Positions 1 through 64,000 of a stretch of DNA of 64,000 nt are shown piece by piece (position 1 is the stretch's first letter; every line of letters begins with the position of its first letter). The notes under the pieces were generated by a model. The model searched no databases and had not been told where the DNA came from. It was given only the letters and a program-made list of their open reading frames with translations. This stretch comes from an uncultured virus (IMG/VR IMGVR_UViG_3300025936_000004) (lineage: Duplodnaviria; Heunggongvirae; Uroviricota; Caudoviricetes). Where the stretch lies: the IMG/VR virus record IMGVR_UViG_3300025936_000004, one strand, 5' to 3'. The translations under genes were made by a program, and so were the position numbers.

Positions 1-270
1 TGAGTTCTGGGAGATCGAGAGCGATTCGTTGGTCGAGGCCTTCGAAGAGATGGCAGACCGCACCGCGGCCCACTGGGAAGAGATTCTCGACGGCCTCGCA
101 AGCGACGAGATCCCTCCCCCTCCTGCAGCGCCCTGGAGCTCCCTAGAAGCCGCCCTGCGTGAGAGCGAGTACATAGCCCTGCTAGCCGTCGCAATCACCC
201 CTAGCGATCGATATGCAGCCAAGAGCGATGATGTGACGGTTACGGTTCGCCCGGTTGCGAGGGCTTCCTA

Positions 271-801
271 ATGAGCCACGAAGGCGCACCTGCAACGGCC
301 CTTGTAGCCACCCACTGCGCCTTGTGCGGGCGTCCCCTGGTCGATGCCGAATCCGTCGAACGTGGCATCGGCCCGGTGTGCGCGGACAAGTACGGCGCCG
401 AGGTAGGCCCCTCGGAGAACCGCGTCGTAGCCAACCGGCTGATCTGGGAAATTGCTGCAAAACCTGCGGCCAGCGACGTGCCGGCCAAGGTATCCGCCTT
501 GCGCACACTGGGCTACGTTCGTGTGGCCGACCGGATCGCCGAACGGCTGGTGGCTGACATGGGCACGATCCGTGTGGCCTACGAAGGCGACCGGCTCACG
601 ATCGACCAAGAGGGCCTGTCAGACGACGCATTCGGCGCCTTGCTGGCCGTGCTTCGGAGCATCCCGGGCCGACGCTGGGAGCGCGACCGCAAGGTCAACA
701 CGGTGCCCGTCAGCCAGAAGCGCGCGCTGTGGGACGCGTTGCGCGCCAAGGTTCCCGCAGGCGTGGCGATTGAATCCGAGAAAGGGCGGTGTGTGCTATG
801 A
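271..801 (+). CDS. DUF6011-like zinc-binding phage protein
   Basis: CALCGRPLVDAESVERGIGPVC matches the CxxCGRxLxDxxSxxRGIGPxC signature. Confidence 0.7.
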   Translation: MSHEGAPATALVATHCALCGRPLVDAESVERGIGPVCADKYGAEVGPSENRVVANRLIWEIAAKPAASDVPAKVSALRTLGYVRVADRIAERLVADMGTIRVAYEGDRLTIDQEGLSDDAFGALLAVLRSIPGRRWERDRKVNTVPVSQKRALWDALRAKVPAGVAIESEKGRCVL

Positions 802-1004
802 GCGAGAAAAAGCCAGTTGGATATTCGCGGTTCGCATGTGTGCCGTTTCGGCTGACTGAAGTGTCCCAGGAGTACCGTTGTCCGGCCTGTGCATCGCATT
901 CGGACGATCCCTGTAACCCATGGTCACCCCTAAGCGCCAACGAAGCTCAAGGGATTGTGTGTGATCAGTGCGGCGCTGAGCTTGTGCCAACGAAAAGGAT
1001 CTAG
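798..1004 (+). CDS. Small zinc-finger protein
   Basis: CPAC and CDQC pairs; ATGA overlap with the upstream gene. Confidence 0.55.
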   Translation: MSEKKPVGYSRFACVPFRLTEVSQEYRCPACASHSDDPCNPWSPLSANEAQGIVCDQCGAELVPTKRI

Positions 1005-1288
1005 CCGGCGCCGTCCAGTCCCAGGGCCGTACGGGCCCGAGTTCGTGGGCATTCGTCACAGCATTCATCACGATCGCCACGTGTCTCTAGATCGCAGCAA
1101 GGGCATACGTTCCGGCCTCTGACGTCGCGGATTGGTAGCTCTGCCACCGCGCGCACGATCGCTTCCAGCTCGATTCGAGCGTCATCGTGTATCTTATAGG
1201 GCACGGGGTCGCTGCAGTTGTGGGGCGCTGCGACGCCAGGTAGACCATGTCCACAGACGCCACATCGAAGACTTGGAACGGTGCTCAC
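1001..1288 (-). CDS. Small Cys-rich protein (ELEAIxR paralog 3)
   Basis: Coupled to the upstream gene; ELEAIVR...CPCC...C...RAR.AL module. Confidence 0.6.
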   Translation of the reverse strand: MSTVPSLRCGVCGHGLPGVAAPHNCSDPVPYKIHDDARIELEAIVRAVAELPIRDVRGRNVCPCCDLETRGDRDECCDECPRTRARTALGLDGAG

Positions 1289-1545
1289 GTTCCCTCCAAT
1301 GCTCTGCGGGCCCGCTGTGTTAGGGCATCAAGCGGACAGTCCGGTTTATGATCCCATTCACGCTTGCCGATTCTCGCCGGGTCTGATCCGTAAAGCTCGA
1401 CGTCGTCCTTCTCGACAACCTTACCAAGGCATTCCATGCAGAACGGGCAAGGCCCATCTCGCCAATGGGATTCGAGCTCAGCAGCCATCCGTGCGATCGC
1501 CTCTAGCTCTGCCGCTTGGATCGGGTGCATGATTGCAGCTCTCAC
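1285..1545 (-). CDS. Small Cys-rich protein (ELEAIxR paralog 2)
   Basis: 4-nt overlaps on both sides; ELEAIAR...CPFC...H..DC...RARRAL. Confidence 0.6.
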   Translation of the reverse strand: MRAAIMHPIQAAELEAIARMAAELESHWRDGPCPFCMECLGKVVEKDDVELYGSDPARIGKREWDHKPDCPLDALTQRARRALEGT

Positions 1546-1901
1546 GCTTTCTCCATCGCCTTACGGGCCCTGAGCCACAGGCAATGGTCTATCTCGTGCT
1601 CAGCGTCATCATATTCACGTGACCCTCCGTTACAAAACCTGCATTCGTAGGTGTCCCAGCGTAGGCCCTGACGCGTTCGGATCGGATCCTCTTCCGCCAA
1701 CGTTCGCACGATTGCTTCGAGTTCACGGTTCTCCCTGTCGAGCAGTAGCGCCGGATCATTTTCGTAGATCCCGCCGCTCTTGCCGCAAGCCTTGCATTCA
1801 ATCCCAAGCACCGCTGGATTCGTGTCGATGGTAACGCATCCAAGATCCAGCTTGCGCTCACCGCAATGTGGACATGGCCACCCGAGGTATTGCCTGCTCA
1901 T
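1542..1901 (-). CDS. Zinc-ribbon protein (ELEAIxR paralog 1)
   Basis: CPHC/CKAC ribbon then ELEAIVR...CRFC...H...C...RARKAM; likely start MSRQYL. Confidence 0.6.
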   Translation of the reverse strand: MSRQYLGWPCPHCGERKLDLGCVTIDTNPAVLGIECKACGKSGGIYENDPALLLDRENRELEAIVRTLAEEDPIRTRQGLRWDTYECRFCNGGSREYDDAEHEIDHCLWLRARKAMEKA

Positions 1902-2133
1902 ATCCCTAGTGCTTTCAATGCTTCGATCATATCCCGCAACGGCTGGGCACGCGGATACTCCGGCACGTCGGGGCCACACCCATCGCAGAACCTAGCCTCA
2001 CCGCGTTTCCAAGCACGGGTAGCTGGCCTGATGCAGTAGGTGCACTTCGGCAGCGTGACCACCAGACGTGTGGCGGCAAGAGCAAGGGCGCCGTACTTGG
2101 CTTGCAGTTCGCGGACCTTGTCGTCGGGATCGG

Positions 2134-2346
2134 TCACGTGCCGTTCTTCCATTCCAGAATGTTTGCCTGTGAGAAGTCACGATCGACCTGATCGCCCAAG
2201 TCCCGCGCATGAAGCACCCATTCCTTGCGCCCGCCCTCTGTTTCCTTGCACCACGTTCGTCCGGGCATGATGCGTTTCCAAGCGATTTCACCATTGCGGT
2301 CACGATAACGAATGTTCACTGGTACCGGGTTACTTGTCTCGCTCAT
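2134..2346 (-). CDS. Stand-alone WYL-like domain protein
   Basis: IRYRDRNGEIAWKRIMP...WVLHARDL....RDF...I resembles the WYL fold pattern; ATGA overlap with the NUDIX gene. Confidence 0.55.
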   Translation of the reverse strand: MSETSNPVPVNIRYRDRNGEIAWKRIMPGRTWCKETEGGRKEWVLHARDLGDQVDRDFSQANILEWKNGT

Positions 2347-2741
2347 CCAAACGCTGCCTTGTGTTGATCGATTGCCCTGCAGACAATCGGATAATCCTCG
2401 GGGTGTGCGCCGGCGAGCAGTAAGCCAGGCAATCCCCAAAAGACGTTCTCTGCATCATCGCCCGCCGTGAGTTTTCCGGTCCATCGTAGCGCTCGAAAGA
2501 TGTGCACGTGCCAGTTGTCGACCGTCTTTTGATCGAACGGAATGAGGTCACGCCAGCCGACAGGCGTGGCAATGGTCAGGCCTGTTTCTTCGCGTAGCTC
2601 TCGAACGGCCGCGCTGAAGATTCCCTCGCCCGAGATCACCATGCCGCCGGGGATTTCCACGGATCCTTGCCGCTTGCGATTGCGCACCAAGAGCACCTGG
2701 CTATCCTGGACGGCGATGATAGCGACCGCGACGTTCATCAA
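2343..2741 (-). CDS. NUDIX hydrolase
   Basis: Nudix box GGMVISGEGIFSAAVRELREETGL. Confidence 0.9.
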   Translation of the reverse strand: MMNVAVAIIAVQDSQVLLVRNRKRQGSVEIPGGMVISGEGIFSAAVRELREETGLTIATPVGWRDLIPFDQKTVDNWHVHIFRALRWTGKLTAGDDAENVFWGLPGLLLAGAHPEDYPIVCRAIDQHKAAFG

Positions 2742-3103
2742 TAATCCCGCACGAGTCCCTTGGTGATCGCGGCACTGATCTGCCCAACCAGGTTGTTGTA
2801 GCTCTTGTCGTCCAAAAGACTTTCGACAGCCTCCACGATGAGTTTTCGGATGGTCTCTCGAACGCGTTCGTCTTTCTCCAGAGCTTCGGTTGCGATCTCA
2901 CGCGCGATGTTTCCAAGGGCGTGTTTGAACGCGCTTTCAAGTGGACTGTCTTCCTGACGATTGTTGTACGTGTTCGTGGTTTTCGTGAGCAGGTAGCTCA
3001 GCGCACCCTGAATGAGCGCGTCACGCTTCTCGGTGTTCAGCGAGACCATGATGGACTCGCCGATGAGTTCCTTGATGCTGGCAGTGTCGAGCTTGATGTC
3101 CAC
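2738..3103 (-). CDS. Hypothetical phage protein
   Basis: Coupled ORF in the leftward operon. Confidence 0.6.
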   Translation of the reverse strand: MDIKLDTASIKELIGESIMVSLNTEKRDALIQGALSYLLTKTTNTYNNRQEDSPLESAFKHALGNIAREIATEALEKDERVRETIRKLIVEAVESLLDDKSYNNLVGQISAAITKGLVRDY

Positions 3104-3565
3104 TTATCCCTCTCCGTTGGTCAGCTCGCCGTTGTCCCACTGCTTCCAGTCCCATCCGTAGTGTTCGCAGATCTTGCGTAGCACAGGCTTGCCATAGAAC
3201 TCGTGTTCCATGTTCTCGATCTCTTCCGAAAGCGCTCCGTCGCCTGCGAGCCAGGTCCACGCGACGTAGTGCAGGATGGAGCGATTGGCGCTAATTCCCC
3301 GTTGGCTGTTGGCCTTCTCGAACGCGAAGGGCATGTATTCTTGCATTCGTTTCAGGACTGACTCTCGATCACGGGGAGCGCGAATCGTGTTCCATTCTTC
3401 AGCGGTAACACTTTCCTTGAGATAAGGTTTTACGAGTTCGTAGGGGAGGCATCCAGCGTACTCATTGACTTCGAAGCCGAGGAAGTCCCCTTTGTTTCGC
3501 GCGGAAAGCCGCTCGGCAATGGCCTCGGCGGTGGGCAACGGGCCTTGGGACTCTGTCATGCTCAC
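3104..3565 (-). CDS. Hypothetical phage protein
   Basis: Protein-like composition; abuts the downstream gene. Confidence 0.65.
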   Translation of the reverse strand: MSMTESQGPLPTAEAIAERLSARNKGDFLGFEVNEYAGCLPYELVKPYLKESVTAEEWNTIRAPRDRESVLKRMQEYMPFAFEKANSQRGISANRSILHYVAWTWLAGDGALSEEIENMEHEFYGKPVLRKICEHYGWDWKQWDNGELTNGEG

Positions 3566-3724
3566 GGTTTCATTCCTTTCTCAAAAGTAGATGTATTGCT
3601 TGCTTGCATCGCCGCCCGGGCGACGTCTGCCTGTGCGCGCGTGGCGAAACCACCCTTCAGGCTCCGGCGTCTCGGCCGGATTCCATTGGGCGTAGGCTAT
3701 CAACGCGTGGCCCGGCGTCTCGTA

Positions 3725-4234
3725 TCACCAATGGTCATCGTAGAATCCAGAGCCCGCGGGACCGATCGTAATGATCGTGTTGTAGATCCGGGGAATCACG
3801 GCCAACTCACGGCCGTCCGGCAGAATCTTGCCGGCAATGGCCGTGACCGGCTCGTTCGACTCGATCGTTTCGCGCAAGTGCTTCACCACCACGTCCCGGA
3901 AGGTCTGATCCTCACACGACAGCTTCCACGCCTCGGCCTGTGTGAGCAGTTCTCTGCTACGCGCACCAATCAATCGCTGCTCTTCGCGGTACCGCTCATA
4001 GCTCTTCTGCGCATCCTCGTCGGACATCGCGAGCTTGTCTTGTACGAGCTTGCGGGCCTGCGCGAGCTTTTGCTCATGCTCCGGATCGATCGCAATCGAG
4101 GTGGGGGTCGGGTCGGATTCTTTGATCCATTCCCACTTCACCAATAGAGCTTTGGCGTGGGCCCAGGCGTATTCGCTGAGCGTTACGTTGGGATTGTTTT
4201 TGATGAGGTCTTCGAGTTCGTTACACATGGTCAT
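3725..4234 (-). CDS. Hypothetical protein
   Basis: Coupled ORF with upstream AAGGA RBS. Confidence 0.55.
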   Translation of the reverse strand: MTMCNELEDLIKNNPNVTLSEYAWAHAKALLVKWEWIKESDPTPTSIAIDPEHEQKLAQARKLVQDKLAMSDEDAQKSYERYREEQRLIGARSRELLTQAEAWKLSCEDQTFRDVVVKHLRETIESNEPVTAIAGKILPDGRELAVIPRIYNTIITIGPAGSGFYDDHW

Positions 4235-4632
4235 TCCTTCGGTTGTTGGTTTCGATCGGTATCAGCAAGGTCATTCGCCATCGCGGATGCGATAGGGTCC
4301 AAGTGGTTTCTTGCAACGTTGTACGCAATGCATGACTGAGCTGCGCAATGCGGGTCGCTCGCAGATCTCCCGGCGCAGGCTTCCTGCATGATCCAAAGGT
4401 CCAAGAACGCTCGCTCGAGCCGCTGCACTCTCGCGATTGCCACGAGCTGCATGGTCTTGAGCTCGATGAGACATTCAGACATCTGCACCATGCGCTCTGC
4501 GATCCCAGTGGTTCGCCGTTCGACTTCAGCCTCAAGCGCCTCCAGCCGATGCTGCATACCCTTTGCGGTCTCGATGGCTGCCAGGGATTCATCATTCAGC
4601 CGGACGGTCGGTCCGTCGTAGAAGTTACTCAC
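4231..4632 (-). CDS. Hypothetical coiled-coil protein
   Basis: 4-nt overlaps with neighbours. Confidence 0.55.
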   Translation of the reverse strand: MSNFYDGPTVRLNDESLAAIETAKGMQHRLEALEAEVERRTTGIAERMVQMSECLIELKTMQLVAIARVQRLERAFLDLWIMQEACAGRSASDPHCAAQSCIAYNVARNHLDPIASAMANDLADTDRNQQPKE

Positions 4633-5471
4633 CGTCGTCTTTCTCTTTCCTTGTCGACGAGTTTGTCGAGTTCCTCGAGCGCGGCCTGGTCACGCTGCTC
4701 GATCTGCTGAAGCATCGCGAGAACCTCGGTGAGTTCGCGGGTAATGTTGTGCTTGCAGCATGTGTCTAGGTCGTCAGGAAGACCGTTGGACATACTGCTG
4801 ACGTCACGAATCCGCCGCTCGATGTGCTCGCGAACGTCGGCGAGGGTGACGGGCTTGTCACTCACGCGAGCCACCAGCCGAGCGCAAAGCTTGCTGCCGC
4901 GAGGGCAATCGCGAGCTGCCAGTCGGCGTGAAGGGTTCGGTAGAGCGTGCGTAGGTGGTTCATCGGTTGGCCCCGGCTTGCGCGTATGAGTCGTTGTCCT
5001 CGGCGAGCATCTCGAATTCGTCGGCCAGCTCCTCAAGTCCCTTGATCGCCGCGTCCATCTCATCGCGTGTTTCGGGACTCAGTCGAGCTTTGTGATTCCG
5101 GAATGCCGAACGAAGGTCCTCGATTGCACCGCGGGTGATCGCAGCGTTGTCACAGAGGTCTCTGCGCGCGTTTTGTTCTGACGCGGTCATTGCTGCACCG
5201 GTACCCGTCGAAAGCGACTGCAGCGTGCGCACTCGTGTAGGTCAACGATCTGGCCGGTCTCCCGAATCTGCACTCTCATTCGATGGGCGGTCTTGCAGCC
5301 GGCGAAACGGCAGAGCACCCCGAGACGGTAGAGCAGCCAGAGGGCCGAGCCGAGCCCGCACAACAGGCTCAGCGCCGAAGCCAAGCGATCCATCACGACC
5401 GCGCCTGCCTTCGGAAGGCGGAAGACGGCCGGCTGGACCGGGGGCCGTGGTTCCGGTGGCGGGAGTTCGAT

Positions 5472-5709
5472 GGTGCCGCTAGGGTGCCGAGACTGCGTTC
5501 CCAGGGAGGGTCTTCAGGGGTACGGGAGGGTACGGGAGGGTACGGGCAAAAGGGCGTTGTTACACGGTGTTGGAAGATAAACGCGCGACTCCGCACGGTT
5601 TGTAGAAAAGCCCTCGTACCGGGTTCGACTCCCGGCGCCTCCACTGATTTCCCCTGAAGATTTCCCATCGAAAACGCTCCTAGATGATCACGGTGCCGCT
5701 AGGGTGCCG
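5472..5709. other. attP region: tmRNA 3'-end core, arm-type repeats and 10-bp tandem repeats
   Basis: GGTGCCGCTAGGGTGCCG at 5472-5489 and 5692-5709; (GGGTACGGGA)x3, last copy imperfect, at 5518-5547; CCGGGTTCGACTCCCGG-CGCCTCCA at 5619-5643; directly downstream of the integrase. Confidence 0.85.
5619..5644 (+). ncRNA. 3' fragment of tmRNA (T-arm plus acceptor strand), the att core
   Basis: T-arm CCGGG-TTCGACT-CCCGG then CGCCTCCA, the Ala-type acceptor 3' strand typical of tmRNA; no 5' half nearby. Confidence 0.7.
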
Positions 5710-6791
5710 CGGCCAGAGATGGCCGCTGCTCCGTCCAGCAGCGCGACGGCCTCCCGATGAACCGACGGTGCCAGGTGGGCGTACCGCATGGTCATCTCGA
5801 TCGTGGCGTGGCCCATCAGCTCCTGAACGGCCTTGAGCGAGACCCCGCGCATGACCAGGTGGCTAGCGAAGGTGTGCCGAAGCACGTGCCAGCCGACTTG
5901 GCGCAGACCGGCCCGCCGGCTGGCGGACCATAGGGGCCACTTGCATTCACCGCGGGCGAGTAGCTCGCCCTTTGGATCGCAGAACACCAGCTTGCTCCGC
6001 AGGTGACGGTGCGCCTTGAGGGCATCGAGAGCCTGGGGACTTAGTGGCACCTCGCGGCTTCGGCCCCCCTTGGGTGTTCCGATCCGACCGCGCGCAACGG
6101 CTTGCCGAACGTTGAGATGAGCCGCCCGTAGGTCGACATCCTCCCAGCGCAGGGCCAGCAGCTCACCGATGCGAAGGCCGGTCCGGAGCCCGAGCGTGAT
6201 CATGCACCGCCACTCGGGCGCAGCCCCGGCAATCAAGCGCTCGGCTTCGTCGAAGTCGAAAAAGTCGAACCGGGGCTTGGGCACCTTGAGCCACTTGAAC
6301 TTCGGGACATGGCTCAGGCGTTTCCACTCGACGGCGACGTCCAAAAGCTTACGCAGGACCGTCAAGTGGTTGTTGATGGTCTTGGGAGACAGTGGCTTCT
6401 CGCCCCCAAGCTTGCTAGCCTTGTACGCCTCGATCTTTCGCAGATCGATGGCATCAAGCCTAAGCCCTTTGAAGTGGGGCACCAAGTGTTGATCTAGCAC
6501 GTCGCGCTTGGTGTCCACTTCGCTTGGTTTGTTGTTCACCGTCGCATAGATGGTGACGAACTCCTTAGCGAAGTCTTCGAGCAAGGGCACCTCCGCGCGG
6601 CGCGGACCTCCGCCCGCCAATTGGTTGAGTAGTTCCCGCTCGAGCTGCTCGGCAGCCCGTCGTGTTTGCACGCGCGGGATCTGACGGATGCGCTCGCGTC
6701 GTCCGTCCGGGTGTTGGTAATCGATATCGACCATCCATCGTTTGCATTCCTGTCCGTCTTTGTTGCGACGGGTTCGCTGCCTGACACTCAT
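5688..6791 (-). CDS. int: Tyrosine integrase
   Basis: TGLRIGEL (R), TPK (K), HVLRH, MGH, TMRY catalytic motifs; start coupled to the xis stop. Confidence 0.97.
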   Translation of the reverse strand: MSVRQRTRRNKDGQECKRWMVDIDYQHPDGRRERIRQIPRVQTRRAAEQLERELLNQLAGGGPRRAEVPLLEDFAKEFVTIYATVNNKPSEVDTKRDVLDQHLVPHFKGLRLDAIDLRKIEAYKASKLGGEKPLSPKTINNHLTVLRKLLDVAVEWKRLSHVPKFKWLKVPKPRFDFFDFDEAERLIAGAAPEWRCMITLGLRTGLRIGELLALRWEDVDLRAAHLNVRQAVARGRIGTPKGGRSREVPLSPQALDALKAHRHLRSKLVFCDPKGELLARGECKWPLWSASRRAGLRQVGWHVLRHTFASHLVMRGVSLKAVQELMGHATIEMTMRYAHLAPSVHREAVALLDGAAAISGRGTLAAP

Positions 6792-7003
6792 CGGATACTC
6801 CGATTGCGTGGGCCGCGGCGTTGACCTTCCGGAAGCCACGCTATCACGGCCTTTCGGCTGATCCGAATGTGGGCACCCATGTAATGGACGCCCGGAACGT
6901 CGCCCCGCCGAATTGCAGCGTAGGCGGTTTTCCGGTGCACCCGCATAAGCTTGGCAAGCTCGTCTACAGTCAGAACTTCGGGCAGTTCTTTGGCTGCGCT
7001 CAT
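6788..7003 (-). CDS. xis: Excisionase (HTH_17-like)
   Basis: VLTVDELAKLMRVHRKTAY...G...IRISR; immediately upstream of int. Confidence 0.88.
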   Translation of the reverse strand: MSAAKELPEVLTVDELAKLMRVHRKTAYAAIRRGDVPGVHYMGAHIRISRKAVIAWLPEGQRRGPRNRSIR

Positions 7004-7410
7004 CGAATCACTCCCATTCTCTGCGCCCAACGTAGAATGATCGGAGCCGGCTCAAACCACTCGCCGTGTTTGCGGTATCTCGCAAAACGTCGATGGAGCC
7101 ACCGCTCTCGCTCGCGGTCACCCTCGAACAACGCAATCACTTCAAGCGGCCAAGGCGACATGTTGCAGAGTGACCTGAACCGGTTTTCAAAGTCGGTCGA
7201 CGTCCCGATCTTGATAGGTCCGGTTGTCGTCGCCTGAAGGGCGTAGATCACGGACCGATGATCGAATGGGCGAGCTTCGCTACCGCGAACCCATTCAACC
7301 CGACCGTCCTTCAGAACGGGAATCTTATGAGTCCGGCACCACACACGGAACGCTTCCGCCCTGCGAGAGCCTTCGCGATCCGGCTCGGAATAGACGATCC
7401 TACCGCCCAT
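7000..7410 (-). CDS. GIY-YIG-superfamily T5orf172/MUG113-like protein
   Basis: VIYALQ...IKIG.S...RF..L...E..LH.RF..YR..GEWF; GAGGAG RBS; start approximate. Confidence 0.8.
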   Translation of the reverse strand: MGGRIVYSEPDREGSRRAEAFRVWCRTHKIPVLKDGRVEWVRGSEARPFDHRSVIYALQATTTGPIKIGTSTDFENRFRSLCNMSPWPLEVIALFEGDRERERWLHRRFARYRKHGEWFEPAPIILRWAQRMGVIR

Positions 7411-7713
7411 CACCACGCTCCTCGCCCCCACGTAGCCGCTCCGCACTCTGCGGGCACTCGTCGGGCAATCTTGCATGATAGCACAAGCGTCAGCCGCTCC
7501 CATCGACGTCTCCTTGCTTCCCCGCCCACGCTTGCAGACACTTCGCGCTACACAGGTGCCACGTCTTGCCAGCGCCTCGACACACCGCGTACCAGTCCGT
7601 TGGCACGTACGACGCGATTTTGAGCGGGCAGTACCCCTGGTCGTACGCCACCTCACGCCTAAGGCACTGGTCGCAGTAGTACATCACGCTGTGGCGCTCG
7701 GTCCTGGCCACGG

Positions 7714-8154
7714 CTACTCATCCTCCGGGTCATGATCGATCGGCACGTCCATCGGATCACCGCCTTCGTTGGGCGGGTCGTTGTGGGGTGGCTTGCACGG
7801 TGGCTCGTGCGACCGATCACTCCTGTACTGACCGCATTCCACGCATTGCCCCAACGAGCCCCGTTCGAACTCGTGATGAAAGCAGCCGCATCGACAGCGC
7901 TCGGTTTTCCATGGCGCATCGAGTGTGTTGCCGATTGCTATGAGTTCCGAGGTACCGCAGGTATTGGCGCGCAGGAGTCTGTTGTCGATTTCTCGCAAGT
8001 GTTTGTTTCGCGCATCATCAAGACGCTCACCGAGGTCCCATTCTCGCGCCTCGGTTTCCGTCATTGGCTCGCTCAGGTACGCGTCAACAACCGTCGACCA
8101 CACGCGATAGCGCAGGCCGTCAGGCGTTCGGCGTGCGTGAATGATGTGACCCAT
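7714..8154 (-). CDS. Hypothetical Cys/His-rich protein
   Basis: Coupled ORF with CRCGCFHH and CVECG. Confidence 0.5.
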   Translation of the reverse strand: MGHIIHARRTPDGLRYRVWSTVVDAYLSEPMTETEAREWDLGERLDDARNKHLREIDNRLLRANTCGTSELIAIGNTLDAPWKTERCRCGCFHHEFERGSLGQCVECGQYRSDRSHEPPCKPPHNDPPNEGGDPMDVPIDHDPEDE

Positions 8155-8633
8155 TACTCTCGCTCCTCTAGTGCCCCGCACGCATCGGCCACCAGCAACG
8201 CGTTGCACGCCACGCTTGCAGCTTCCCGGAGCACGTTGGCTACTCGTCGCGGATTGCGGTCTACGTTCTCTGCTGGCAGTGCGTTGCCCAAGAAGTCCGT
8301 AACGCCCTGATGCATGATGGCAGCCTTCAGACGCGCAGCCTCCCGCAGCATGTGCTGGTAGATTGCCCGCGGCCGGTCATCCTGCTTGTCACCGGTTTCT
8401 CGGAGCAGCGATTCCATGACCACCGCGAAGCGCCGCACTTCTGGTGAGAGGTATTCGAACAATACGTTCGGGAGCGTGATGTCGCTCGGCATCGGCTGCC
8501 ACTGCGGCGAATGCACTGCGATCGCGGGGCGATCCAGATCCGTGGGGCGTTCCTGGGCGTCGTAGGCTTTGGCACGAGCTACGAGGTGTTTGGGGTCGGT
8601 GTGGATCATGCCCATCGCCTCTCTGTCTTCCAC
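8154..8633 (-). CDS. Hypothetical protein
   Basis: Coupled ORF in the leftward operon. Confidence 0.5.
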   Translation of the reverse strand: MEDREAMGMIHTDPKHLVARAKAYDAQERPTDLDRPAIAVHSPQWQPMPSDITLPNVLFEYLSPEVRRFAVVMESLLRETGDKQDDRPRAIYQHMLREAARLKAAIMHQGVTDFLGNALPAENVDRNPRRVANVLREAASVACNALLVADACGALEERE

Positions 8634-9154
8634 GGCTCACGTACTTCGATACCGTGCTTCTTGAGCTGCTCTCGCCACGGTGTGAAGATTCCAGAATCGT
8701 TTAGGAACCCCCACGATTGCGTTTTGGGGCCGGTCAAAAAGAGCGTCCAGCATTCACCATCGAGCAAGTCGACACGATGGAAGGTGTCTGCCAACAGCAC
8801 GTTGACCATTCCTGGCAACATGTCCCGTTCACCGATTTCCCACCGAAGCGTGAACAGACCATCCTGAAACTTGGACTTTTTTAGCGCGTGTAGCTGTTCT
8901 TGATATCCGCCCACCAGAATCAACGAAATTGCCCATTCCCACGGGTGATTGTGAAGATCGTGGTCCAAATCGCCGCGGTGAAATCGGTGCAGGTACAATC
9001 GGCAACCAGGCGCGAATTCGCCGTCTTGGCCAAGCAGTAGGTACTTGGACAGGTAGGGCGAACCGTTCTCGCCGCGAATCGTTCGCACTGGCAGGAGCTT
9101 ACTAACGCGCTCGAGCGTCCAGCGTAGGGCACGTTGCTTGAAAGACGCGGTCAC
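8606..9154 (-). CDS. Phage cupin-like metal-binding protein
   Basis: LH.F...D....LHNHPW...S.IL.GGY.E...FHRV...WTLF.TG....WGF pattern. Confidence 0.65.
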   Translation of the reverse strand: MTASFKQRALRWTLERVSKLLPVRTIRGENGSPYLSKYLLLGQDGEFAPGCRLYLHRFHRGDLDHDLHNHPWEWAISLILVGGYQEQLHALKKSKFQDGLFTLRWEIGERDMLPGMVNVLLADTFHRVDLLDGECWTLFLTGPKTQSWGFLNDSGIFTPWREQLKKHGIEVREPWKTERRWA

Positions 9155-9819
9155 GGTCTGTTTCCTTCTGCCTGCACCGTATCCGACAGCGTGATCTCCA
9201 TGCCCGTTGCGCACGCGAAGTGCAGCTCGATGGCTATGGCGTTGAACCAACGGTTTTCACGAGCCCGTTCTCTCGCTTCGGTATCCTTACCCGGACCGAG
9301 CGCAATGAGCGTGGTAACGGAGCCGACTGCCATCGGTTCGCTGCACGCGGGGCACGGCAGATCCACGGTTGGGTGATCCTTGAGCTTGGGGCCGAATGCG
9401 CGGAACGAACGAATCTCACCGTGCTTCATGCGCACAAACGCCCGATGGGTGCCGTCGTCGTATCGTACGTAGCAAGGCATTAATCGACTCCCACGATTCC
9501 GGCTCGCACACGTAGCCCTGGTTTTCTCGGCGGCGGCTCGGTCCAGCCACAGGGCACGTCATCGAGACGCTGCTCGAGCTCGGCAACGCGTTTGCGTAAG
9601 GCATCGCGTTGGGCCCGCAGCTTATTCGCTTCGGCAATCAGCTCACGTAGAGCGGTTTTGCAGGGGCCTGGCTCAAGCGCTTGGCTCCATGTGTCGAGAT
9701 TGGTGAAGCGTTCGGGCGTCACAATCGCCCTCCCCTTCGGTCCATCGCCCAGCACACCAGGAAGAGCACGCCAGCAACCGGCGCGAGCACGATGATCGGC
9801 AGGTCACAGAGTCGGTCGG

Positions 9820-10242
9820 TCATAGAATCCCCCGAAGCGTTCCCGCGGCCTTGCGTTTCATGCGTGTCGCGCGAGCATTCCGAACATGCTGCACGTGATC
9901 AATACGAAGATGACAACGCTGGCAGAGACATAGCAAATTCATCTCATTGCAGTTCGACGGCGTTGGATCCGGGTAGTGAGCGATCGTGAGCACTACTCGG
10001 ACCAAGCGGCTACTGCATTCCGGATCGCCACCGAGACACAGCGAGCAGCCGTGATGCTCCTGCCATTGCGCGGGGTTTGCCGGGTTGCGCTTGATGATTG
10101 CGCCGTTGGGAACGTTGCAGCGCCCGCCATCGTGGGCGTCTCCGCACTGCCCCGAGCATTCGCAGCGCTCGCCCGCGCGCCTTAGGATCGAATCGCGGAT
10201 CTTGCGCCAGTTCTTCGGGTAGCGTGAATAGTCACAGGGCAT
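9820..10242 (-). CDS. HNH-family endonuclease
   Basis: CECSGQCG...VVLTIAH......NC...NL..LCQRCH. Confidence 0.75.
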   Translation of the reverse strand: MPCDYSRYPKNWRKIRDSILRRAGERCECSGQCGDAHDGGRCNVPNGAIIKRNPANPAQWQEHHGCSLCLGGDPECSSRLVRVVLTIAHYPDPTPSNCNEMNLLCLCQRCHLRIDHVQHVRNARATRMKRKAAGTLRGIL

Positions 10243-10813
10243 GGTGTGCCTCCCGAATCTGACTCAACGTACACAGCGCGCTGACCGGCACGTCCGGTCC
10301 CACTACGTTCCGAATGCGATCGAGCCCGTTCTGCTCTCGGTCAACCAGCGCAATCACCTGTCGAACGTGCAGACCGAAGTCCTGACACGCGAGCACTGCG
10401 GTGATGATGCTTTCGCCCGTGGTGACCACGTCATCGACAAGACAAACGTTGAAACCGGGCTGAACGGCACCTTCGATCATACAGTAGGTGCCGTGGGTTT
10501 TTTGTCGAAGACGAACGTAGAACCACGGCATCGTGTAGATGAACCGAGTGCTCCGAAGGGCCACTGCCGCAGCAATCGCAATGCCGCCTATTGCGACTCC
10601 GCCAATAGCGTCGACGTCGTTACGAGCGATGCCTACCGCTTCCGCGACCTCTCTGAGTGCATCGGGATGGCCCAGAACCTTACGGCAATCGAGGTACTCC
10701 CGTGTGGTCTGCCCAGATGCCAGAGTCATGTACTCGCCCGCTGGCTTCACCTGGTACGCATGGCGAGCAAGTAGCTCAACGAGCTTCGGATGAAGGCTGG
10801 GATCAACCGGCAT
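10232..10813 (-). CDS. pyrE: Orotate phosphoribosyltransferase-like type I PRTase
   Basis: LASG...YLDCR, YVR...KTHGT...IEG, PRPP motif LVDDVVTTGES, LVDRE. Confidence 0.85.
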   Translation of the reverse strand: MPVDPSLHPKLVELLARHAYQVKPAGEYMTLASGQTTREYLDCRKVLGHPDALREVAEAVGIARNDVDAIGGVAIGGIAIAAAVALRSTRFIYTMPWFYVRLRQKTHGTYCMIEGAVQPGFNVCLVDDVVTTGESIITAVLACQDFGLHVRQVIALVDREQNGLDRIRNVVGPDVPVSALCTLSQIREAHHAL

Positions 10814-11297
10814 GGGCTACTCCGTATTCGGCCGGGCATTCAATCCGGGTGATGAGCTCATCCGGAATCCCGTTGTGGCTGGCCTGAGCTAACGTGTGAT
10901 CGGTCCCGTGCGTTTTGGACCACGGTGCCACAAGGCCTAGCACGCGCACGTCAAGGCCAACTGCGTGAGCTTCAGCGCATCGACGCGCGAGAAACCGATT
11001 GCGCTCAAGTGGATGAACCGATCCCTGCGGAGCCCACCACCGACGGCCCTGGTGATAGATCCCGCAATCCAGCGTGTAGGACCATCCGTCCGTTCGGTAT
11101 TCGTAGACCCAAGCGCCAAGCCTGTGCGCAATCAGACTTGCATCGCGGTCGCCCTTCTCGGCTCCGCCATTGAACACGGTACGGTATCCGATCTCACGGA
11201 TCTGAGATTCCAGGGTGTCACGCATCCACACGCAAGCATTGGCTGTGTCGTGCAATGCACGGGACACCGTGACCAGCAGGTAGCTCCTGGGTTTCAT
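10803..11297 (-). CDS. SLOG-superfamily (DUF2493/YspA-like) protein
   Basis: GGA..GD..A, PLERN, S...GT.HT motifs. Confidence 0.6.
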   Translation of the reverse strand: MKPRSYLLVTVSRALHDTANACVWMRDTLESQIREIGYRTVFNGGAEKGDRDASLIAHRLGAWVYEYRTDGWSYTLDCGIYHQGRRWWAPQGSVHPLERNRFLARRCAEAHAVGLDVRVLGLVAPWSKTHGTDHTLAQASHNGIPDELITRIECPAEYGVAHAG

Positions 11298-11786
11298 AGC
11301 AGTCCCCTCCTGCGCCACATCGCCACTTCAGTCGATAGCGCCATGGCATGCATCGAAAGCTCGCCATACAGGTGCTGAATGCCGTTGCCGAATGAATCCG
11401 TGACCAGCACGCGATCGCGTTCCCTAAGCAGCACACGGATGGTGTATTGCCCAAGTTTCCGAGCGAATGCGGTCAGTGTGACGTTGTGCGTGGTCATAGC
11501 TGGTGTACCCCGCCATAGACTTCCGCGATGTCCAGCAACACCGCATGCGCCTCCATCGCACCAGCGTGCTTTGTGATGAGCGCTGCAAGTCTCTCTGCCG
11601 TTTTGGTCTGATCGTGGTGGTTGGCATTCTCCGCCTCCGCCGAATGCCACTCGATCAACTCAGCAAGCGTGATCTCGCCAGCCGGCTTGAGGGCGTGATA
11701 ATCGGACGCCTTGACGACACGTTCTAGACACCACTCGTCGTACTCTTCGTAGTGCCGCACGCGCATCATTGGGTAGCGTTTTGTGC

Positions 11787-12083
11787 TCACCGCACATCCC
11801 TGCCCTTCTGCAGCTCTTCCTCGATCTTGCGAATGATCAGGCGCCGTGTTGCGAGCGAGGCTGGCGGATCCATCTGCGCAAGCATGACCATCGCCTGCTC
11901 GAGCTGACGGATCCGCCGAAACGCTTCCTCCAGGGTGAGCACAGGCGCGAAGGGATCGCTCGCAGCACCGGGTGCCGGCACCGAGCCAACGCCATTGCAG
12001 ACGTGGCACTTCACGGTGATCTCACCGATCGGCTCACGACCACTACCGTTACACGGAGTGCAGATGACAGTCAGCGTGCTCAC
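11787..12083 (-). CDS. DnaJ-type zinc-finger small protein
   Basis: CTPCNGSG and CHVCNGVG repeats. Confidence 0.65.
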   Translation of the reverse strand: MSTLTVICTPCNGSGREPIGEITVKCHVCNGVGSVPAPGAASDPFAPVLTLEEAFRRIRQLEQAMVMLAQMDPPASLATRRLIIRKIEEELQKGRDVR

Positions 12084-12570
12084 TGGCCTCGCGCCTCCAT
12101 CAACCGTTGTAGTGCCACGATTCGGAGCGTCGCCAGATCCCGATCCGCACGCTCTTCATCCGTGAGCAGGTGCGGCATGGGCCGGTCGACCTTGCGCGTG
12201 ACCACGTCAAGCAACACAGCTTCCACAAGCGCAATGCGTTCATTGACCGCAGCAAGCTCGGCGCGGATCTGGGCGAGTTCTTCGCTACCCACGGATGTCC
12301 TCGCTCTTGCATTCGGTGACGGAGATTTCGTCAAGCTTGCCGGCCTTGCGAATATCTGCCGCGGTTTCATATGCCCAGTTGCGCTTCGCGATCCGTTCGC
12401 ACTCGTAATAGACGTCCGCCTGAATCACCCGCGTGAACGCGCTGACCTGGTCCCGGCTGAACTCCGCAAGCAGTCGGCGAATGGGCCCTATGGCCGCCTC
12501 ACGCGAACCGGATGCCGCGGCAACGGCATCCAGAATGCGCTCGGCCACGACATCGATGGCGTTCGGCTCA

Positions 12571-13104
12571 TTAGGCATTGGAGTTCTCCTCGAACCACTC
12601 CGGATTGTGCTCGCGCATCATCGCCTCGACCTCCTCGGCGCTATATTCCCGTTCGGCCACGATTTCGCAGCGCCAGACCTTGGCCTGGGAACACACACGC
12701 ATCACCAGCTCCGTCATCGCAGGCAGCATCTCTTTCAAGTCCTCGCCATCGATTTCATCGCCGTTCCCGTTGGGATCGCCGAAGTCCTCGCTAAAACTCT
12801 CGTCTAGGCGTTCTAGGAGAGACTCCGCGAGGCCCTTGGCCCACTCTTCGGTGACCGTTTCTGGATTGTGCGCAGTGACGGTGATGGGCGTGTGCTCACG
12901 AATGAGCGCGACGACGTCGCAGCCGCGTTCCATCCAGCTTTCCAGCCAGTCCGTGATGGCTTCCTCGGGTGATCGGTGCGAGAGCACTTCGCTGTTGCGG
13001 GCATCGTAAAACTCCGCGGTATCGAACGCATCGTCGGTGCGTTTGGTCTCCGCGAACATTTCAGTCTGCCGCGGGTCAGGCAGTGTGATGTCGTTGTTAG
13101 CCAT
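12571..13104 (-). CDS. Acidic hypothetical protein
   Basis: GAGGAG RBS; very Glu/Asp-rich. Confidence 0.6.
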   Translation of the reverse strand: MANNDITLPDPRQTEMFAETKRTDDAFDTAEFYDARNSEVLSHRSPEEAITDWLESWMERGCDVVALIREHTPITVTAHNPETVTEEWAKGLAESLLERLDESFSEDFGDPNGNGDEIDGEDLKEMLPAMTELVMRVCSQAKVWRCEIVAEREYSAEEVEAMMREHNPEWFEENSNA

Positions 13105-13492
13105 TGGAACCGCTCCTCAGTTCACTCGCCGCCGTCGGCACGTTTCGCACAATAGGCCCGGTGGCGTTGGTGTGATGTGGCCACAGCGGCAGGTGCGCGT
13201 GGCACGCTCGCAGCTCACGCACACCCAGTAGACGACCTGCTGGTCATGTTTACAGCTAGTTGAACGAGTATTGGTCACGGTGTGGTCTCAGCACGCTCGC
13301 TTGGGTTCATGTATTTCTCGATCGCGGCCCGTAGCCGCTGATAGGCTGCTGCTGCTTTGGGATCCTTGGTGACATCCGGGGGCGGGATCATCAGGACCGC
13401 AGCCCTTGCAGCATCCGCGATGTTCACTAGGTCTTCGGTATCGCTGGCGACGCGCCTGGCCCGGGCGATCGCCTCCATGTCACGGTTGGGTC

Positions 13493-14941
13493 TCATGCTG
13501 CCTTGCCTTTCTTGCGTGACTTGGGCTGCTTGGCATTGGCATAGATTGCGCGGCAAACGTTGATCGCACCCATCTGCGTGAGGGGGGTCTGCGTGTTGGC
13601 GGACAACTCGACCAGGCGCGGTACGACGATCCGAACGAGTTGCTCGCGACTGGGCTTGAACTCGTCGAAGTGTTTCTCAATGCCGTTTTGCAGTTCGTAG
13701 ACGTTGGCCTTGCTTGCGACGTAGGCAATGAGCCGGTCTTCCGCCGAGGCCTGCGCGAACTGGTTGTTTTCGCGCACGTGGTCTGCATCCATGATCGCGT
13801 CACGCTCCGGGTCACTATCGTTTGCAGCAGGCGCCTCGGGCTTCGGAGTGCCGCCACCGTTCGGGGGCTTGGGCGGATCCTTGGGTGCTAGGGCGTTCTT
13901 GAGCCACTGTGCCGCGGTCTTTGCGTCGGTCATGCCCGGCACGAGTTCCTGCACGCGTCGGACAGCTACCTTGCGCAGTAGGTCACGAATCTCTTCAGCT
14001 CGCAGATCAATGGCCGGCTTGTGCTTCTGGATAGTCTCTGCCACGTCTTCAGCAGAATCAGCAAGCTCGAGTAGATCCATGACGTCGGCGTACACGCTGT
14101 CGCGTGGGGTCTTGTCGCGCATCTCCAGGGCGGCAACGTGTTCGTTGAGCTGATTCCTCGTTGCGCTTACCTTCGTGACGCCGAGTACAGCTTTCTGCGC
14201 TTCGTATAGGTATTCAGCGCTCCCGCCGGCTTCTGCGTACACAGCATCCTTGTGCTTGCGCCAGATGCGTGCAGCCCGAAGCAAGTCCGTGCCACGCTCA
14301 TCGACATCATCAAGATCGGCGTTGAGAGCGTCGAGCGCAGGGGTGTCTTGTGCGGGCGGATCGTGAGCGAGATCGTTCTCGGGTGCTGCTGGTTGGTTCT
14401 GCAGAACGATCGGCGGTGCCGCAGACTTAGCGTGCGCTGGAATGGATTCGACCTCGGTCTCGTCGAGCATTCCGAGACCCAGGATTGAAAGCGTTGCTCT
14501 GCGCTTGGCCTTCGTTTCACACTTCATCATCACATTGGCGGGGTCGGTGAGCGGCACCGTCGCAACAGCCGTTTCACTGCGGCCGTTGGGATGCGTGGCT
14601 CTGCACACCGCATAGAACAACTTAGTGCCAGCGATATCGATCAGCCTAGGGCCCTCGATGATCTCGCGGGTCAGTCGATGAATGGCGGCAAGTTGATCTG
14701 TCGCGCCGCGTGTGGGGTAGCAAATCTCCTTGCCATTGAGCCGCAGGATGGCGAAAGGCTGCGTTGCCGGGGTGAGTCCTAGGCTTGTGCACAGCTGGAC
14801 GTAGTAATTCGCACGCTCCTCGGGATTGAGCGCGCTGATGTCCCCACGGAGCACAAGGCTCTCGACCATGCGCTTGGTGGTTTGTTGATCGAGCTGGATC
14901 TCCGCCCGGTCGCTCTTCTGGATCGACTTGACCTCACCCAT
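13493..14941 (-). CDS. Single-strand annealing recombinase (RecT/Bet-like N-terminal domain) with long C-terminal extension
   Basis: GDIS.L..EER..YY...C.SLGL.P..QPF....LNGK...Y....ATDQL and MKCETKAKRRATL..LGLGMLDE.E. Confidence 0.7.
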   Translation of the reverse strand: MGEVKSIQKSDRAEIQLDQQTTKRMVESLVLRGDISALNPEERANYYVQLCTSLGLTPATQPFAILRLNGKEICYPTRGATDQLAAIHRLTREIIEGPRLIDIAGTKLFYAVCRATHPNGRSETAVATVPLTDPANVMMKCETKAKRRATLSILGLGMLDETEVESIPAHAKSAAPPIVLQNQPAAPENDLAHDPPAQDTPALDALNADLDDVDERGTDLLRAARIWRKHKDAVYAEAGGSAEYLYEAQKAVLGVTKVSATRNQLNEHVAALEMRDKTPRDSVYADVMDLLELADSAEDVAETIQKHKPAIDLRAEEIRDLLRKVAVRRVQELVPGMTDAKTAAQWLKNALAPKDPPKPPNGGGTPKPEAPAANDSDPERDAIMDADHVRENNQFAQASAEDRLIAYVASKANVYELQNGIEKHFDEFKPSREQLVRIVVPRLVELSANTQTPLTQMGAINVCRAIYANAKQPKSRKKGKAA

Positions 14942-15737
14942 TGCCCCGCACTCCTTCCACTCGTGATCCCAACAGCACCCGCCGCGCCATCTGCAGCTCA
15001 ACTCGATCGAACCCGAAGTACTCCAGCCACCCGAACGCCTCTTCGATCCATTCCACCGGCAACTCGTCCATCTGCCGCCTCCATCGCTACCGAACGACCC
15101 CCGTCTGCAGACAGGAGTCGAGCGCTATCGATGGCCCCCTATGCCGCTCGGGCTGCCTCCACCGCCGCAAGCATCTGTTGCACCGCCGCCCTTGAAGCGC
15201 GTTCAGCTGCGTCACGCTTCGCCCTTCTCACCGTCCTGCCGTGTCCTCTGTCGATCCAGATGGCAGCGTGCTTCCGTGCAATCGCCTCTATCCGGTGAAT
15301 CGATACCGTTGGGTAGCTGAATGCGATCTGTCGACGCCGGTAGTCGTACGAGCCGATCGCTTGCCGGCTTGTGGGGTGAAGCGTCTTCAGGGCGCAGGCT
15401 TCGACGAGCAGGCGCATGTGGGCAAGGAGACTCATCCTTGCCCCATGCGCGCAACGGCCGCGCGGTTCTGCTCCTGGGCCCAGGCTACGTAGTCGGTGCA
15501 CTCGCGGCCGATCTCGTTGGCACGCTCGCGGGTCAGAAAGCCATCAGCCACCAGCGCATCGACTTCGCCGGGCTCGTCACGGTCAAAGTGCGAACGTGCT
15601 TGGCACTCTGCACAATGGAGCCGTCCTGACATGGAAGGCTCGTTGCAGCTGTCACACACTGGATCCGAGGTACGAGGGTCAAGGGCGCTACACATCGTGG
15701 AACTCCATCGCGACCAGCAAAAGACCGGGCGACAGAG

Positions 15738-15770
15738 ATCATCTTAATTAAGACAAACTTCGGATGCAAG
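15738..15770 (-). promoter_or_regulatory. Leftward early promoter overlapped by an operator
   Basis: Minus strand TTGCAT-17 bp-TAAGAT; perfect palindrome TCTTAATTAAGA at 15742-15753; second site at 15785-15794. Confidence 0.75.
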
Positions 15771-15789
15771 CCCTGGAAGGGAAAATTAA

Positions 15790-16455
15790 TTAAGTTCCGG
15801 TATACAGGGTAGGCCTTGGAGAGATGGGTAGTTTTTCGGATTCCGACTCAAGGTCCCTCATGACATTCCGGACCCGTAGGGACAGCAAGTGTCGTGGGGC
15901 GTATCGATTGCAACGGACCAGCGCCTCGGTCATGGCCCCTTGTCCGCCCGATGCGGCAAGGTTGGCGATGATCCAGGGCCGGGGGGCCATCAACGTCATT
16001 GCGAGGGCGTAGACGTCACCATGGTCATGCTTGAGGCAATTGCGACGAAGCAGCACATGGGCAAGCTCGTGATACAGCAGCTCACCGAGTTTGCGACCGC
16101 TGGCCAGGATCGGGTAATACAAGACGCGATCGCCCTCCACGGACCAGCAGCGGAGGTTCTCCTCCAGCGTCGGGCACACAAGAACATCGTTGGCATGCGC
16201 GAGCAGCATGGGATGCGCAAACGGATCATCAAATGCCGCGCGATCGTAGATCTCTTCTGTGATGTGCTCTAAGGTTGCAGGCCTCACAAAGCGCGGCTCA
16301 CTTGCAATTCTGATCAGCGCGCTTTGTTGTTTAGGTGTGACACGTGAGCTGGCGGACCAGACGGACTGGAGCTGCCCCATATGCCCAAACATGCAGGAAA
16401 GGAACATGTGGCGCAAGCCGTAGTCGTGAGCACGGATACATTGGACTGCATCCAA
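15790..16455 (-). CDS. ImmA/IrrE-like HExxH metallopeptidase
   Basis: LYHELAHVLL and downstream A.TLMAP; located in the immunity region; start uncertain. Confidence 0.65.
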   Translation of the reverse strand: MDAVQCIRAHDYGLRHMFLSCMFGHMGQLQSVWSASSRVTPKQQSALIRIASEPRFVRPATLEHITEEIYDRAAFDDPFAHPMLLAHANDVLVCPTLEENLRCWSVEGDRVLYYPILASGRKLGELLYHELAHVLLRRNCLKHDHGDVYALAMTLMAPRPWIIANLAASGGQGAMTEALVRCNRYAPRHLLSLRVRNVMRDLESESEKLPISPRPTLYTGT

Positions 16456-16519
16456 TGAAAGTTGGAATCCAAGTTATAGCTTGTGTTGCACAAGCCATAC
16501 CTTGTGTTGGCTCGAGCGC

Positions 16520-16786
16520 GTGGCGAGACACAGTCCGTCCAGGGATTCGCACGCTTATCGGGATTTACAGCGGCGGTTCATACAGAACCTTCGCCGAATT
16601 CGCATCGAACTCGGTCTTACACAGGAGCAACTTGCTGAACGCTGCGGATGGGACTCGCAACGCATCCAACAGCTTGAACATCCCGACACTGCCAACCCAA
16701 CCCTTCGATCCGTTGCGCGCGTCAGCCAAGGCCTTGGAATCGATCCTTTGGTTTTATTCCAAGCCCCGCCCAAAGAAAAACGCTAG
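16520..16786 (+). CDS. XRE-family HTH regulator
   Basis: NLRRIRIELGLTQEQLAERCG...IQQLE...NPTL. Confidence 0.85.
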   Translation: MARHSPSRDSHAYRDLQRRFIQNLRRIRIELGLTQEQLAERCGWDSQRIQQLEHPDTANPTLRSVARVSQGLGIDPLVLFQAPPKEKR

Positions 16787-17382
16787 CGCTTCTTTCGCTT
16801 CGGCCTGCGTAGTTCTGAAACCCTACGATCAAGCTCCGCGCTCGTTTGCTCAAGCACTTGAGCTGGTGTGGCATAGCGAAAGATCTCGAGCGCTTCATCG
16901 ATCACGTATTGAGTCGTCACGCCGTCTCGGGGAATCAGCCCAGTACGCCCGCGCGCTTGATCGAACACCCAACCGGGCACGCCATCCATCTGAATGCGAG
17001 CAGCGGTCTCTGCGTCTGCCCAGCCTGGCATGTCCCCATTTTTAAGAAAATCTCCGTCACGCACGACTCGAAGATCCGCGGGGCGTTGATTCCAGGCGGC
17101 TAGAGCGCGTTGCTCAAGCTCATCGCCGGTGATCCCCAATACCCGGGCCATGCCTTTAAAGGTGTCGTAGCCAATGCCGCGACCGTGATTTTTCGCGGTC
17201 GAGATCTGCGCCTCAGTGAGCCCGGCAAGCTTCGCAAGGTCTTTTGCTTTTCGCTTGGGGGCAGCTGCCAACCAGACAGCCATTTGGGTCTGTAGATAGA
17301 TCCGCAGGTATTCGGGAACTCCCTTGCCCCGGCTGCGTCCGTTTTGCGCGTTCTGACTCATAGGTAAATGGCTAGCATGCAT
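16783..17382 (-). CDS. CI-like repressor (HTH)
   Basis: KDLAKLAGLTEAQISTAKN.GRGIG HTH; divergent from the Cro-like gene. Confidence 0.7.
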   Translation of the reverse strand: MHASHLPMSQNAQNGRSRGKGVPEYLRIYLQTQMAVWLAAAPKRKAKDLAKLAGLTEAQISTAKNHGRGIGYDTFKGMARVLGITGDELEQRALAAWNQRPADLRVVRDGDFLKNGDMPGWADAETAARIQMDGVPGWVFDQARGRTGLIPRDGVTTQYVIDEALEIFRYATPAQVLEQTSAELDRRVSELRRPKRKKR

Positions 17383-17390
17383 GTGATTTC

Positions 17391-17450
17391 ACTTAGTTAA
17401 GTTCCACAGCCCATCCTGGACTTGACCGATGGTTCCGCTTAATTAAGAAT
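17391..17450 (+). promoter_or_regulatory. Rightward promoter with two operators
   Basis: ACTTAGTTAAGT at 17391-17402; CTTAATTAAG at 17438-17447; TTGACC at 17422-17427. Confidence 0.7.
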
Positions 17451-17456
17451 AAACAT

Positions 17457-17795
17457 ATGGCACTGATTCAAGACGTGATGCCTCGCGGCCCGATCGCGTT
17501 GAAAGCATTTCTTGCTGAGCACGGACTTCGGCAGAAGGACTGCGCTCACGGCGTGGGTGTTCCGGAAGCCTCGGTCTCGCTTTGGCTCAGCGGGTTTCAG
17601 CGCCCGCGGGAAGCGCATCTGCGAGCCATCGAGGTTTGGACTGACGGCGCTGTACCGGCATCTTGGTGGCTCACCGACGAGGAGCGCGCCGAGATCGCCA
17701 AGATCAAGCCGTTTCAACCAAGCGCCACGCCGGCTAATGATCCGCCGCCATCTTCGCCCCGTCGCAAGCCTCGCCGCTCGCGCGTCGCAGCCTAA
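17457..17795 (+). CDS. Cro-like HTH regulator
   Basis: LRQKDCAHGVGVPEASVSLWLSG.QRP...IEVWTDGAV. Confidence 0.8.
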   Translation: MALIQDVMPRGPIALKAFLAEHGLRQKDCAHGVGVPEASVSLWLSGFQRPREAHLRAIEVWTDGAVPASWWLTDEERAEIAKIKPFQPSATPANDPPPSSPRRKPRRSRVAA

Positions 17796-18191
17796 GGACT
17801 CGTCGTGTTCGAAGAGCAGTGGGCGCACTACGCGCATCATTCCAAGATCCCACAAACCGGGACAATCAGCAACACGCATGAAACCGGACAAGTCGGCTGG
17901 GCTGTAGCTCCTGACTTTGCTTGCAATCCCGTTGCGTTAACACCCGACTGGGCACGGGGGCTTTCATGACCCGTCTATGGCTCACCCTCGCCCTGTGGCT
18001 CGGTCGCGCGAAAGCCTGGTGCTCGCGACAAGCGCGGGAGACGCCGCGATGATCCGCCTTGCTCGCTGGTGGGGATTCCCGCCCTGGCAACTGGCCCTTG
18101 CAGTCGTCGTGAGTTTCGCGATCGGCTGGCAGCTCGAAGAGTGTCGACATCTGCCCGATCCGCAGCCGGCAATCGTGCCCGCGAGGCTACC

Positions 18192-18398
18192 GTGACCACC
18201 GACCGTGAACTCCGGATTGGCGCCATCTACATCGATGGCCTTGTGCACTACGACGTGCGGTACTGGCGCCGCCATGGCCCGCTGTTCGTGGCCGAGAAAC
18301 GCTACCTCGTGCTCGATGGGCGTGACGTCGGTGGGCTGATTACGGGGCTACTCGGCGTGCGCAAGGCCATGGCGGCACTGGGGAGGCGCGATGAGTAA
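18192..18398 (+). CDS. PC4/YdbC-like small nucleic-acid-binding protein
   Basis: ELRI......YDVRYW......KR.LVL pattern; GTGA coupling. Confidence 0.4.
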   Translation: MTTDRELRIGAIYIDGLVHYDVRYWRRHGPLFVAEKRYLVLDGRDVGGLITGLLGVRKAMAALGRRDE

Positions 18399-18603
18399 CG
18401 ACGAGCCAGCGCTCCGTCTGCGTTGTCCCGAAGACGTCGCGCATCCAGACCCGACGGGCGGACACGTACGTGTGGATATCGGCATGCCGGTCTCACTCGA
18501 CCTGCTCCCGCGTCTCGTTCGCGCGGTCGATCCGTGCGTGTGCGGGCGAAAGCTCGTGATCCTCGCAGCGGACCAGTCCGATCCGTGGAGGGACCATGGG
18601 TAA
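18391..18603 (+). CDS. Zinc-binding microprotein, paralog 1
   Basis: LRLRCP.D...H...DPCVCG.KL. Confidence 0.7.
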   Translation: MSNDEPALRLRCPEDVAHPDPTGGHVRVDIGMPVSLDLLPRLVRAVDPCVCGRKLVILAADQSDPWRDHG

Positions 18604-18784
18604 CGACGGCATCCTGCGCTTGCGGTGTCCGAACGATGGCGAGGACGGCGATCCGTACGGCCACCTCGGTGCGGCCATTCGCCTGCCGATGAAAGCGGAC
18701 GGGCTCGGCGAGATCTTGGCAGCCCTCGGTGATTGTCCCTGCGGCGCCAAGCTGATCGCGCTGACGGAGGACGCGAATGGCTAG
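18596..18784 (+). CDS. Zinc-binding microprotein, paralog 2
   Basis: LRLRCP.D...H...GDCPCG.KL; GGAGG RBS. Confidence 0.7.
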   Translation: MGNDGILRLRCPNDGEDGDPYGHLGAAIRLPMKADGLGEILAALGDCPCGAKLIALTEDANG

Positions 18785-18980
18785 CGATGGCGTGGTGCGC
18801 TTGCGGTGTCCTCGAGATGTGGCCGATCCGTCACATCCCGAGCGGCATCTCGCGATCGACGTTCGGCAGCCAGTGTCTCGGATCAAGCGAGACTTCCTTG
18901 CTGATTCCTTCGGGGACTGCTCGTGCGGAACGGCGCTCATCATCTTGAAGCACTCACGCGATCCATGGGTGAGGTCATGA
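18777..18980 (+). CDS. Zinc-binding microprotein, paralog 3
   Basis: VRLRCP.D...H...GDCSCG..L; GGAGG RBS. Confidence 0.7.
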   Translation: MASDGVVRLRCPRDVADPSHPERHLAIDVRQPVSRIKRDFLADSFGDCSCGTALIILKHSRDPWVRS

Positions 18981-19206
18981 CAAGCAAGTACGTTCCCGGA
19001 CGCATCAAGCCGAGACATCCCGCGCTCTCAGACCCCAAGGAACTCGAGCGCGTGTTCAAGCGCTACAACGGCAGCGCCCGGCTCGCGAGCATGTCCATGG
19101 GGTGCTCAGAGACCACCGTGACCAAGGCGATCCGGGAACTCAGGCCCGATCTGTACGAAGCACTGGTTGCGCAGGGCAAGGCGCGCGGGCCGAAGGTAGG
19201 ACCGCT

Positions 19207-19563
19207 GTGAGCTGGCACGTGCACATCGACGGCCTTCGCCTCGAATCGCCCAATGTCACACGCAACGAAGCGTGGGGCAAACGCAAGCGCACCGTCGACT
19301 CACAGCGGGAGTGGGTGTTCACGAAAGTGATGTCTGTGGTCGGCGTGAACCGACCGGCATTGCCACTTGTCATCACGATCGTGCGCATCGGACGCGGGAC
19401 CATGGATGACGACAACTTGGCAGGAAGCGCGAAGGCCGTGCGCGATTCTGTGGCGCTGTACCTAGGGGTTAAGGACAACGACAAGCGCCTGACGTGGCGA
19501 TACGCGCAGGAGAAGTCACGAGGGTACGGAGTACGGGTGGAGCTGGAGCAAAAGTATGAATGA
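19207..19563 (+). CDS. RusA-like Holliday junction resolvase
   Basis: DDDNL...KAVRDSV......DND acidic motif. Confidence 0.7.
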   Translation: MSWHVHIDGLRLESPNVTRNEAWGKRKRTVDSQREWVFTKVMSVVGVNRPALPLVITIVRIGRGTMDDDNLAGSAKAVRDSVALYLGVKDNDKRLTWRYAQEKSRGYGVRVELEQKYE

Positions 19564-19806
19564 CCCGATGACAGGGCTAAATGAATTCGAGCGCTGGATC
19601 AAACTCGCGCAAGACACTGGTGCGCCTGGCGACTTCCGGCAAGCGCTCGTGAATGTACACGACACGCTCTATGCAGCGTGGAAGTCGGCCAGGGCGTGCT
19701 TTGGCGATAAGGCTAAACCGGAACACGCGCTGGAAATCTGCCGTCAGATGATGACCGAGATGGCCAGACTGAAGACACGAGAGTCAGAAAGTTTTGAGGG
19801 AGTTCA

Positions 19807-20667
19807 GTGACAAGCGCAACACAAGATAGCGTCGAACTGCAGGATCTTGGAAACGGACAGTGGCGAGGCGTCTATAGAGACCGCTCGATCCTACTGACAG
19901 AGCGCGAAGGCAAGCTCGCTACAACGCTAGGGCAACTGGCCTCATGGGCCGGGATGGACAGAAAGAGCGGGAGCGGCCCACGCGAGCTGGTAGTCATCGC
20001 CCAAACGGCAATAGCCGATGGCCTCATAGACCCTTCAGATATTCCCGATCTGGGCGCGGTCCAGAACGGAAAAAACAGGAAGCCGTACAAGGACTGGGCG
20101 ATCACCCGCAAAGCAGCGCTGCTACTCATGACCCGATGCAGAACGCCGCGAGCAATTGAGCTCACACGAGCCATGGCCGATGTATTCGAGCAATGGCTCG
20201 ACCGACGTCAGCGCGGGGCGTCCTTCAGTCCCGATATGCTGGCACCGATCCTTGTTCCCATCTCCCAGGCATTAGCAGCTCTCACGCGCAGATTCGACCA
20301 GCAAAACGAAGAGCTTGGGGGGCTTCGCAAAGAAGTTATCACCCTATCCATGGAGCGCGGCATCATTAGCGATGATGCTGTTTTGTGGATCAGTCAACAG
20401 CTGAAGAAAATCACCCGCCTTGAAACGGGTCTGTCTGGGAAAAAGATGACTCCGATTGAGCGTAAAGCCTGGCAGAAGGCGCTCGGCGATATCACGTCTG
20501 AGGCCAGAAACGAGGTTTGTCTACCGATTACAAGGGCATGGAAGAAACTCAATCCAAGCCGACTGCTTGATCTGCAGAGTTTTCTCGAACTTCGACTCAA
20601 GCGTGCGGAGGCAAAAGATAAACTGCGTGAGCCATTGATGGACTGGGCAAGAAAGCACCGCAATTAG
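19807..20667 (+). CDS. Antirepressor-like DNA-binding protein
   Basis: W.IT..AALLL..R.RT..A......VF segment, a coiled coil and an ORF6C-like C-terminus. Confidence 0.5.
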   Translation: MTSATQDSVELQDLGNGQWRGVYRDRSILLTEREGKLATTLGQLASWAGMDRKSGSGPRELVVIAQTAIADGLIDPSDIPDLGAVQNGKNRKPYKDWAITRKAALLLMTRCRTPRAIELTRAMADVFEQWLDRRQRGASFSPDMLAPILVPISQALAALTRRFDQQNEELGGLRKEVITLSMERGIISDDAVLWISQQLKKITRLETGLSGKKMTPIERKAWQKALGDITSEARNEVCLPITRAWKKLNPSRLLDLQSFLELRLKRAEAKDKLREPLMDWARKHRN

Positions 20668-21426
20668 GTCAACAATGGCGATTGTCGCGCGCTGCCAATG
20701 CCAGTGCACTCAGGGCACTGGGTGCACTCAGGCACCTAGGACTCTAGCGCTATGTCCCCATAGGGCCTTAGGGCATTGGTGCCCCAGGCGTTCAGACGTC
20801 ATGACGTCTAGACGTCTGAACGTTCGTAGGCACCCACAGACGTCTGCAGGTGCCCAGTGAGTGAAGAGCGCCGGCACACGATTCACTGGTACGAGTGTTC
20901 GCAGCACAAACGCAAGCTTGTGCGCACGTGTCCGGAGTGCCGTGCCGAGACGGGGTTCGATGACGCCGCCTGGGATTACCGGGAGGCCAAAGAGCGCGGC
21001 GTGGTGCTCCCGCTAGCGCTGTGTTCACACGGCAATGTCAAGGGCAAGTGCCCCGCGAACTGCAGCCAGGATAGTCGGGGTGCAAAAAACAACGGCCCGG
21101 GCAGTGCGATACCGCGGGCCGTCGAAAGGTGAATGACGGGGAATGAATAGCGCGAGTAGATCCACCACGCAACCGATTGCGAACCATCCCAGGGTGCTTC
21201 GCTTAAGCGAACGCGCGCGAGAGATGTACTTGGGTCTTTGCCAATACGCCTCGCCCGATGGGTACGTGGTCGCACTGCATCTACATGCGTGGCTTCCGAA
21301 TTACCGGACCGCATTCAGTGAACTGCTTCTCTCGGGATTGATGCTCAACGAGGGTGAAGACCAGTGGACGCTGGTCCGGCCCTGGGAACTGGACCGATCG
21401 GAGGCGCTAGCCCGAGGAGCGGTGCC

Positions 21427-22509
21427 GTGAGCGCAGACCTCGATGCCATCCGGCAGGCGCTATGGGATCCGCGTGATGTGGCGTCCAAGCTCGGGCTGCT
21501 GGACGGTTCGCGATCATTCAAGCGCCTAGCAAACGGCATTCTAGTACGGTGTTTCGTGCATGGCGATCGCACGCCGTCACTGAGCTTGACCCGTACAGCT
21601 ACAGGCGTGCGCGCGAAGTGTTTCGGGTGCGATCTCTCCGGAGATGTGTTCAGTGTGATCGCGGCGTTCCATCGACTGGACGCACACTCAGACTTTCGTC
21701 GCGTGGTGGAACTTGCCATGGAGATGGCCGGGATCACCGGGGATGGCAGCTATACCGCGCCCCCTGCCCCGCCATTGCCCCCAGAGCCACCAAGGCTTGA
21801 TGACGAGACGTTCCATCGGCTCGCGGGCATTCTCGAACTCACGTGCCCACTGCGCCGGCAGGACGATGTCTGTGACTACCTCGCGCGCCGGGGGCTTCTT
21901 GAACCAGCACGCGGGCAGCTGTGGGCCTTGCCGCTTAACACTGAAGGCCTTCGATGGGCGCGCAACGCGATCGTTCAGGAGATCGGTGAGGACGCATGGT
22001 GCATCTCGGGGCTTTCCGACAAGCGCGGGGAGTGGCTCTGTCCGAAGCATCGGCTCTGCATTCCATGGCGTGCGCCCGATGGCCTAGTCACCACGATCCA
22101 GCGCCGGCTGATTACCGAGGGCAAGCCGAAGTACATCTTTCCGCCCCGACGATCCCCACGATACCCCTACGGTGTCGAGAGCCTCGCGCAACTTGGGCCT
22201 GCAACCGAGATCGCATGGGTGGAAGGTGCGCTCGATGTCATCGCCATGCGCACCCTGGCAAGGCGTCATAACCTCGATCGAATCGCGCTCGGCTTGCCCG
22301 GCGTGAGTGCGTGGATGCAGAGTTGGGCTCAGCTTGCCGAGGCCCGCGTAACGCTCATTGCGCTCGATGCCGATGAAGCCGGTGAAAAGCACGTCGAGCG
22401 CATGGCTGCGGACCTGTACGCCGTGGGCGCGTGTGGGGTCAAACGATCGATGCCGGTCAACGCAAAAGACTGGGCCGATCTGACGGGGAGAAAAGCATCG
22501 TGGCCGTAA
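21427..22509 (+). CDS. DNA primase (CHC2 zinc finger plus TOPRIM)
   Basis: CFVH.D.TPSL...CFGC; VEGALD; LDADEAG. Confidence 0.88.
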   Translation: MSADLDAIRQALWDPRDVASKLGLLDGSRSFKRLANGILVRCFVHGDRTPSLSLTRTATGVRAKCFGCDLSGDVFSVIAAFHRLDAHSDFRRVVELAMEMAGITGDGSYTAPPAPPLPPEPPRLDDETFHRLAGILELTCPLRRQDDVCDYLARRGLLEPARGQLWALPLNTEGLRWARNAIVQEIGEDAWCISGLSDKRGEWLCPKHRLCIPWRAPDGLVTTIQRRLITEGKPKYIFPPRRSPRYPYGVESLAQLGPATEIAWVEGALDVIAMRTLARRHNLDRIALGLPGVSAWMQSWAQLAEARVTLIALDADEAGEKHVERMAADLYAVGACGVKRSMPVNAKDWADLTGRKASWP

Positions 22510-23576
22510 GACTGTGGCGCCGTCTGTGGCGGGACATTAATCGAGATCCGCGGTTCACGACCCTTCCGGGCGATTACCGAGCCATCTACCTACAGTTAAT
22601 GGTCGAGCTAGACGACGAGGGGCGTCTCCCTCGAGTGCCCGACCTGTCCCTGGTCGAGCAGGTTGCAGACCTCGTGCACTTTCCGACTCGAGTGGTTGCC
22701 AAGGGCTTGCCCAAGTTAGCCGAGCGAGGGCTGCTCTCACTCGACGGCGACGAGGTGTACGTACCGAAGTTCCCTCGCCGGCAGGGCCTAGAGTCCTTCG
22801 ACGGGGAATCCCAGCAAGGTCGAGCCGAAGGGCCTAAAACCGCTGCAGAACGGGCCAAAGCGTACCGAGAGCGGAAGAGGGAACGTGACGGCGAGCGTCA
22901 CGAAACGTCACGTGACGCGCGTGACGAACGTCACGAAACGTCACGTGACAGCGAACGTGACGCGTCACGGGTTTCCCCCACTCCCCCTTCCCAGAAATCA
23001 GAAGATACAAATACAGATAAAGAAAACGAACGTGACGCGTCACGTGACGGCCGTGACGAAACGCGTGACGGTCGTGACGAAGTTCCCCAGCCTTCGGCCG
23101 GGGCCCCTCCGGCTACGCCGGCCTCTGTGGAAATCCCAGAGTCAGGCACCGAGCGGAAGAAAGCTGTCGTTCGCACGACCGAGAAGGTGCGTCAGGTCTT
23201 CGCTCATTGGCAACAGGTAATGAACACCCCACGCTCGGTGCTCGATGCCAAGCGCGCTCGCGTGATCCACAACGCCATCGAGCGCCACGGTCTTGAAGAC
23301 TGCAAGCGTGCCATCGATGGCTGCTTCGAGTCTGACTTTCACATGAACCGTCCCGGCGGCCGCAATGAAAGCGGCAAGAAGTACAACAACATCTCGCTGA
23401 TCCTTCGCGACTCCGAACACGTCGAGCAGCACCTTCAGGTGCTCGATGCCAAGCTCGAAGCCGAACAAACGCGCCACGAAGAGCAAGCGCGTACCGAAGC
23501 GGAAGCGAATGAGCCGTGGACGCCAGACAAGATGTACCCGCCGTTTCGAAAGCTGATCGAGCAAGGAGCCGTCTGA
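22500..23576 (+). CDS. Lambda O-like replication initiator
   Basis: N-terminal winged-HTH-like region, AERAKAYRERK, repeat-coded linker, C-terminal helical domain; upstream of DnaB. Confidence 0.75.
   Translation: MAVRLWRRLWRDINRDPRFTTLPGDYRAIYLQLMVELDDEGRLPRVPDLSLVEQVADLVHFPTRVVAKGLPKLAERGLLSLDGDEVYVPKFPRRQGLESFDGESQQGRAEGPKTAAERAKAYRERKRERDGERHETSRDARDERHETSRDSERDASRVSPTPPSQKSEDTNTDKENERDASRDGRDETRDGRDEVPQPSAGAPPATPASVEIPESGTERKKAVVRTTEKVRQVFAHWQQVMNTPRSVLDAKRARVIHNAIERHGLEDCKRAIDGCFESDFHMNRPGGRNESGKKYNNISLILRDSEHVEQHLQVLDAKLEAEQTRHEEQARTEAEANEPWTPDKMYPPFRKLIEQGAV
22883..23081. repeat. Iteron array and AT-rich core: putative replication origin
   Basis: Dense CGTGAC/GTCACG copies flanking CAGAAATCAGAAGATACAAATACAGATAAAGAAAAC. 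Confidence 0.75.
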
Positions 23577-24568
23577 TGGACACGCCAGCCCTTCCGAAAT
23601 TCGAGAACGTCTACCCCATTCCACGCAAAGAGCCGCGGCTCGATGGCGTCACCAGCTGGCTCTATGACCAGATTGACAAGATCGACCGGGACATGGATGC
23701 AACCGAAGAGGGCAAGGGCAAGATCGTCTCGTGGAGTTCGGGCCTGCCGTCTGTCGACTCCCTAACTAACGGCTTTCAGCAGAGCCAGTACTACGTGATT
23801 GCGGGGCAGACTGGGTTTGGCAAAAGCTCGTTTGCACTCACGACCGCATTGACACTGGCCGTGGCGAGCGAGCCTTCGGTGCTGTTCGTCTCGCTCGAGA
23901 TGTCTCAGCAGGACATGGCCATTCGCGGGATCTCGTGGCTCACAGGGATCGCTCAATCCAAGATTGTTCAGGCGATTGCGGGTCGGATTCGGCTGAGCCC
24001 GGAAGAACGACAGGGTATCTCCACGAGCAAAGCGTTTGTACGAGATCGAACACGGATGATGTGCGGCGGAATGCTGACACCGGAAGATGTTCGAAAGGAG
24101 GCGGTTGCTTTGCAGAAGGGCAACGGCCTGTCACTGGTGATTGTGGACTACCTGCAGCTGATGCGAGGCACAGCCAAGAGCTACGCGACGCGCGAGCGGG
24201 AAGTTGCAGAGGTCTCTCGGTCACTTCGATCGCTCTCGCTCGATCTCAACGTACCCGTGATTGCGCTCTCGCAATTGAGTCGGCAGGCCAACACGCGCAA
24301 CGAACCACTGCTTACCGATCTACGCGAGAGCGGCTCGCTTGAGCAGGATGCATCTGCGGTTCTTTTCCTGTCACAGGTCAAAGATGAACGCACCAAACAC
24401 ATCGCGCCCGACCGGGTCAAGATTGCCATTGCCAAGAATCGGTTTGGCCCCAAGGGCGATCGCGTCGTGAGGTTCTTGGGCGCCTCCGGTCGGTTCGAAG
24501 ACCTGGAGGTTCCGGACGATCCAGCGCCCGGCAACGCATGGCCCAGCGAGCCGGGAGACCCCGAATGA
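23576..24568 (+). CDS. dnaB: DnaB-like replicative helicase (C-terminal ATPase domain)
   Basis: GQTGFGKS, SLEMS, IVDYLQLM, LSQLSR, LRESGSLEQDA, KNRFG. Confidence 0.93.
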   Translation: MDTPALPKFENVYPIPRKEPRLDGVTSWLYDQIDKIDRDMDATEEGKGKIVSWSSGLPSVDSLTNGFQQSQYYVIAGQTGFGKSSFALTTALTLAVASEPSVLFVSLEMSQQDMAIRGISWLTGIAQSKIVQAIAGRIRLSPEERQGISTSKAFVRDRTRMMCGGMLTPEDVRKEAVALQKGNGLSLVIVDYLQLMRGTAKSYATREREVAEVSRSLRSLSLDLNVPVIALSQLSRQANTRNEPLLTDLRESGSLEQDASAVLFLSQVKDERTKHIAPDRVKIAIAKNRFGPKGDRVVRFLGASGRFEDLEVPDDPAPGNAWPSEPGDPE

Positions 24569-24825
24569 CCCCCGATGAATTCCGCGCCATTCGTGAGCAG
24601 CGCTACGTCAAACCCATGGTCATGGCCGATGCGATCGGCGTGACCGAGGAAACGGTGCGAGCGTACGAGCGCGGCAAGTTTCCGGTTCCTGAGCGCATTG
24701 TAAACCGACTGCTGCACGGCGTTGGCGAGCCATGCCCTCAATGCAAGCGAACCATCGTGACCGCTTGGTTCGATGGACTTTGCGGCGGTTGTAGCGCGCT
24801 CATTTTGCCGGAGGGTGCACGATGA
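24565..24825 (+). CDS. HTH plus zinc-finger small protein
   Basis: MTPDEFRAIRE...MADAIGVTEETVRAYERG; CPQC, CGGC. Confidence 0.75.
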   Translation: MTPDEFRAIREQRYVKPMVMADAIGVTEETVRAYERGKFPVPERIVNRLLHGVGEPCPQCKRTIVTAWFDGLCGGCSALILPEGAR

Positions 24826-25361
24826 CCTCCGCGAAGAAAAAGCGCCGCCCGGATTGGTCCGGTCGCTATGCTGTCGAGCGTGACGGTTGCCCAATCGCCA
24901 CGGTCACGCTTTCTCGTGAATGGACTTCTGCGGGGCCAAAGCACAGCGTCACGATCAATGAGGGTTCGCGTGAAACGTTCACCGATCCCGGCTACGCGAT
25001 GAACTGGGCACTGCGTCGCATTGCGCCTGGCGAGCCGGTTTGGCCTTGGTATCCGGGCTGTGACCCGAAAGGGTACCGATTGCATGCCGAGGGGAAAGCC
25101 CCCTGGGAACCCATGGTCCAAGAGCAGGAGGTCGCGCATGTTCGCTGACCCCGCCATGCCGTTCTTCCCCCACGGTCCCCAGTACGACGGTCTCAAGCGC
25201 ATCTGGGCGAAGTACCGGCTACCCACGGCCCGGGGAACCGCACCAACCGCCTCCGTGGGGCAAGAACTCGACCCGGGACGGGGGTCAGTGCCGCCCATGG
25301 CCAATGAGGGCCGTAGCGGGGCGATTGGGCCAGTTCCCGAGCCAGTTGACGAAACGCGAAA

Positions 25362-25916
25362 GTGGGGCCGATCGTGATCGTCACCGCCCCCACCCTGCCC
25401 GTGACTCCCCAGGTCACCGCGTTTGTGTACGAACTGTTTACCTATCACTTATCGGAAGCTCGAGCCGAGACGTCCACGCAACGGTCGCTGCCCTCCACAG
25501 CCCTACCCGCGATCTTCGCGGCGGAACTCGGTTGCGTCGGTTCGGGCAACGACGGCACCAAGCCTGTCATTGGGCTGGTCAACGACCCCGAGCCACGCCG
25601 GTGCATCGAACGCGATCCGTTGGGCCATCGGCGCTACCAGAGCCTTACGGGACGCGATTTGCAGACGGCGGACGCGGTGTACTTCGACGGCAAGGGCGTC
25701 GTGATGGCCAACGTTGAATTCGATCGGCGGATGATCTCGTGCACGCTGTATCAGCGCGTGGCGTTTCACGTGGCCGCACACACAGAGCCGAAACGCTACC
25801 AGCGCTGGTGCGGCAAGATCGCAGCAAGGGACTCAGCACCGGCGCTGATCGACTCCGAGGCCTTCGGGAGCGAGTGCCTCACCAGTGCGGCGAAGGCGTG
25901 GTTTATGGTAACGTGA
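25362..25916 (+). CDS. Hypothetical protein (possible late-gene regulator)
   Basis: ORF at the end of the early operon; start uncertain. Confidence 0.4.
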   Translation: MGPIVIVTAPTLPVTPQVTAFVYELFTYHLSEARAETSTQRSLPSTALPAIFAAELGCVGSGNDGTKPVIGLVNDPEPRRCIERDPLGHRRYQSLTGRDLQTADAVYFDGKGVVMANVEFDRRMISCTLYQRVAFHVAAHTEPKRYQRWCGKIAARDSAPALIDSEAFGSECLTSAAKAWFMVT

Positions 25917-26146
25917 GCGAGGTTTGAAGATGGGTAGCGGGGTACGAAAATCCACCGCCCCACGCAACGCAGTAAGGGGTGACTACGCCCGACACGTCGC
26001 AGGACGGGCCGTCGGCAACGTTGCAAAGTCACACGGATCACCGGACCGGCCATCCCGTAATCCGCCCATCTTCGAACTGACTACGCGCCCAATCGTCACG
26101 AGACTTGACAATCGAATCGTGACAATTCCAAGATCCTGGCGACCAC

Positions 26147-26374
26147 GTGCGTCCAGCGGATGCGCAAAGCCTGCTTGATGCAGGCGCGCTCGCGAAGGCC
26201 CTCGGGATCCATCTACGCAAAGCCTATCGCTGGCTCTCAGCGTGGGACGCGCTTGGGATCCCGGGCATTCACCGAGTTCGAGCCAGGGGCAGTGCCGGAT
26301 TCCGGTACGCCATCGAGCCGTGGTTCGTCGACGAATGGCGTGCGTGCAGGATCCCGGCCCCGCGGTTGACATAA
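26147..26374 (+). CDS. Small HTH protein
   Basis: LLDAGALAKALGIHLRKAYRWL. Confidence 0.55.
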   Translation: MRPADAQSLLDAGALAKALGIHLRKAYRWLSAWDALGIPGIHRVRARGSAGFRYAIEPWFVDEWRACRIPAPRLT

Positions 26375-26378
26375 CCGA

Positions 26379-26454
26379 CACGGTGTAGCTCAACGGCAGA
26401 GCGCGGGACTGGTGACTTTCCCGAGGTTGCTTGGTTCGACTCCAAGCCCCGTGA
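26379..26454 (+). tRNA. tRNA-like element with 10-nt anticodon loop (Thr-GGT-like or pseudo-tRNA)
   Basis: CACGGTG-TA-GCTC-AACGGCA-GAGC-G-CGGGA-CTGGTGACTT-TCCCG-AGGTTG-CTTGG-TTCGACT-CCAAG-CCCCGTG-A. Confidence 0.65.
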
Positions 26455-26590
26455 CCGAGCCTGAGTCACCGAGCTTCCGCGGCCCCACGCGGCGCCTAAG
26501 GTGACACGGGCTCTTTGATCACTCCCGCCCGCTGATCTGAAAGCGGTGCCCCGACATCGCCCGCGGTGAATGCGTGGCGGGACCTAGACG

Positions 26591-26866
26591 ATGCAACATG
26601 ACACGCTCCCACCGCCCGATCCCGAAACGTGGCAATCGACCGAGCCCGTGGACCGGTGGACGGCCAACACGCGCGGGTTCGAGCATGTGCCAGACACGGT
26701 GCCAGACTTCGACGCGTTGACCGAGAAGGCACAGCAAGCCCAGGTCGCGGCAGTATCCGCCGACACCGAGCCGACTCACGACGATCTCGATCACGGCACG
26801 GGGCTGGACCCAGAGGAGCGGTTCTGGCTGCAGTTTGACGCGTGGCAGCAGCAGAGCGCGGGGTAA
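26591..26866 (+). CDS. Acidic hypothetical protein
   Basis: ORF between the structured non-coding segments. Confidence 0.45.
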   Translation: MQHDTLPPPDPETWQSTEPVDRWTANTRGFEHVPDTVPDFDALTEKAQQAQVAAVSADTEPTHDDLDHGTGLDPEERFWLQFDAWQQQSAG

Positions 26867-27009
26867 TTCGCGATTCGCGAATGACGAAAACGGGTGACCA
26901 GAGAATGACTGCGGTTGCGAAAAAGCCTGCAGGGAAGGGCACTGACCGGATCAGGTAGTCATCTGGTACGAGCCCATCCCCGGGGCACCCCCTTCCCTTA
27001 GCACATGGG

Positions 27010-27543
27010 TCAAGTTGTCCAAGGGCGGCGTTGCTTTTCGTGGATTCGCCAATCCCGTGGCTTCATGCGGGCTAGCTTGAATAGATCTTGTTCTTCAAGC
27101 GGACGCGTTGATCGGATCTCTTTCAGCGCTTTGATGATTCGCAGTAGGTCATCACAGGGCGTGAACCATTCACCACGCAGGTGAAACCGGCGAAACCGCC
27201 AATGCAGCATCTTTTCGGCTTTGCGGCCACCGGGACACCAAGCCAAGCATTGCAGCGCATGCGGGTGAGACGTCTGTAACTCTTTCAGTCTTGTCCCAAC
27301 GTGAAACGCGATTCCGATCTTGATCGGACCGTTGTCAGACTGAATGAAGTAGACCTTGCGCCTCTTTCCGGCTCTCTCTGTTTTTTGGGCGAGCCTTTCC
27401 GCGCGCTCTTCTCGGTATGCAATCAAGCATCCGCTGCACCAATCGATGAGCTTCGAGCTGACCTCCCCACGAACTCTGAATGGTTCGAGCTCGATCTTAG
27501 CCCCGCACTTGGTGCAGTGTTTTCCCTGAACTAAAGTATCCAT
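27010..27543 (-). CDS. GIY-YIG-superfamily T5orf172/MUG113-like protein, antisense insertion
   Basis: VYFIQ...IKIG....RL.ELQT..P..L...E..LH.RF......GEWF; N-terminal CTKC/CSGC. Confidence 0.82.
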   Translation of the reverse strand: MDTLVQGKHCTKCGAKIELEPFRVRGEVSSKLIDWCSGCLIAYREERAERLAQKTERAGKRRKVYFIQSDNGPIKIGIAFHVGTRLKELQTSHPHALQCLAWCPGGRKAEKMLHWRFRRFHLRGEWFTPCDDLLRIIKALKEIRSTRPLEEQDLFKLARMKPRDWRIHEKQRRPWTT

Positions 27544-27679
27544 GCTGGCGGGCTCCATTCCCGCTAGTCATGGGCCCGGCTGTTAGCAGCAGCGCGGGCC
27601 CACGTTATAAGCAAAGTTTAGCTTTTGGGGCTGGTTGAGCTAGCCAAACTGGCAGGCAGTCTCAAACAGATCTTGTCAA

Positions 27680-28240
27680 GTGAAATCTAGCAAAATCGAC
27701 AAGGCTTCGAAGGAATCCAGAGATTCCGTACCCTCTAAAAAAGAGCTTGCGGCGGAATGGGTGGAGATTACCGCGCTCAAGCCGTGGGATCGCAACCCGC
27801 GGCGCAACGATGACACGCATATTCAGCGGGTAGTCGAGAGCATCAAGCGCTTCGGGTTTGCTGCGCCGATCCTTGCTCGTCGTGAAGACGGCGAAGTGAT
27901 CGCGGGGCACACGCGGCTCAAGGCTGCCGAGATGCTCGGGATGACTCGCGTGCCGGTACGGTTCCTGGACCTGGATCCAGCCGATGCGCACCTGCTCGCG
28001 CTTGCGGACAATCGCTTGAACGAGCTTGGCTCTTGGGACAACGAGCAGCTCATTGCGCTACTCGGTGACCTACGACAGCAGGGCACGGACGTCGCGCTCG
28101 TAGCCGGTTGGCACGATACCGAGATTGATGCGTTGCTCAACACGACAGCAGAAGCGATCGCGCCGGAAGGGTTCAAGTCCTTCGATGAGTCGATCGAGAC
28201 CGAGCACAAGTGCCCCAAGTGCGGGTATGAATGGTCGTAA
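27680..28240 (+). CDS. ParB N-terminal (ParBc) domain protein with C-terminal zinc ribbon
   Basis: LKPWDRNPR.N....V..SIKRFGF..PI...VIAGHTRLKAA...ADNRL.E..WD; CPKCG. Confidence 0.9.
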   Translation: MKSSKIDKASKESRDSVPSKKELAAEWVEITALKPWDRNPRRNDDTHIQRVVESIKRFGFAAPILARREDGEVIAGHTRLKAAEMLGMTRVPVRFLDLDPADAHLLALADNRLNELGSWDNEQLIALLGDLRQQGTDVALVAGWHDTEIDALLNTTAEAIAPEGFKSFDESIETEHKCPKCGYEWS

Positions 28241-29538
28241 AGCGTAAGCAGGCACCAGCGAAGCCGCCTTACCGCGTGCCGAGCATGGCCGAGATCCGGG
28301 CCCTGCCGTGGAACGGTTTCAAGGTCGTAAGCACGTTCTCTGGTGGCGGCGGGTCTTGCCTTGGCTACCGCATGGCCGGCTTCAAGGTGGTCTGGGCGAA
28401 TGAGTTTATCCCCGCAGCGCGTGAGACCTACCAAGCGAACTTCGAAAGCACGATTCTTGATCCGCGGGATATCCGAAAGATCCAGCCCGAGGACATTCTC
28501 AAGGCTACCAAGCTCAAGGTCGGTGAGATTGACTTGCTCGATGGCTCCCCGCCGTGTGCGTCCTTCTCGACGGCCGGTAAGCGTGAAGAAGCCTGGGGCA
28601 AGGTCAAGGCCTACTCGGATACGGCCCAACGCGTTGATGATCTGTTCTTCGAGTACGCGCGCCTACTCAAAGGTCTTCAGCCGAAAACCTTCGTAGCCGA
28701 GAACGTCTCGGGTCTCGTGAAGGGCACGGCCAAGGGCTACTTCAAGGAGATTCTGGCAGCGCTCAAGGCATGCGGGTATCGCGTAGCCGCCCAGCTTCTT
28801 GATGCCCAGTGGCTCGGTGTTCCGCAGGCACGACAGCGATTGATCTTTGTCGGCGTGCGCAATGATCTCGGTCTAGCGCCCGCACACCCAAGCCCGCTGC
28901 CCTATCGATACAGCGTACGCGATGCGTTGCCGTGGATTACTGCCGTGACACACGACGCTAGGGGTTTCGAGGGTACCCGTGTTTTCGATGTTGCGAACGA
29001 GCCCATGTGTACGATCCGTTCCGCGGGTGGTGGCTCAAATATGCGTTTTCATGTGCAGGCTCAGAGCCGGGCCGTGAGCGTCGCAACGCACAAGAAAACG
29101 CGATCACTCGACGAGCCTGCTCCCACCGTGCTTACGCACGGCCGGCGTCACACGAATTCTGAGATCTCTCTCGTGATCGAGCCTGAGGCAGATATCTCGC
29201 GCTATGCGGTCGGTGCCGAATGGGACAAGCTCAAGCAAGGCGAGCAGAGCGAGAAATACTTTCAGCTCGTGCGCCCGGATCCGAACGCGCCGTGCCCGAC
29301 AATCACTCAGCGTGGCGGGGATGCGTCCGTTGCATCAGTCACGCACCCGACGGAGCGGCGTAAGTTCTCAATCGCGGAACTCAAGCGGATCTGTTCATTC
29401 CCGGATGACTTTGTGCTCAAAGGCACCTACGCTCAGCAATGGGAGCGCTGTGGTCGTTCCGTTCCCCCGGTCATGATGGCGGCAATCGCTTCCACGGTTC
29501 GTGACCAGATTCTTCGCAAGCTCTCATGTGCGGCCTAG
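28231..29538 (+). CDS. C5-cytosine DNA methyltransferase-fold enzyme, predicted carboxymethyltransferase
   Basis: Motif I FSGGGG, IV GSPPCASFS, VI ENVSGL, VIII QARQRL, IX R..S..E.KR..SFP; motif X reads ERCGRSV rather than GN(S/A)V. Confidence 0.9.
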   Translation: MVVKRKQAPAKPPYRVPSMAEIRALPWNGFKVVSTFSGGGGSCLGYRMAGFKVVWANEFIPAARETYQANFESTILDPRDIRKIQPEDILKATKLKVGEIDLLDGSPPCASFSTAGKREEAWGKVKAYSDTAQRVDDLFFEYARLLKGLQPKTFVAENVSGLVKGTAKGYFKEILAALKACGYRVAAQLLDAQWLGVPQARQRLIFVGVRNDLGLAPAHPSPLPYRYSVRDALPWITAVTHDARGFEGTRVFDVANEPMCTIRSAGGGSNMRFHVQAQSRAVSVATHKKTRSLDEPAPTVLTHGRRHTNSEISLVIEPEADISRYAVGAEWDKLKQGEQSEKYFQLVRPDPNAPCPTITQRGGDASVASVTHPTERRKFSIAELKRICSFPDDFVLKGTYAQQWERCGRSVPPVMMAAIASTVRDQILRKLSCAA

Positions 29539-30935
29539 TCGGGGGTCTATGGATCCAGCCGACTACCATCGAACGTGGAATCGCCGCACTGATTCACCGT
29601 GGCCCGGATCAACAATCCATCTTCCAGGCCGGTGACGTCGTACTAGGCCATACGCGCCTGGCCATCCTAGACCTCGATCCTCGCAGCAATCAGCCGTTTC
29701 ACTACGGCAAGGTTGCTCTCGCATTCAACGGAGAGATCTGGAATTACAAAGCCGTCCGAGCCCAACTCCAGACGCTTGGCAAAACCTTCACTACGACCGG
29801 TGACACCGAAGTCGTAGCCGCCGCGCTCCAGACGTGGGGCCCTGCTGCGTTGGCCAGGCTCAATGGGATGTTTGCCCTTGCCTGGACGAATGACGGCAAG
29901 ACGCTGCACCTAGCACGCGATCGTTTTGGTGAAGTCCCGCTGCACTATGCGCCCACCAAGCCGTTTGTGTTTGCGTCCGAACTCAAGGCACTGCTTGCCC
30001 TACGAGTCCAGCCCGCAGCGATCACGGATGTAGGACCGGGTGAGCGCCTAGAAGTCTCTGCCAAGGGCATTCGGAAGGCTCGTTGGTACGATCCCCCTGC
30101 CCGTCCCGTTCCGATGACACCCGAAGCCGCGCGGGCCTCCCTACGTGGCTTGATTGAACGAGGGTCTAGAGAGCGAGCGATTAGCGACGTCCCGGTCTGT
30201 ACCCTACTATCCGGCGGGATTGATTCGGCCGCGGTGGCCTACTTCCTAGCCCAAGAGCGTCCCGGGCTTGTAGCCTACACGGCCGTTCTGGATCGCAAGT
30301 CCAAAGACCTCCGGGCGGCTCGAGAGGTTGCTGCTGCGCTTCGGATCGAGTTACGCGAAATTCGCGTCCCGCCGCCATCAGCCGATGACCTGGCCAAGGT
30401 CGTGCGGGTCATCGAGCAGCCCTACAAGGCACAGGTCGAGATCGGCTGGGCTTGTCTACGGCTTGCCCAGGCCATGCATAGCGACGGCTTCAAGGTGACG
30501 TTTAGCGGGGAAGGTTCGGATGAACTCTGGGGCAGCTACGGCTTTGCCTACCACGCGCTCAAAACGCAGGACTGGCACACCTACCGCAAGAACCTGTTTC
30601 TGACCCAAGCCCGCAAGAACTTCCCCCGGTGCAACAAAGTCTTTATGGCCCACTCCGTAGAGTGCCGCCTGCCGTTTCTTCACCCGCCCTTGGTTGAGTT
30701 CGCGCTTTCGCTCCCCCAGCGGGTTGTTCAGGATGGCAAGGCGCGCCCCAAGGCGGTCATTCAGGATGCGATGGCGGGACTACTTCCCGCTATCGTGACG
30801 CGGCGCCCTAAGGTTGCCTTCCAGGACGGCATGGGCCTCAAAGCGGTCATTGAGTCCAGGCTTGCAAGCCCCCAGAGTTTCTATGCAGCCGAGTACCGAC
30901 GAACCTTCGGACGACAGTCTCGAGCATCAGCCTAG
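29526..30935 (+). CDS. Asparagine synthetase B-like glutamine amidotransferase
   Basis: MCG N-terminal nucleophile, HRGPD, RLAILD, NGEIWN, GDTEV, RDRFG, LSGGIDS, SGEGSDE, E.R.PFL. Confidence 0.92.
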   Translation: MCGLVGGLWIQPTTIERGIAALIHRGPDQQSIFQAGDVVLGHTRLAILDLDPRSNQPFHYGKVALAFNGEIWNYKAVRAQLQTLGKTFTTTGDTEVVAAALQTWGPAALARLNGMFALAWTNDGKTLHLARDRFGEVPLHYAPTKPFVFASELKALLALRVQPAAITDVGPGERLEVSAKGIRKARWYDPPARPVPMTPEAARASLRGLIERGSRERAISDVPVCTLLSGGIDSAAVAYFLAQERPGLVAYTAVLDRKSKDLRAAREVAAALRIELREIRVPPPSADDLAKVVRVIEQPYKAQVEIGWACLRLAQAMHSDGFKVTFSGEGSDELWGSYGFAYHALKTQDWHTYRKNLFLTQARKNFPRCNKVFMAHSVECRLPFLHPPLVEFALSLPQRVVQDGKARPKAVIQDAMAGLLPAIVTRRPKVAFQDGMGLKAVIESRLASPQSFYAAEYRRTFGRQSRASA

Positions 30936-31665
30936 CGGTCGGTGGTCGTTTGACCATGCCGTTGCAAGCTGTTTCGATGACATGCTTGCACGCTCGATCC
31001 CGCAATACGAAGCGCTCCGAGACGTCGTCACGCGGTTAACCCTTCGGTACGCACAAGACGGCACTGAGATCGTGGATCTTGGTTGTAGCCGTGGTAGTGG
31101 GCTTGCCCCGATTGCCGACGCGCTCAAAGGCCGATGCACGTTCGTCGGGACGGAAGTCTCTGAACCGATGCTCGCCTATGCCCGCGAGCAGTTTGCCGAT
31201 CGGCCAGATGTCAGCATCCGGCAGCATGACTTGCGTGATACCTACCCGGACGTTCGTGCAAGTGTCACGCTTGCGATTCTTACTTTGCAGTTCGTGCCGG
31301 TTGAATACCGAGCTCGTATCGTCTCTGATGTCTTTCGTTCTACGGTGCCGGGCGGCGCCTTTCTGTTTACAGAGAAGGTCATCGGCTCCACCGTTCGGAT
31401 CGATGACACCCTGATCGCGGAATACCACGCATACAAGCAGTCCCAGGGCTATTCCCCAGAAGCGATCGAGCGCAAACGCGCCTCTCTTGAAGGGGTCTTG
31501 GTTCCGATGCGCGCAGCATGGAACCACCAGATTCTCCAAGGCGCAGGCTTTACGCACGTTGAATGCGTCTGGCGTTGGATGAACTTCGCCGCCTGGGTTG
31601 CAATCAAAGACGGATCCCATGGCTCGGGTCACCAAACCGACCAAACTAACCCCGGAACTCTCTGA
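30883..31665 (+). CDS. cmoA: CmoA-like carboxy-S-adenosylmethionine synthase
   Basis: W.FD..VA..FDDML.RSIP.Y, DLGCS.G, TLQF, EK, I..KR.SLE.V, W...NF follow the CmoA pattern. Confidence 0.85.
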   Translation: MQPSTDEPSDDSLEHQPSGRWSFDHAVASCFDDMLARSIPQYEALRDVVTRLTLRYAQDGTEIVDLGCSRGSGLAPIADALKGRCTFVGTEVSEPMLAYAREQFADRPDVSIRQHDLRDTYPDVRASVTLAILTLQFVPVEYRARIVSDVFRSTVPGGAFLFTEKVIGSTVRIDDTLIAEYHAYKQSQGYSPEAIERKRASLEGVLVPMRAAWNHQILQGAGFTHVECVWRWMNFAAWVAIKDGSHGSGHQTDQTNPGTL

Positions 31666-32074
31666 GAAGATCTGTAGCGTCCTTCGAGCCGGCAACTACG
31701 TCGATACCGCAGCGGCCTACGCAGGCATTGCCAAGGATCGGTATTACGACTGGCTACGGCGTGGCGCGCGGGCCATTCAAGCGAATGACACGAGTGACGA
31801 GGAAGCTCCGTACCGAGACTTCCATGACGCGGTGCACGAAGCGATCGCAGCGTCCGAGATCCGCGACGTTGCGCTGATCGCCAAGGCTGCAACGGAGCAG
31901 TGGACAGCCGCCGCGTGGCGCTTAGAGCGTCGCTACCCGGAGAAGTGGGGCCGCAAAGAGCGGCACGAGCATACAGGTAAAGACGGTGGGGCTATCGCAA
32001 TCGATCTCCGATGGGCAGATGAAAAGACGGGTGAGGATTCGGAACAAACCGAGCCTTCACCCGAAACAGATTGA
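31619..32074 (+). CDS. Terminase small subunit
   Basis: PTKLTPE...I...LRAGNY..TAA.YAGI....YYDW; W.AAAWRLERRYP..WG. Confidence 0.8.
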   Translation: MARVTKPTKLTPELSEKICSVLRAGNYVDTAAAYAGIAKDRYYDWLRRGARAIQANDTSDEEAPYRDFHDAVHEAIAASEIRDVALIAKAATEQWTAAAWRLERRYPEKWGRKERHEHTGKDGGAIAIDLRWADEKTGEDSEQTEPSPETD

Positions 32075-33212
32075 GGTAGCTGATCATCCTGCGCGCTGGA
32101 AGGTTCTGGTCTGCGGCCGTCGCTGGGGCAAGACGCGCCTTGGCGTGGCAATGGGCGTGGTTAGAGCCATCGCTGGCCAAAGGGTCTGGTGGCTCGCTCC
32201 GACGTATGCGCAGGCTGGTATCGCATGGCGTCTCGTTGTCCCGCTGGCAGGTCAGGTGCCAGACGTTGAGATCCGAGTCGCCGAGAGGTGCATTCGATTC
32301 CCCGGTGGCGGTGAGTTCTGGTTCAAGTCGAGCGATAACGCCGACAACCTTCGCGGTGAGGGCATTGACTTTGTCGTCGTCGATGAAGCCGATTTCCAAC
32401 CCGGCGAGGTCTGGGAGAATGTGATTCGCCCAGCGCTTGCCGATCGCAAAGGCGGAGCCTTGTTCGTCTCGACGCCCAATGTCGAAGACGGCTGGTTTCA
32501 TGAGCTTTATAAAAGGGGTGAGCGCGGTGAATCTGGCTGGAAAAGCTGGTCTTTCCCGAGCGAAACGAATCCTTTTATCGATCCTAGTGAGATCGCTGTG
32601 GCACGGGCAGCGGTGCCAGACATTGTCGCTCGGCGAGAGTTTGGCGCGGAGTTTGTTTCCGCGGGTGGCGCTCGCATCAGCCGAGCGTGGCTGCAGACGA
32701 CCGAGCCGCCCGAGGGCCTATCCATCACGATGGGCGTGGACCTCGCGATTAGCGAAAAGACCTCCGCGGACTACACGGCGGTGGTGGTACTGGGGCGTGC
32801 GCCGAAAGGTGAACTGTGGATTCTAGACGCGCGCAGAGTTCGGGCGCCGTTTTATCAGGTGCTCGAATTCATCAAGCGGGCTGCGGCCGATTGGAATCCA
32901 CGAAAGATCGCCATCGAGCAGGTTCAGTATCAGGCCGCGGTGATTCAAGAGCTTCTTAGGACGACGTACCTGCCAGTGGAAGGCGTTCGGCCCGATCGGG
33001 ATAAGCTAACCCGTTTCCAGCCCCTTGAAGCGCGCTATGAGCAGGGGCTGATTCACCACGCTCCGGATCTTAATCCCGACTTCACGCGTGAGTTACTCTC
33101 GTTTCCGGTCGGCACCTATGACGACTTTTGTGACGCCGCGGCTTACGCATGGATTGCTCAGTCGGTTCCCCCGGCGAGCGCGACCGATGACTCTCCGTTG
33201 AATGACTACTGA
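32019..33212 (+). CDS. Terminase large subunit
   Basis: GRRWGKT, VVVDEA, STP, GVDLA, YDDFCDA. Confidence 0.95.
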   Translation: MKRRVRIRNKPSLHPKQIEVADHPARWKVLVCGRRWGKTRLGVAMGVVRAIAGQRVWWLAPTYAQAGIAWRLVVPLAGQVPDVEIRVAERCIRFPGGGEFWFKSSDNADNLRGEGIDFVVVDEADFQPGEVWENVIRPALADRKGGALFVSTPNVEDGWFHELYKRGERGESGWKSWSFPSETNPFIDPSEIAVARAAVPDIVARREFGAEFVSAGGARISRAWLQTTEPPEGLSITMGVDLAISEKTSADYTAVVVLGRAPKGELWILDARRVRAPFYQVLEFIKRAAADWNPRKIAIEQVQYQAAVIQELLRTTYLPVEGVRPDRDKLTRFQPLEARYEQGLIHHAPDLNPDFTRELLSFPVGTYDDFCDAAAYAWIAQSVPPASATDDSPLNDY

Positions 33213-34906
33213 TGGCAGTCTATGGCATCGCAACGCCCGGCGAGCGGTCGCTGTCGGACTTCTACGGTCGCAACGCGACGTACGGCAGCACGCGACGATA
33301 CAGGGAGGCCACCGAGGCGGAGGCGTACAACTTAGGTCTGCAGGACGAGTACCACGGCAAAAAGCCTTGGGATGACCCGACTGCCAAGCTCTCGGAGAAG
33401 TCCGCCAAGATCAAAGTGCCTCTGTACGCGGAGGCGATCAACGCGCTTGGGTCTTTCGTCTGGGGGCAAGGCACGTTCCCCAAGGCGATTGTCGGCGCCA
33501 CACGCGACGATGAGAGCCAAGGTGAGCCCGGCGAGATCGGCCCTGCCCTACAGAGCGATGACGCGCAGAAGCTCACCCGATTCGTGGCGGCGATGGTCGA
33601 GGCTTCGGACCTTGACCGAGCGATGCGAGAGGCTACACGCAAGGCCTTGATCACCACCTCCTGCGCATTGATCCTGGGCTGCCAAGGCGGCTACGTGATC
33701 GCGCAGAGCGAGCCCGGCAAGCATTGCACGCCGACGTTCGATCCAGTCTGCCCCAAGCGCCTAACCAAACTCGACATCATCTACCAGCACCAGAAGGAAG
33801 TCCCGAATGGTGTGGGTGGCGTTCGGCTTCGGTGGTTCTGGTACCGACGCACGATCGACACCGAGAAGGACACCGTCTACCTGGAGGAGATGGTGGTGGC
33901 GGGCCGACTGCCCGAGTGGAAGGTCGATCCAGACAAGACCGTGGAGCACGGCTTGGGGTTCTGTCCCGTCGTCTGGCTTCGTACGCTCCCGGATTCAAGC
34001 GATCCGCTCGACGGCAGGCCCGTCATCGATCCCCAGCTTTACCCGATGCTCGACGCGGTCAATCTTACGATCAGCCAACGTGATCGTGCCGTGGCCTACG
34101 GGTGTGAGCCGCAGGGCATTCGCAAAGGCGTAGATCTTGGCCAGCGCGAGGAACTCCGGAAGAACCCCGGCAAGGTATGGGACCTACCCGAAAACGGCGG
34201 CTTCGAGTGGGCGGAGATTAGCGGCGAGGGGGCGATTCGGGCCACCGAGCATCTCAATGATCTAACGGCACGCTTTCATGCAGCGACCCGCGTGGTTGCG
34301 TTTAGCCCAGAGCATCTGCGCGGCGACGTCTCCGGACGCTTCCTCGAGATGATTCACGCACCGATGATTGCCCTTGCGGGCGATCTTCGGAGCGACCTTG
34401 GGCGCGATGGCTATGCCGAACTAATCAAGCTTGGCCTTCGGCTGGTGGCTACGGTTGTTGAGCGCGGCGAGGACGTTTGGATCCCAGGCGCGTATGCTGC
34501 AGGCGATCTGCTTACCCGGGCTCAACTCGCTGGCCCTTGGCTCGATCCGCCCGTAACGCTGGCATACAGCAAGTACTTCAGCGAGACGCCCGCCGAGCAA
34601 CAGGCGCGGGTCACCACGGCACAGACCGCGGTTGACGCGGGATTTATCTCCAAGCACACCGCGACCCGAGAGCTGGCTGACGTGTTCCACGTGGAAGATC
34701 CTGAAGCGGAACACGAACTCGCCGAGCAAGAAGCCGACGAGGCGCGCCAACGGGCCATGGATGACATGGCCGCGCAGGCAAGTCTGAAAGACCCGGACGG
34801 CGACGGGGACGATGACACCATGCCCAAGGGCGATACGGATAAGGACTTCGCGGGCGCGCCCGCTGGCAAATCACCAAGCAAGCAGCGCGTGAAACCGCGC
34901 GAGTAG
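33212..34906 (+). CDS. Portal protein
   Basis: Follows TerL; 564 aa; HGLGFCPVVW motif of SPP1 gp6-like portals. Confidence 0.85.
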   Translation: MAVYGIATPGERSLSDFYGRNATYGSTRRYREATEAEAYNLGLQDEYHGKKPWDDPTAKLSEKSAKIKVPLYAEAINALGSFVWGQGTFPKAIVGATRDDESQGEPGEIGPALQSDDAQKLTRFVAAMVEASDLDRAMREATRKALITTSCALILGCQGGYVIAQSEPGKHCTPTFDPVCPKRLTKLDIIYQHQKEVPNGVGGVRLRWFWYRRTIDTEKDTVYLEEMVVAGRLPEWKVDPDKTVEHGLGFCPVVWLRTLPDSSDPLDGRPVIDPQLYPMLDAVNLTISQRDRAVAYGCEPQGIRKGVDLGQREELRKNPGKVWDLPENGGFEWAEISGEGAIRATEHLNDLTARFHAATRVVAFSPEHLRGDVSGRFLEMIHAPMIALAGDLRSDLGRDGYAELIKLGLRLVATVVERGEDVWIPGAYAAGDLLTRAQLAGPWLDPPVTLAYSKYFSETPAEQQARVTTAQTAVDAGFISKHTATRELADVFHVEDPEAEHELAEQEADEARQRAMDDMAAQASLKDPDGDGDDDTMPKGDTDKDFAGAPAGKSPSKQRVKPRE

Positions 34907-34913
34907 GTTCATT

Positions 34914-35348
34914 ATGGCAACGACACAGACCGTTTATGGCGTAGATGAATTGAAGGGCAGCCAGACCAACGGAACCCTTCGCGTGTTCCGCGCTACCGTC
35001 GGCGTTTCAGGCGGTTACCTGACCGGGACCAAGCCGAACTTCAACTTCCTCTCTGCAATCCAGAATAGCCACATGGGCGTGACGGCCGTGAAGGTCAAGA
35101 GCGCAACCGCGTTTCGCGACTACAACGACGGCACCAACATCTACACCGCGTCGAATGCCGTGATTGCGCTCGCAACCGTGAACAGCGGCTCGACGAACGA
35201 CAAGATCACCTGGACCGTCGAAAGCGGCGCCACAAACGGGGACACGGGAACGGAAGTTTCCGATGCCACAGCGCTCACGCTAGCAGGGCAATTTGAGTTC
35301 ATCGTTGTGGCAGAACTCATCTTCGGAAGCTCGCCCGGCGCTTACTAA
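34914..35348 (+). CDS. Putative virion structural protein
   Basis: Thr/Gly/Ala-rich beta-type protein in the head module. Confidence 0.55.
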   Translation: MATTQTVYGVDELKGSQTNGTLRVFRATVGVSGGYLTGTKPNFNFLSAIQNSHMGVTAVKVKSATAFRDYNDGTNIYTASNAVIALATVNSGSTNDKITWTVESGATNGDTGTEVSDATALTLAGQFEFIVVAELIFGSSPGAY

Positions 35349-35596
35349 GTCGATGCTATTGTGAGGGTCAACGGGACCTCTCTGAGATCGTACGAGTAGC
35401 AAGTTGCCCAGGTCGGCGGGCCTTCCTTTCGTCTCACGAACTGCATGCAAACCGTAAGACCTTCGATGAGTAAACGCGCATCGAGCCACCCGCGATAGCC
35501 ATCAAGAATGCATTGTTTGATCGCGTCGTTCGTTGCGCGAATGAATTGCGGCGAGGTTTCTGCGACCGCTCTGTCCAGCGGCGACCGAGTGTCCAT
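35345..35596 (-). CDS. Small antisense moron-like gene
   Basis: Fills the gap between head genes on the opposite strand; upstream GGAGG. Confidence 0.45.
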   Translation of the reverse strand: MDTRSPLDRAVAETSPQFIRATNDAIKQCILDGYRGWLDARLLIEGLTVCMQFVRRKEGPPTWATCYSYDLREVPLTLTIAST

Positions 35597-35660
35597 ACGA
35601 ATGGATAGCATATCCCTCCACCGCCTCGCTCGGCGTCACAGAGCGTAACTGGAGAACACC

Positions 35661-36335
35661 ATGTCTGATGCAACCACACCGGCCGCTCCGGCGGCCGCAA
35701 CGCCTTCCCCTGCCCCGACCGAGACGCCCGTTGTCCATGACTTCCAAAGGATGTCACTGGATCAATTCAACGGGCGCCTAAAGGCTGAACGTGAGGCCGC
35801 GCGGCGCGAATGGCTCAAAGACCTCGGCGCCGACAAGATCGAAGACGTCAAGGCCCGTCTTGCAAAAGCCTCCGAACTCGAGAACGCGCAACTAAGCGAA
35901 CTCGAGAAGGCCAAGAAGACCGCGCAGGAACTTGCGGGGGAAGCCAAACGCGCACAGGCCTACGAAGCCTCAATCAAGAAATACCTTGAGGCCGAAGAGG
36001 CTGCCATTCCCGAAGGCAAGCGCTCACTGCTTGATCTCGCGCCAGAGCAACCCGAAGCGCGCCTTGAATGGCTCGCGAAGGCAAAGACAAAAGGGCTGTT
36101 TGCCGAGCCGCCTCCGCCCGCACCCAAGACCGAAACGCAGGCTCCCGCGCCTCGAGAAGCCAAGCCTGCCACGACGATGGCGCCAGCGGGTCCTAGCAAC
36201 CCGAAGCCGGCAGGAACGCCTTCTCTGCTTCAGCAGTACTTAGACCTCAAGAAGACCAACACACTCGCCGCTGCCCACTTCAGATTGCGCCACGAGAAGG
36301 CCATCGAAGAAGAGCAGCGCGCCAAGAGTGCGTAA
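35661..36335 (+). CDS. Capsid scaffolding protein
   Basis: Coiled coil (LSELEKAKK) with Pro/Ala-rich ends; directly before the major capsid gene. Confidence 0.75.
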   Translation: MSDATTPAAPAAATPSPAPTETPVVHDFQRMSLDQFNGRLKAEREAARREWLKDLGADKIEDVKARLAKASELENAQLSELEKAKKTAQELAGEAKRAQAYEASIKKYLEAEEAAIPEGKRSLLDLAPEQPEARLEWLAKAKTKGLFAEPPPPAPKTETQAPAPREAKPATTMAPAGPSNPKPAGTPSLLQQYLDLKKTNTLAAAHFRLRHEKAIEEEQRAKSA

Positions 36336-36369
36336 TTCACCGCGCTCCAGCAGCGCATAGGACACGAAC

Positions 36370-37536
36370 ATGGCCGAGCAAGTAGTTAATACGTCGTTGG
36401 TTTCTGCGGAGTTCACCGACAAACTCTCTGAAAGACTCCTGCTTGCGCCGGACGTCGATTTCGTCTTCGCGCGCTGGGCATACTCCGCTGCCGTGCAGCA
36501 GGGATTTAGCCAGGCAGATGGCTTTGACCTTGCCGCCGCACAGTTGCGGGATGGCCGTATCGGCGATCGAGGCAACGCTGCCAACATCGACGAGGCGATG
36601 TCCATGGGCATGGGCGGCCCGCTGCTCATCTCGATGGGCATGGCCTATCCGGACATGTTCGTGATGGTCCAAGAGGCCAAGCTCTCGGGCGACACCATTA
36701 AGATCAACCGACCTCGGTTCATCGATGGCGCCACCACGGAATCGTCCCGAATCCTAACGCCCGTGAACAAGCTCTTTGGGACGAACTCCCAGGGCTTCAC
36801 CGTGGATCAGGTTGCCGTAGTGCTTAAGGAATACGGTGGCCCAGGCGACGCGAGCGGCAACGTGGTTCCGATCTCGCTTGCCGAGTTCACCCGCGCTCGC
36901 TCGGAGCACGACTTGCTTCGGATGTGCTCGAACCACCTACGTAGAGATCGGCACAAGCTGCTCGATGACATTACCATTACGCGCCTGATTGCTTCCGCGA
37001 ACGCCCATGATGTAACCGACGGAACGGGCAACGTGACCCGTGGCGGCGGCGTGACCGCCAACGCGAGCTTCACCGGCAGCGGCAACGAGCCCTTCTCGTT
37101 CGATCTGCTGGTACGCGGTGCCGAGGCGCTCAAGACCCGCAAGGTTCCTGGCATTGCACTGGGCACGCGTTGGGTCTTGGTGCTTGATCAGCACCAGTAT
37201 GCAGACCTGGAACTCGATCCGATGTTCCAGCGCCTTTCGTCGTTCCACCCGGAGTACAACCCCCTGTTCCCAGGGTATCGCCGCGACACCTCGCACTTCA
37301 TCATCTGCGAATCGAACCGCATGCCACGTCTGACCGCGAGCATTGGCGGAGCCACCACGGCCTACCAGGGTCTCGCAATCGCCCCGGGGATCTTCGGCTG
37401 GGCCTCGGGCATGGCTGCGAACGCACGCCGTGATCGCAACGACGACGGCGGTCGGTTCGACCGGTTCGCGTGGCTCGCTCACGAGGGCTTCCAGGTACTT
37501 CAGGACACCTACGCCCAGCTCTTCATCACGGACTAA
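36370..37536 (+). CDS. Major capsid protein
   Basis: 388 aa after the scaffold; GDTIKI, KEYG, RRD.NDD.GR...AW features. Confidence 0.8.
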   Translation: MAEQVVNTSLVSAEFTDKLSERLLLAPDVDFVFARWAYSAAVQQGFSQADGFDLAAAQLRDGRIGDRGNAANIDEAMSMGMGGPLLISMGMAYPDMFVMVQEAKLSGDTIKINRPRFIDGATTESSRILTPVNKLFGTNSQGFTVDQVAVVLKEYGGPGDASGNVVPISLAEFTRARSEHDLLRMCSNHLRRDRHKLLDDITITRLIASANAHDVTDGTGNVTRGGGVTANASFTGSGNEPFSFDLLVRGAEALKTRKVPGIALGTRWVLVLDQHQYADLELDPMFQRLSSFHPEYNPLFPGYRRDTSHFIICESNRMPRLTASIGGATTAYQGLAIAPGIFGWASGMAANARRDRNDDGGRFDRFAWLAHEGFQVLQDTYAQLFITD

Positions 37537-37575
37537 TTCACAGCCCCGCACTGTCGTCAGAAAAGGACATCAACC

Positions 37576-37959
37576 ATGCCTCTTTCTCAGTCAGGGCTGC
37601 AATCGCCCTCTCCGTACTACCAAGTGCTCGCTGCGGCTGGCATCGCGAATGCCGCCGCGAACACCACGGCCGTGAACGTCAATGCGTCAGTGACGCAGAA
37701 GGTTCAGGTCTTCATCAACTTCACGGTCGGCTCGCTGACCAACGCGATCTTCACGCCTCAGCTAAGCGTGGATGGCACCAACTGGCACGACGTAACCTCG
37801 CCGGGGGCTCTGACCCTTACGGCCACCGGCAAGAAGTGCTTCGTGGTGGATTGCACAGGCGCCAAGCTCTTTCGCCTTGCGGTCTCATCCACCGGCACGA
37901 TCACGAACAGCGCCGTCACGATCGACATTGCCTACCAGAAAGGCCAGTTTTCGAACTGA
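37576..37959 (+). CDS. Putative capsid decoration protein
   Basis: Beta-rich; S.DGTNW motif; follows the capsid gene. Confidence 0.55.
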   Translation: MPLSQSGLQSPSPYYQVLAAAGIANAAANTTAVNVNASVTQKVQVFINFTVGSLTNAIFTPQLSVDGTNWHDVTSPGALTLTATGKKCFVVDCTGAKLFRLAVSSTGTITNSAVTIDIAYQKGQFSN

Positions 37960-38100
37960 TGGCCAAGGACGCTGAGAAGAAGGCACCGAAGCCCTCGGTG
38001 CCCGCGTCTGTGCCCGAGCAATCGGCGCCGGCGCCCCTCTCGGAGGCACAGCACACGCCTACCGAAGGCGCGTCGCACGTCTCAGAGCATCGGTCTGAAC

Positions 38101-38448
38101 ATGTCGACTGAACGGCAGACCTTCTCGAAGGTAGGCAGCGTGACGGTCCCGGCCGCCACAGAAACCGACTTACTGTCGGATGCGACGGGCCTTGATACTC
38201 GCAAGATTGACAGCCTTTGCGTGGCCCTAAGCAACACCGGCTCACACGATATCGAGACGCTGACGATCTATGAATCACCCGTTGGCACGACGTTTCTGGC
38301 GCTCGGCCAGAACTTTGGTCCACTACCAGCAGGGTCCACACGCTTGATCGAGATGCAGGCGTTTACGGGTGCTAGGGCGCGACTGACTGCAACGAGCGCC
38401 TCGGGCACCACGGTCGCTATCGAAGCGCGCGGGGGTGAAAAAGCATGA
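38101..38448 (+). CDS. Putative structural protein
   Basis: Beta-rich ORF in the head module. Confidence 0.55.
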   Translation: MSTERQTFSKVGSVTVPAATETDLLSDATGLDTRKIDSLCVALSNTGSHDIETLTIYESPVGTTFLALGQNFGPLPAGSTRLIEMQAFTGARARLTATSASGTTVAIEARGGEKA

Positions 38449-38822
38449 TTGTCCTCGTGGACGGAGTACCTCAGCCCGCCGCAACGCCCGTTGGTGGCCC
38501 GCTAGCCGCCAATCTCGACGCGGCTGGCAACAAGATCACCAACCTTGGTGCTGCGTCATCTGCCAATGACTCTGCGCGTAACGGCGACGTGGTTCACAAC
38601 ACCGGCAACGAGACGGTTGCCGGCATCAAGACGTTCTCGTCTGCATTCAAAATCGCAACCTACACCGTCGCAACATTGCCTGCCAACGCAGTCCGTCAGG
38701 TCGCGTATGCCTCCGATGGCCGCAAGGTCGGAGAGGGATCCGGCTCTGGCACGGGCACCTTGGTCTACAACGACGGCACGGCATGGCGTCGCGTGGGTGA
38801 TGACACCACCGTTGTAGCCTAA
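38445..38822 (+). CDS. Short fibre-like structural protein
   Basis: GNKITNLG, VH.TGNET.AG.KTF, YTVATLP, YNDGT.WRR fibre motifs. Confidence 0.6.
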   Translation: MIVLVDGVPQPAATPVGGPLAANLDAAGNKITNLGAASSANDSARNGDVVHNTGNETVAGIKTFSSAFKIATYTVATLPANAVRQVAYASDGRKVGEGSGSGTGTLVYNDGTAWRRVGDDTTVVA

Positions 38823-38824
38823 AC

Positions 38825-39196
38825 ATGGCCTTCACCGATCTCGAGATTCAGGAGATTAAGCACTGGTTGGGGTATTCCGACCTTACCGCGCTTGCACGCC
38901 CCTACTTTGACATCGCCCAGGTGTTCGAAGTGGTCGTGCAGGAGAACATCAATACGTTCGGTGAGGGGTACATCCGTAACACGCTTTTGCCGAGAATCAC
39001 GAAGGTCGACACGGATATCTTCAAGAGCCGCAGCCGATTCAAACTCGATACGCTGGGAGACTTAAAGCTTCGAGACAATGAACTCTCGAAGCTTATCTCT
39101 CTCAAGGAGTATCTGCTCAACGAGCTGAGCAAGGCCCTTCGGGTTCCTCGCGCGCAGCCTGCGACCGGTATCGGATCCAACCTTGAGGTCTACTAA
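38825..39196 (+). CDS. Head-tail connector candidate
   Basis: Position and helical composition. Confidence 0.5.
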   Translation: MAFTDLEIQEIKHWLGYSDLTALARPYFDIAQVFEVVVQENINTFGEGYIRNTLLPRITKVDTDIFKSRSRFKLDTLGDLKLRDNELSKLISLKEYLLNELSKALRVPRAQPATGIGSNLEVY

Positions 39197-39537
39197 TGGC
39201 ATATGCCACCCTCGAGAAGTTCGCCGTGTACGGTCTGCCCAGCGGCGCGTTTACCGAGATCCCCGATGAGCAGATTCGGCAGCACCTGCAATCCAATAGT
39301 GACCAGGCCGACGTGTGGCTTGATTCGCTAGGAGGATACACCACGCCGCTATCGAGCTGGGGTGAGGACCTAACCCGATCCGTTTGTCAGATGACGGCAT
39401 TCACGGTGCTCAGCTCGCTTCGTGGATACAATCCCGAAGGCTCTGATCGGATCATCAAGGAAGCGCACGACCAGGCCATCCGAGATATCCAGTACATGGC
39501 CGTGCTCAACGCGCCGCATCTTGTAGACGGTCCATAA
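39196..39537 (+). CDS. Mu gp36/DUF1320-like head-tail adaptor
   Basis: MAYAT...D.WL...YT.PL.....L....C......A pattern. Confidence 0.65.
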   Translation: MAYATLEKFAVYGLPSGAFTEIPDEQIRQHLQSNSDQADVWLDSLGGYTTPLSSWGEDLTRSVCQMTAFTVLSSLRGYNPEGSDRIIKEAHDQAIRDIQYMAVLNAPHLVDGP

Positions 39538-39736
39538 GACACTTTCGCGAGCAGAAGTGAGTCACGCATAGGCCGTACGAGATATAGCGGTCACCTTCGA
39601 ATAGGGCTGCCATGTGGTCGGTTAGCTCCACCCACCCGGGCGGCAGTCTCGGTTGTATGGCAACCACGTCGTGAGCTTCCGAGCGGCTTTCCTTGGAGCA
39701 CACGGCGCATTGGTACGTAATCGTAACGGTCTGCAT
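39506..39736 (-). CDS. Small antisense zinc-binding protein
   Basis: CAVC...LPPGW...HFCS.KC; GAGG RBS. Confidence 0.55.
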   Translation of the reverse strand: MQTVTITYQCAVCSKESRSEAHDVVAIQPRLPPGWVELTDHMAALFEGDRYISYGLCVTHFCSRKCLMDRLQDAAR

Positions 39737-39750
39737 TCCGCCTCATTAGC

Positions 39751-40203
39751 ATGAGCAACGCCGACGCATTCCGCGAGTTCGCCAAGCTACAGGCGCAACT
39801 CGCGGGCCTTGCTAACGGTCGCGTAGCACGAGAGATCCGCCAAGAGGTCGCCAAGGAAACCGTCCAGCTGATCAAGACGGACTTCCGGGCCGAACGCACA
39901 CCCTATGGCAGCGGGTGGCCCGAGCGAAAGAAGCCCTATCCCTGGCCGATGCTGCGCAAGAGCGGCCGGCTCTTCGGAGCACTGCTCGACGGCGTACGGT
40001 ACAGCGTCCGTGGCCTTGCAGTGGTGATCAACCTGCCCTACGCGAAGGCCCAAAACTACGGCTATCCACCACGGAATCTACCCGCTCGCCAGTATCTACC
40101 TGACCCGGCAAAGCCCATGCCCGCGCGATGGGAACGAGCCTGGAAGGCTGCGTCCGAACGCGTCCTGAGTCGCTGGCTCGGTGAGCGCGTGAAGGCCGCA
40201 TAA
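39751..40203 (+). CDS. Virion morphogenesis (neck, Mu gpG-like) protein
   Basis: F..E.TP.G..W..RK...L..SGRL...YA..QNYG...LPARQYL. Confidence 0.75.
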   Translation: MSNADAFREFAKLQAQLAGLANGRVAREIRQEVAKETVQLIKTDFRAERTPYGSGWPERKKPYPWPMLRKSGRLFGALLDGVRYSVRGLAVVINLPYAKAQNYGYPPRNLPARQYLPDPAKPMPARWERAWKAASERVLSRWLGERVKAA

Positions 40204-40770
40204 GTGTCACAGCCCACGCTTCCCATTCCGCCGTCTGCAGACGATGGCATCTCGCAGGGGATCGGCCTTGCCTTGGGTCTGGTCGAGAAAGAGTTCGATC
40301 GCCTCGGGCTTTTTCAGCAGGGCTTGAAAGTCGACATCGACGTCAAGGCTCTCTACGAAAACAACTCACCCCCGAGAATTGTTTGGATCCCCAGTGATGA
40401 CCAATTCGGACCTCGCGGCGCACAGACTGGTAATCCTGCTGCTGTTGCAACGTGTTTCGCTGGGGTGCGGGCCCATATCTGGGGCAAAGATCGTTTGGCA
40501 GCTGAACAGCTCCGACTTCTCACCGTCGGAACCATTATCGCCGTTGCATTGGGCAGCATCCAGCACGGCGTAAACGGCTTTCACGGGCACTGGCTCACGC
40601 AGGAAGAACGCGTCGCAGGCTGGAGTCGCCTCGGTGAGATCTACGTTCTGTCCTTTGCCTTGGCGATCCCGGTCCTAAAGCCGGCTCTTGAAACGTTCAC
40701 AGTGAAAAACTTTGCGACTGAGCAACTCGGAACGCCCGGTGACGGTGTTCTGCAGTGTGGAGAAGAGTAA
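40204..40770 (+). CDS. Tail terminator/completion protein
   Basis: Position before the sheath gene. Confidence 0.55.
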   Translation: MSQPTLPIPPSADDGISQGIGLALGLVEKEFDRLGLFQQGLKVDIDVKALYENNSPPRIVWIPSDDQFGPRGAQTGNPAAVATCFAGVRAHIWGKDRLAAEQLRLLTVGTIIAVALGSIQHGVNGFHGHWLTQEERVAGWSRLGEIYVLSFALAIPVLKPALETFTVKNFATEQLGTPGDGVLQCGEE

Positions 40771-42249
40771 ATGGCAGCACCGAATGCAACGTTGACGGTC
40801 CGGGAAAACGGCCTGAACCTTCAACCCCCGTCCACGGCCGGTCGCCACGTCAAGATGGGTGCGTCGTCACAGGGCACCGTTGGCACTCTCTATGAGTTCA
40901 ACACCTACGATCAGGTGCGCTCGACGATTGGCTACGGGCCACTTGCTGACGCAGTAGTCTTCGCCCTAGGCGAACTCACCCAAGGCGTAGCCCCTGCCCC
41001 CGTGCTGGCCATGCGTGCCACGGCAAGCACCGCGGCCACGTCAGGCTCGGTGACACCGACCCGCACGAGCACAAGCACGGGCACGGTCGCAACCACCGGC
41101 AGCACGCCCTACGACTCCTACTCCGTTCAGCTGGTTGTTGTGCAGACCGGTGCGCTCGGCGCCGGGACGTTCAAGTATTCGCTGGATGGTGGCGCTCACT
41201 TCTCGCCCGAGATCGTGATCCCCAGCGGCGGAACGTATGCGATTCCGAATACGGGCATTACGGCCGTCTTTACCGCGGGCGCGGGTCCGATCATCTTCGA
41301 AGCCGGTGACTTGTTCGCATGGGCCACGGTGGAGCCGAAGTGCACCACCACGAACCTGAACAGCGCATGGACCTCCCTGTTGGCCGATCCCCGCACCTGG
41401 GGATTTGCTCATGTGGTGGGCGTTGCAGCCGATCAGACGGATCTGGCCTCGCGGTGGGATGCGATGTCGACGAACGTCAACAACGCCGCGGTCCAACGCC
41501 GACACGTTCGGTGCTTCATCGAAGGTCCTACCGGTGTTTCTGATGCTACGCTGATTGCCGCCATGGCGATCAAGCAGAACTCTCGCATGGTAGTCAGCGC
41601 CGACGTCGAGGACCTCACCGTGCCGGACACGGGGAACAAGTTCCGGCGCTCGGTGGCCTGGGTGCAAACCGCACGCGTAGCGGCCATTCCGATTCACGAG
41701 GATCCCGCGCGCGTCAAGAGCGGCGCGGTTTCGAGCAACAACATTGCGCTTGTTCGAGACGAGAACATCACGCCAGGGCTTGATGACGCGCGCTTTTCCA
41801 CGATGCGCACGTGGCTCAAACGCTCGGGTCTGTACATCACGAACGTCAAGCTCTTCAGCGCCGCAGGGAGCGATCTTCGGTACATTCAGCACGGCCGCGT
41901 GATCGATGTCGCGTGTGACGTCACCTACTTCGGTCTGGTCAATCAGGCATCGGAAAACTTCCGCGTCGATCCGGTGCCGGTTACCGATCCTACCACCGGA
42001 CTGAAGTACAACCGGATCTTGGAGCAGGACGCTCGGATGATCGAGTCCGAGATTCAGGAGCTGCTTAATGATGCATTGCTCCGACCTGGGCACGTTAGTG
42101 ACGTGAAGTTCGCGCTCTCTCGAACGGACGCCGTTCTCACATCCGAGACGCTGACCTCTTCGGTCTCGGTGGTTCCGCTCGGATATGCAAAGGCGCTGGT
42201 TTCTACAGTCTCGTTCGTTAACCCGGCTCGTCTCGCCACAGCCGCCTAA
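40771..42249 (+). CDS. Tail sheath protein (DUF2586-like)
   Basis: G.GPL, DPARVKSG, GLY.....L....GSD..YI...RV.D.A. Confidence 0.85.
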   Translation: MAAPNATLTVRENGLNLQPPSTAGRHVKMGASSQGTVGTLYEFNTYDQVRSTIGYGPLADAVVFALGELTQGVAPAPVLAMRATASTAATSGSVTPTRTSTSTGTVATTGSTPYDSYSVQLVVVQTGALGAGTFKYSLDGGAHFSPEIVIPSGGTYAIPNTGITAVFTAGAGPIIFEAGDLFAWATVEPKCTTTNLNSAWTSLLADPRTWGFAHVVGVAADQTDLASRWDAMSTNVNNAAVQRRHVRCFIEGPTGVSDATLIAAMAIKQNSRMVVSADVEDLTVPDTGNKFRRSVAWVQTARVAAIPIHEDPARVKSGAVSSNNIALVRDENITPGLDDARFSTMRTWLKRSGLYITNVKLFSAAGSDLRYIQHGRVIDVACDVTYFGLVNQASENFRVDPVPVTDPTTGLKYNRILEQDARMIESEIQELLNDALLRPGHVSDVKFALSRTDAVLTSETLTSSVSVVPLGYAKALVSTVSFVNPARLATAA

Positions 42250-42284
42250 TCACCCAACAACCTAGCTCTCGCGAGGATGCGTCG

Positions 42285-42752
42285 ATGGCTCTTCCCAACA
42301 ATCCATTGATCAATGGGCTGTACCCAGACTTTTCTGTGATCAACATCTCGATCCCTGGCTTTCGTTTGCTGGGTGTCGGATGCACAGAAATCAATTACTC
42401 GTTTAAGAACGAGCCTGGCGAAGCCGAGGGTACTCAGCAGCAAGTGCTTGGGTTGACCCCCGGTCAGTACCGAGCCGAAGGGTCGATCACGCTGCACAAG
42501 CGGTGGGCCGGAGAGCTGCGAGAGGTGCTGGCTCGTCGCGGCGGCTTTTTAAGCCAGCTGTTCAATATGGACGTTCAGTACGACATGAACGACGGTCTCG
42601 GTCCAATCGAGGACAACCTCGTCGGCTGCAAGATCAAGAACGGTGAGAACGGCCACAAGAGTGGCGCGGATCCCCTGGTCGAAAAGATCGATCTCTACAT
42701 TCTCTACTACTTACCTGATGGCTTAGAGCCCCTGGACAACATGAGGCTGTAG
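42285..42752 (+). CDS. Tail tube protein
   Basis: 155 aa after the sheath; EINYS, G.Y.AEGSITL, D.LVGC.I. Confidence 0.8.
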   Translation: MALPNNPLINGLYPDFSVINISIPGFRLLGVGCTEINYSFKNEPGEAEGTQQQVLGLTPGQYRAEGSITLHKRWAGELREVLARRGGFLSQLFNMDVQYDMNDGLGPIEDNLVGCKIKNGENGHKSGADPLVEKIDLYILYYLPDGLEPLDNMRL

Positions 42753-42768
42753 GTCTGGAGACCCCTGC

Positions 42769-43077
42769 ATGGATCAAGCAACGATTGACGCGCTCAAAGC
42801 CAAGTACGGCGACATCTACGAACTGACCGCATGCGGTGAGACCGTGATTGTCCGCAAGCCGTCCAAGGCCGCATACAACAAATACCGTACCTACCTGTTT
42901 GATGACGAACGCCGGCACACCGCGATGGAAACACTGCTCACCGATTGCGTGGTGGATCCAGACAAAGAATCCTTCTTCGCCATCATCGATCGGCTTCCCG
43001 GGCTCGCAGAGACTTTCGGGAGTGAGTGCGCTCGGCTTGCCGGGAACACCAAGCAGGTCGAAGTAAAAAAACTCTAG
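42769..43077 (+). CDS. Tail assembly chaperone (gpG-like); -1 frameshift extension to 43226
   Basis: Ends GTA AAA AAA CTC TAG; the -1 frame stays open to 43226, adjacent to the tape measure gene. Confidence 0.8.
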   Translation: MDQATIDALKAKYGDIYELTACGETVIVRKPSKAAYNKYRTYLFDDERRHTAMETLLTDCVVDPDKESFFAIIDRLPGLAETFGSECARLAGNTKQVEVKKL

Positions 43078-43227
43078 CGCTGCTTCGCTCGGCTGAAAAG
43101 AGCACGAGCGTTGCAGCCAAATGTGTCGAAGCAGTCTGCCAGCAGCAAGACAGCCCGGAAGCCGAAGTGGGCTATCACCTGATCGCAACCTTTATGCTTC
43201 GCGTATCGCACTTTCTCAAAGGTTAGC

Positions 43228-45012
43228 GTGAGCGTTCAGTTCGCCCTCGATATCATCGACCGCATGTCCGGCCCTGCCAACGTGGCAACCCGGGCCATGC
43301 GGTCGCTTGAAGACGAACTGAAGCAGGTCGACCGCGCGATGAAACTGGTCGACAAGCAGGCGCTTAAGCTTAGGTCCTCGCTTGCGATGCCGGGTCTTAG
43401 TACTCAGCAGCGGGCGGCGCTACGAATGGCATCCCAGCGTCTTTCCGTAGACCGATTGCAGCTCCGGGCGGCGCAAGACCAGGTACATGAAAGCCGGCGT
43501 TTTGGCGAGACGGCCCGGTCGGTCTTGGGCAACGTTGCGACGTGGGCAGCGGGCGCTACGGCAGGCGTAGCTGCGCTCGGTTTGTCATTTTTGCACGCGG
43601 CCGGGCACATGTCCGACCTTCGCACGATCACGATGAACTTTCTAACGACGCAGATGGGCGCGCACGAAGCCGCAGACCAGATGCGTCGGCTCGAGCAATT
43701 TTCAACGATGTACGGCGTGAGCCTGGAGGAGGCATCGACCAGCTACCATCGCATGGTCGCCCAGGGCTTCAATACCAATGAAGCCATGGCCATTATGCAG
43801 GGCGGTGCGGACGTGTCGACCGTGATGGGACCCGAGGTCTGGGAGCAACTCTCGCGAGACCTGGCGATCCTAAAGCAAGAAGGAACGGTCGACACCCGTC
43901 ACCTTCGGGCTCTGTCCTTTGCAGGCGTTGGCATCGGCGATGTCACGTCTGAGATCGCCATGGCCCGCAATCAAGCGACCGAGGCGCAGACGGGTCACCG
44001 CGGCACGCTCACGGGCCACGACATCATGGAGATGGTCAAGAACCGTGAGATCACGGGCGAGGAAACCATCTCCGCAGCCCTCCGGGTCATTCAGCAGCGG
44101 TTCAGCGGCGGCCCCAATGAGCGCCTTGGAACTCGTGCGGTGAATCAAGCCGCAACAACGCTAGGCGGAAGCATCAACCGGCTCGATGCCCAATGGCACG
44201 TGTTCCTTTCTCACGTGGGCGACGACGGCGCGTTTCAACCAGTCATGCGGTTCGTCAATCGAATCACCGATGCACTGGCTAGCGCCACAGTCGAAGGAAG
44301 TGCATTTCGTACGGCCCTGAAGCCGCTGCTAGATCAACTGGACCAGGTCGATATCGCGGGAATGATCACACGCGCGGCGCAGGCACTGCCTGGGTTTATT
44401 CGCGGCGCCACTGACGCCATGGGGCTTGTGATCACAATTGTAGAAAGACTGACACAGGCCAACGATATCCTGCATGGTCGGGCTGTCGGCAATCTTGGCG
44501 AGTCCATGACCGAGGAGCAGCGCGGCGCCGGCGCTGGAATGCAGCAAGCCCCTGTTGAGCAAGGCGGCTGGGTCCAAAGCATGTTCAACTGGTTTGACCA
44601 TCCGCTTCAATCGATGCGGATGGACAACGAGCGCTTGCTGCGCGAATCCGACGCGACCGGTCGGGACATGGCCGGACGCATTGAACAAGGCTTCCGCGAT
44701 CGCGCGCAGATTCATAGCCCGTCCAAGGTGTTCACGCGCCTCGGCATGAACATGATCGAGGGCTTGGCGCGCGGCATGAACCTGCGTCTGGACGAGGTTG
44801 AAAACTCCGCCCAAGCGATCATGAGTACCATGGACCGCGAGATTGGCGGCGCCACCGTAAAGACCGTGGGCGGCCGATCGGTAAGCATCGGCGATATCAA
44901 CGTAAGCGTGGATGGAAACAATCCGGACGCTGACGAGATCGGCCGACAGGTCAAACGACACCTTGCAAGCCTGATCACCGAGATCTCTAGCAGCCAGGGC
45001 GTGGCCACCTAA
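43228..45012 (+). CDS. Tape measure protein
   Basis: DRMSGPA N-terminus, Ala-rich helices, IHSPSKVF motif. Confidence 0.88.
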   Translation: MSVQFALDIIDRMSGPANVATRAMRSLEDELKQVDRAMKLVDKQALKLRSSLAMPGLSTQQRAALRMASQRLSVDRLQLRAAQDQVHESRRFGETARSVLGNVATWAAGATAGVAALGLSFLHAAGHMSDLRTITMNFLTTQMGAHEAADQMRRLEQFSTMYGVSLEEASTSYHRMVAQGFNTNEAMAIMQGGADVSTVMGPEVWEQLSRDLAILKQEGTVDTRHLRALSFAGVGIGDVTSEIAMARNQATEAQTGHRGTLTGHDIMEMVKNREITGEETISAALRVIQQRFSGGPNERLGTRAVNQAATTLGGSINRLDAQWHVFLSHVGDDGAFQPVMRFVNRITDALASATVEGSAFRTALKPLLDQLDQVDIAGMITRAAQALPGFIRGATDAMGLVITIVERLTQANDILHGRAVGNLGESMTEEQRGAGAGMQQAPVEQGGWVQSMFNWFDHPLQSMRMDNERLLRESDATGRDMAGRIEQGFRDRAQIHSPSKVFTRLGMNMIEGLARGMNLRLDEVENSAQAIMSTMDREIGGATVKTVGGRSVSIGDINVSVDGNNPDADEIGRQVKRHLASLITEISSSQGVAT

Positions 45013-45719
45013 TGCCTGCTGAACGCAACGTCATCGATACGATGCTCGCCCTCAGCGGGGATGAGCCCGCTGCCTCGGCGCCGCTTACCCCTTTCGAGCA
45101 CGCGTTTGGGGAGTTCCAGCCCGATTACCAGCGTTGGGACCAGCTGTATTGGGGCTGGTTCGACAATGCCGAAGCGATTTGGCCTGTGGGACGCGTCAAG
45201 GTCACGGTCAAGCTCGTGCGGGACATCCGTGCTCCAAAAGCTGCAGGGAAACACGGCGCGCGCTTGACCGATCGCGGCAAAAAACCCAGCGAGGTCAAGA
45301 TCGAGGTGTATCTATGGCGCCGTGACCACTTCGCGGCCTTTACGATTACCTGCGAAAAGTACGCAGCGCTGAAGTCAATCGAGGCGACGCAGCACGCCAT
45401 CAAGATAAAACACCCGGAGACGGTTCGGGCCAAGATCAATGAGGTTGTCGTCAAGTCGATCGAAATGCCGGAGATCGAAAATACCTTCGGGATGTTCAAG
45501 GCTACGATGAACTGCGTCGAGTTTATTCCGCCACCAAAACGGAATGCTGCGGGACATACACAGACGGTCATTCAGCTTCCGGCATCGAGAATCGATCGAC
45601 TGGGGCAGACGAACCGGGCTCCCGTCGAAGCAAACCGATCGGTTGCGCCCGCGACCCCACGAGACACCGAAGGTGTTCCCGCTTCAGGGATTCCTCAACC
45701 GATCGCAAGCGGGCTGTAA
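45012..45719 (+). CDS. Tail tube initiator/baseplate protein
   Basis: Follows the tape measure gene; KAAGKHGA.LTDRG motif. Confidence 0.6.
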   Translation: MPAERNVIDTMLALSGDEPAASAPLTPFEHAFGEFQPDYQRWDQLYWGWFDNAEAIWPVGRVKVTVKLVRDIRAPKAAGKHGARLTDRGKKPSEVKIEVYLWRRDHFAAFTITCEKYAALKSIEATQHAIKIKHPETVRAKINEVVVKSIEMPEIENTFGMFKATMNCVEFIPPPKRNAAGHTQTVIQLPASRIDRLGQTNRAPVEANRSVAPATPRDTEGVPASGIPQPIASGL

Positions 45720-45725
45720 CGTTTC

Positions 45726-46838
45726 GTGAGCGACCTCGAGATCAACGACATCGCGTGTCTTTCCGCCCGGATCTCATTCCCGCGGATTGGCCGCTGGACC
45801 GCGGATCTGATGGTCGACACCGAAGAGGAGATCACAGGCACTGCTCGCATTGTCAGCGGGGATGGCGCACTGGATCTCACGGGGACCGTGCAGCATGGCG
45901 GTGTGTATGCTGCCTATGCCTCGGTACGGGTCGTGGGCGGCGCCGGCGGCCTCGATCAAGAAGTCACGCCCGTCTACTACAGTAGCAGTCCGCTCCGAGT
46001 TCCTCTAACCGCCCTTCTGGCCGCAACTGGCGAACGTTTATCCCCACGGTCTGACTCTGCGATCCTAAGCCGCTTCGTGCCCGCTTGGGTACGAACACGA
46101 AGCCTGGGCGGTGCCCTACTGGCCAGCCTGATGGACGTAGCCGGAGCCGACTGGCGCGTGCTCGATGACGGTACGATCTGGGTGGGAACGGATACTTACC
46201 CGGATGTGGTGGTTGATCCCGTCGAAGTCGACACGCTCCATACCAATCCGTCCGAGGATCACACAATCCTCACCGGCACACCGATTCCGCCCGTTCGACC
46301 GGGCATGACGTTCGAAGGGCACCGCGTTGCGTACGTCGAGTATCACCTTGGTGAGAACGTACCGGCAGGCGCGGAACTCGACGTCTGGTACGAGCGGGAC
46401 AACGCCACCACGGATCGCGTCCGGTCTGCGCTGTCTGCGCTGATCCGGCACGAGACGCGGGGCACCGACTATCACAAGCTTTTCTTGGCGCGGGTGCTCT
46501 CGCAGTCGGGCAACAAGGTCGATGTATCGCCCGATTCGGGTCGTCTGCCGACGCTTTCGGGCGTGCCGTTGTTTGGGTTTGCTCCGGGGATTGAAGCGAC
46601 TGTCACGCCTGGTTCAAAGGTGTTGGTGGCCTTCTCTGACGGGGATCCAAGCAAGCCTATCGCGCTACCCGCCTGGGAAAGTGGGAGCACGATCGGGGTG
46701 CCGGTCAAGCGCTGCGGTGTTCTCTCGGGCACGGCGCCGTCCAGCGGAGGCCCTGTGACGTTTACCTACGTGGATCCGGATGGCGCAACCCATTCGGGAC
46801 CATTGGTCGAGCTGAGCGGGAAGATCACTAGTTTGTAG
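45726..46838 (+). CDS. Baseplate hub fused to spike OB-fold domain
   Basis: P..G.W.AD N-terminus; WRVLDDG.IW.G; C-terminal PGSKVLVAF.DGDP.KP. Confidence 0.7.
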   Translation: MSDLEINDIACLSARISFPRIGRWTADLMVDTEEEITGTARIVSGDGALDLTGTVQHGGVYAAYASVRVVGGAGGLDQEVTPVYYSSSPLRVPLTALLAATGERLSPRSDSAILSRFVPAWVRTRSLGGALLASLMDVAGADWRVLDDGTIWVGTDTYPDVVVDPVEVDTLHTNPSEDHTILTGTPIPPVRPGMTFEGHRVAYVEYHLGENVPAGAELDVWYERDNATTDRVRSALSALIRHETRGTDYHKLFLARVLSQSGNKVDVSPDSGRLPTLSGVPLFGFAPGIEATVTPGSKVLVAFSDGDPSKPIALPAWESGSTIGVPVKRCGVLSGTAPSSGGPVTFTYVDPDGATHSGPLVELSGKITSL

Positions 46839-47202
46839 ACCACCGAGATCCGACATCATCCTGCATGACTGTATCAATGTGGTTTTCGTCGAGCTGTAGG
46901 TTTGCGTCAAACTCCACAAATCGCCCTGATCCATTGCGAGCACGCACCCGACATGAAGACTCCCACCACATCCATGTTTGCCACGGTGCACCGAAATTGT
47001 CGCCGCGCCTTGGCTCGGTGCACGAGATGACTCTTACGCCTCGCGGATCCTTTAGGTTCTCTCGCTCATAAGTAAGCAGCTGTCGCATGATCTGCCGTAC
47101 GGTCAGCGGCCGTATGTCTTCATAGAGAATATTGGTCACGCCGTCGGCCATCACGTTTACAGAGAATAGCAGCACCATACAGACTGGTATTATCACTTTC
47201 AC
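46828..47202 (-). CDS. Secreted/periplasmic moron protein
   Basis: Signal-peptide-like N-terminus; antisense to the tail operon. Confidence 0.5.
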   Translation of the reverse strand: MKVIIPVCMVLLFSVNVMADGVTNILYEDIRPLTVRQIMRQLLTYERENLKDPRGVRVISCTEPRRGDNFGAPWQTWMWWESSCRVRARNGSGRFVEFDANLQLDENHIDTVMQDDVGSRWSTN

Positions 47203-47324
47203 TTACTCACCCATGCCGCGACCGCAGCGCATCGGATCGCCTAAAGCCGTCATACGGAAGGCTTCATTGGCTATTCCCTTCCCGGCCTAGGCAATCGGCG
47301 CGAATGGCTCAGAACTTGAGCCGG

Positions 47325-47663
47325 CTACCGTGACCGCTTGGCCGCAGCCCTCTTGGGGACTTGCTTGCTACGAGTGCCCTTGTCCCGCACATGCACTTCT
47401 AGTCGCATACCAAGGGCATCCGAGGCCTTCACCATGGTCGCAAGGGTTACCCCGGTGTCATTCGGATCCAAGAGTCGGTTGATCACGGTTCGGCTCGTGG
47501 CCATACGATCCGCAAGAGCCTTCTGAGAGACGTGCTTGAGTTCCATGGACCTGCGGAACTGCTCGGCAAGGATCTTCTTGCTAGCCAGCGTTTGCACTTC
47601 GCCGAGCTCGCCGAGCTCTTCAAAGAGCGATTCAAGGCTTGAGCCAATGTGCTTGTTTTTCAT
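47325..47663 (-). CDS. XRE-HTH antitoxin (HigA-like)
   Basis: MKNKHIGSSLE...SQKALADRMATSRTVINRLLDP...VTL.T. Confidence 0.88.
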   Translation of the reverse strand: MKNKHIGSSLESLFEELGELGEVQTLASKKILAEQFRRSMELKHVSQKALADRMATSRTVINRLLDPNDTGVTLATMVKASDALGMRLEVHVRDKGTRSKQVPKRAAAKRSR

Positions 47664-48010
47664 CGCTTCCCCTTCACCTTCTTGAGCCGTTCCTTGGCCG
47701 TCTTGAGCTCACCGGCCGGCGTCGCTTGGGTCTTCTTTTGAAAGCCGTGCAGCGCCACAATCGTGGTGCCTTCGACGCAGAAAAACAGTCGGTACTCACC
47801 GCACGCAGCCGTGGTTCGAAGCTCGTGCAGGCCCCCTCCTAGCGATCGGACGCGCGGCATACCCGTCGGCCAGAACGCCTGCACGTACAGCATGTCTGCT
47901 CCGATTTCGTGCCGCGCTTCTCTCGGAAGCCCACGAACCCACTCCCGGGCGGGTTCGTTGCCGGTCTCGCTTCGGTACCAAGCACACGTGAACTTGCGCG
48001 CTGTGGGCAC
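47660..48010 (-). CDS. RelE/HigB-like toxin (Gp49/DUF891-like)
   Basis: G..P.REW...W..G.P.VR.L..GL.ELR...YR.FF...LHGF.KKTQ.TP. Confidence 0.88.
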   Translation of the reverse strand: MPTARKFTCAWYRSETGNEPAREWVRGLPREARHEIGADMLYVQAFWPTGMPRVRSLGGGLHELRTTAACGEYRLFFCVEGTTIVALHGFQKKTQATPAGELKTAKERLKKVKGKR

Positions 48011-48046
48011 ATTCTATGTGTACCTTTTTCGGTACACCTTGTCAAG
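48011..48046 (-). promoter_or_regulatory. Toxin-antitoxin promoter and palindromic operator
   Basis: GTGTACC-N6-GGTACAC at 48018-48037 between minus-strand TTGACA and TAGAAT. Confidence 0.7.
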
Positions 48047-48052
48047 TGACCA

Positions 48053-48445
48053 ATGACCGTTGACTTCGGCACAGATCTTTCCCTGCAGGACGATGTCAGT
48101 CCTGAGTTCCCGGAGGTTACCGGGCTCGACGTACTCAAAGAGGCTTGCGTGCGTCGTCTTTCGACTCCGCAAGGCGATCTCTTTTATGACCCGGCCTACG
48201 GATACGACCTCACCGGGATGCTCTCGGACTCGTACACGCCGAGCGACATCGCTCGCATGCAAACGGACATCGTTCGGCAGCTCGAGCTGGACGAGATGAT
48301 CGATGGCGCAAGCTGCACGGTCAGCAACGTGACGTTTGAGTCAATGAACGTCGACATTCTGATTCGGACTGCATTGGGGCCTTTCTCGATGACTCTCGAG
48401 ATCAACAACGTGTCCGTGAAAGTGTTGCAGGCGTTCAGTGGCTGA
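48053..48445 (+). CDS. Baseplate wedge gp25-like protein
   Basis: RRL.TP.G.L.YDP.YG.DL. Confidence 0.8.
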   Translation: MTVDFGTDLSLQDDVSPEFPEVTGLDVLKEACVRRLSTPQGDLFYDPAYGYDLTGMLSDSYTPSDIARMQTDIVRQLELDEMIDGASCTVSNVTFESMNVDILIRTALGPFSMTLEINNVSVKVLQAFSG

Positions 48446-49607
48446 TCCGACCCTTCGTGACCTACTCGGGTCTGACAATGAAGATGATGCGCTCACCTTC
48501 CTTCTGACGCAGCTAGCCAGCATTGGGTTTCCGACCGTCAATTGGCAATCCGGGCGTGTCATCCACACCCTGCTCAAGGCTTTTTCACGAGCCCTTGCGG
48601 TGGGCAGTGGCCTTCTGCGCGATATCACGGCCGGTGGGCTGCTCAAGCTCTCCACGAGTGGATGGCTCACGCTCCTTGCGGACTGGTATAGCTCGCCCGC
48701 CGCCCCGGTTGCTCGATTCCCTGCGACCTTTGCGCAAGGTCAGATTCTGCTCAACGTCTCAATCGGCAACGGTCCGTACCCGCTCGATCCGGGTCAAGTG
48801 ATTGTGCAGGAGTCGGTTGCGAAGCATCGATACCTCAGCATCAATCCCATCAGCGTTACCCTGCCCGCTGGCCCCAGCAACACGATCGTTCCGTTCATTG
48901 CCGAGAATCCGGGCTCTGCATTCAACGTCAGTCCTGATACCGGGCTTACCCTGGTCACGCCACTACCCGGCGTGACTGCTTCGTTTTACGTACCTTCGGG
49001 CAGCAATTCTTGGCTCATGACCCAAGGTACCGACGAAGAAACTGACGCGTCACTGCAGACTCGTTGCCGCGCCAAGTGGGGAACCGTCGGGTTTCTCAAG
49101 CCCGCAGACGGCTACCTGTTTCTGGCCATCAACACGCCAGGCGTTGGCACCAAGCCCACCAAGACGGTCGTTCGAGATGACAACCCGCGCGGTCCCGGTA
49201 CGGTCGATATCTGGCTTGCGGCGGGTGACGGGCCGATTCCGACAGCCGACGAGACGCTTGTTCGCAACTACTTACTCTCGCTTGCCAATCCAACGGCCGA
49301 TCTGCAGGTTCAGAACGCCACCGGTGTGACCGTCAACGTGTCTGCCACGCTGTATTACGGCAGCGCGTTCTCTACGGCCGTGGCCACGGCAACCGATGGC
49401 ATCGTGGGGCTCATTCAGTTTATGGCCATCGGCGGCACGTTGGGCCTCGACGACGTGATCAAAGTCCTGAAGGACACGCCCGGTCAGATCAAGGTGCCGA
49501 TTCCCTCGGTGCTGATCAACGGGATCAATGACGATCTCACGATCGGGGACAATGAAGTCGCAGTGGTGGGCACGATTGCCATTACCGGCGTAGTGGTTCA
49601 GCAATGA
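48438..49607 (+). CDS. Baseplate J-like protein
   Basis: A..PG...N, GTDEETD.SL..RC..KW, NPRGPGTVDI. Confidence 0.88.
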   Translation: MADPTLRDLLGSDNEDDALTFLLTQLASIGFPTVNWQSGRVIHTLLKAFSRALAVGSGLLRDITAGGLLKLSTSGWLTLLADWYSSPAAPVARFPATFAQGQILLNVSIGNGPYPLDPGQVIVQESVAKHRYLSINPISVTLPAGPSNTIVPFIAENPGSAFNVSPDTGLTLVTPLPGVTASFYVPSGSNSWLMTQGTDEETDASLQTRCRAKWGTVGFLKPADGYLFLAINTPGVGTKPTKTVVRDDNPRGPGTVDIWLAAGDGPIPTADETLVRNYLLSLANPTADLQVQNATGVTVNVSATLYYGSAFSTAVATATDGIVGLIQFMAIGGTLGLDDVIKVLKDTPGQIKVPIPSVLINGINDDLTIGDNEVAVVGTIAITGVVVQQ

Positions 49608-50317
49608 CCTTTGAAGAGTGGTTCGCCGGGAAAGTGTCTCCCGGAACGGTTCCGCTTGTTCCGGGTTGGCTGCGGCAGAAGTTCAGCAAGGCCTTTTTGT
49701 CTGTGATCGGCTTCTCGCTGGATCTTCTCACGAGATACACGCGCGCGGCCGTCACATATCGGATGCCCAGCTACGCACCGAGCGATGTGTTGCCCTACGT
49801 GGGAGACGGTCGATCCATTGATCGATACTTTGCCGACACGGATGCGACCTACCGAGAGCGCGTCAAGGCCGCATGGGATCTGTGGTTCGAAGCCGGATCG
49901 AAACAACGCTTGATTGACTGCATGCTCGAACAGGGCTTCGAGAACGTTCGCGTGTATTCCTACAACGACCTGGGCGGCAACGTTCCCGATCCCTGGGCCG
50001 GCTGGTTCAGCGCGTTCTGGGTTTTCGTAGGCCCCCCAACCGATGTCACCGCACCAGGCGTCTGGGGCACAGGGACGTGGGGCGGAACAGTACCGGGGCA
50101 CCATGGCGCGCCGGACGGTCCACGCGTCTGGGGCGCAAGCGGGATCAACTCGTATGAAGTCGAGCAGTTCCGCAAAGCGATTCGCAAATGGAAGGTCACC
50201 CACGAGATCTGCGCAGAGGTTGTCTTCTGCAGCGGACGGATCTGGGAGCCCGTCCCGGCATGGGGCGACGGCGTATGGGGCGGAACTGAGTCGGTAAGGC
50301 TCCGCGGAATTCCGTAG
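49604..50317 (+). CDS. Baseplate/tail protein I-like
   Basis: L...G..R.I.R...DTD..YRERV; follows gpJ. Confidence 0.7.
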   Translation: MTFEEWFAGKVSPGTVPLVPGWLRQKFSKAFLSVIGFSLDLLTRYTRAAVTYRMPSYAPSDVLPYVGDGRSIDRYFADTDATYRERVKAAWDLWFEAGSKQRLIDCMLEQGFENVRVYSYNDLGGNVPDPWAGWFSAFWVFVGPPTDVTAPGVWGTGTWGGTVPGHHGAPDGPRVWGASGINSYEVEQFRKAIRKWKVTHEICAEVVFCSGRIWEPVPAWGDGVWGGTESVRLRGIP

Positions 50318-50333
50318 TCGAGAACAAACTAGC

Positions 50334-51785
50334 ATGGGCTTAAGGCAATACTGGCCAGCACACTTCGTGGTCGAGGGGGAAGTTCTCAAGATCAACCCCG
50401 AGATTCTCACGATCGTGTCGGGCGGGTCGTTTATCAACCCGATCACCGTCACGGTCACCGACGCGGGCAACGCTGGGCTCAATACCCTTGCCACTCTCAC
50501 AGCGCGTCGCACGAGTCCCGGGACGGGTTTCGGTGAGTCGATCCTATTCCGGCTCGATGATTCGCTGAACATCATCGCGGACGCCGCAGCAATGGATGCG
50601 CTGTGGGAAAGTGCGACGTCCGGATTTGTTTCCAGCGCGATCGCGTGGCGCACCCGAGATACAGGCACTCCACTTGCCGAGCGTATGCGGCTCACGAGCA
50701 AGGGAGCGCTTGCGATCGGCACGCTCTCTCCAGACCCAAGCGCAAAGCTGCAGATCGACAGCACCACGCGCGGCATTGCGCCGCCGCGGATGAGCTCGAC
50801 ACAGCGCAATGCCATTGCGTCCCCGCTTACCGGTCTCATTGTCTACAACCTCACGACCGGCAAGATCTCACAGTTTAACGGGACCAGCTGGGAGGACGTT
50901 GGTGTTACCGGACTTGGCGCCGGCGACGAAGCCCACTTCGGCATCGAGCCAAGCGTTGGCACGACGTTCGGCGCGGCGGGTTTGTACTTCCGTTACAACC
51001 TATCCCTGTACGGTCGCAACGAGGCAAACAACACCTCGATTCCCATCCTCACGCTAGACTTCAGTACCGCGACGGGCAACAACTTCACGCTCGGCAACCT
51101 CACCGGGAACCTGACGGCGAAGTATCAGTCTGGCTCACGCGCGAACTCTGGCAAGCATACGTGGCAGTCCGGATCATCGACGATTCTCGCGGACCTTGAT
51201 GATGTCCGGCACGGCATCAAGGTCCCGATGTACCTCACGGATGGTGCGCTGGCAGATCCCGCGGCCGCAGCCATCCTCGAGCTCAACACCACGACCAAGG
51301 GACTACTACTCCCACGGCCGACGACCACACAGCGCAATGCGATCTCGACGCCGCCAGACGGCCTAATCGTCTACGACTCGACGCTGAACAAGACGTATAT
51401 CCGCGCAGGCGGAGCGTGGGTCTTTATCGGCGACAACCCGTTAAACATCGGCGTCGCTGGCAGCACTACAAACTACTTTGGCGCGACGGCCATCGGTGAT
51501 TACGAGACGATCGCCGGCAATGTGATCGCAGACCCGACGAAGACCTGGCACTTCGTAAACTCCACGGCAGACCGCGCAATCACACTGCCTGCCGCCTCGG
51601 GCCTGTATCACGTGCACGTGTTTCAAGACATTACGAACTCAGCAGGGACGCATCCGAGTACGTTTGACGTGCAGTCCTCTGGAACGATTGATGGCAACTC
51701 CACGGCCGTCATTGCAGACAATCGTTACGTACGCATGTTCACCAAGGTCTCTCTTTCGCCGGCTCAGTGGACTCTTGCCGGTTAG
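50334..51785 (+). CDS. Tail fibre protein with two internal repeats
   Basis: ERMRLTS.G...IGT and two copies of A.L...STT.G...PR.(S/T)TQRNAI..P..GLIVY. Confidence 0.7.
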   Translation: MGLRQYWPAHFVVEGEVLKINPEILTIVSGGSFINPITVTVTDAGNAGLNTLATLTARRTSPGTGFGESILFRLDDSLNIIADAAAMDALWESATSGFVSSAIAWRTRDTGTPLAERMRLTSKGALAIGTLSPDPSAKLQIDSTTRGIAPPRMSSTQRNAIASPLTGLIVYNLTTGKISQFNGTSWEDVGVTGLGAGDEAHFGIEPSVGTTFGAAGLYFRYNLSLYGRNEANNTSIPILTLDFSTATGNNFTLGNLTGNLTAKYQSGSRANSGKHTWQSGSSTILADLDDVRHGIKVPMYLTDGALADPAAAAILELNTTTKGLLLPRPTTTQRNAISTPPDGLIVYDSTLNKTYIRAGGAWVFIGDNPLNIGVAGSTTNYFGATAIGDYETIAGNVIADPTKTWHFVNSTADRAITLPAASGLYHVHVFQDITNSAGTHPSTFDVQSSGTIDGNSTAVIADNRYVRMFTKVSLSPAQWTLAG

Positions 51786-51788
51786 CTC

Positions 51789-52994
51789 ATGATCCCGGTA
51801 ATCGCCGCAAACGGCTGGAGACGGGTCGAGACCGTTTTCGAGGTCGACTGGACGAACAAGGCTCCGGGTGTCGGTTCGATGACTGGAACCGGCACGCTGT
51901 ATGAGCGGCTATCCTCGCAATACACGGTACAAACCAGCCCCACGACCGTCTCGACTGATTCCGGACTTTCGAGCTCGAGCAGTGTTCCGGTTGGCAAGAA
52001 CAACACGTCACCCGGGCTGGTGATCGATGAAGCGAGAACGTCCGTCGTCTCAAACAACCGAGACGTTTCCGCGTGGACCAATGGCGGCGGCGGCACGGTT
52101 ACGGCCAATGCTACAGCGGGACCAGATGGCAGCATTCTCGCAGACCGCTCTCAGACAACGAGCGGCAACCCCGGTTATCACCTAGGCTATGGGCGCCCAG
52201 GCGGGATCACGCAAACGATCTCGATTTGGCATAAAGCGGGTTCAGTTGGCGCGACGTCTCAGATCACAAATGACACGGGCGGCGTCACGTTTCAGATTCT
52301 GTTTGCTGGAACCGCGCCTACCAACTGGACGCGAGCCACGTACGTCAATACAGGTGGCGCAGGCAGCACGGGCCCTATTCTACGTGGTGCGGATGGTAAC
52401 AACCGAACGAGTAGCGGCGGACTGGGGGCTGGTGCCAGGGATACGTATCTAGATCTCCTTGACATCCAGGGTAGCGCAGCAAGTGCGTTTTTCCCCACTG
52501 AAACCATTCTCGGTGCTGTTACTCGCGCTGCTCCTCGCTGGTATCGCAACGTCGGCAACACCTGCTTGGCTGAAGACGGAAGCCTTCGCTGCTACATCGA
52601 ATGTGAGCCCAAGGGCGCATTCAATGAATACAGCGCGGATATGACGCTGTGGTACATCGATGCCAGCAACAACTGCGTCATCGACAATGCCACCCAAGCG
52701 GTCAAGATCACGATCGGCGGCACGCTCTATACGACACCCAATACGATGAGCTGGGCACGCGAGGATCGCTTGCGGATCTTTGTCTGTGTCGGCGGTGGGC
52801 AAGTCACAAGCGTGCAGTATGCCGTGAACGCCAGCTCACCGGTCCGCATTAGCACCGGCAGCCCGCCCACGTTTGGAGCCCTGATGATTCCGGGCACGCT
52901 AGACTTTTTGCAGTCGAACAAGGCGAAGGTCTTCTCGGCTCGAATCCAGCGATTGCGTTTCTACAAGTACAACAAGAAACCTTCTGACTTCTAG
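51789..52994 (+). CDS. Tail spike/receptor-binding protein candidate
   Basis: GL.I.EART motif, Gly/Thr-rich, beta-sandwich-like C-terminus. Confidence 0.6.
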   Translation: MIPVIAANGWRRVETVFEVDWTNKAPGVGSMTGTGTLYERLSSQYTVQTSPTTVSTDSGLSSSSSVPVGKNNTSPGLVIDEARTSVVSNNRDVSAWTNGGGGTVTANATAGPDGSILADRSQTTSGNPGYHLGYGRPGGITQTISIWHKAGSVGATSQITNDTGGVTFQILFAGTAPTNWTRATYVNTGGAGSTGPILRGADGNNRTSSGGLGAGARDTYLDLLDIQGSAASAFFPTETILGAVTRAAPRWYRNVGNTCLAEDGSLRCYIECEPKGAFNEYSADMTLWYIDASNNCVIDNATQAVKITIGGTLYTTPNTMSWAREDRLRIFVCVGGGQVTSVQYAVNASSPVRISTGSPPTFGALMIPGTLDFLQSNKAKVFSARIQRLRFYKYNKKPSDF

Positions 52995-53005
52995 AGGTTC
53001 ATCTT

Positions 53006-53827
53006 ATGTCGCACGACATTACTCCGGTCAACGAGTTCACCGCAGACGTCACGGTACCCGACAACGGTGACGCTCTCGACGCTGGGGGCGTCGACGATGC
53101 ATTCCAGGCGGTGACGAACCGAACCGTCTATCTGAACGACCAAAAGAACCTCACAAACCTCGCGGTCACGACGCTCAAAAACGGGTTCGCGGGACTTCTG
53201 ATTGGCGCCAGGAACGCAGCTAGCTCCGACGGTACACATATCACCGTTGAGGGCTTTCAGAAGATGTACATCGGTAACGTCCCTTTCGACGCGCAGGCTG
53301 CAGCCACGGTTGCGCCTGGGTCTGATTCCAACGACACCTGGCACTATCTCTACGGATACGAGAGTCTCGGCCTGATCGCCTACGAGCGCTCGACCACGGG
53401 CCCTGATGCCAGCCGGACGTTCAAGTCAGGCGACGCCACGCGAGTGTATATCTGCAGTTACTACGTCGATGGTAGCGGGAATATTCGGCCGTTCTTCAAA
53501 CACGCGAACAAGGTCACGTGGCGGCGATCGAAGATTAGCGATTATGTCATCGCCACTGCGACGCCCAGCACTTACACCGACCAGAGTCTATCCGCTTGGA
53601 TGCCCTCACACTCGTACATGGCTACTCTCGAATGCATCTACGTTGACAGCGCAGGCACTGCGAAGTTTAGAACGAATGGCGACACCACAAACCTAACCAA
53701 AGCGGTAGGAGCCGGGTCGGTCCAGGAGTTTAATATTGAGACCGATGGTTCTCAGGTAATTGAGTACAAGCTCGAGGGCGCCAGCTCACCAGTCTTCGCC
53801 ATCCAAGCTGTCGGTTACTACGAGTAA
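53006..53827 (+). CDS. Tail fibre protein
   Basis: N-terminal P..GD..DA..V...FQ...NRT.YL baseplate-attachment-type motif. Confidence 0.6.
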   Translation: MSHDITPVNEFTADVTVPDNGDALDAGGVDDAFQAVTNRTVYLNDQKNLTNLAVTTLKNGFAGLLIGARNAASSDGTHITVEGFQKMYIGNVPFDAQAAATVAPGSDSNDTWHYLYGYESLGLIAYERSTTGPDASRTFKSGDATRVYICSYYVDGSGNIRPFFKHANKVTWRRSKISDYVIATATPSTYTDQSLSAWMPSHSYMATLECIYVDSAGTAKFRTNGDTTNLTKAVGAGSVQEFNIETDGSQVIEYKLEGASSPVFAIQAVGYYE

Positions 53828-53830
53828 GTC

Positions 53831-54196
53831 ATGGCAAACCGCATTCCCATTCAAACGCCGCTCGCCTTCACGCAGGGCGAGACGTTCGTTACCAAAAAGT
53901 ACTTTCCCGTCGATGAAGACAACGTTGCCTTCGATCTCACGGATGCCACAGCCCACATGCAAGCACGCGCAAGCGCGTCTGCCTCGTCGGCTGCAGTGGA
54001 TTGGACCGAGAGCACCGGCGTTGAGCTCGATGATGCCGACAACTCGTTTCGGCTCAACGTCGATGAAGCCGCTACCGCGCTCATTGCCGCAGGCACGTAC
54101 GTGTTTGACCTGTTCATCCAGCTCGCGGGCGGTCGCAGGATTCTCGCAATGAGCGGGACGCTGACCGTCAAAGACGCCGTTACCGACTACCCGTAG
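53831..54196 (+). CDS. BppU-N-like structural protein
   Basis: QG.TF...DLT.ATA.MQ.R...YVFDL......G...V...VT. Confidence 0.6.
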   Translation: MANRIPIQTPLAFTQGETFVTKKYFPVDEDNVAFDLTDATAHMQARASASASSAAVDWTESTGVELDDADNSFRLNVDEAATALIAAGTYVFDLFIQLAGGRRILAMSGTLTVKDAVTDYP

Positions 54197-54253
54197 TCGG
54201 CACCCCAAAAGACCAACCGCACACAACGGGCATTGAGCCCGATCGGTTAAGCT

Positions 54254-54616
54254 ATGCCTACACTCCGTCAGATTTACGCGCTGAGTTCCTACACGCCGCT
54301 CATTGAGCAGGTGCAAGTTGCCTTGCTCGAGCAGGCCAATTACGTGCTCTCGTTGCCTAGTCCTCCCGCAGAAAGCCTGATGTTCGCGAAGGCTGTGCGG
54401 GACGCTACGTACCAATTCAACGACCGGTTCGCCAAGCAGTGCGCCTTGAACGGGGACGTTCAGGCCAAGTTCACCTTTGGCATACAGAACGGCAGCCCCG
54501 TCGTCTTGACCATGGCGAGCGAGGGAGATGCCAACACCCCAGGCGACTTGAACTATCTGGTCAAGTACGTGATCGGCGTAACCTGGGACGGATTCGCAGG
54601 CGTACCACCGGCCTGA
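54254..54616 (+). CDS. Hypothetical (tail-associated) protein
   Basis: ORF in the late operon. Confidence 0.55.
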   Translation: MPTLRQIYALSSYTPLIEQVQVALLEQANYVLSLPSPPAESLMFAKAVRDATYQFNDRFAKQCALNGDVQAKFTFGIQNGSPVVLTMASEGDANTPGDLNYLVKYVIGVTWDGFAGVPPA

Positions 54617-54872
54617 TGATGCGCCGCGCGCTTGACTTGTGGCTCCTGGTCTTCGCGTTGAGCTGTCGCCAGCGCGTGCTGTCTTACGATGCTGGCCTTC
54701 AGCATGTTCCAGCCTTCGCCGCACCCGCTGATGTTCCGGTTGTCGCGGAAGTTGCCGACGCGATGCCGACTGACTTCTGGTGCTACGTCCACACGACCGA
54801 GATCTTCTGCTTCACCGGACCCGACGCGCTGAACCGATGCGAAGACGATCCCAATCGCCCCAACGAGGCGCC

Positions 54873-55439
54873 ATGCGCACCCTTCTAGCGATCCTCGGCC
54901 TTCTGCTCGTGGCTTGCGGACCATCTCCGGAACCATCCGCATCGTCCCCTTTGGGCGGTCGAGATGTAGCGGTAAGCATCGTGGACTGCGTATCGCCCCA
55001 GCGAGAGTGGATCGCCGAAGAGATTCGGTACTTCGGCTGGCACGTCTCCGAAACGGGCGAAGTTGATGTGCAGTGCGCCGATCTCGAAGCTGGTGCAGCA
55101 GGTGAGTACAGACTCGGCGAGAGTCGAGTACGGGTGAACACAAGCAGCCTTACCGATTCCTTTTCGGGCCGCTCGATACCGGGTCATGAGCTGATTCATC
55201 TTCGGATCTACCGTGGCCCGCACCCGGAGATGGCAACGTGGCACGTATGTGATGTTGCATACGGCATGGCCTACCCGCCCGGCTGCGCTCCCGGGATCAG
55301 CGCCAAACGCGCCCTGATGTCACCGAGCGGTCCGCATGACTGGGATGGCGACCAGGAAGCGTTTTCATTGTCCACGGTACCAGAGTATCGCGTGACCGAC
55401 GCAGACCGACAGCTGATCGACCGAGCGCTACGACCATGA
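54873..55439 (+). CDS. Lipoprotein with zincin HExxH motif
   Basis: Lipobox LLVAC; GHELIH; ALMSP Met-turn-like segment. Confidence 0.6.
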   Translation: MRTLLAILGLLLVACGPSPEPSASSPLGGRDVAVSIVDCVSPQREWIAEEIRYFGWHVSETGEVDVQCADLEAGAAGEYRLGESRVRVNTSSLTDSFSGRSIPGHELIHLRIYRGPHPEMATWHVCDVAYGMAYPPGCAPGISAKRALMSPSGPHDWDGDQEAFSLSTVPEYRVTDADRQLIDRALRP

Positions 55440-55876
55440 CCTTCTCGCAGTTCATTGCCCTGCTCACGGCAATCGGCGGTGTGGCGCTGGCGGTCATTCC
55501 GATCGTGCGGCCCTACGTCAAAGATGCACGCTACGCAAAAGCTCTAGAAGCCCTCGAGAAGCTCGCGGATGTTGCGGTAGGCAGTCGTGTGCAGCGAGTT
55601 CAGGACCTCAAGGATCCTGCCAAGCCAGGTTACTGGTCCGCCGCTGCCGCGCTGTCGACCAAGCAATCTGCGATGGATGACGTCGTGGTGCAAGGGCAGC
55701 GAGCAATCGACACGCTCCGAGCGCTTGGCATCGAGCGCCCCGAATATCTGATTGCGCAGATGATCGAGCGCGAAGTCTCGACCTGGAAGGCCACGCAGAC
55801 ACCGGCAACTGCGGCCGTGGCCGTTGTGCAACCCAAACCCGCGTCCGTCATCGAGACAGAAGGGAGTGAACCGTGA
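55436..55876 (+). CDS. Holin-like membrane protein
   Basis: One N-terminal TM helix then a helical domain ending in IE..V. Confidence 0.45.
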   Translation: MTFSQFIALLTAIGGVALAVIPIVRPYVKDARYAKALEALEKLADVAVGSRVQRVQDLKDPAKPGYWSAAAALSTKQSAMDDVVVQGQRAIDTLRALGIERPEYLIAQMIEREVSTWKATQTPATAAVAVVQPKPASVIETEGSEP

Positions 55877-56061
55877 CGTTACTTCACGTGATCCTCGTGC
55901 TCATTGTGATCGGCGTGCTTCTGTGGCTGGTCAATTCCATCATCCCGATGGATGCCAAGATCCGGCAGATTCTCAACGCGGTCGTGATTATTGCGGTGGT
56001 GCTCTGGCTGCTCGCGATCTTTATCCCGGGCCTGGGTCTGTCAGAGATTCGGGTGAGATAA
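55873..56061 (+). CDS. Thivi_2564-like small membrane protein
   Basis: LIVIGVLLWLVN..IPMD.KI..ILN.VV.I.VVLWLL. Confidence 0.75.
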   Translation: MTLLHVILVLIVIGVLLWLVNSIIPMDAKIRQILNAVVIIAVVLWLLAIFIPGLGLSEIRVR

Positions 56062-56065
56062 AGCG

Positions 56066-56350
56066 ATGCTGCTCAAACTCGCTTTGATCGCACTGGTGCC
56101 GCTGTTTACGGCGTGTCCATCCCTTCCACCCCCGGACAACTGCCCGCCACGCGCGCAACGCTGTTCCCCTGCGGGCGCTCCGCAGGTTTGCGGTGTCTCC
56201 GCGCCGACAAGCTGGGTGGATATGAATCGTCCATGCCGAGAGATCTCGGCCGTCTGCTGCGAAGTACCGTCCGTCTATGACCCTAGCCGCAAGATCTTTG
56301 CGTGTGTCCCGATGGACCGATGCCTTGCCCGAGACGGAGGTTTGCCATGA
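56066..56350 (+). CDS. Cys-rich lipoprotein
   Basis: Lipobox LFTAC; eight further cysteines. Confidence 0.65.
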   Translation: MLLKLALIALVPLFTACPSLPPPDNCPPRAQRCSPAGAPQVCGVSAPTSWVDMNRPCREISAVCCEVPSVYDPSRKIFACVPMDRCLARDGGLP

Positions 56351-56922
56351 CGCGACTTGCGACCGAGAGCGAAGCGCAGGCATTCACGGATCTAATGGCC
56401 GAGCACTTCGGTGCGCGGATTGTAGACCGTGACGATGCATGGGAGTTCCAGGTTTTTCAGGGAGCGCTCAAGGCTGCGGGGATCCCCGATCTGACCCAAC
56501 TGCTCGACGGTCGGAGTTTCACGGCAGGTAGCTGGATCTATCTGACGCCGGGCCTGCCGCCCAACCGCAAGATTAGAACCGTCTGCCACGAGCTTGTGCA
56601 CGCGCGCCAGTGGTCGAAAGACAAGCTGAAGTTTGCCTACTTCTATGCGACCTCGGGCCACAAGCGCGTAGGGTACGAAGTGCCTGGGTTCTATGCGGCC
56701 GCTGAGATTGAATACGCGATGACAGGGAGACTGCCCTCGCTGGATGATCTCGCAGGCCAGCTAAATCACGGCTATGCGCTGGGGGCGGCAGATCTGTTGC
56801 TTGCACGGGACATGCTCGAAAGCGCTGCAACGTCCATCAGTAGCGGGATCGTGAGTAGCGAGGAAGCGCGATACGGGATCGAATTGCTACACCAGCACTT
56901 CCCTGAACTGCTCGCCACGTGA
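56347..56922 (+). CDS. HExxH metallopeptidase-like protein
   Basis: CHELVHARQW...Y......R..YE. Confidence 0.6.
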   Translation: MTRLATESEAQAFTDLMAEHFGARIVDRDDAWEFQVFQGALKAAGIPDLTQLLDGRSFTAGSWIYLTPGLPPNRKIRTVCHELVHARQWSKDKLKFAYFYATSGHKRVGYEVPGFYAAAEIEYAMTGRLPSLDDLAGQLNHGYALGAADLLLARDMLESAATSISSGIVSSEEARYGIELLHQHFPELLAT

Positions 56923-57350
56923 TCTACGTAGCTTTGGCGGACGCGACGCACCTGGATCGCCTTGTTGACTATGGAGCGCTTGGGATCTTTCTGCTGGTTG
57001 CCCTGTACGCCATCAAGACGCTGTACGGTCGAGATGACAAGCGTCAGGAAGCCAGAGAGAAGCAACTTCAGGACAGCTTACAACTCTACCAAGGGGCCCT
57101 GAAGGAACTCAAAGAGCTGCAGGATCTTCGCGTTCGAGAGGCCAATGAATACGCGAACAAGACGCTTGAGGCCGCCAAGGAAAACCTGCGCGTCGTTCAT
57201 CAGAACGAGACCACGGCCAGTCAGGTCACGGAGTGGATGGAGCGGCTGGAGGGACGCTTCGAGAAGTACCACCAAGACATGATGGTCTTGGTGCAAGCGC
57301 TACACTCGACAGGTGGCAGACCGCAACAAAACCATCCTGCTGGTGAATGA
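56919..57350 (+). CDS. Membrane-anchored coiled-coil protein (holin- or spanin-like)
   Basis: YGALGIFLLVAL TM helix followed by a coiled coil. Confidence 0.55.
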   Translation: MIYVALADATHLDRLVDYGALGIFLLVALYAIKTLYGRDDKRQEAREKQLQDSLQLYQGALKELKELQDLRVREANEYANKTLEAAKENLRVVHQNETTASQVTEWMERLEGRFEKYHQDMMVLVQALHSTGGRPQQNHPAGE

Positions 57351-57690
57351 CAACCCGCGCTGGCTCAGAGTTTTGAGAGAGATGCTGACCAGCATGGGCT
57401 TTACGGTCATCCCGGCTCACGACGGCATGGAGGCCTTCAGGCTTGCTCGTGGATATCTTCCGGATGTCGTGGTGAGTGACATTTGGATGGATGTGCTGAA
57501 CGGCTTTGAGCTGTGCAAGTGCATTCGTGCGACCGAGATCACGTCCAAAATCCCGGTGATTCTCTTTTCAAACTTGGACATGTCAAAGGAACGGCTTGAA
57601 CAAGCCAAGGCCGCGGGTGCCGATGCTTGTCTGCCGGGATCACCAGACTTGTCCGCCTTGCTAAGGAAGATTCGGGAGCTATCACCATGA
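57313..57690 (+). CDS. Single-domain response regulator receiver (atypical)
   Basis: ILLVND, A.DG.EA, PDVVVSDIWM, GFELC..IR, IPVIL.S, AGAD. Confidence 0.88.
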   Translation: MADRNKTILLVNDNPRWLRVLREMLTSMGFTVIPAHDGMEAFRLARGYLPDVVVSDIWMDVLNGFELCKCIRATEITSKIPVILFSNLDMSKERLEQAKAAGADACLPGSPDLSALLRKIRELSP

Positions 57691-59957
57691 TACCGAAGAT
57701 CGTCGAGATTCACGCTGCAGCGCCTTCCGTTCTCGTCGCGGTCGCCGAGAGTAGCCAGGACGAAAGCGGGATTGGGACAGCTCCCGACACGCTCGACCTT
57801 GACCCTGCCCATTGGCAGGTGAACGGACAGCCGCCCGTTGCGATTCATCGCGACTCGATGCCGTGGGATGAGGGCAAGGCGAAGACCGCAACGCAGCCCA
57901 ACACGTATCCTGTGACGGTACGCCATCGCATCTACTTGCATTTGGCGGCGCTTCTGCAGGACGGCACAACCTATGCGGTAACGGGCCCCTACGGCAGCCA
58001 AAGCATCGTGTTCGGCAGTCGTACAACGCCTTGCGAATCAATCAAGGTCAACCAAGTCGGTTACTCGGATCGAGCAACGTCCCGTTGGGCCGTGTTCGGT
58101 GTATACCTCGGCAACGGCGGTTCACTTCGTTTCAGCCCGTTCCCGGGCTATCAAGTCATCGATGAGAAGACTGGCAACGTAGTCTTTTCGGGCACCGTCG
58201 CCCGGGAGTTCGATGACACCGCGGTGAGCGCCACGGCCCCGACGTCGGGTGAGTGGGTGTATCGCCTGCCTTTGGATACGGTGCCTGCCGGTGGCCCGTA
58301 CTTTGTCTCGGTGCCAGGGTGCGGCCGATCGCGATCATTCGGGATTGGCCAGGAGTACACCCGAAAGGCTGCCTACGTCGCAACGCGGGGGCTCTATCAC
58401 CAGCGCTGCGGTATTGCCCTGGAAAGTCCGTATACGGAATTCACGCGCGGGATCTGTCACGCGAAGATTGCTGACACGCGTGCACAGTATCCTGGCAACG
58501 GGTTTATCAACGTTCCTTCGGGCGCGGCAATGGCGCCGATTCGGGGCGGCTACCACGACGCAGGCGACTTCCAACGCCGGCCTACGCATACGCTCATCCC
58601 GCTGCTCATGCTGAGCACCTACGAAGCGTGGCCGTCACACTTCATTGACCGGCAGTACAACCTCCCGGAATCCGGAAACGGCATTCCTGACTTTCTCGAC
58701 GAGGCCCTATGGGGCCTTTTGCTTTGGGAAAACTTACAGATCACCACGGCGGGAGATCCGCTGCAAGGTGGCGTGCGAGCCGGCACGCAGCGCGACGCAG
58801 AGCCCACCTACGGAGTCCATAGTGCTGCGAGCGATCCGGGCATGTATGGCACGTGGGCCCCGCTCGAGGAGACTACCGCGTTTGCCTGCGGGATGTTCGC
58901 GCAAGCTTCGCGCTTGGTTCGCCCGTTTGACTCGGCCCATGCCGACGCGCTGCTCAATCGTGCGCGGATGGCATGGGCGTATCTTCAGCGAACCACGAAC
59001 GTCAACCAGGCTGCCACGCGGTTTCTGTACCCCGCGCTACAGCTCTATCTAGCCACAGGGGAACAGCCGTTTCACGATCTGTTCAAGGCAGCTGCGCAAG
59101 CCGTCGTGGTGGTGGGCGCTTGGCCCGAGCAATACCTCCCGGGCAATACAGCAGCCAACTGCCTCACCGTTCACTTCGTGAGCTACCTGCTGCCCACCGA
59201 TCGTGCGGTGGATGCCACGCTGGCCACGGCGCTGAAGAGCAAGATCCTGCAGGGCGCTGCGAGCGGTGGCTACATGAATGTGGACACCGAGAACAGCCCC
59301 TACAGCCAAGGGGTCAACAAGTTCTATTCATGGGGCGCGATGACGGCCCAGGGGCGATACGCGGAAGTCTGTGCCTTTGCCACGCTCTTCGAGACGGACG
59401 CGACCAAGCGTCAAAAGTATACCAACACCGTCTCGCAGCTTGCAGACTACGCTCTCGGTCTCAATCCGCTTGGCAGGTCATTCTACACGGGCCTGGGAAC
59501 CGATTCGCCCAACAGCCCAGGACACTGCGACTCGTACTTTACCAAGTACGGCCTTTCTGATGGTGTGACCAGTGATCACGTCGGCAAGCCCATTGGCAAC
59601 GCGCCCGGTATCCTTGTCTTCGGTCCGACTGCAGGGGCTAGTGGCCAGTCCTACCAGACGGCTGTATCCAAAAAGCTTTCCCCCGACTGGGACGCTCTGC
59701 CGATTCAACGGCGTTACGGTGACGGCTGGTCACTGCTGAACTCCAACGAGTTCAGCACGTGGGAGACGATCGCATGGAACGTGATGATGCTCGGCTTCCT
59801 TCATGACGCGAGCAAAGATCCCGCGTCCATGACTCCGCCGCCCACGCCCGCGCCACAGCCCGGCACCGGGGTTCAGCTCACGGCAGCCCAGACCGACGCG
59901 CTCAAACGCATCATTGCGGATCTAGAGATCCTCAAAAGCGCGATCCCGGCTGGATAA
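57687..59957 (+). CDS. Glycoside hydrolase family 9 with N-terminal Ig-like domain
   Basis: IKVNQVGY, YHQRCG, GGYHDAGD, ESGNGIPD.LDE..W, LG.NP...S..TG.G, NE. Confidence 0.88.
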   Translation: MIPKIVEIHAAAPSVLVAVAESSQDESGIGTAPDTLDLDPAHWQVNGQPPVAIHRDSMPWDEGKAKTATQPNTYPVTVRHRIYLHLAALLQDGTTYAVTGPYGSQSIVFGSRTTPCESIKVNQVGYSDRATSRWAVFGVYLGNGGSLRFSPFPGYQVIDEKTGNVVFSGTVAREFDDTAVSATAPTSGEWVYRLPLDTVPAGGPYFVSVPGCGRSRSFGIGQEYTRKAAYVATRGLYHQRCGIALESPYTEFTRGICHAKIADTRAQYPGNGFINVPSGAAMAPIRGGYHDAGDFQRRPTHTLIPLLMLSTYEAWPSHFIDRQYNLPESGNGIPDFLDEALWGLLLWENLQITTAGDPLQGGVRAGTQRDAEPTYGVHSAASDPGMYGTWAPLEETTAFACGMFAQASRLVRPFDSAHADALLNRARMAWAYLQRTTNVNQAATRFLYPALQLYLATGEQPFHDLFKAAAQAVVVVGAWPEQYLPGNTAANCLTVHFVSYLLPTDRAVDATLATALKSKILQGAASGGYMNVDTENSPYSQGVNKFYSWGAMTAQGRYAEVCAFATLFETDATKRQKYTNTVSQLADYALGLNPLGRSFYTGLGTDSPNSPGHCDSYFTKYGLSDGVTSDHVGKPIGNAPGILVFGPTAGASGQSYQTAVSKKLSPDWDALPIQRRYGDGWSLLNSNEFSTWETIAWNVMMLGFLHDASKDPASMTPPPTPAPQPGTGVQLTAAQTDALKRIIADLEILKSAIPAG

Positions 59958-60060
59958 GATGTAACCCAACGATCTTCCACCACATTCGTGGTCGAAAAAG
60001 GGGAACCAAAGGGGGCACGCGTCGCAAGGCCATGTCCCCTTTTTCACATACGAGCACTGA

Positions 60061-61047
60061 ATGCATCCTGTCGATGTAGCGCCTTCGTCTGAACTGAAGA
60101 CCTTCTTCAGTCGTCCTGATCGCATCCATGACAAGCTGTTTGTCATAACCCCGATCTTCAATGCCATGCGCTCCAGGAAGCTCTGGTCGCTCTACCAGGA
60201 CTTTCGCAAGCGTGTATATGAAGCGGGCGCCACGCTCATTACAGTCGAGTGTGCGTTTGGAGATCGTGACTTCGCCGTTACTCAGGCCGATGACCCATTC
60301 GATATCCAAGTCCGGACACGCCATATCCTCTGGCTGAAAGAAAACCTCATCCGTATCGGTGTTTCTCGGCTACCGCTTGGATGGGGTTATGTGGCCTGGT
60401 GCGATGCTGACATGATGCTCGCTCGGGATGACTGGGCCAACGAAGTCATTCACCAGCTGCAGGACTACCCAATTCTACAGATCTATTCGCAGTTTCAGGA
60501 CCTCAACGCAGACTGCGAGGTCAATGGTCCGCTGCATCGAAGTTTCATGAGCTGTCATCTCAATGGCGGGGCGTCGCCGCACGGCGTCTATCCCTATGGC
60601 TACGGCCCGCATGGCACGCCCGGCCTCGCGTGGGCTTGCACCCGAGAGGCCTGGGATGCTCTTGGTGGCATTCCCGATACGGGGATTCTGGGTTCGGGTG
60701 ACTACTACCTTGCGAATGCCCTGGTGGGCACGCTGGACAAGGTTCTACGCAAGGATTTTCACCCGCGCTACCGAGAGTCCGTGCTGGTCTACCAAGACCG
60801 TGCCGAGCGGTACATTCGCCGCAACGTGGGTCTGATGAAAGGCCTCGCGCTACACTACTTCCACGGCGCCAAGACCAAGCGTGGCTACGGCGTGCGTGAC
60901 GAGATCCTGGTGCGCAACCAGTACCGGCCCGATCTAGATCTCAAAGTGGATGCACAGGGTGTTTGGCAGCTCACCGATCGATCCCATCGGCTCAAGAACG
61001 AGATTCGGGAGTACTTCCGCAGTCGATGCGAGGCGGATGGATGGTAG
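60061..61047 (+). CDS. GT-A-fold glycosyltransferase-like protein
   Basis: W.KENL, YVAWCDAD (DxD), PG.AWA..R, LGSGD, H.FHG. Confidence 0.65.
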   Translation: MHPVDVAPSSELKTFFSRPDRIHDKLFVITPIFNAMRSRKLWSLYQDFRKRVYEAGATLITVECAFGDRDFAVTQADDPFDIQVRTRHILWLKENLIRIGVSRLPLGWGYVAWCDADMMLARDDWANEVIHQLQDYPILQIYSQFQDLNADCEVNGPLHRSFMSCHLNGGASPHGVYPYGYGPHGTPGLAWACTREAWDALGGIPDTGILGSGDYYLANALVGTLDKVLRKDFHPRYRESVLVYQDRAERYIRRNVGLMKGLALHYFHGAKTKRGYGVRDEILVRNQYRPDLDLKVDAQGVWQLTDRSHRLKNEIREYFRSRCEADGW

Positions 61048-61125
61048 AATTAGTGATCGCTTGAAACAAGAAACCCCCGCGCTGCGGTAACAGCCGGGGG
61101 CGTGATCAGCGCACTAGGAGGTGCG

Positions 61126-61863
61126 ATGATGCCAAGAAAGAAACACGTCCTCCCCAAGAGGGCAAAGGATCTCACCGGACAGAAATTCGGGAGATGGACC
61201 GTTCTCGGTTGGTTCGGCAAGAGGCAGCCGTCGAGCGGTTCGCTAATTTGGCGGTGCCGATGTGATTGCGGCACAGAGCTAGATGTTGTTGGCGCCAGTC
61301 TAAGAAACTCAATCAGCGAATCCTGCGGTTGCCTGCGTAGCGAACTCATCTCACAGAGATTCAGAAAGCATGGACAAGCCAAGATTCACGGAGCGAAAGC
61401 TCCCACGATCGAATACACGGCCTGGGCCGCAATGATTGATCGATGCGAGACCAAAAGCAATCGCGCCTATCGTCGTTATGGCGGTCGCGGCATTCGGGTC
61501 TGCGGGCGATGGCGAAAGGACTTTGAGGCATTTTTTACGGACATGGGCCTTCGTCCGTCCGACGAACACTCTCTCGACCGCAGGAACAATGAAGGTCACT
61601 ACAGCTGTGGCAAGTGTGATGAATGCACAACGAACGGCTGGGATGCCAACTGTCGATGGGCAACCGAGATCGAGCAGGCAAGAAACAGGTCTTCTCGTAG
61701 GACGCTAACTCATCAAGGGCAAACGCTCTGTCTGAGTGAGTGGGCCGAGAAAACGGGCATTAGCAAGACCACGATTCGCGAACGAATCCGAATGGGATGG
61801 TCTGTCGATCGATCTCTCGCGACGCCGGTTAGAACCTATCCCAGAACCGGAACCGATGAATAA
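61126..61863 (+). CDS. Free-standing HNH-type homing endonuclease-like protein
   Basis: DLTGQKFGRWTV, W.C.CDCG, SCGC, YGGRGI.VC.RW, DMG.RP...SLDR..N, NCRWAT..EQARN. Confidence 0.85.
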   Translation: MMPRKKHVLPKRAKDLTGQKFGRWTVLGWFGKRQPSSGSLIWRCRCDCGTELDVVGASLRNSISESCGCLRSELISQRFRKHGQAKIHGAKAPTIEYTAWAAMIDRCETKSNRAYRRYGGRGIRVCGRWRKDFEAFFTDMGLRPSDEHSLDRRNNEGHYSCGKCDECTTNGWDANCRWATEIEQARNRSSRRTLTHQGQTLCLSEWAEKTGISKTTIRERIRMGWSVDRSLATPVRTYPRTGTDE

Positions 61864-62001
61864 AGCTTCGATTCAGGCCAATATCCGGCGCTACTTCCGC
61901 GCGCGTCGGGAAGATGATCCGGCGTGACGCTTGTTCAGGGAAACAGCCCGATCCTTTAATACAGTTCCCGCCCACGGCATTCTATTCAAGCGAGTCGAAA
62001 C

Positions 62002-62775
62002 ATGGACAAGTTTGATAGCCCGCTTGCGCCCATCCCATCGTGGCTTGACCCGGTCGCCGAGATCCACGAACCGCCGACGATTCATCTCGAGCCCTACCCG
62101 TTTGCGCTCTTCTGTGTCGACGGCTTGGTTGCAGCAGGCGCGCCACTGCTGCGAGCGTTCGAGGTCGCGGCGCACTTTATGACCGAGACCGGTCGCGGCA
62201 AGGCATTTCGCGCAAACAATCTCGGTGGCGTGAAAGCCACACCGGGCTGGGCCGTGGCGTATCGCATGCGAACGGGCCGATCGGCGCCGTTCTATCGTGC
62301 CCATGGCAACAAGGGCACCGGCGATGCTCAGACCGTGATCTATCGAGGCTACCAGAGCCCTGCGGACTTCTTTGGCGAGTGGCTCTCGCAGTTCGTTCCG
62401 AAGCCCAAGCCCAGCGCATCGTCTCGCGAGGGCGAGGTGGTCCACGTCGCAGACTATCGCCTTGCCGGCGAGCGATTCTGGCTAGGGCGCAACTGGTTCG
62501 CGGCCCTGCTTGCAGCTCACTACCGCGGTGACGTAACCGCTGCGCATCCGGACCAAGCGATCGCTGACAACGCGTCCATTGCGCGAGATGTTCGCGAAGC
62601 GTGGGCACAGCGGGCGCTCAAGGTCCCTGTGGATGCGGCATGGGGCAAGATCAGCAAAACCGCCTGCGCAGCGTATCAGTCGCTTCATGGGCTCGCGGTG
62701 ACTGGATACCCGGATGACGTGACGATCGAGACGCTCGCTCGCAGGGTAGACGCCCCGCCCGCTCCTATGCCATAA
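62002..62775 (+). CDS. Endolysin (glucosaminidase/lysozyme-like domain plus peptidoglycan-binding domain)
   Basis: ETG.G.....NNLGGVKA; C-terminal Q.AL...VD..WG..S..A..AYQ..HGL.VTG..D..T. Confidence 0.75.
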   Translation: MDKFDSPLAPIPSWLDPVAEIHEPPTIHLEPYPFALFCVDGLVAAGAPLLRAFEVAAHFMTETGRGKAFRANNLGGVKATPGWAVAYRMRTGRSAPFYRAHGNKGTGDAQTVIYRGYQSPADFFGEWLSQFVPKPKPSASSREGEVVHVADYRLAGERFWLGRNWFAALLAAHYRGDVTAAHPDQAIADNASIARDVREAWAQRALKVPVDAAWGKISKTACAAYQSLHGLAVTGYPDDVTIETLARRVDAPPAPMP

Positions 62776-62813
62776 GCGCACCGACACGACGGTTCCGGCA
62801 GAGATATCCTTGG

Positions 62814-62854
62814 AAGACGGCCCGGTCCTTACGGACTGGGCCGTTTTGCTTTTT
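62814..62854 (+). terminator. Intrinsic terminator of the late operon
   Basis: GACGGCCCGGTCC-TTAC-GGACTGGGCCGTT followed by a T-rich tract. Confidence 0.8.
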
Positions 62855-62930
62855 GCGCTAGACACTCCGTTGCAACATGGGCAAAGTCCCCTTTGAAGCG
62901 TTTCTCGCACGAGGAACTACCGCGCAACAG

Positions 62931-62962
62931 GCCCTGGCAGTGATGCCGGGGCTTTTGTTTTT
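62931..62962 (+). terminator. Intrinsic terminator 2
   Basis: GCCCTGGCA-GTGA-TGCCGGGGC-TTTTGTTTTT. Confidence 0.7.
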
Positions 62963-63024
62963 GGCGTAGACGCCATCCCCGCGCGCTGTAACACTACGGC
63001 CGCTTTCACTTGGGGTACTGCGAA

Positions 63025-63056
63025 GCCTTGGCATGGTGCCGGGGCTTTTCGCTTTT
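63025..63056 (+). terminator. Intrinsic terminator 3 (related to 2)
   Basis: GCCTTGGCA-TGG-TGCCGGGGC-TTTTCGCTTTT. Confidence 0.65.
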
Positions 63057-63282
63057 GTGCCTCGCGTCATTGCCTTACCCGGCCGACGTGGCAGGCTTGG
63101 AACTGCAAGCTTCTCGCAATACCCCCTTTCATGGCTGCCCCGGTTGTCGCACCAGCCGGGGCAGTTTGCATTGTGGCATACTCGCCGCGAGCGGAGTCGC
63201 CACGCTGGGATACACCCCGGGGTTACGAGCCGTTTACCTAAGGGCACGACGGCTCGAGGCACAGAAACTCGGGCCGGCGTGC

Positions 63283-63504
63283 TTAGTTGACCGGATACAG
63301 CACCGCAGCCGGCACGCCCCATCCATGGGGCATCGGCTCCTCGGGGTGATCGATCTCGCCTGACCACGTGTTCTCCGCGCGGTACCGGCGTGCGTCGACC
63401 CCGTCGCAGGGGCTATGGCCATTGCCCTCGCGGTCCTTGCCTAGGACGATCAGGGTGTCATCGGGGAAGGCTGCGAGCAGTTCGCGGAGTTCTTTTACGG
63501 TCAT
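63283..63504 (-). CDS. Small acidic phage protein
   Basis: MTVKELRELL...PDD..IV...D.EGN..S pattern. Confidence 0.65.
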   Translation of the reverse strand: MTVKELRELLAAFPDDTLIVLGKDREGNGHSPCDGVDARRYRAENTWSGEIDHPEEPMPHGWGVPAAVLYPVN

Positions 63505-63540
63505 CGTATCACCGAGCCTGCCGAAGCCTTCACTCTGTGT

Positions 63541-63804
63541 CTACGGCAACGGCAATGGTGTCTTGTTGCGAGGGGGCGGTTTCCATATATCGTCTTTCTT
63601 AAGTGTTATCCTGGTCGACGCTTCGTCCAAACACTCTCGCGGAGTTGCTTCGTCCCCTAGTTGGCGCCACCTTGCTCGTAAATCCAGCGCCCACTCTCTG
63701 CGAGCAAGGTGTTCCGCCATCGTGGGCTTGTACGGCACCACGTCTATCGTCGTGACCAGTTCGCCCGCGCGGATTTCACGCAGTGCGGTCATCGTGATGA
63801 TCAT
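63541..63804 (-). CDS. Hypothetical protein
   Basis: Coupled minus-strand ORF. Confidence 0.4.
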   Translation of the reverse strand: MIITMTALREIRAGELVTTIDVVPYKPTMAEHLARREWALDLRARWRQLGDEATPRECLDEASTRITLKKDDIWKPPPRNKTPLPLP

Positions 63805-64000
63805 GTGTCACCGTGGTCCGTTTGGGCATCCACGGCCAATGCTCGCGCCATGGCTTCAGCCGCACGCTTGCCGTGCTCCATATTGCGAATGCCATCGCCC
63901 CATAGTTTTGCCTCGCCGATGCCGATGCCGTCCTTTCGGATTAGCACTTCGATGTGGCCAGCATCGTTCACCGTCACCTCGTGGCCGCTAATCACCGCCT

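What the first reader, a model, noticed from the sequence alone, without database searches (positions are those of the whole stretch)
29431..29478. Motif X Asn-to-Arg change in the C5 methyltransferase
Seen: QQWERCGRSVPP, with Arg409 (codon 29455-29457) where canonical enzymes have GN(S/A)V (M.HhaI QFGNSV). Established: this Asn borders the SAM methyl pocket, and an engineered Asn-to-Lys change there (M.MpeI N374K) turns a C5 MTase into a carboxy-SAM-using carboxymethyltransferase. Inference: the natural Arg salt-bridges the carboxylate of carboxy-SAM. This is the strongest single-residue support for the pathway.
Basis: partly seen in the sequence, partly recalled or inferred. Interest (0 to 1): 0.9.

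Follow-up and report, generated by a model that had tools for sequence, protein, structure and literature searches.

The report
Phage cytosine carboxymethyltransferase, CmoX type
The arginine is real and sits where a related phage enzyme, solved in 2025, holds the carboxyl group of carboxy-SAM, so this gene is a further member of the published CmoA-CmoX-CmoY system that decorates phage DNA cytosines, not a new kind of enzyme.

Summary
ORF 28231..29538 (435 aa, PF00145) reads ...QQWERCGRSVPP..., and R409 (CGT, 29455-29457) lies opposite the motif X Asn of M.HhaI and M.HaeIII.

The best PDB match is 8YF3, SpCmoX of Synechococcus phage S-B43 (Yang et al., Nat Commun 2025, PMC12783734). This is a natural cytosine C5-carboxymethyltransferase whose R350 contacts the carboxymethyl group of Cx-SAM. 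R409 aligns to R350, and all other named cofactor contacts are conserved.

The window holds the full cassette: ParB-like, CmoX, CmoY and CmoA.

Among 142 unique relatives, 113 of 113 assessable Arg-type genes have a CmoA-like neighbour. None of 22 assessable Asn-type genes has one. This rests on only 1-4 independent switches.

Two things go beyond the paper's main text:
- The motif IV Gln (M.HhaI Q82) is replaced by Ala or Ser in Arg-type enzymes.
- CmoY here is the glutamine-hydrolysing type, whose product is undemonstrated. I predict 5-carbamoylmethylcytosine.

The scan has met Arg-type cassettes before on other DNA. Verdict: new member of a known kind.

The parts
27680..28240 (+). ParB N-terminal-domain protein (186 aa). 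Its stop overlaps the cmoX start by 10 nt.
   Evidence: PF02195 E 2.5e-08. The overlap ATGGTCGTAA was read. A ParB-like ORF is found in most related loci, and 1660 ParBc neighbours are reported by Yang et al..
28231..29538 (+). CmoX-type DNA cytosine C5-carboxymethyltransferase (435 aa)
   Evidence: PF00145. 8YF3 is the best hit by sequence and by fold. 34% identity to SpCmoX, E 1e-69. AF2 model pLDDT 82.9.
28546..28560 (+). Motif IV, S106-P107-P108-C109-A110: the catalytic Cys109 and Ala at the position of M.HhaI Gln82
   Evidence: The SPPC motif is used as a CmoX criterion by Yang et al.. The residue-110 column is A or S in Arg-type and Q in most Asn-type relatives.
29431..29478 (+). Motif X, AQQWERCGRSVPPVMM, with R409 at 29455-29457
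   Evidence: pLDDT of residues 401-410 is 93.
29526..30935 (+). CmoY, long type (469 aa): an N-terminal class-II glutamine amidotransferase domain (Cys2) plus an asparagine-synthetase-like PP-loop ligase domain (SGGIDS 229-234)
   Evidence: PF13522, PF13537 and PF00733. TIGR01536 293.5 bits, above the 267.1 cut-off. AsnB 1ct9 E 7.4e-42. Glutaminase and PP-loop residues are invariant in 25 of 25 long-type homologues.
30883..31665 (+). CmoA-like carboxy-SAM synthase (260 aa from ATG 30883; the mechanical ORF starts at TTG 30814). It overlaps the cmoY 3' end by 53 nt.
   Evidence: Best NCBIfam hit is TIGR00740 CmoA, E 1.6e-45, 155.6 bits, below the 193.3 cut-off. E. coli CmoA 4gek E 7.1e-31 over residues 18-242. 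27% identity to the assayed SpCmoA, E 3e-24. Start codon read.

Best explanation
The gene at 28231..29538 encodes a CmoX-type enzyme. It has the C5-methyltransferase fold and transfers the carboxymethyl group of carboxy-SAM (Cx-SAM), not a methyl group, to C5 of cytosines in the phage's DNA. Cys109 attacks C6 as in any C5 methyltransferase (inferred from the family mechanism). R409, at the motif X Asn position, pairs with the cofactor's extra carboxylate; this is shown for the homologue and inferred here. The small residue A110, replacing the motif IV Gln, makes room for the larger group (inferred). Cx-SAM is made by the CmoA-like gene two genes downstream. The resulting 5-carboxymethylcytosine is then probably amidated by the glutamine-hydrolysing, asparagine-synthetase-like CmoY encoded between them. 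That would give 5-carbamoylmethylcytosine (inferred, never shown). The likely benefit is protection of phage DNA from host nucleases, as carboxymethylation blocked HhaI in the published system.
For: (1) R409 aligns with SpCmoX R350 and M.HhaI N304. The paper reports that R350 directly contacts the Cx-SAM carboxymethyl group and that the wild-type enzyme accepts only Cx-SAM. (2) All other residues the paper names as cofactor or catalytic contacts are conserved: F25/F36, E47/E58, F48/F59, D69/D80, S95-C98/S106-C109. (3) 8YF3 is the top fold match. (4) The cassette is complete and translationally coupled: ParB, CmoX, CmoY, CmoA. The same order occurs in Streptomyces phage TurkishDelight gp121-125. 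(5) Co-occurrence in viral contigs: 51 of 51 unique Arg-type relatives have a CmoA-like ORF in the locus, against 0 of 16 Asn-type. In genome contigs the figures are 60 of 62 against 0 of 11, and both misses have under 1900 nt downstream. Combined, they are 113 of 113 against 0 of 22 assessable. (6) 12 of 12 weak CmoA-like neighbours that I sampled have CmoA (TIGR00740) as their best NCBIfam hit. (7) 5 of 5 Arg-type genes in cultured phages have CmoA in the same locus. (8) M.HhaI Q82 and N304 line the pocket for the transferred group, and Q82A lowers methylation while raising transfer of larger groups (PMC3526304, passages). (9) The CmoY glutaminase residues (C2, R44, N68-G69-E70, D93) and the PP-loop are invariant in 25 of 25 long-type homologues.
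Against: No activity was measured for this protein. Identity to SpCmoX is only 34%, and the target-recognition region (about residues 214-346) does not align and is modelled at low confidence (pLDDT below 50 for 246-290 and 299-311). The CmoA-like protein scores below NCBIfam's trusted cut-off (155.6 against 193.3 bits). The Arg/CmoA association follows clades. The 69-row tree needs 4 Arg/Asn changes, at least 3 of them forced. The 142-row tree needs 3, only 1 on a well-supported branch. Sign tests on independent pairs give p 0.25 and 1. A small residue at motif IV is not specific to Arg-type enzymes: Met-type relatives without CmoA also have Ser, and PaBG has Lys. CmoA is not always next to a CmoX: two CmoA loci (an Erwinia phage and an Alcaligenes phage) have no CmoX-like ORF within 4 kb. 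The amide product is pure inference; the paper's authors could not obtain soluble enzyme of this CmoY type.
Confidence: 0.85

Rival explanations
1. It is an ordinary SAM-dependent C5 methyltransferase in which Arg is merely tolerated at the motif X Asn position, and the neighbouring CmoA-like gene serves something else, for example tRNA modification.
For: The fold and every catalytic motif of C5 methyltransferases are present. The engineered N374K and N377K enzymes keep some methylation activity with SAM.
Against: Wild-type SpCmoX accepted only Cx-SAM. 0 of 22 assessable Asn-type relatives have CmoA, against 113 of 113 Arg-type. No CmoB-like tRNA partner was noticed in the cassette, though I did not search for one.
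Confidence: 0.04
2. The enzyme does use Cx-SAM, but R409 is not the sole or main determinant. The pocket is remodelled at several positions (A110 in motif IV and others), so the single-residue reading is too simple.
For: SpCmoX R350N is dead with both cofactors rather than switched. 25 of 27 natural Asn-type relatives also carry Gln at motif IV, while none of 115 Arg-type does. M.HhaI Q82 lines the same pocket.
Against: A single Asn-to-Lys change suffices to give M.MpeI and M.MedI carboxymethyl transfer. A non-Gln motif IV also occurs in Met-type relatives without CmoA.
Confidence: 0.3
3. The CmoA-like protein makes a different SAM derivative, or CmoY acts on something other than DNA 5-carboxymethylcytosine, so the final base is not the predicted amide. 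It could be plain 5-carboxymethylcytosine or another adduct.
For: CmoA is below the NCBIfam cut-off and only 27% identical to SpCmoA. The long-type CmoY has never been assayed. Many Arg-type loci have no CmoY at all.
Against: CmoA aligns end to end with E. coli CmoA. CmoY sits between cmoX and cmoA with overlapping reading frames. SpCmoY, which shares the ligase domain (24% identity), amidates 5-carboxymethylcytosine in DNA.
Confidence: 0.2

Closest known systems
CmoA-CmoX-CmoY of Synechococcus phage S-B43 (Yang et al., Nat Commun 2025, PMC12783734; CmoX structure PDB 8YF3)
   Same: C5-methyltransferase fold with the SPPC motif and Arg at the motif X Asn position. All named Cx-SAM contacts are conserved. 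There is a CmoA-like gene and an asparagine-synthetase-like ligase in one cassette.
   Different: Only 34%, 24% and 27% identity for X, Y and A. Gene order is ParB-X-Y-A here and A-Y-X in S-B43. The target-recognition region is unrelated, so the GC specificity cannot be carried over. CmoY here has a 200-aa glutamine amidotransferase domain that the 271-aa glycine-ligating SpCmoY lacks.
The 'second largest' CmoY cluster of Yang et al. (representative A0A7T0Q3R0)
   Same: An asparagine-synthetase-like ligase with a glutamine-hydrolysing domain, next to CmoX and CmoA. The authors suggest ammonia as the amine.
   Different: I could not fetch that accession, so membership of the same cluster is inferred from the description alone. 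The activity is unproven, because the authors' proteins were insoluble.
Streptomyces phage TurkishDelight gp121-125 (MW291017)
   Same: The same five-gene order: ParB, ParB, methyltransferase with GR, glutamine amidotransferase, CmoA-like. CmoX is 58% and CmoY 54% identical. It is the only cultured phage of 50,697 records with a full-length long-type CmoY match.
   Different: Annotated only as 'methyltransferase' and 'glutamine amidotransferase domain'. I found no report on its DNA chemistry.
Engineered M.MpeI N374K and M.MedI N377K
   Same: A basic residue at the same motif X Asn position confers carboxymethyl transfer from carboxy-SAM.
   Different: They carry Lys, not Arg. They are laboratory mutants of CG-specific bacterial enzymes and keep methylation activity.
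M.HhaI (canonical C5 methyltransferase) and its Q82A/Y254S/N304A variant
   Same: Same fold and catalytic Cys. Q82 and N304 are the two pocket positions that differ in the window's enzyme (A110, R409).
   Different: M.HhaI uses SAM and has PCQ and GN. The variant was engineered only to make room, with no charge partner.

Membership tests
CmoX (phage DNA cytosine C5-carboxymethyltransferase, Yang et al. 2025) | C5 DNA methyltransferase fold | tested here: met
   PF00145 E 1.4e-57. Foldseek top hit 8yf3, E 9.2e-30.
CmoX (phage DNA cytosine C5-carboxymethyltransferase, Yang et al. 2025) | SPPC motif (S95 P96 P97 C98 of SpCmoX) | tested here: met
   S106 P107 P108 C109.
CmoX (phage DNA cytosine C5-carboxymethyltransferase, Yang et al. 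2025) | Arg at the position of SpCmoX R350 (M.HhaI N304) | tested here: met
   R409 aligns to R350 by HMMER and by BLASTP.
CmoX (phage DNA cytosine C5-carboxymethyltransferase, Yang et al. 2025) | Other Cx-SAM contacts named in the paper (F25, E47, F48, D69) | tested here: met
   F36, E58, F59 and D80 at the aligned positions.
CmoX (phage DNA cytosine C5-carboxymethyltransferase, Yang et al. 2025) | A CmoA (Cx-SAM synthase) gene in the neighbourhood | tested here: met
   The ORF at 30883..31665 has CmoA models as its best hits.
CmoX (phage DNA cytosine C5-carboxymethyltransferase, Yang et al. 2025) | Cx-SAM-dependent carboxymethyl transfer to DNA cytosine C5 | not testable with these tools
   Needs an enzyme assay or LC-MS.
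CmoX (phage DNA cytosine C5-carboxymethyltransferase, Yang et al. 2025) | GC target motif (SpCmoX) | tested here: inconclusive
   The target-recognition region does not align with SpCmoX and is modelled at low confidence.
CmoA (carboxy-SAM synthase, TIGR00740) | Score above the NCBIfam equivalog cut-off | tested here: not met
   155.6 bits against 193.3. It is still the best family by far (E 1.6e-45) and aligns end to end with E. coli CmoA 4gek. I read it as a divergent phage CmoA, not a strict equivalog.
CmoY, long type (glutamine-dependent amide ligase) | PP-loop ATP pyrophosphatase motif SGGxDS and an asparagine-synthase domain | tested here: met
   SGGIDS 229-234. PF00733 E 8.9e-45. TIGR01536 above its cut-off.
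CmoY, long type (glutamine-dependent amide ligase) | Intact class-II glutaminase site (N-terminal Cys; Arg, Asn-Gly-Glu and Asp as in AsnB). The AsnB residue names are recalled, not taken from a call. | tested here: met
   C2, R44, N68-G69-E70 and D93 are present and invariant in 25 of 25 homologues.
CmoY, long type (glutamine-dependent amide ligase) | Amidation of DNA 5-carboxymethylcytosine | not testable with these tools
   Shown only for the short, glycine-using SpCmoY.
Canonical SAM-dependent C5 DNA methyltransferase | Motif X Gly-Asn and motif IV Pro-Cys-Gln lining the methyl pocket | tested here: not met
   GR (408-409) and PCA (108-110). This is why I do not file it as a plain methylase.

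The most novel reading that the evidence does not exclude
The long, glutamine-hydrolysing CmoY converts 5-carboxymethylcytosine in the phage DNA to 5-carbamoylmethylcytosine. None of five spellings of that base's name occurs in the held paper library. In addition, cofactor choice in this enzyme family is set by a two-residue switch: motif IV Gln to Ala or Ser, together with motif X Asn to Arg. Asn-type methylases nested inside the Arg-type clade would then be reversions that followed loss of cmoA.
Probability: 0.5. Interest if true: 0.55.

Novelty: new member of a known kind. Interest (0 to 1): 0.3.

Why it matters

Three things remain useful:
- This is a well-resolved example of the glutamine-dependent CmoY branch, whose product nobody has measured. 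One cultured phage (Streptomyces phage TurkishDelight) has the same cassette, so its DNA could be analysed directly.
- Natural Arg-type and Asn-type sister enzymes at 50-70% identity give a ready set for finding what else, besides the Arg, sets Cx-SAM or SAM use. The motif IV Gln position is the first candidate. This bears on engineering carboxymethyltransferases for methylation sequencing.
- The cassette turns up in contigs binned with Verrucomicrobiota, Planctomycetota, Acidobacteriota and Actinomycetota, so the modification is widespread in soil and freshwater phages.

Tried and rejected
- The window's own assembly is not held. I used the nearest virus record instead.
- A notes look-up by place found nothing.
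- The DNA-level search of phage records found only TurkishDelight and PaBG.
- I tried to show the Arg/CmoA link independently of phylogeny. It did not reach significance: 3 of 3 concordant independent pairs, p 0.25, on the 69-row tree, and 1 supported pair, p 1, on the 142-row tree. The counts are perfect but reflect few events.
- I considered 'PC followed by Ala or Ser' as a CmoX-specific signature and rejected it as exclusive. Met-type relatives without CmoA also have Ser, and PaBG's Arg-type enzyme has Lys. Only the absence of Gln holds. The genome-contig search pattern itself allowed only A, S or Q at that position in one of its two patterns, which biases that column but not its pairing with motif X.
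- I could not measure the distance from R409 to the cofactor. Model coordinates are not exposed to scripts, and the fold tool takes no ligand.
- I did not use complex prediction, because no protein-protein claim is made.
- I did not use the large protein-homology searches, because the loci gave enough relatives.
- The host was not identified. The best CmoY and CmoA matches lie on a contig binned as Gemmataceae (L083), which is a weak hint only.

Full report
**What is in the sequence.** The ORF at 28231..29538 (+) encodes 435 residues. Positions 29431..29478 read AQQWERCGRSVPPVMM, and R409 is CGT at 29455-29457. The protein is a C5 DNA methyltransferase by Pfam (PF00145, E 1.4e-57) and by NCBIfam (TIGR00675). 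HMMER alignments to solved structures put R409 opposite the Asn of the 'GN(S/A)V' motif X of M.HhaI, M.HaeIII and the 3g7u prophage enzyme. An independently assembled IMG/VR contig encodes the identical protein.

**What it is.** The best hit among all PDB sequences is 8yf3_A (E 1.4e-71), whose motif X reads ...ERvGRmVPP. A full-text search for that code led to Yang et al., Nat Commun 2025 (PMC12783734). I read its abstract, Results and Discussion. The paper makes these points:
- SpCmoX of Synechococcus phage S-B43 is a natural cytosine C5-carboxymethyltransferase.
- It uses carboxy-SAM made by a phage CmoA.
[quoted passage not shown] - An asparagine-synthetase-like ligase, CmoY, then joins glycine to the carboxyl group.
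- 5,615 candidate CmoX sequences were collected by requiring the SPPC motif and R350. Their neighbours included 4,257 CmoA, 2,251 ligases and 1,660 ParBc proteins.

**How the window's protein compares.** R409 aligns to R350 by HMMER and by BLASTP. The other named contacts are all present: F36, E58, F59, D80 and S106-P107-P108-C109, for F25, E47, F48, D69 and S95-C98. An AlphaFold2 model built on 39 sequences has mean pLDDT 82.9, and 93 for residues 401-410. Its best Foldseek match in the PDB is 8yf3 (E 9.2e-30, TM on target 0.81). Overall identity to SpCmoX is 34%. The region between about residues 214 and 346, which holds target recognition, neither aligns nor models well. The GC specificity of SpCmoX therefore cannot be assumed here.

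**The neighbourhood.** The gene sits in a tight cassette, in this order:

| Gene | Coordinates | Evidence |
|---|---|---|
| ParB-N protein | 27680..28240 | Stop overlaps the cmoX start by 10 nt |
| cmoX | 28231..29538 | See above |
| Asparagine-synthase-like gene, 469 aa | 29526..30935 | Full N-terminal glutamine amidotransferase domain; TIGR01536 above cut-off; AsnB 1ct9 E 7.4e-42 |
| CmoA-like gene | 30883..31665 | TIGR00740 is by far the best family but below its cut-off, 155.6 against 193.3 bits; E. coli CmoA 4gek E 7.1e-31 |

Small and large terminase and portal genes follow. Upstream lie primase and DnaB-like helicase genes, a tRNA-His and an integrase. The window is therefore a temperate-type tailed phage genome. 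Streptomyces phage TurkishDelight has the same order in gp121-125.

**Does the Arg track the cofactor supply?** I fetched 80 viral loci around relatives of the protein. I then looked for CmoA-, CmoY- and ParB-like ORFs in each.
- I left out the TurkishDelight locus (a GenBank record, not from this scan) and three loci of the window's own phage. Of the remaining 78, 8 were duplicates and 3 were truncated.
- 51 of 51 unique Arg-type genes have a CmoA-like ORF in the locus. 0 of 16 Asn-type genes do, and 15 of those 16 have at least 1500 nt downstream.
- The weaker CmoA-like ORFs are real family members: 12 of 12 that I sampled have TIGR00740 as their best NCBIfam hit, all below cut-off.

A second, separate sample of 80 bacterial and MAG contigs gave a similar split. 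CmoA was found with 60 of 62 Arg-type genes and 0 of 11 Asn-type. The two misses are loci with under 1900 nt downstream.

In the combined set of 142 unique proteins the split is 113 of 113 against 0 of 22 assessable. In cultured phages, 5 of 5 Arg-type genes have CmoA in the locus (TurkishDelight, S-B43, S-CRM01, Moraxella phage Mcat8, PaBG). 0 of 7 non-Arg genes do.

**The caveat on those counts.** The trait follows clades. The 69-row tree needs 4 Arg/Asn changes, at least 3 forced by supported branches. The 142-row tree needs 3, with one on a supported branch. The independent-pair sign tests are not significant (p 0.25 and 1). The counts agree with the paper but add little independent statistical weight.

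**A second pocket position.** Only one other alignment column separated Arg-type from Asn-type relatives as cleanly as column 409: residue 110, directly after the catalytic Cys.
- Arg-type enzymes have Ala (as here), Ser (as SpCmoX), rarely Cys, and Lys in PaBG.
- 25 of 27 Asn-type relatives have the canonical Gln, and none of 115 Arg-type does.
- This is M.HhaI Gln82. Lukinavicius et al. 2012 (PMC3526304, passages read) modelled Gln82, Tyr254 and Asn304 as the residues crowding the transferred group. They found that Q82A lowers methylation about 16-fold while raising transfer of larger groups.
- The word 'Gln' does not occur in the main text of Yang et al.. I did not see their supplementary logo.
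- A small residue here is not unique to CmoX. A group of 'GMSVPP' Met-type relatives without CmoA also has Ser.

I therefore read the position as necessary room, not as the selectivity determinant. A double change may be needed.

**The ligase.** SpCmoY is 271 aa, lacks a glutaminase domain and uses glycine. The window's CmoY shares only the ligase domain with it (24% identity, residues 214-446). It adds an N-terminal domain starting MCGLVG. Cys2, Arg44, Asn68-Gly69-Glu70, Asp93 and the SGGxDS PP-loop are invariant in 25 of 25 unique long-type homologues. They align with the glutaminase site of AsnB (the AsnB residue names are recalled). This fits the paper's 'second largest cluster', for which the authors propose glutamine-derived ammonia but could not obtain soluble protein. 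The expected product is the primary amide, 5-carbamoylmethylcytosine. Five spellings of that name have no occurrence in the held library. This is not proof of absence from the literature. Among 50,697 phage records only TurkishDelight has a full-length match to this CmoY.

**Verdict.** Yang et al. 2025 described the system experimentally; their structure, 8YF3, was released in September 2025 and the paper is dated December 2025. Earlier notes of this scan reached the same conclusion for Arg-type cassettes on other DNA. This is a new member of a known kind. Modest interest remains in the unassayed glutamine-dependent ligase branch and in the second pocket position.

Noticed in passing
L168-L172 (Phocaeicola phage PV4-TP1, Bacillus phage BMBtp14, Rhodobacteraceae phage LS06-2018-MD05, Cellulophaga phage phi18:3, Flavobacterium phage FpV9): Relatives of the window's enzyme carry Met at the motif X Asn position (...G-M-S-V-P-P) together with SPPC-Ser in motif IV. 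They have no CmoA-like ORF within 3 kb. This is a third pocket type, and its cofactor is unexplained.
   Followed up: partly
Trees; loci L017, L025, L026 and the 13-member clade L027-L055: Asn-type (GN plus PCQ) enzymes without CmoA are nested among Arg-type enzymes at 50-70% identity. This suggests switches between carboxymethyl- and methyl-transferase within one subfamily. The direction is not rooted.
   Followed up: partly
L165 (Pseudomonas phage PaBG, 3010-6164): PaBG has ParB-like, an Arg-type methylase with Lys after the catalytic Cys (PPCK), CmoA (annotated as a tRNA cmo5U34 methyltransferase) and a short asparagine synthase two genes further on.
   Followed up: partly
L174, L175 (Erwinia phage pEa_SNUABM_1; Alcaligenes phage Afa-NA1): These are CmoA genes with no CmoX-like ORF within 4 kb. 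The Erwinia jumbo phages do have a CmoX-like hit elsewhere in the genome (48 records). For the Alcaligenes phage I did not check.
   Followed up: no
window 57627..59957 (+): A 776-aa ORF with a GH9 glycoside hydrolase domain and a CelD_N Ig-like domain. It lies between baseplate/tail genes and a peptidoglycan-binding (lysis) gene at 62002..62775. It may be a tail-associated polysaccharide depolymerase.
   Followed up: no
window 27010..27558 (-) and 7000..7656 (-): Two ORFs with T5orf172/MUG113 domains (GIY-YIG-like nuclease family). One lies directly upstream of the ParB-cmoX cassette on the opposite strand.
   Followed up: no
window 5688..6839 (-) and 26379..26456 (+): A tyrosine integrase (PF00589, E 1e-32) and a tRNA-His(GTG) gene. 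The phage is probably temperate.
   Followed up: no
L089, L090, L092, L110, L116, L125; also L103, L119, L120, L122, L124 and L105, L111, L115, L117: Single Verrucomicrobiota MAGs carry four to six separate contigs each, every one with an Arg-type CmoX followed by CmoA. Either several related prophages or phage contigs were binned together.
   Followed up: no
window 30883..30935: The likely ATG start of cmoA lies 53 nt inside the 3' end of cmoY. In most relatives the CmoA ORF, as my scripts called it (first start codon after a stop), overlaps the gene before it by 16-34 nt.
   Followed up: partly

What the first reader, a model, noticed from the sequence alone, without database searches (positions are those of the whole stretch)
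30883..31665. Phage CmoA keeps the carboxy-SAM-specific Arg and has no CmoB partner
Seen: IERKRASLEGVL (Arg codon 31477-31479) parallels E. coli CmoA ISQKRSMLENVM, whose Arg199 binds the carboxy-SAM carboxylate; the WxFD..VA..F.DM..RS.P.Y N-terminus is also kept. Inference: it is a true cofactor synthase rather than a generic methyltransferase, and it would draw on host prephenate to supply DNA modification.
Basis: partly seen in the sequence, partly recalled or inferred. Interest (0 to 1): 0.75.

Follow-up and report, generated by a model that had tools for sequence, protein, structure and literature searches.

The report
Phage carboxy-SAM synthase for DNA carboxymethylation
This gene of a complete uncultured temperate phage likely makes the cofactor carboxy-SAM for the DNA cytosine carboxymethyltransferase encoded two genes upstream, so it is one more member of a phage DNA-modification system published in 2025; only the predicted final base, an amide, has not been shown in the papers I could search.

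Summary
Observation confirmed. The Arg codon is at 31477-31479 and aligns with E. coli CmoA Arg199. The best family match is CmoA (155.6 bits; best non-CmoA family 25.6), and the complete 65.9-kb circular phage genome has no cmoB. The missing partner lies upstream: parB, cmoX (SPPC plus Arg409, equal to Arg350 of SpCmoX, PDB 8YF3), a glutaminase-fused cmoY, then cmoA, overlapping terS. This is the CmoA/CmoX/CmoY 5-carboxymethylcytosine system of Yang et al. 2025 (PMC12783734), which already reports phage cmoA without cmoB and counts 4,257 such CmoA sequences. One correction: Arg199 is not the family's diagnostic. The biochemically proven phage CmoA has Glu there and Arg four residues later. 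The likely host is a myxobacterium, a group that mostly lacks cmoA (8 of 201 genomes match). The predicted final base is 5-carbamoylmethylcytosine; the paper anticipated ammonia ligation for this ligase type but could not test it. This scan already noted the system on other genomes and noted the cmoX of this window. New member of a known kind; low interest.

The parts
27680..28240 (+). ParBc-domain protein, usual companion of cmoX; role unknown
   Evidence: PF02195 E 2.5e-8; phrog_620; 1,660 ParBc sequences counted with CmoX in PMC12783734
28231..29538 (+). cmoX: predicted DNA cytosine-C5 carboxymethyltransferase, 435 aa; SPPC 106-109 (Cys codon 28555-28557), Arg409 (29455-29457) in place of motif-X Asn
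   Evidence: Best PDB hit 8YF3 (SpCmoX) 244.6 bits against 91.1 for M.HaeIII; R409 aligns with SpCmoX R350
29526..30935 (+). cmoY, glutaminase-fused type: Ntn amidotransferase plus ATP-dependent amide ligase, 469 aa; Cys2 at 29529-29531
   Evidence: GATase_6 and Asn_synthase; Cys2, Arg25, Arg44, Asn68, Gly69, Asp93 kept; AsnB Arg325 is Glu305 and Val321 is Lys301, as in SpCmoY; about 55% identical to Streptomyces phage TurkishDelight gp124
30883..31665 (+). cmoA: predicted carboxy-SAM synthase, 260 aa (the finding)
   Evidence: TIGR00740 155.6 bits; PHROG 4752; model pLDDT 89.9, top fold match E. coli CmoA; tree
31474..31479 (+). Lys198-Arg199 codons; Arg199 corresponds to the carboxylate-binding Arg of E. 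coli CmoA
   Evidence: role of Arg199 from passages of PMC3663124
31619..32074 (+). terminase small subunit, overlapping the 3' end of cmoA by 47 bases and tying the cassette to the packaging gene run
   Evidence: phrog_4102 E 3e-37; start codon

Best explanation
The gene likely encodes a carboxy-SAM synthase (phage CmoA) that would convert SAM and host prephenate into carboxy-SAM for the phage's own DNA cytosine carboxymethyltransferase CmoX, encoded two genes upstream, not for tRNA modification. CmoX would transfer the carboxymethyl group to cytosine C5 through Cys109, with Arg409 holding the carboxylate. The glutaminase-fused CmoY would then adenylate the carboxyl and add glutamine-derived ammonia, giving 5-carbamoylmethylcytosine. 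The purpose is likely protection from host restriction. SHOWN here: sequence, residues, gene order, family, fold and tree placement, absence of cmoB and of chorismate mutase. SHOWN for homologues only (PMC12783734): Cx-SAM synthesis, 5cxmC formation, HhaI resistance. INFERRED: activity of these proteins, the amide end product (about 0.6), late expression with the packaging genes, a myxobacterial host. The target sequence is unknown.
For: Family: TIGR00740 155.6 bits against 25.6 for the best non-CmoA family, and higher than the proven SpCmoA at 115.6. Tree: in a 12-row group (99/97) sister to E. coli CmoA plus one chromosomal CmoA (96/95), with SpCmoA outside, so it lies between two proven synthases. 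Cofactor-contact residues named in PMC3663124: Y39, D62, G64, S66, D117, F137, R199 and E164 are kept. Fold: top hit 4GEK, Z 29.1, rmsd 2.2 A over 225 residues. Consumer: CmoX meets both published criteria. Context: of 79 viral loci found with the ligase, 67 have cmoA, 73 cmoX, 62 both, 0 cmoB, and 70 of 73 CmoX have the motif-X Arg (redundant set, 15 CmoA clusters at 90%; L007 is this same phage). Host need: 0 of 20 genomes bearing related integrases have cmoA, 8 of 201 in the phylum sample match and 1 passes the cut-off; 5 of 5 tested have chorismate mutase, the phage has none.
Against: No activity was measured. It scores below the curated cut-offs for bacterial CmoA (193.3 and 285). Asn132 is Ile (hydrophobic also in SpCmoA and in 120 of 120 listed homologues). 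The fold barely separates it from the SAM-dependent methyltransferases CysG and BelI (Z 27.6 and 26.7 against 29.1), and these were not in the tree. The tree's outgroups are long branches, and the branch uniting all CmoA-like rows is weak (87/88). Identity to either proven enzyme is only 29%. No glutaminase-fused CmoY has been assayed. The host rests on the integrase alone (best named matches 56-59% identical).
Confidence: 0.88

Rival explanations
1. CmoA and CmoX work as described, but the pathway does not end in the primary amide: it stops at 5cxmC, or CmoY adds another amine. This rivals the last step only.
For: The only assayed CmoY adds glycine, and the glutaminase-fused cluster could not be obtained soluble (PMC12783734). 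The window's ligase is only 24% identical to SpCmoY.
Against: All glutaminase catalytic positions of AsnB are kept here, and Cys2 is present in 65 of 78 related loci, the other 13 showing a gap at that column. The ligase domain keeps AsnB E349, D352, E353, K450, several of which differ in SpCmoY.
Confidence: 0.35
2. It is an ordinary SAM-dependent small-molecule methyltransferase of the CmoA-like fold (CysG/BelI kind).
For: CysG and BelI share the fold closely (Z 27.6, 26.7); Pfam gives only generic methyltransferase domains; below curated CmoA cut-offs.
Against: By sequence 111 bits to CmoA against 45 to the next methyltransferases; groups with E. coli CmoA; the neighbouring CmoX has the Arg that in SpCmoX goes with use of Cx-SAM only.
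Confidence: 0.04
3. It is an auxiliary metabolic gene supplying Cx-SAM to a host CmoB for cmo5U in tRNA.
For: It is nearer to E. coli CmoA than SpCmoA is. The cofactor is diffusible: host CmoA can feed phage CmoX.
Against: No cmoB in the genome or in 79 related loci. The only tRNA called has a GTG anticodon, so no wobble U. A Cx-SAM consumer is in the same gene run. Host cmoB was not searched.
Confidence: 0.04
4. Its main role is to drain SAM and so weaken SAM-dependent host defences.
For: Raised as an open question in the discussion of PMC12783734; SpCmoA is ten times faster than EcCmoA.
Against: Tight linkage to cmoX (62 of 67 cmoA loci) and a position among late packaging genes, not early genes.
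Confidence: 0.04

Closest known systems
CmoA-CmoX-CmoY system of Synechococcus phage S-B43 (Yang et al., Nat Commun 2025, PMC12783734; SpCmoX PDB 8YF3)
   Same: CmoA homologue without cmoB, next to a C5-methyltransferase homologue with SPPC and motif-X Arg and an asparagine-synthetase-like ligase; CmoX 42% identical; ligase shares Lys301/Glu305.
   Different: Gene order X-Y-A instead of A-Y-X. The ligase has an N-terminal glutaminase domain (SpCmoY lacks it and adds glycine). CmoA is of the Arg199/Glu203 type, SpCmoA of the Glu/Arg type, 29% identical. CmoX is about 60 aa longer in the variable region, so GC specificity cannot be assumed. Temperate 66-kb phage, cassette overlapping terS.
Streptomyces phage TurkishDelight gp122-125 (MW291017)
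   Same: Same order parB-cmoX-glutaminase-fused cmoY-cmoA; CmoX 62%, ligase 55% identical. Probably the paper's second ligase cluster type.
   Different: Its CmoA is only 28% identical and of the Ala/Arg type, so cmoA and cmoXY have different histories. Not assayed. I could not confirm that gp124 is the paper's A0A7T0Q3R0.
E. coli CmoA (P76290; PDB 4GEK, 4IWN; TIGR00740)
   Same: Fold, lid helices, Arg199, Tyr39, Asp62, Asp117, Glu164.
   Different: 29% identical; Asn132 is Ile, Asp89 is Glu; below the equivalog cut-off; no cmoB; the predicted acceptor is DNA cytosine, not tRNA ho5U.

Membership tests
Phage CmoA/CmoX/CmoY system (Yang 2025) | CmoA homologue in a phage genome lacking cmoB | tested here: met
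Phage CmoA/CmoX/CmoY system (Yang 2025) | Neighbouring C5-MTase homologue with SPPC motif and Arg equivalent to R350 (the paper's own search criteria) | tested here: met
   S106-C109 and R409
Phage CmoA/CmoX/CmoY system (Yang 2025) | Neighbouring AMP-forming (asparagine-synthetase-like) ligase | tested here: met
   29526-30935; glutaminase-fused subtype
Phage CmoA/CmoX/CmoY system (Yang 2025) | ParBc gene nearby (frequent, not required) | tested here: met
   27680-28240
Phage CmoA/CmoX/CmoY system (Yang 2025) | Cx-SAM formed from SAM and prephenate; 5cxmC or derivative in DNA | not testable with these tools
   needs LC-MS
SpCmoY-type glycine ligase | ATP-binding domain only, no glutaminase domain | tested here: not met
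   469 aa with intact GATase domain; not filed under this subtype
Bacterial CmoA equivalog (TIGR00740 / PRK15451) | Score above curated cut-off | tested here: not met
   155.6 < 193.3 and 107.1 < 285; proven SpCmoA also fails at 115.6. Not filed as a member; it works like one.
Bacterial CmoA equivalog (TIGR00740 / PRK15451) | Arg199 | tested here: met
Bacterial CmoA equivalog (TIGR00740 / PRK15451) | Asn132 | tested here: not met
   Ile132; Leu in SpCmoA
Bacterial CmoA equivalog (TIGR00740 / PRK15451) | Partner cmoB | tested here: not met
Asparagine synthetase B (for the neighbour 29526-30935) | Arg325 for aspartate binding | tested here: not met
   Glu305 here and in 74 of 78 related loci, 4 gaps; role of R325 from a passage of PMC12018205. 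TIGR01536 is passed (293.5 > 267.1), so automatic annotation would misname it.
CysG/BelI-type SAM methyltransferases | Closer to these than to CmoA by sequence and fold | tested here: inconclusive
   Sequence favours CmoA (111 vs 45 bits); fold gap small (Z 29.1 vs 27.6); not included in the tree

The most novel reading that the evidence does not exclude
This temperate, probably myxobacterial phage carries 5-carbamoylmethylcytosine in its DNA, a base I found no report of, made by CmoA, CmoX and a glutaminase-fused CmoY expressed with the packaging genes. In addition, phage CmoAs fall into classes that place the carboxylate-binding Arg at position 199 or one helical turn later at 203, which I did not find in the paper's text or searchable supplements.
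Probability: 0.55. Interest if true: 0.45.

Novelty: new member of a known kind. Interest (0 to 1): 0.2.

Why it matters
Little for the finding itself: phage Cx-SAM synthases without CmoB are published and number in the thousands. What remains useful: a compact four-gene cassette of the glutaminase-fused subtype, which the discoverers could not express, offers another chance to show the predicted amide base. Its CmoA is closer to E. coli CmoA than the assayed phage enzyme. And Arg199 should not be used alone to recognise or exclude phage CmoAs.

Tried and rejected
CmoB anywhere in the genome: none. Phage chorismate mutase, seen in other such cassettes: none. Arg199 as family diagnostic: rejected. 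By hand, of 15 clusters at 90% identity 4 have Arg at 199 (one mixed with Lys, one is this phage), 1 Lys, 6 Arg at 203, and 4 neither. Fold search as a discriminator against true methyltransferases: weak. Target motif from k-mer bias: no usable signal (GC 1.12, CG 1.19, GCGC slightly over-represented). Promoter scan of 26300-33300: 0 sites, terminators at chance level, so co-transcription rests on gene overlaps only. Host from the capsid gene: no hit in genome contigs; from the portal: 44 hits, one named (Desulfurellales MAG), at odds with the integrase result. Identity of A0A7T0Q3R0: not found in supplements. PMC7496830 had no passage on R199. No complex prediction or read mapping was run.

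Full report
Observation. The frame 30883-31665 encodes 260 aa. Codon 31477-31479 is CGC, Arg199, in IERKRASLEGVL. It aligns with Arg199 of E. coli CmoA in the PDB alignment and against the annotated K-12 gene. Passages of PMC3663124 state that Arg199 salt-bridges the carboxylate and list the other cofactor contacts. Of these the window protein keeps Y39, D62, G64, S66, D117, F137 and R199, and also E164; D89 is Glu, N90 Val, I118 Leu, A70 Gly and N132 Ile. The start is supported by a 75%-identical relative with the same N-terminus, which ends where the window protein runs on for 17 residues into terS.

Setting. The record is a 65,941-base circular phage genome with a 127-base terminal repeat, rated 100% complete. 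It has an integrase, primase, DnaB, terminase, portal, capsid, tail sheath and baseplate genes, so it is likely a temperate myovirus. CmoB is absent: 0 matches to PF08003 at E<=1, with the control ringing in 13 of 14 genomes, and best tblastn E 0.31. The gene closes a run of overlapping genes, parB-like 27680-28240, C5-methyltransferase-like 28231-29538 and asparagine-synthetase-like 29526-30935, and itself overlaps terS at 31619.

Is it a CmoA? TIGR00740 scores 155.6 bits, the best non-CmoA family 25.6. That is under the curated 193.3, but the proven phage enzyme SpCmoA scores only 115.6. I identified SpCmoA as L002:2512-3207, whose ends match the paper's cloning primers. In a 31-row tree the protein lies in a 12-row group (99/97) that is sister to E. 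coli CmoA plus one chromosomal CmoA (96/95); SpCmoA lies outside. The outgroups are long branches and CysG/BelI were not available as sequences. The model (pLDDT 89.9) matches 4GEK best (Z 29.1, rmsd 2.2 A, 225 residues), but CysG (27.6) and BelI (26.7) follow closely, so the fold alone is not decisive.

The consumer. The upstream methyltransferase homologue matches PDB 8YF3 (SpCmoX) at 244.6 bits against 91.1 for M.HaeIII. It has SPPC at 106-109 and Arg409 where HaeIII has Asn and SpCmoX has Arg350; these are the two criteria the paper used to collect 5,615 CmoX. Of 79 viral loci found with the ligase (6 kb flanks, many cut by contig ends), 67 hold cmoA, 73 cmoX, 62 both, 1 neither and 0 cmoB; 70 of 73 CmoX show the Arg. 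The set is redundant: 15 CmoA clusters at 90%, one with 42 members, and L007 is this same phage. Among cultured phages 82 records have a CmoA match, and Streptomyces phage TurkishDelight has the same four genes in the same order.

The ligase. It keeps the glutaminase residues of E. coli AsnB (C2, R31, R50, N75, G76, D99) and the synthetase residues S235, D239, E349, D352 and K450; that these are the catalytic positions is recalled. AsnB Arg325, tied to aspartate binding (passage of PMC12018205), is Glu305, and Val321 is Lys301; both are shared with SpCmoY and with 74 of 78 related loci, the other 4 being gaps. So it is likely a CmoY and not an asparagine synthetase, although it passes the TIGR01536 cut-off. 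The paper describes this glutaminase-fused cluster, predicts ammonia as substrate and reports that it could not be made soluble. The inferred product is 5-carbamoylmethylcytosine.

Among the 120 closest homologues listed (of 3,023 found, query included) Arg199 is in 115 and Lys in 5. But the assayed SpCmoA has Glu at that column and Arg at the column of E. coli Glu203, and TurkishDelight has Ala and Arg. Among the 67 ligase-linked CmoAs: R/E 9, K/E 4, E/R 44, A/R 3, neither 5, truncated 2; K165 is in 67 of 67 and K198 in 65 of 67. Both positions lie on or at the end of one helix of the model (192-202), so an Arg shifted by one turn is a plausible reading; it is not tested. Arg199 therefore supports the call but does not define phage CmoA.

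Host and prephenate. Of the 80 best integrase-related loci in bacterial genomes, by my count of record titles 56 are myxobacterial, 12 'delta proteobacteria' and 12 other (the scan covered 43 of 64 parts). The portal search gave one named hit from another group, so the host is likely, not shown. None of 20 integrase-bearing genomes has cmoA. In 201 genomes of the phylum of G001, 8 match and 1 passes the cut-off. Five of 5 genomes tested have chorismate mutase; the phage has none. This fits a phage that must bring its own synthase and draw prephenate from the host.

Mechanism. Likely: CmoA makes Cx-SAM from SAM and prephenate; CmoX carboxymethylates cytosine C5; CmoY amidates the carboxyl; the modified DNA resists restriction. 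The first two steps and HhaI protection are shown for S-B43, none for this phage. Late expression with the packaging genes is inferred from overlaps only (one search found no promoter).

Literature seen. PMC12783734: parts 1-6 of 8 of the text (abstract to methods, start of references), part 1 of 2 of supplement 1, and term searches in 4 supplementary files; figures, including the ligase logos, are not held and may bear on the subtype and on the Arg positions. PMC3663124 and PMC12018205: passages. PMC7496830: listing and an empty term search. Kim et al. 2013: not read, known through Yang's introduction. Searches for a report of the amide base or follow-up work; one search had 37 papers, of which the 20 listed matched only the term 'carbamoylmethyl-2' (mostly tRNA uridines). 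The library lacks most subscription journals.

Earlier scan notes. The cmoX of this window and four findings on other genomes were already assigned to this system. They are not independent evidence.

Verdict. Real, correctly read, already published as a kind. It is filed under the phage CmoA/CmoX/CmoY system, glutaminase-fused subtype, and not under the bacterial CmoA equivalog. New member of a known kind; interest 0.2.

Noticed in passing
window 57627-59957 (+): 776-aa protein with a cellulase Ig-like domain and a glycoside hydrolase family 9 domain (E 3.8e-28), after the tail and lysis-like genes: a possible phage-borne cellulase or depolymerase in a likely myxobacterial phage.
   Followed up: no
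L002:2512-3207, L001:6581-7363, L009-L065: Many phage CmoAs, including the assayed SpCmoA, have Glu or Ala at the Arg199 column and Arg at the Glu203 column, an apparent one-turn shift.
   Followed up: partly
L062, L066, L067, L068, L080: CmoA homologues beside Arg-type CmoX that have no Arg at either column; L066, L067 and L080 form a long branch. How they bind the carboxylate is unexplained.
   Followed up: no
L167, L170, L171, L172 (G112, G171, G077, G201): CmoA-like domains in genomes of the likely host phylum, some in long open frames (783 and 508 aa), one beside an asparagine-synthetase-like gene (L171); no CmoX within 1.5 kb.
   Followed up: partly
window 26379-26456 (+): Single tRNA gene, called His(GTG) by ARAGORN; the anticodon loop looks irregular by eye.
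   Followed up: no
window 47325-48010 (-): Gp49-like gene plus HTH gene on the opposite strand inside the baseplate region, resembling a toxin-antitoxin pair.
   Followed up: no
window 57313-57690 (+): Stand-alone response-regulator receiver domain (E 2.3e-17).
   Followed up: no
window 27010-27558 (-): MUG113/T5orf172-type nuclease-like gene on the opposite strand just upstream of the cassette.
   Followed up: no
window 10232-10813 (-) and 2343-2741 (-): Phosphoribosyltransferase-like and NUDIX genes among the early genes.
   Followed up: no
L008: Glutaminase-fused ligase 55% identical to the window's, with neither cmoA nor cmoX within 6 kb on either side.
   Followed up: no
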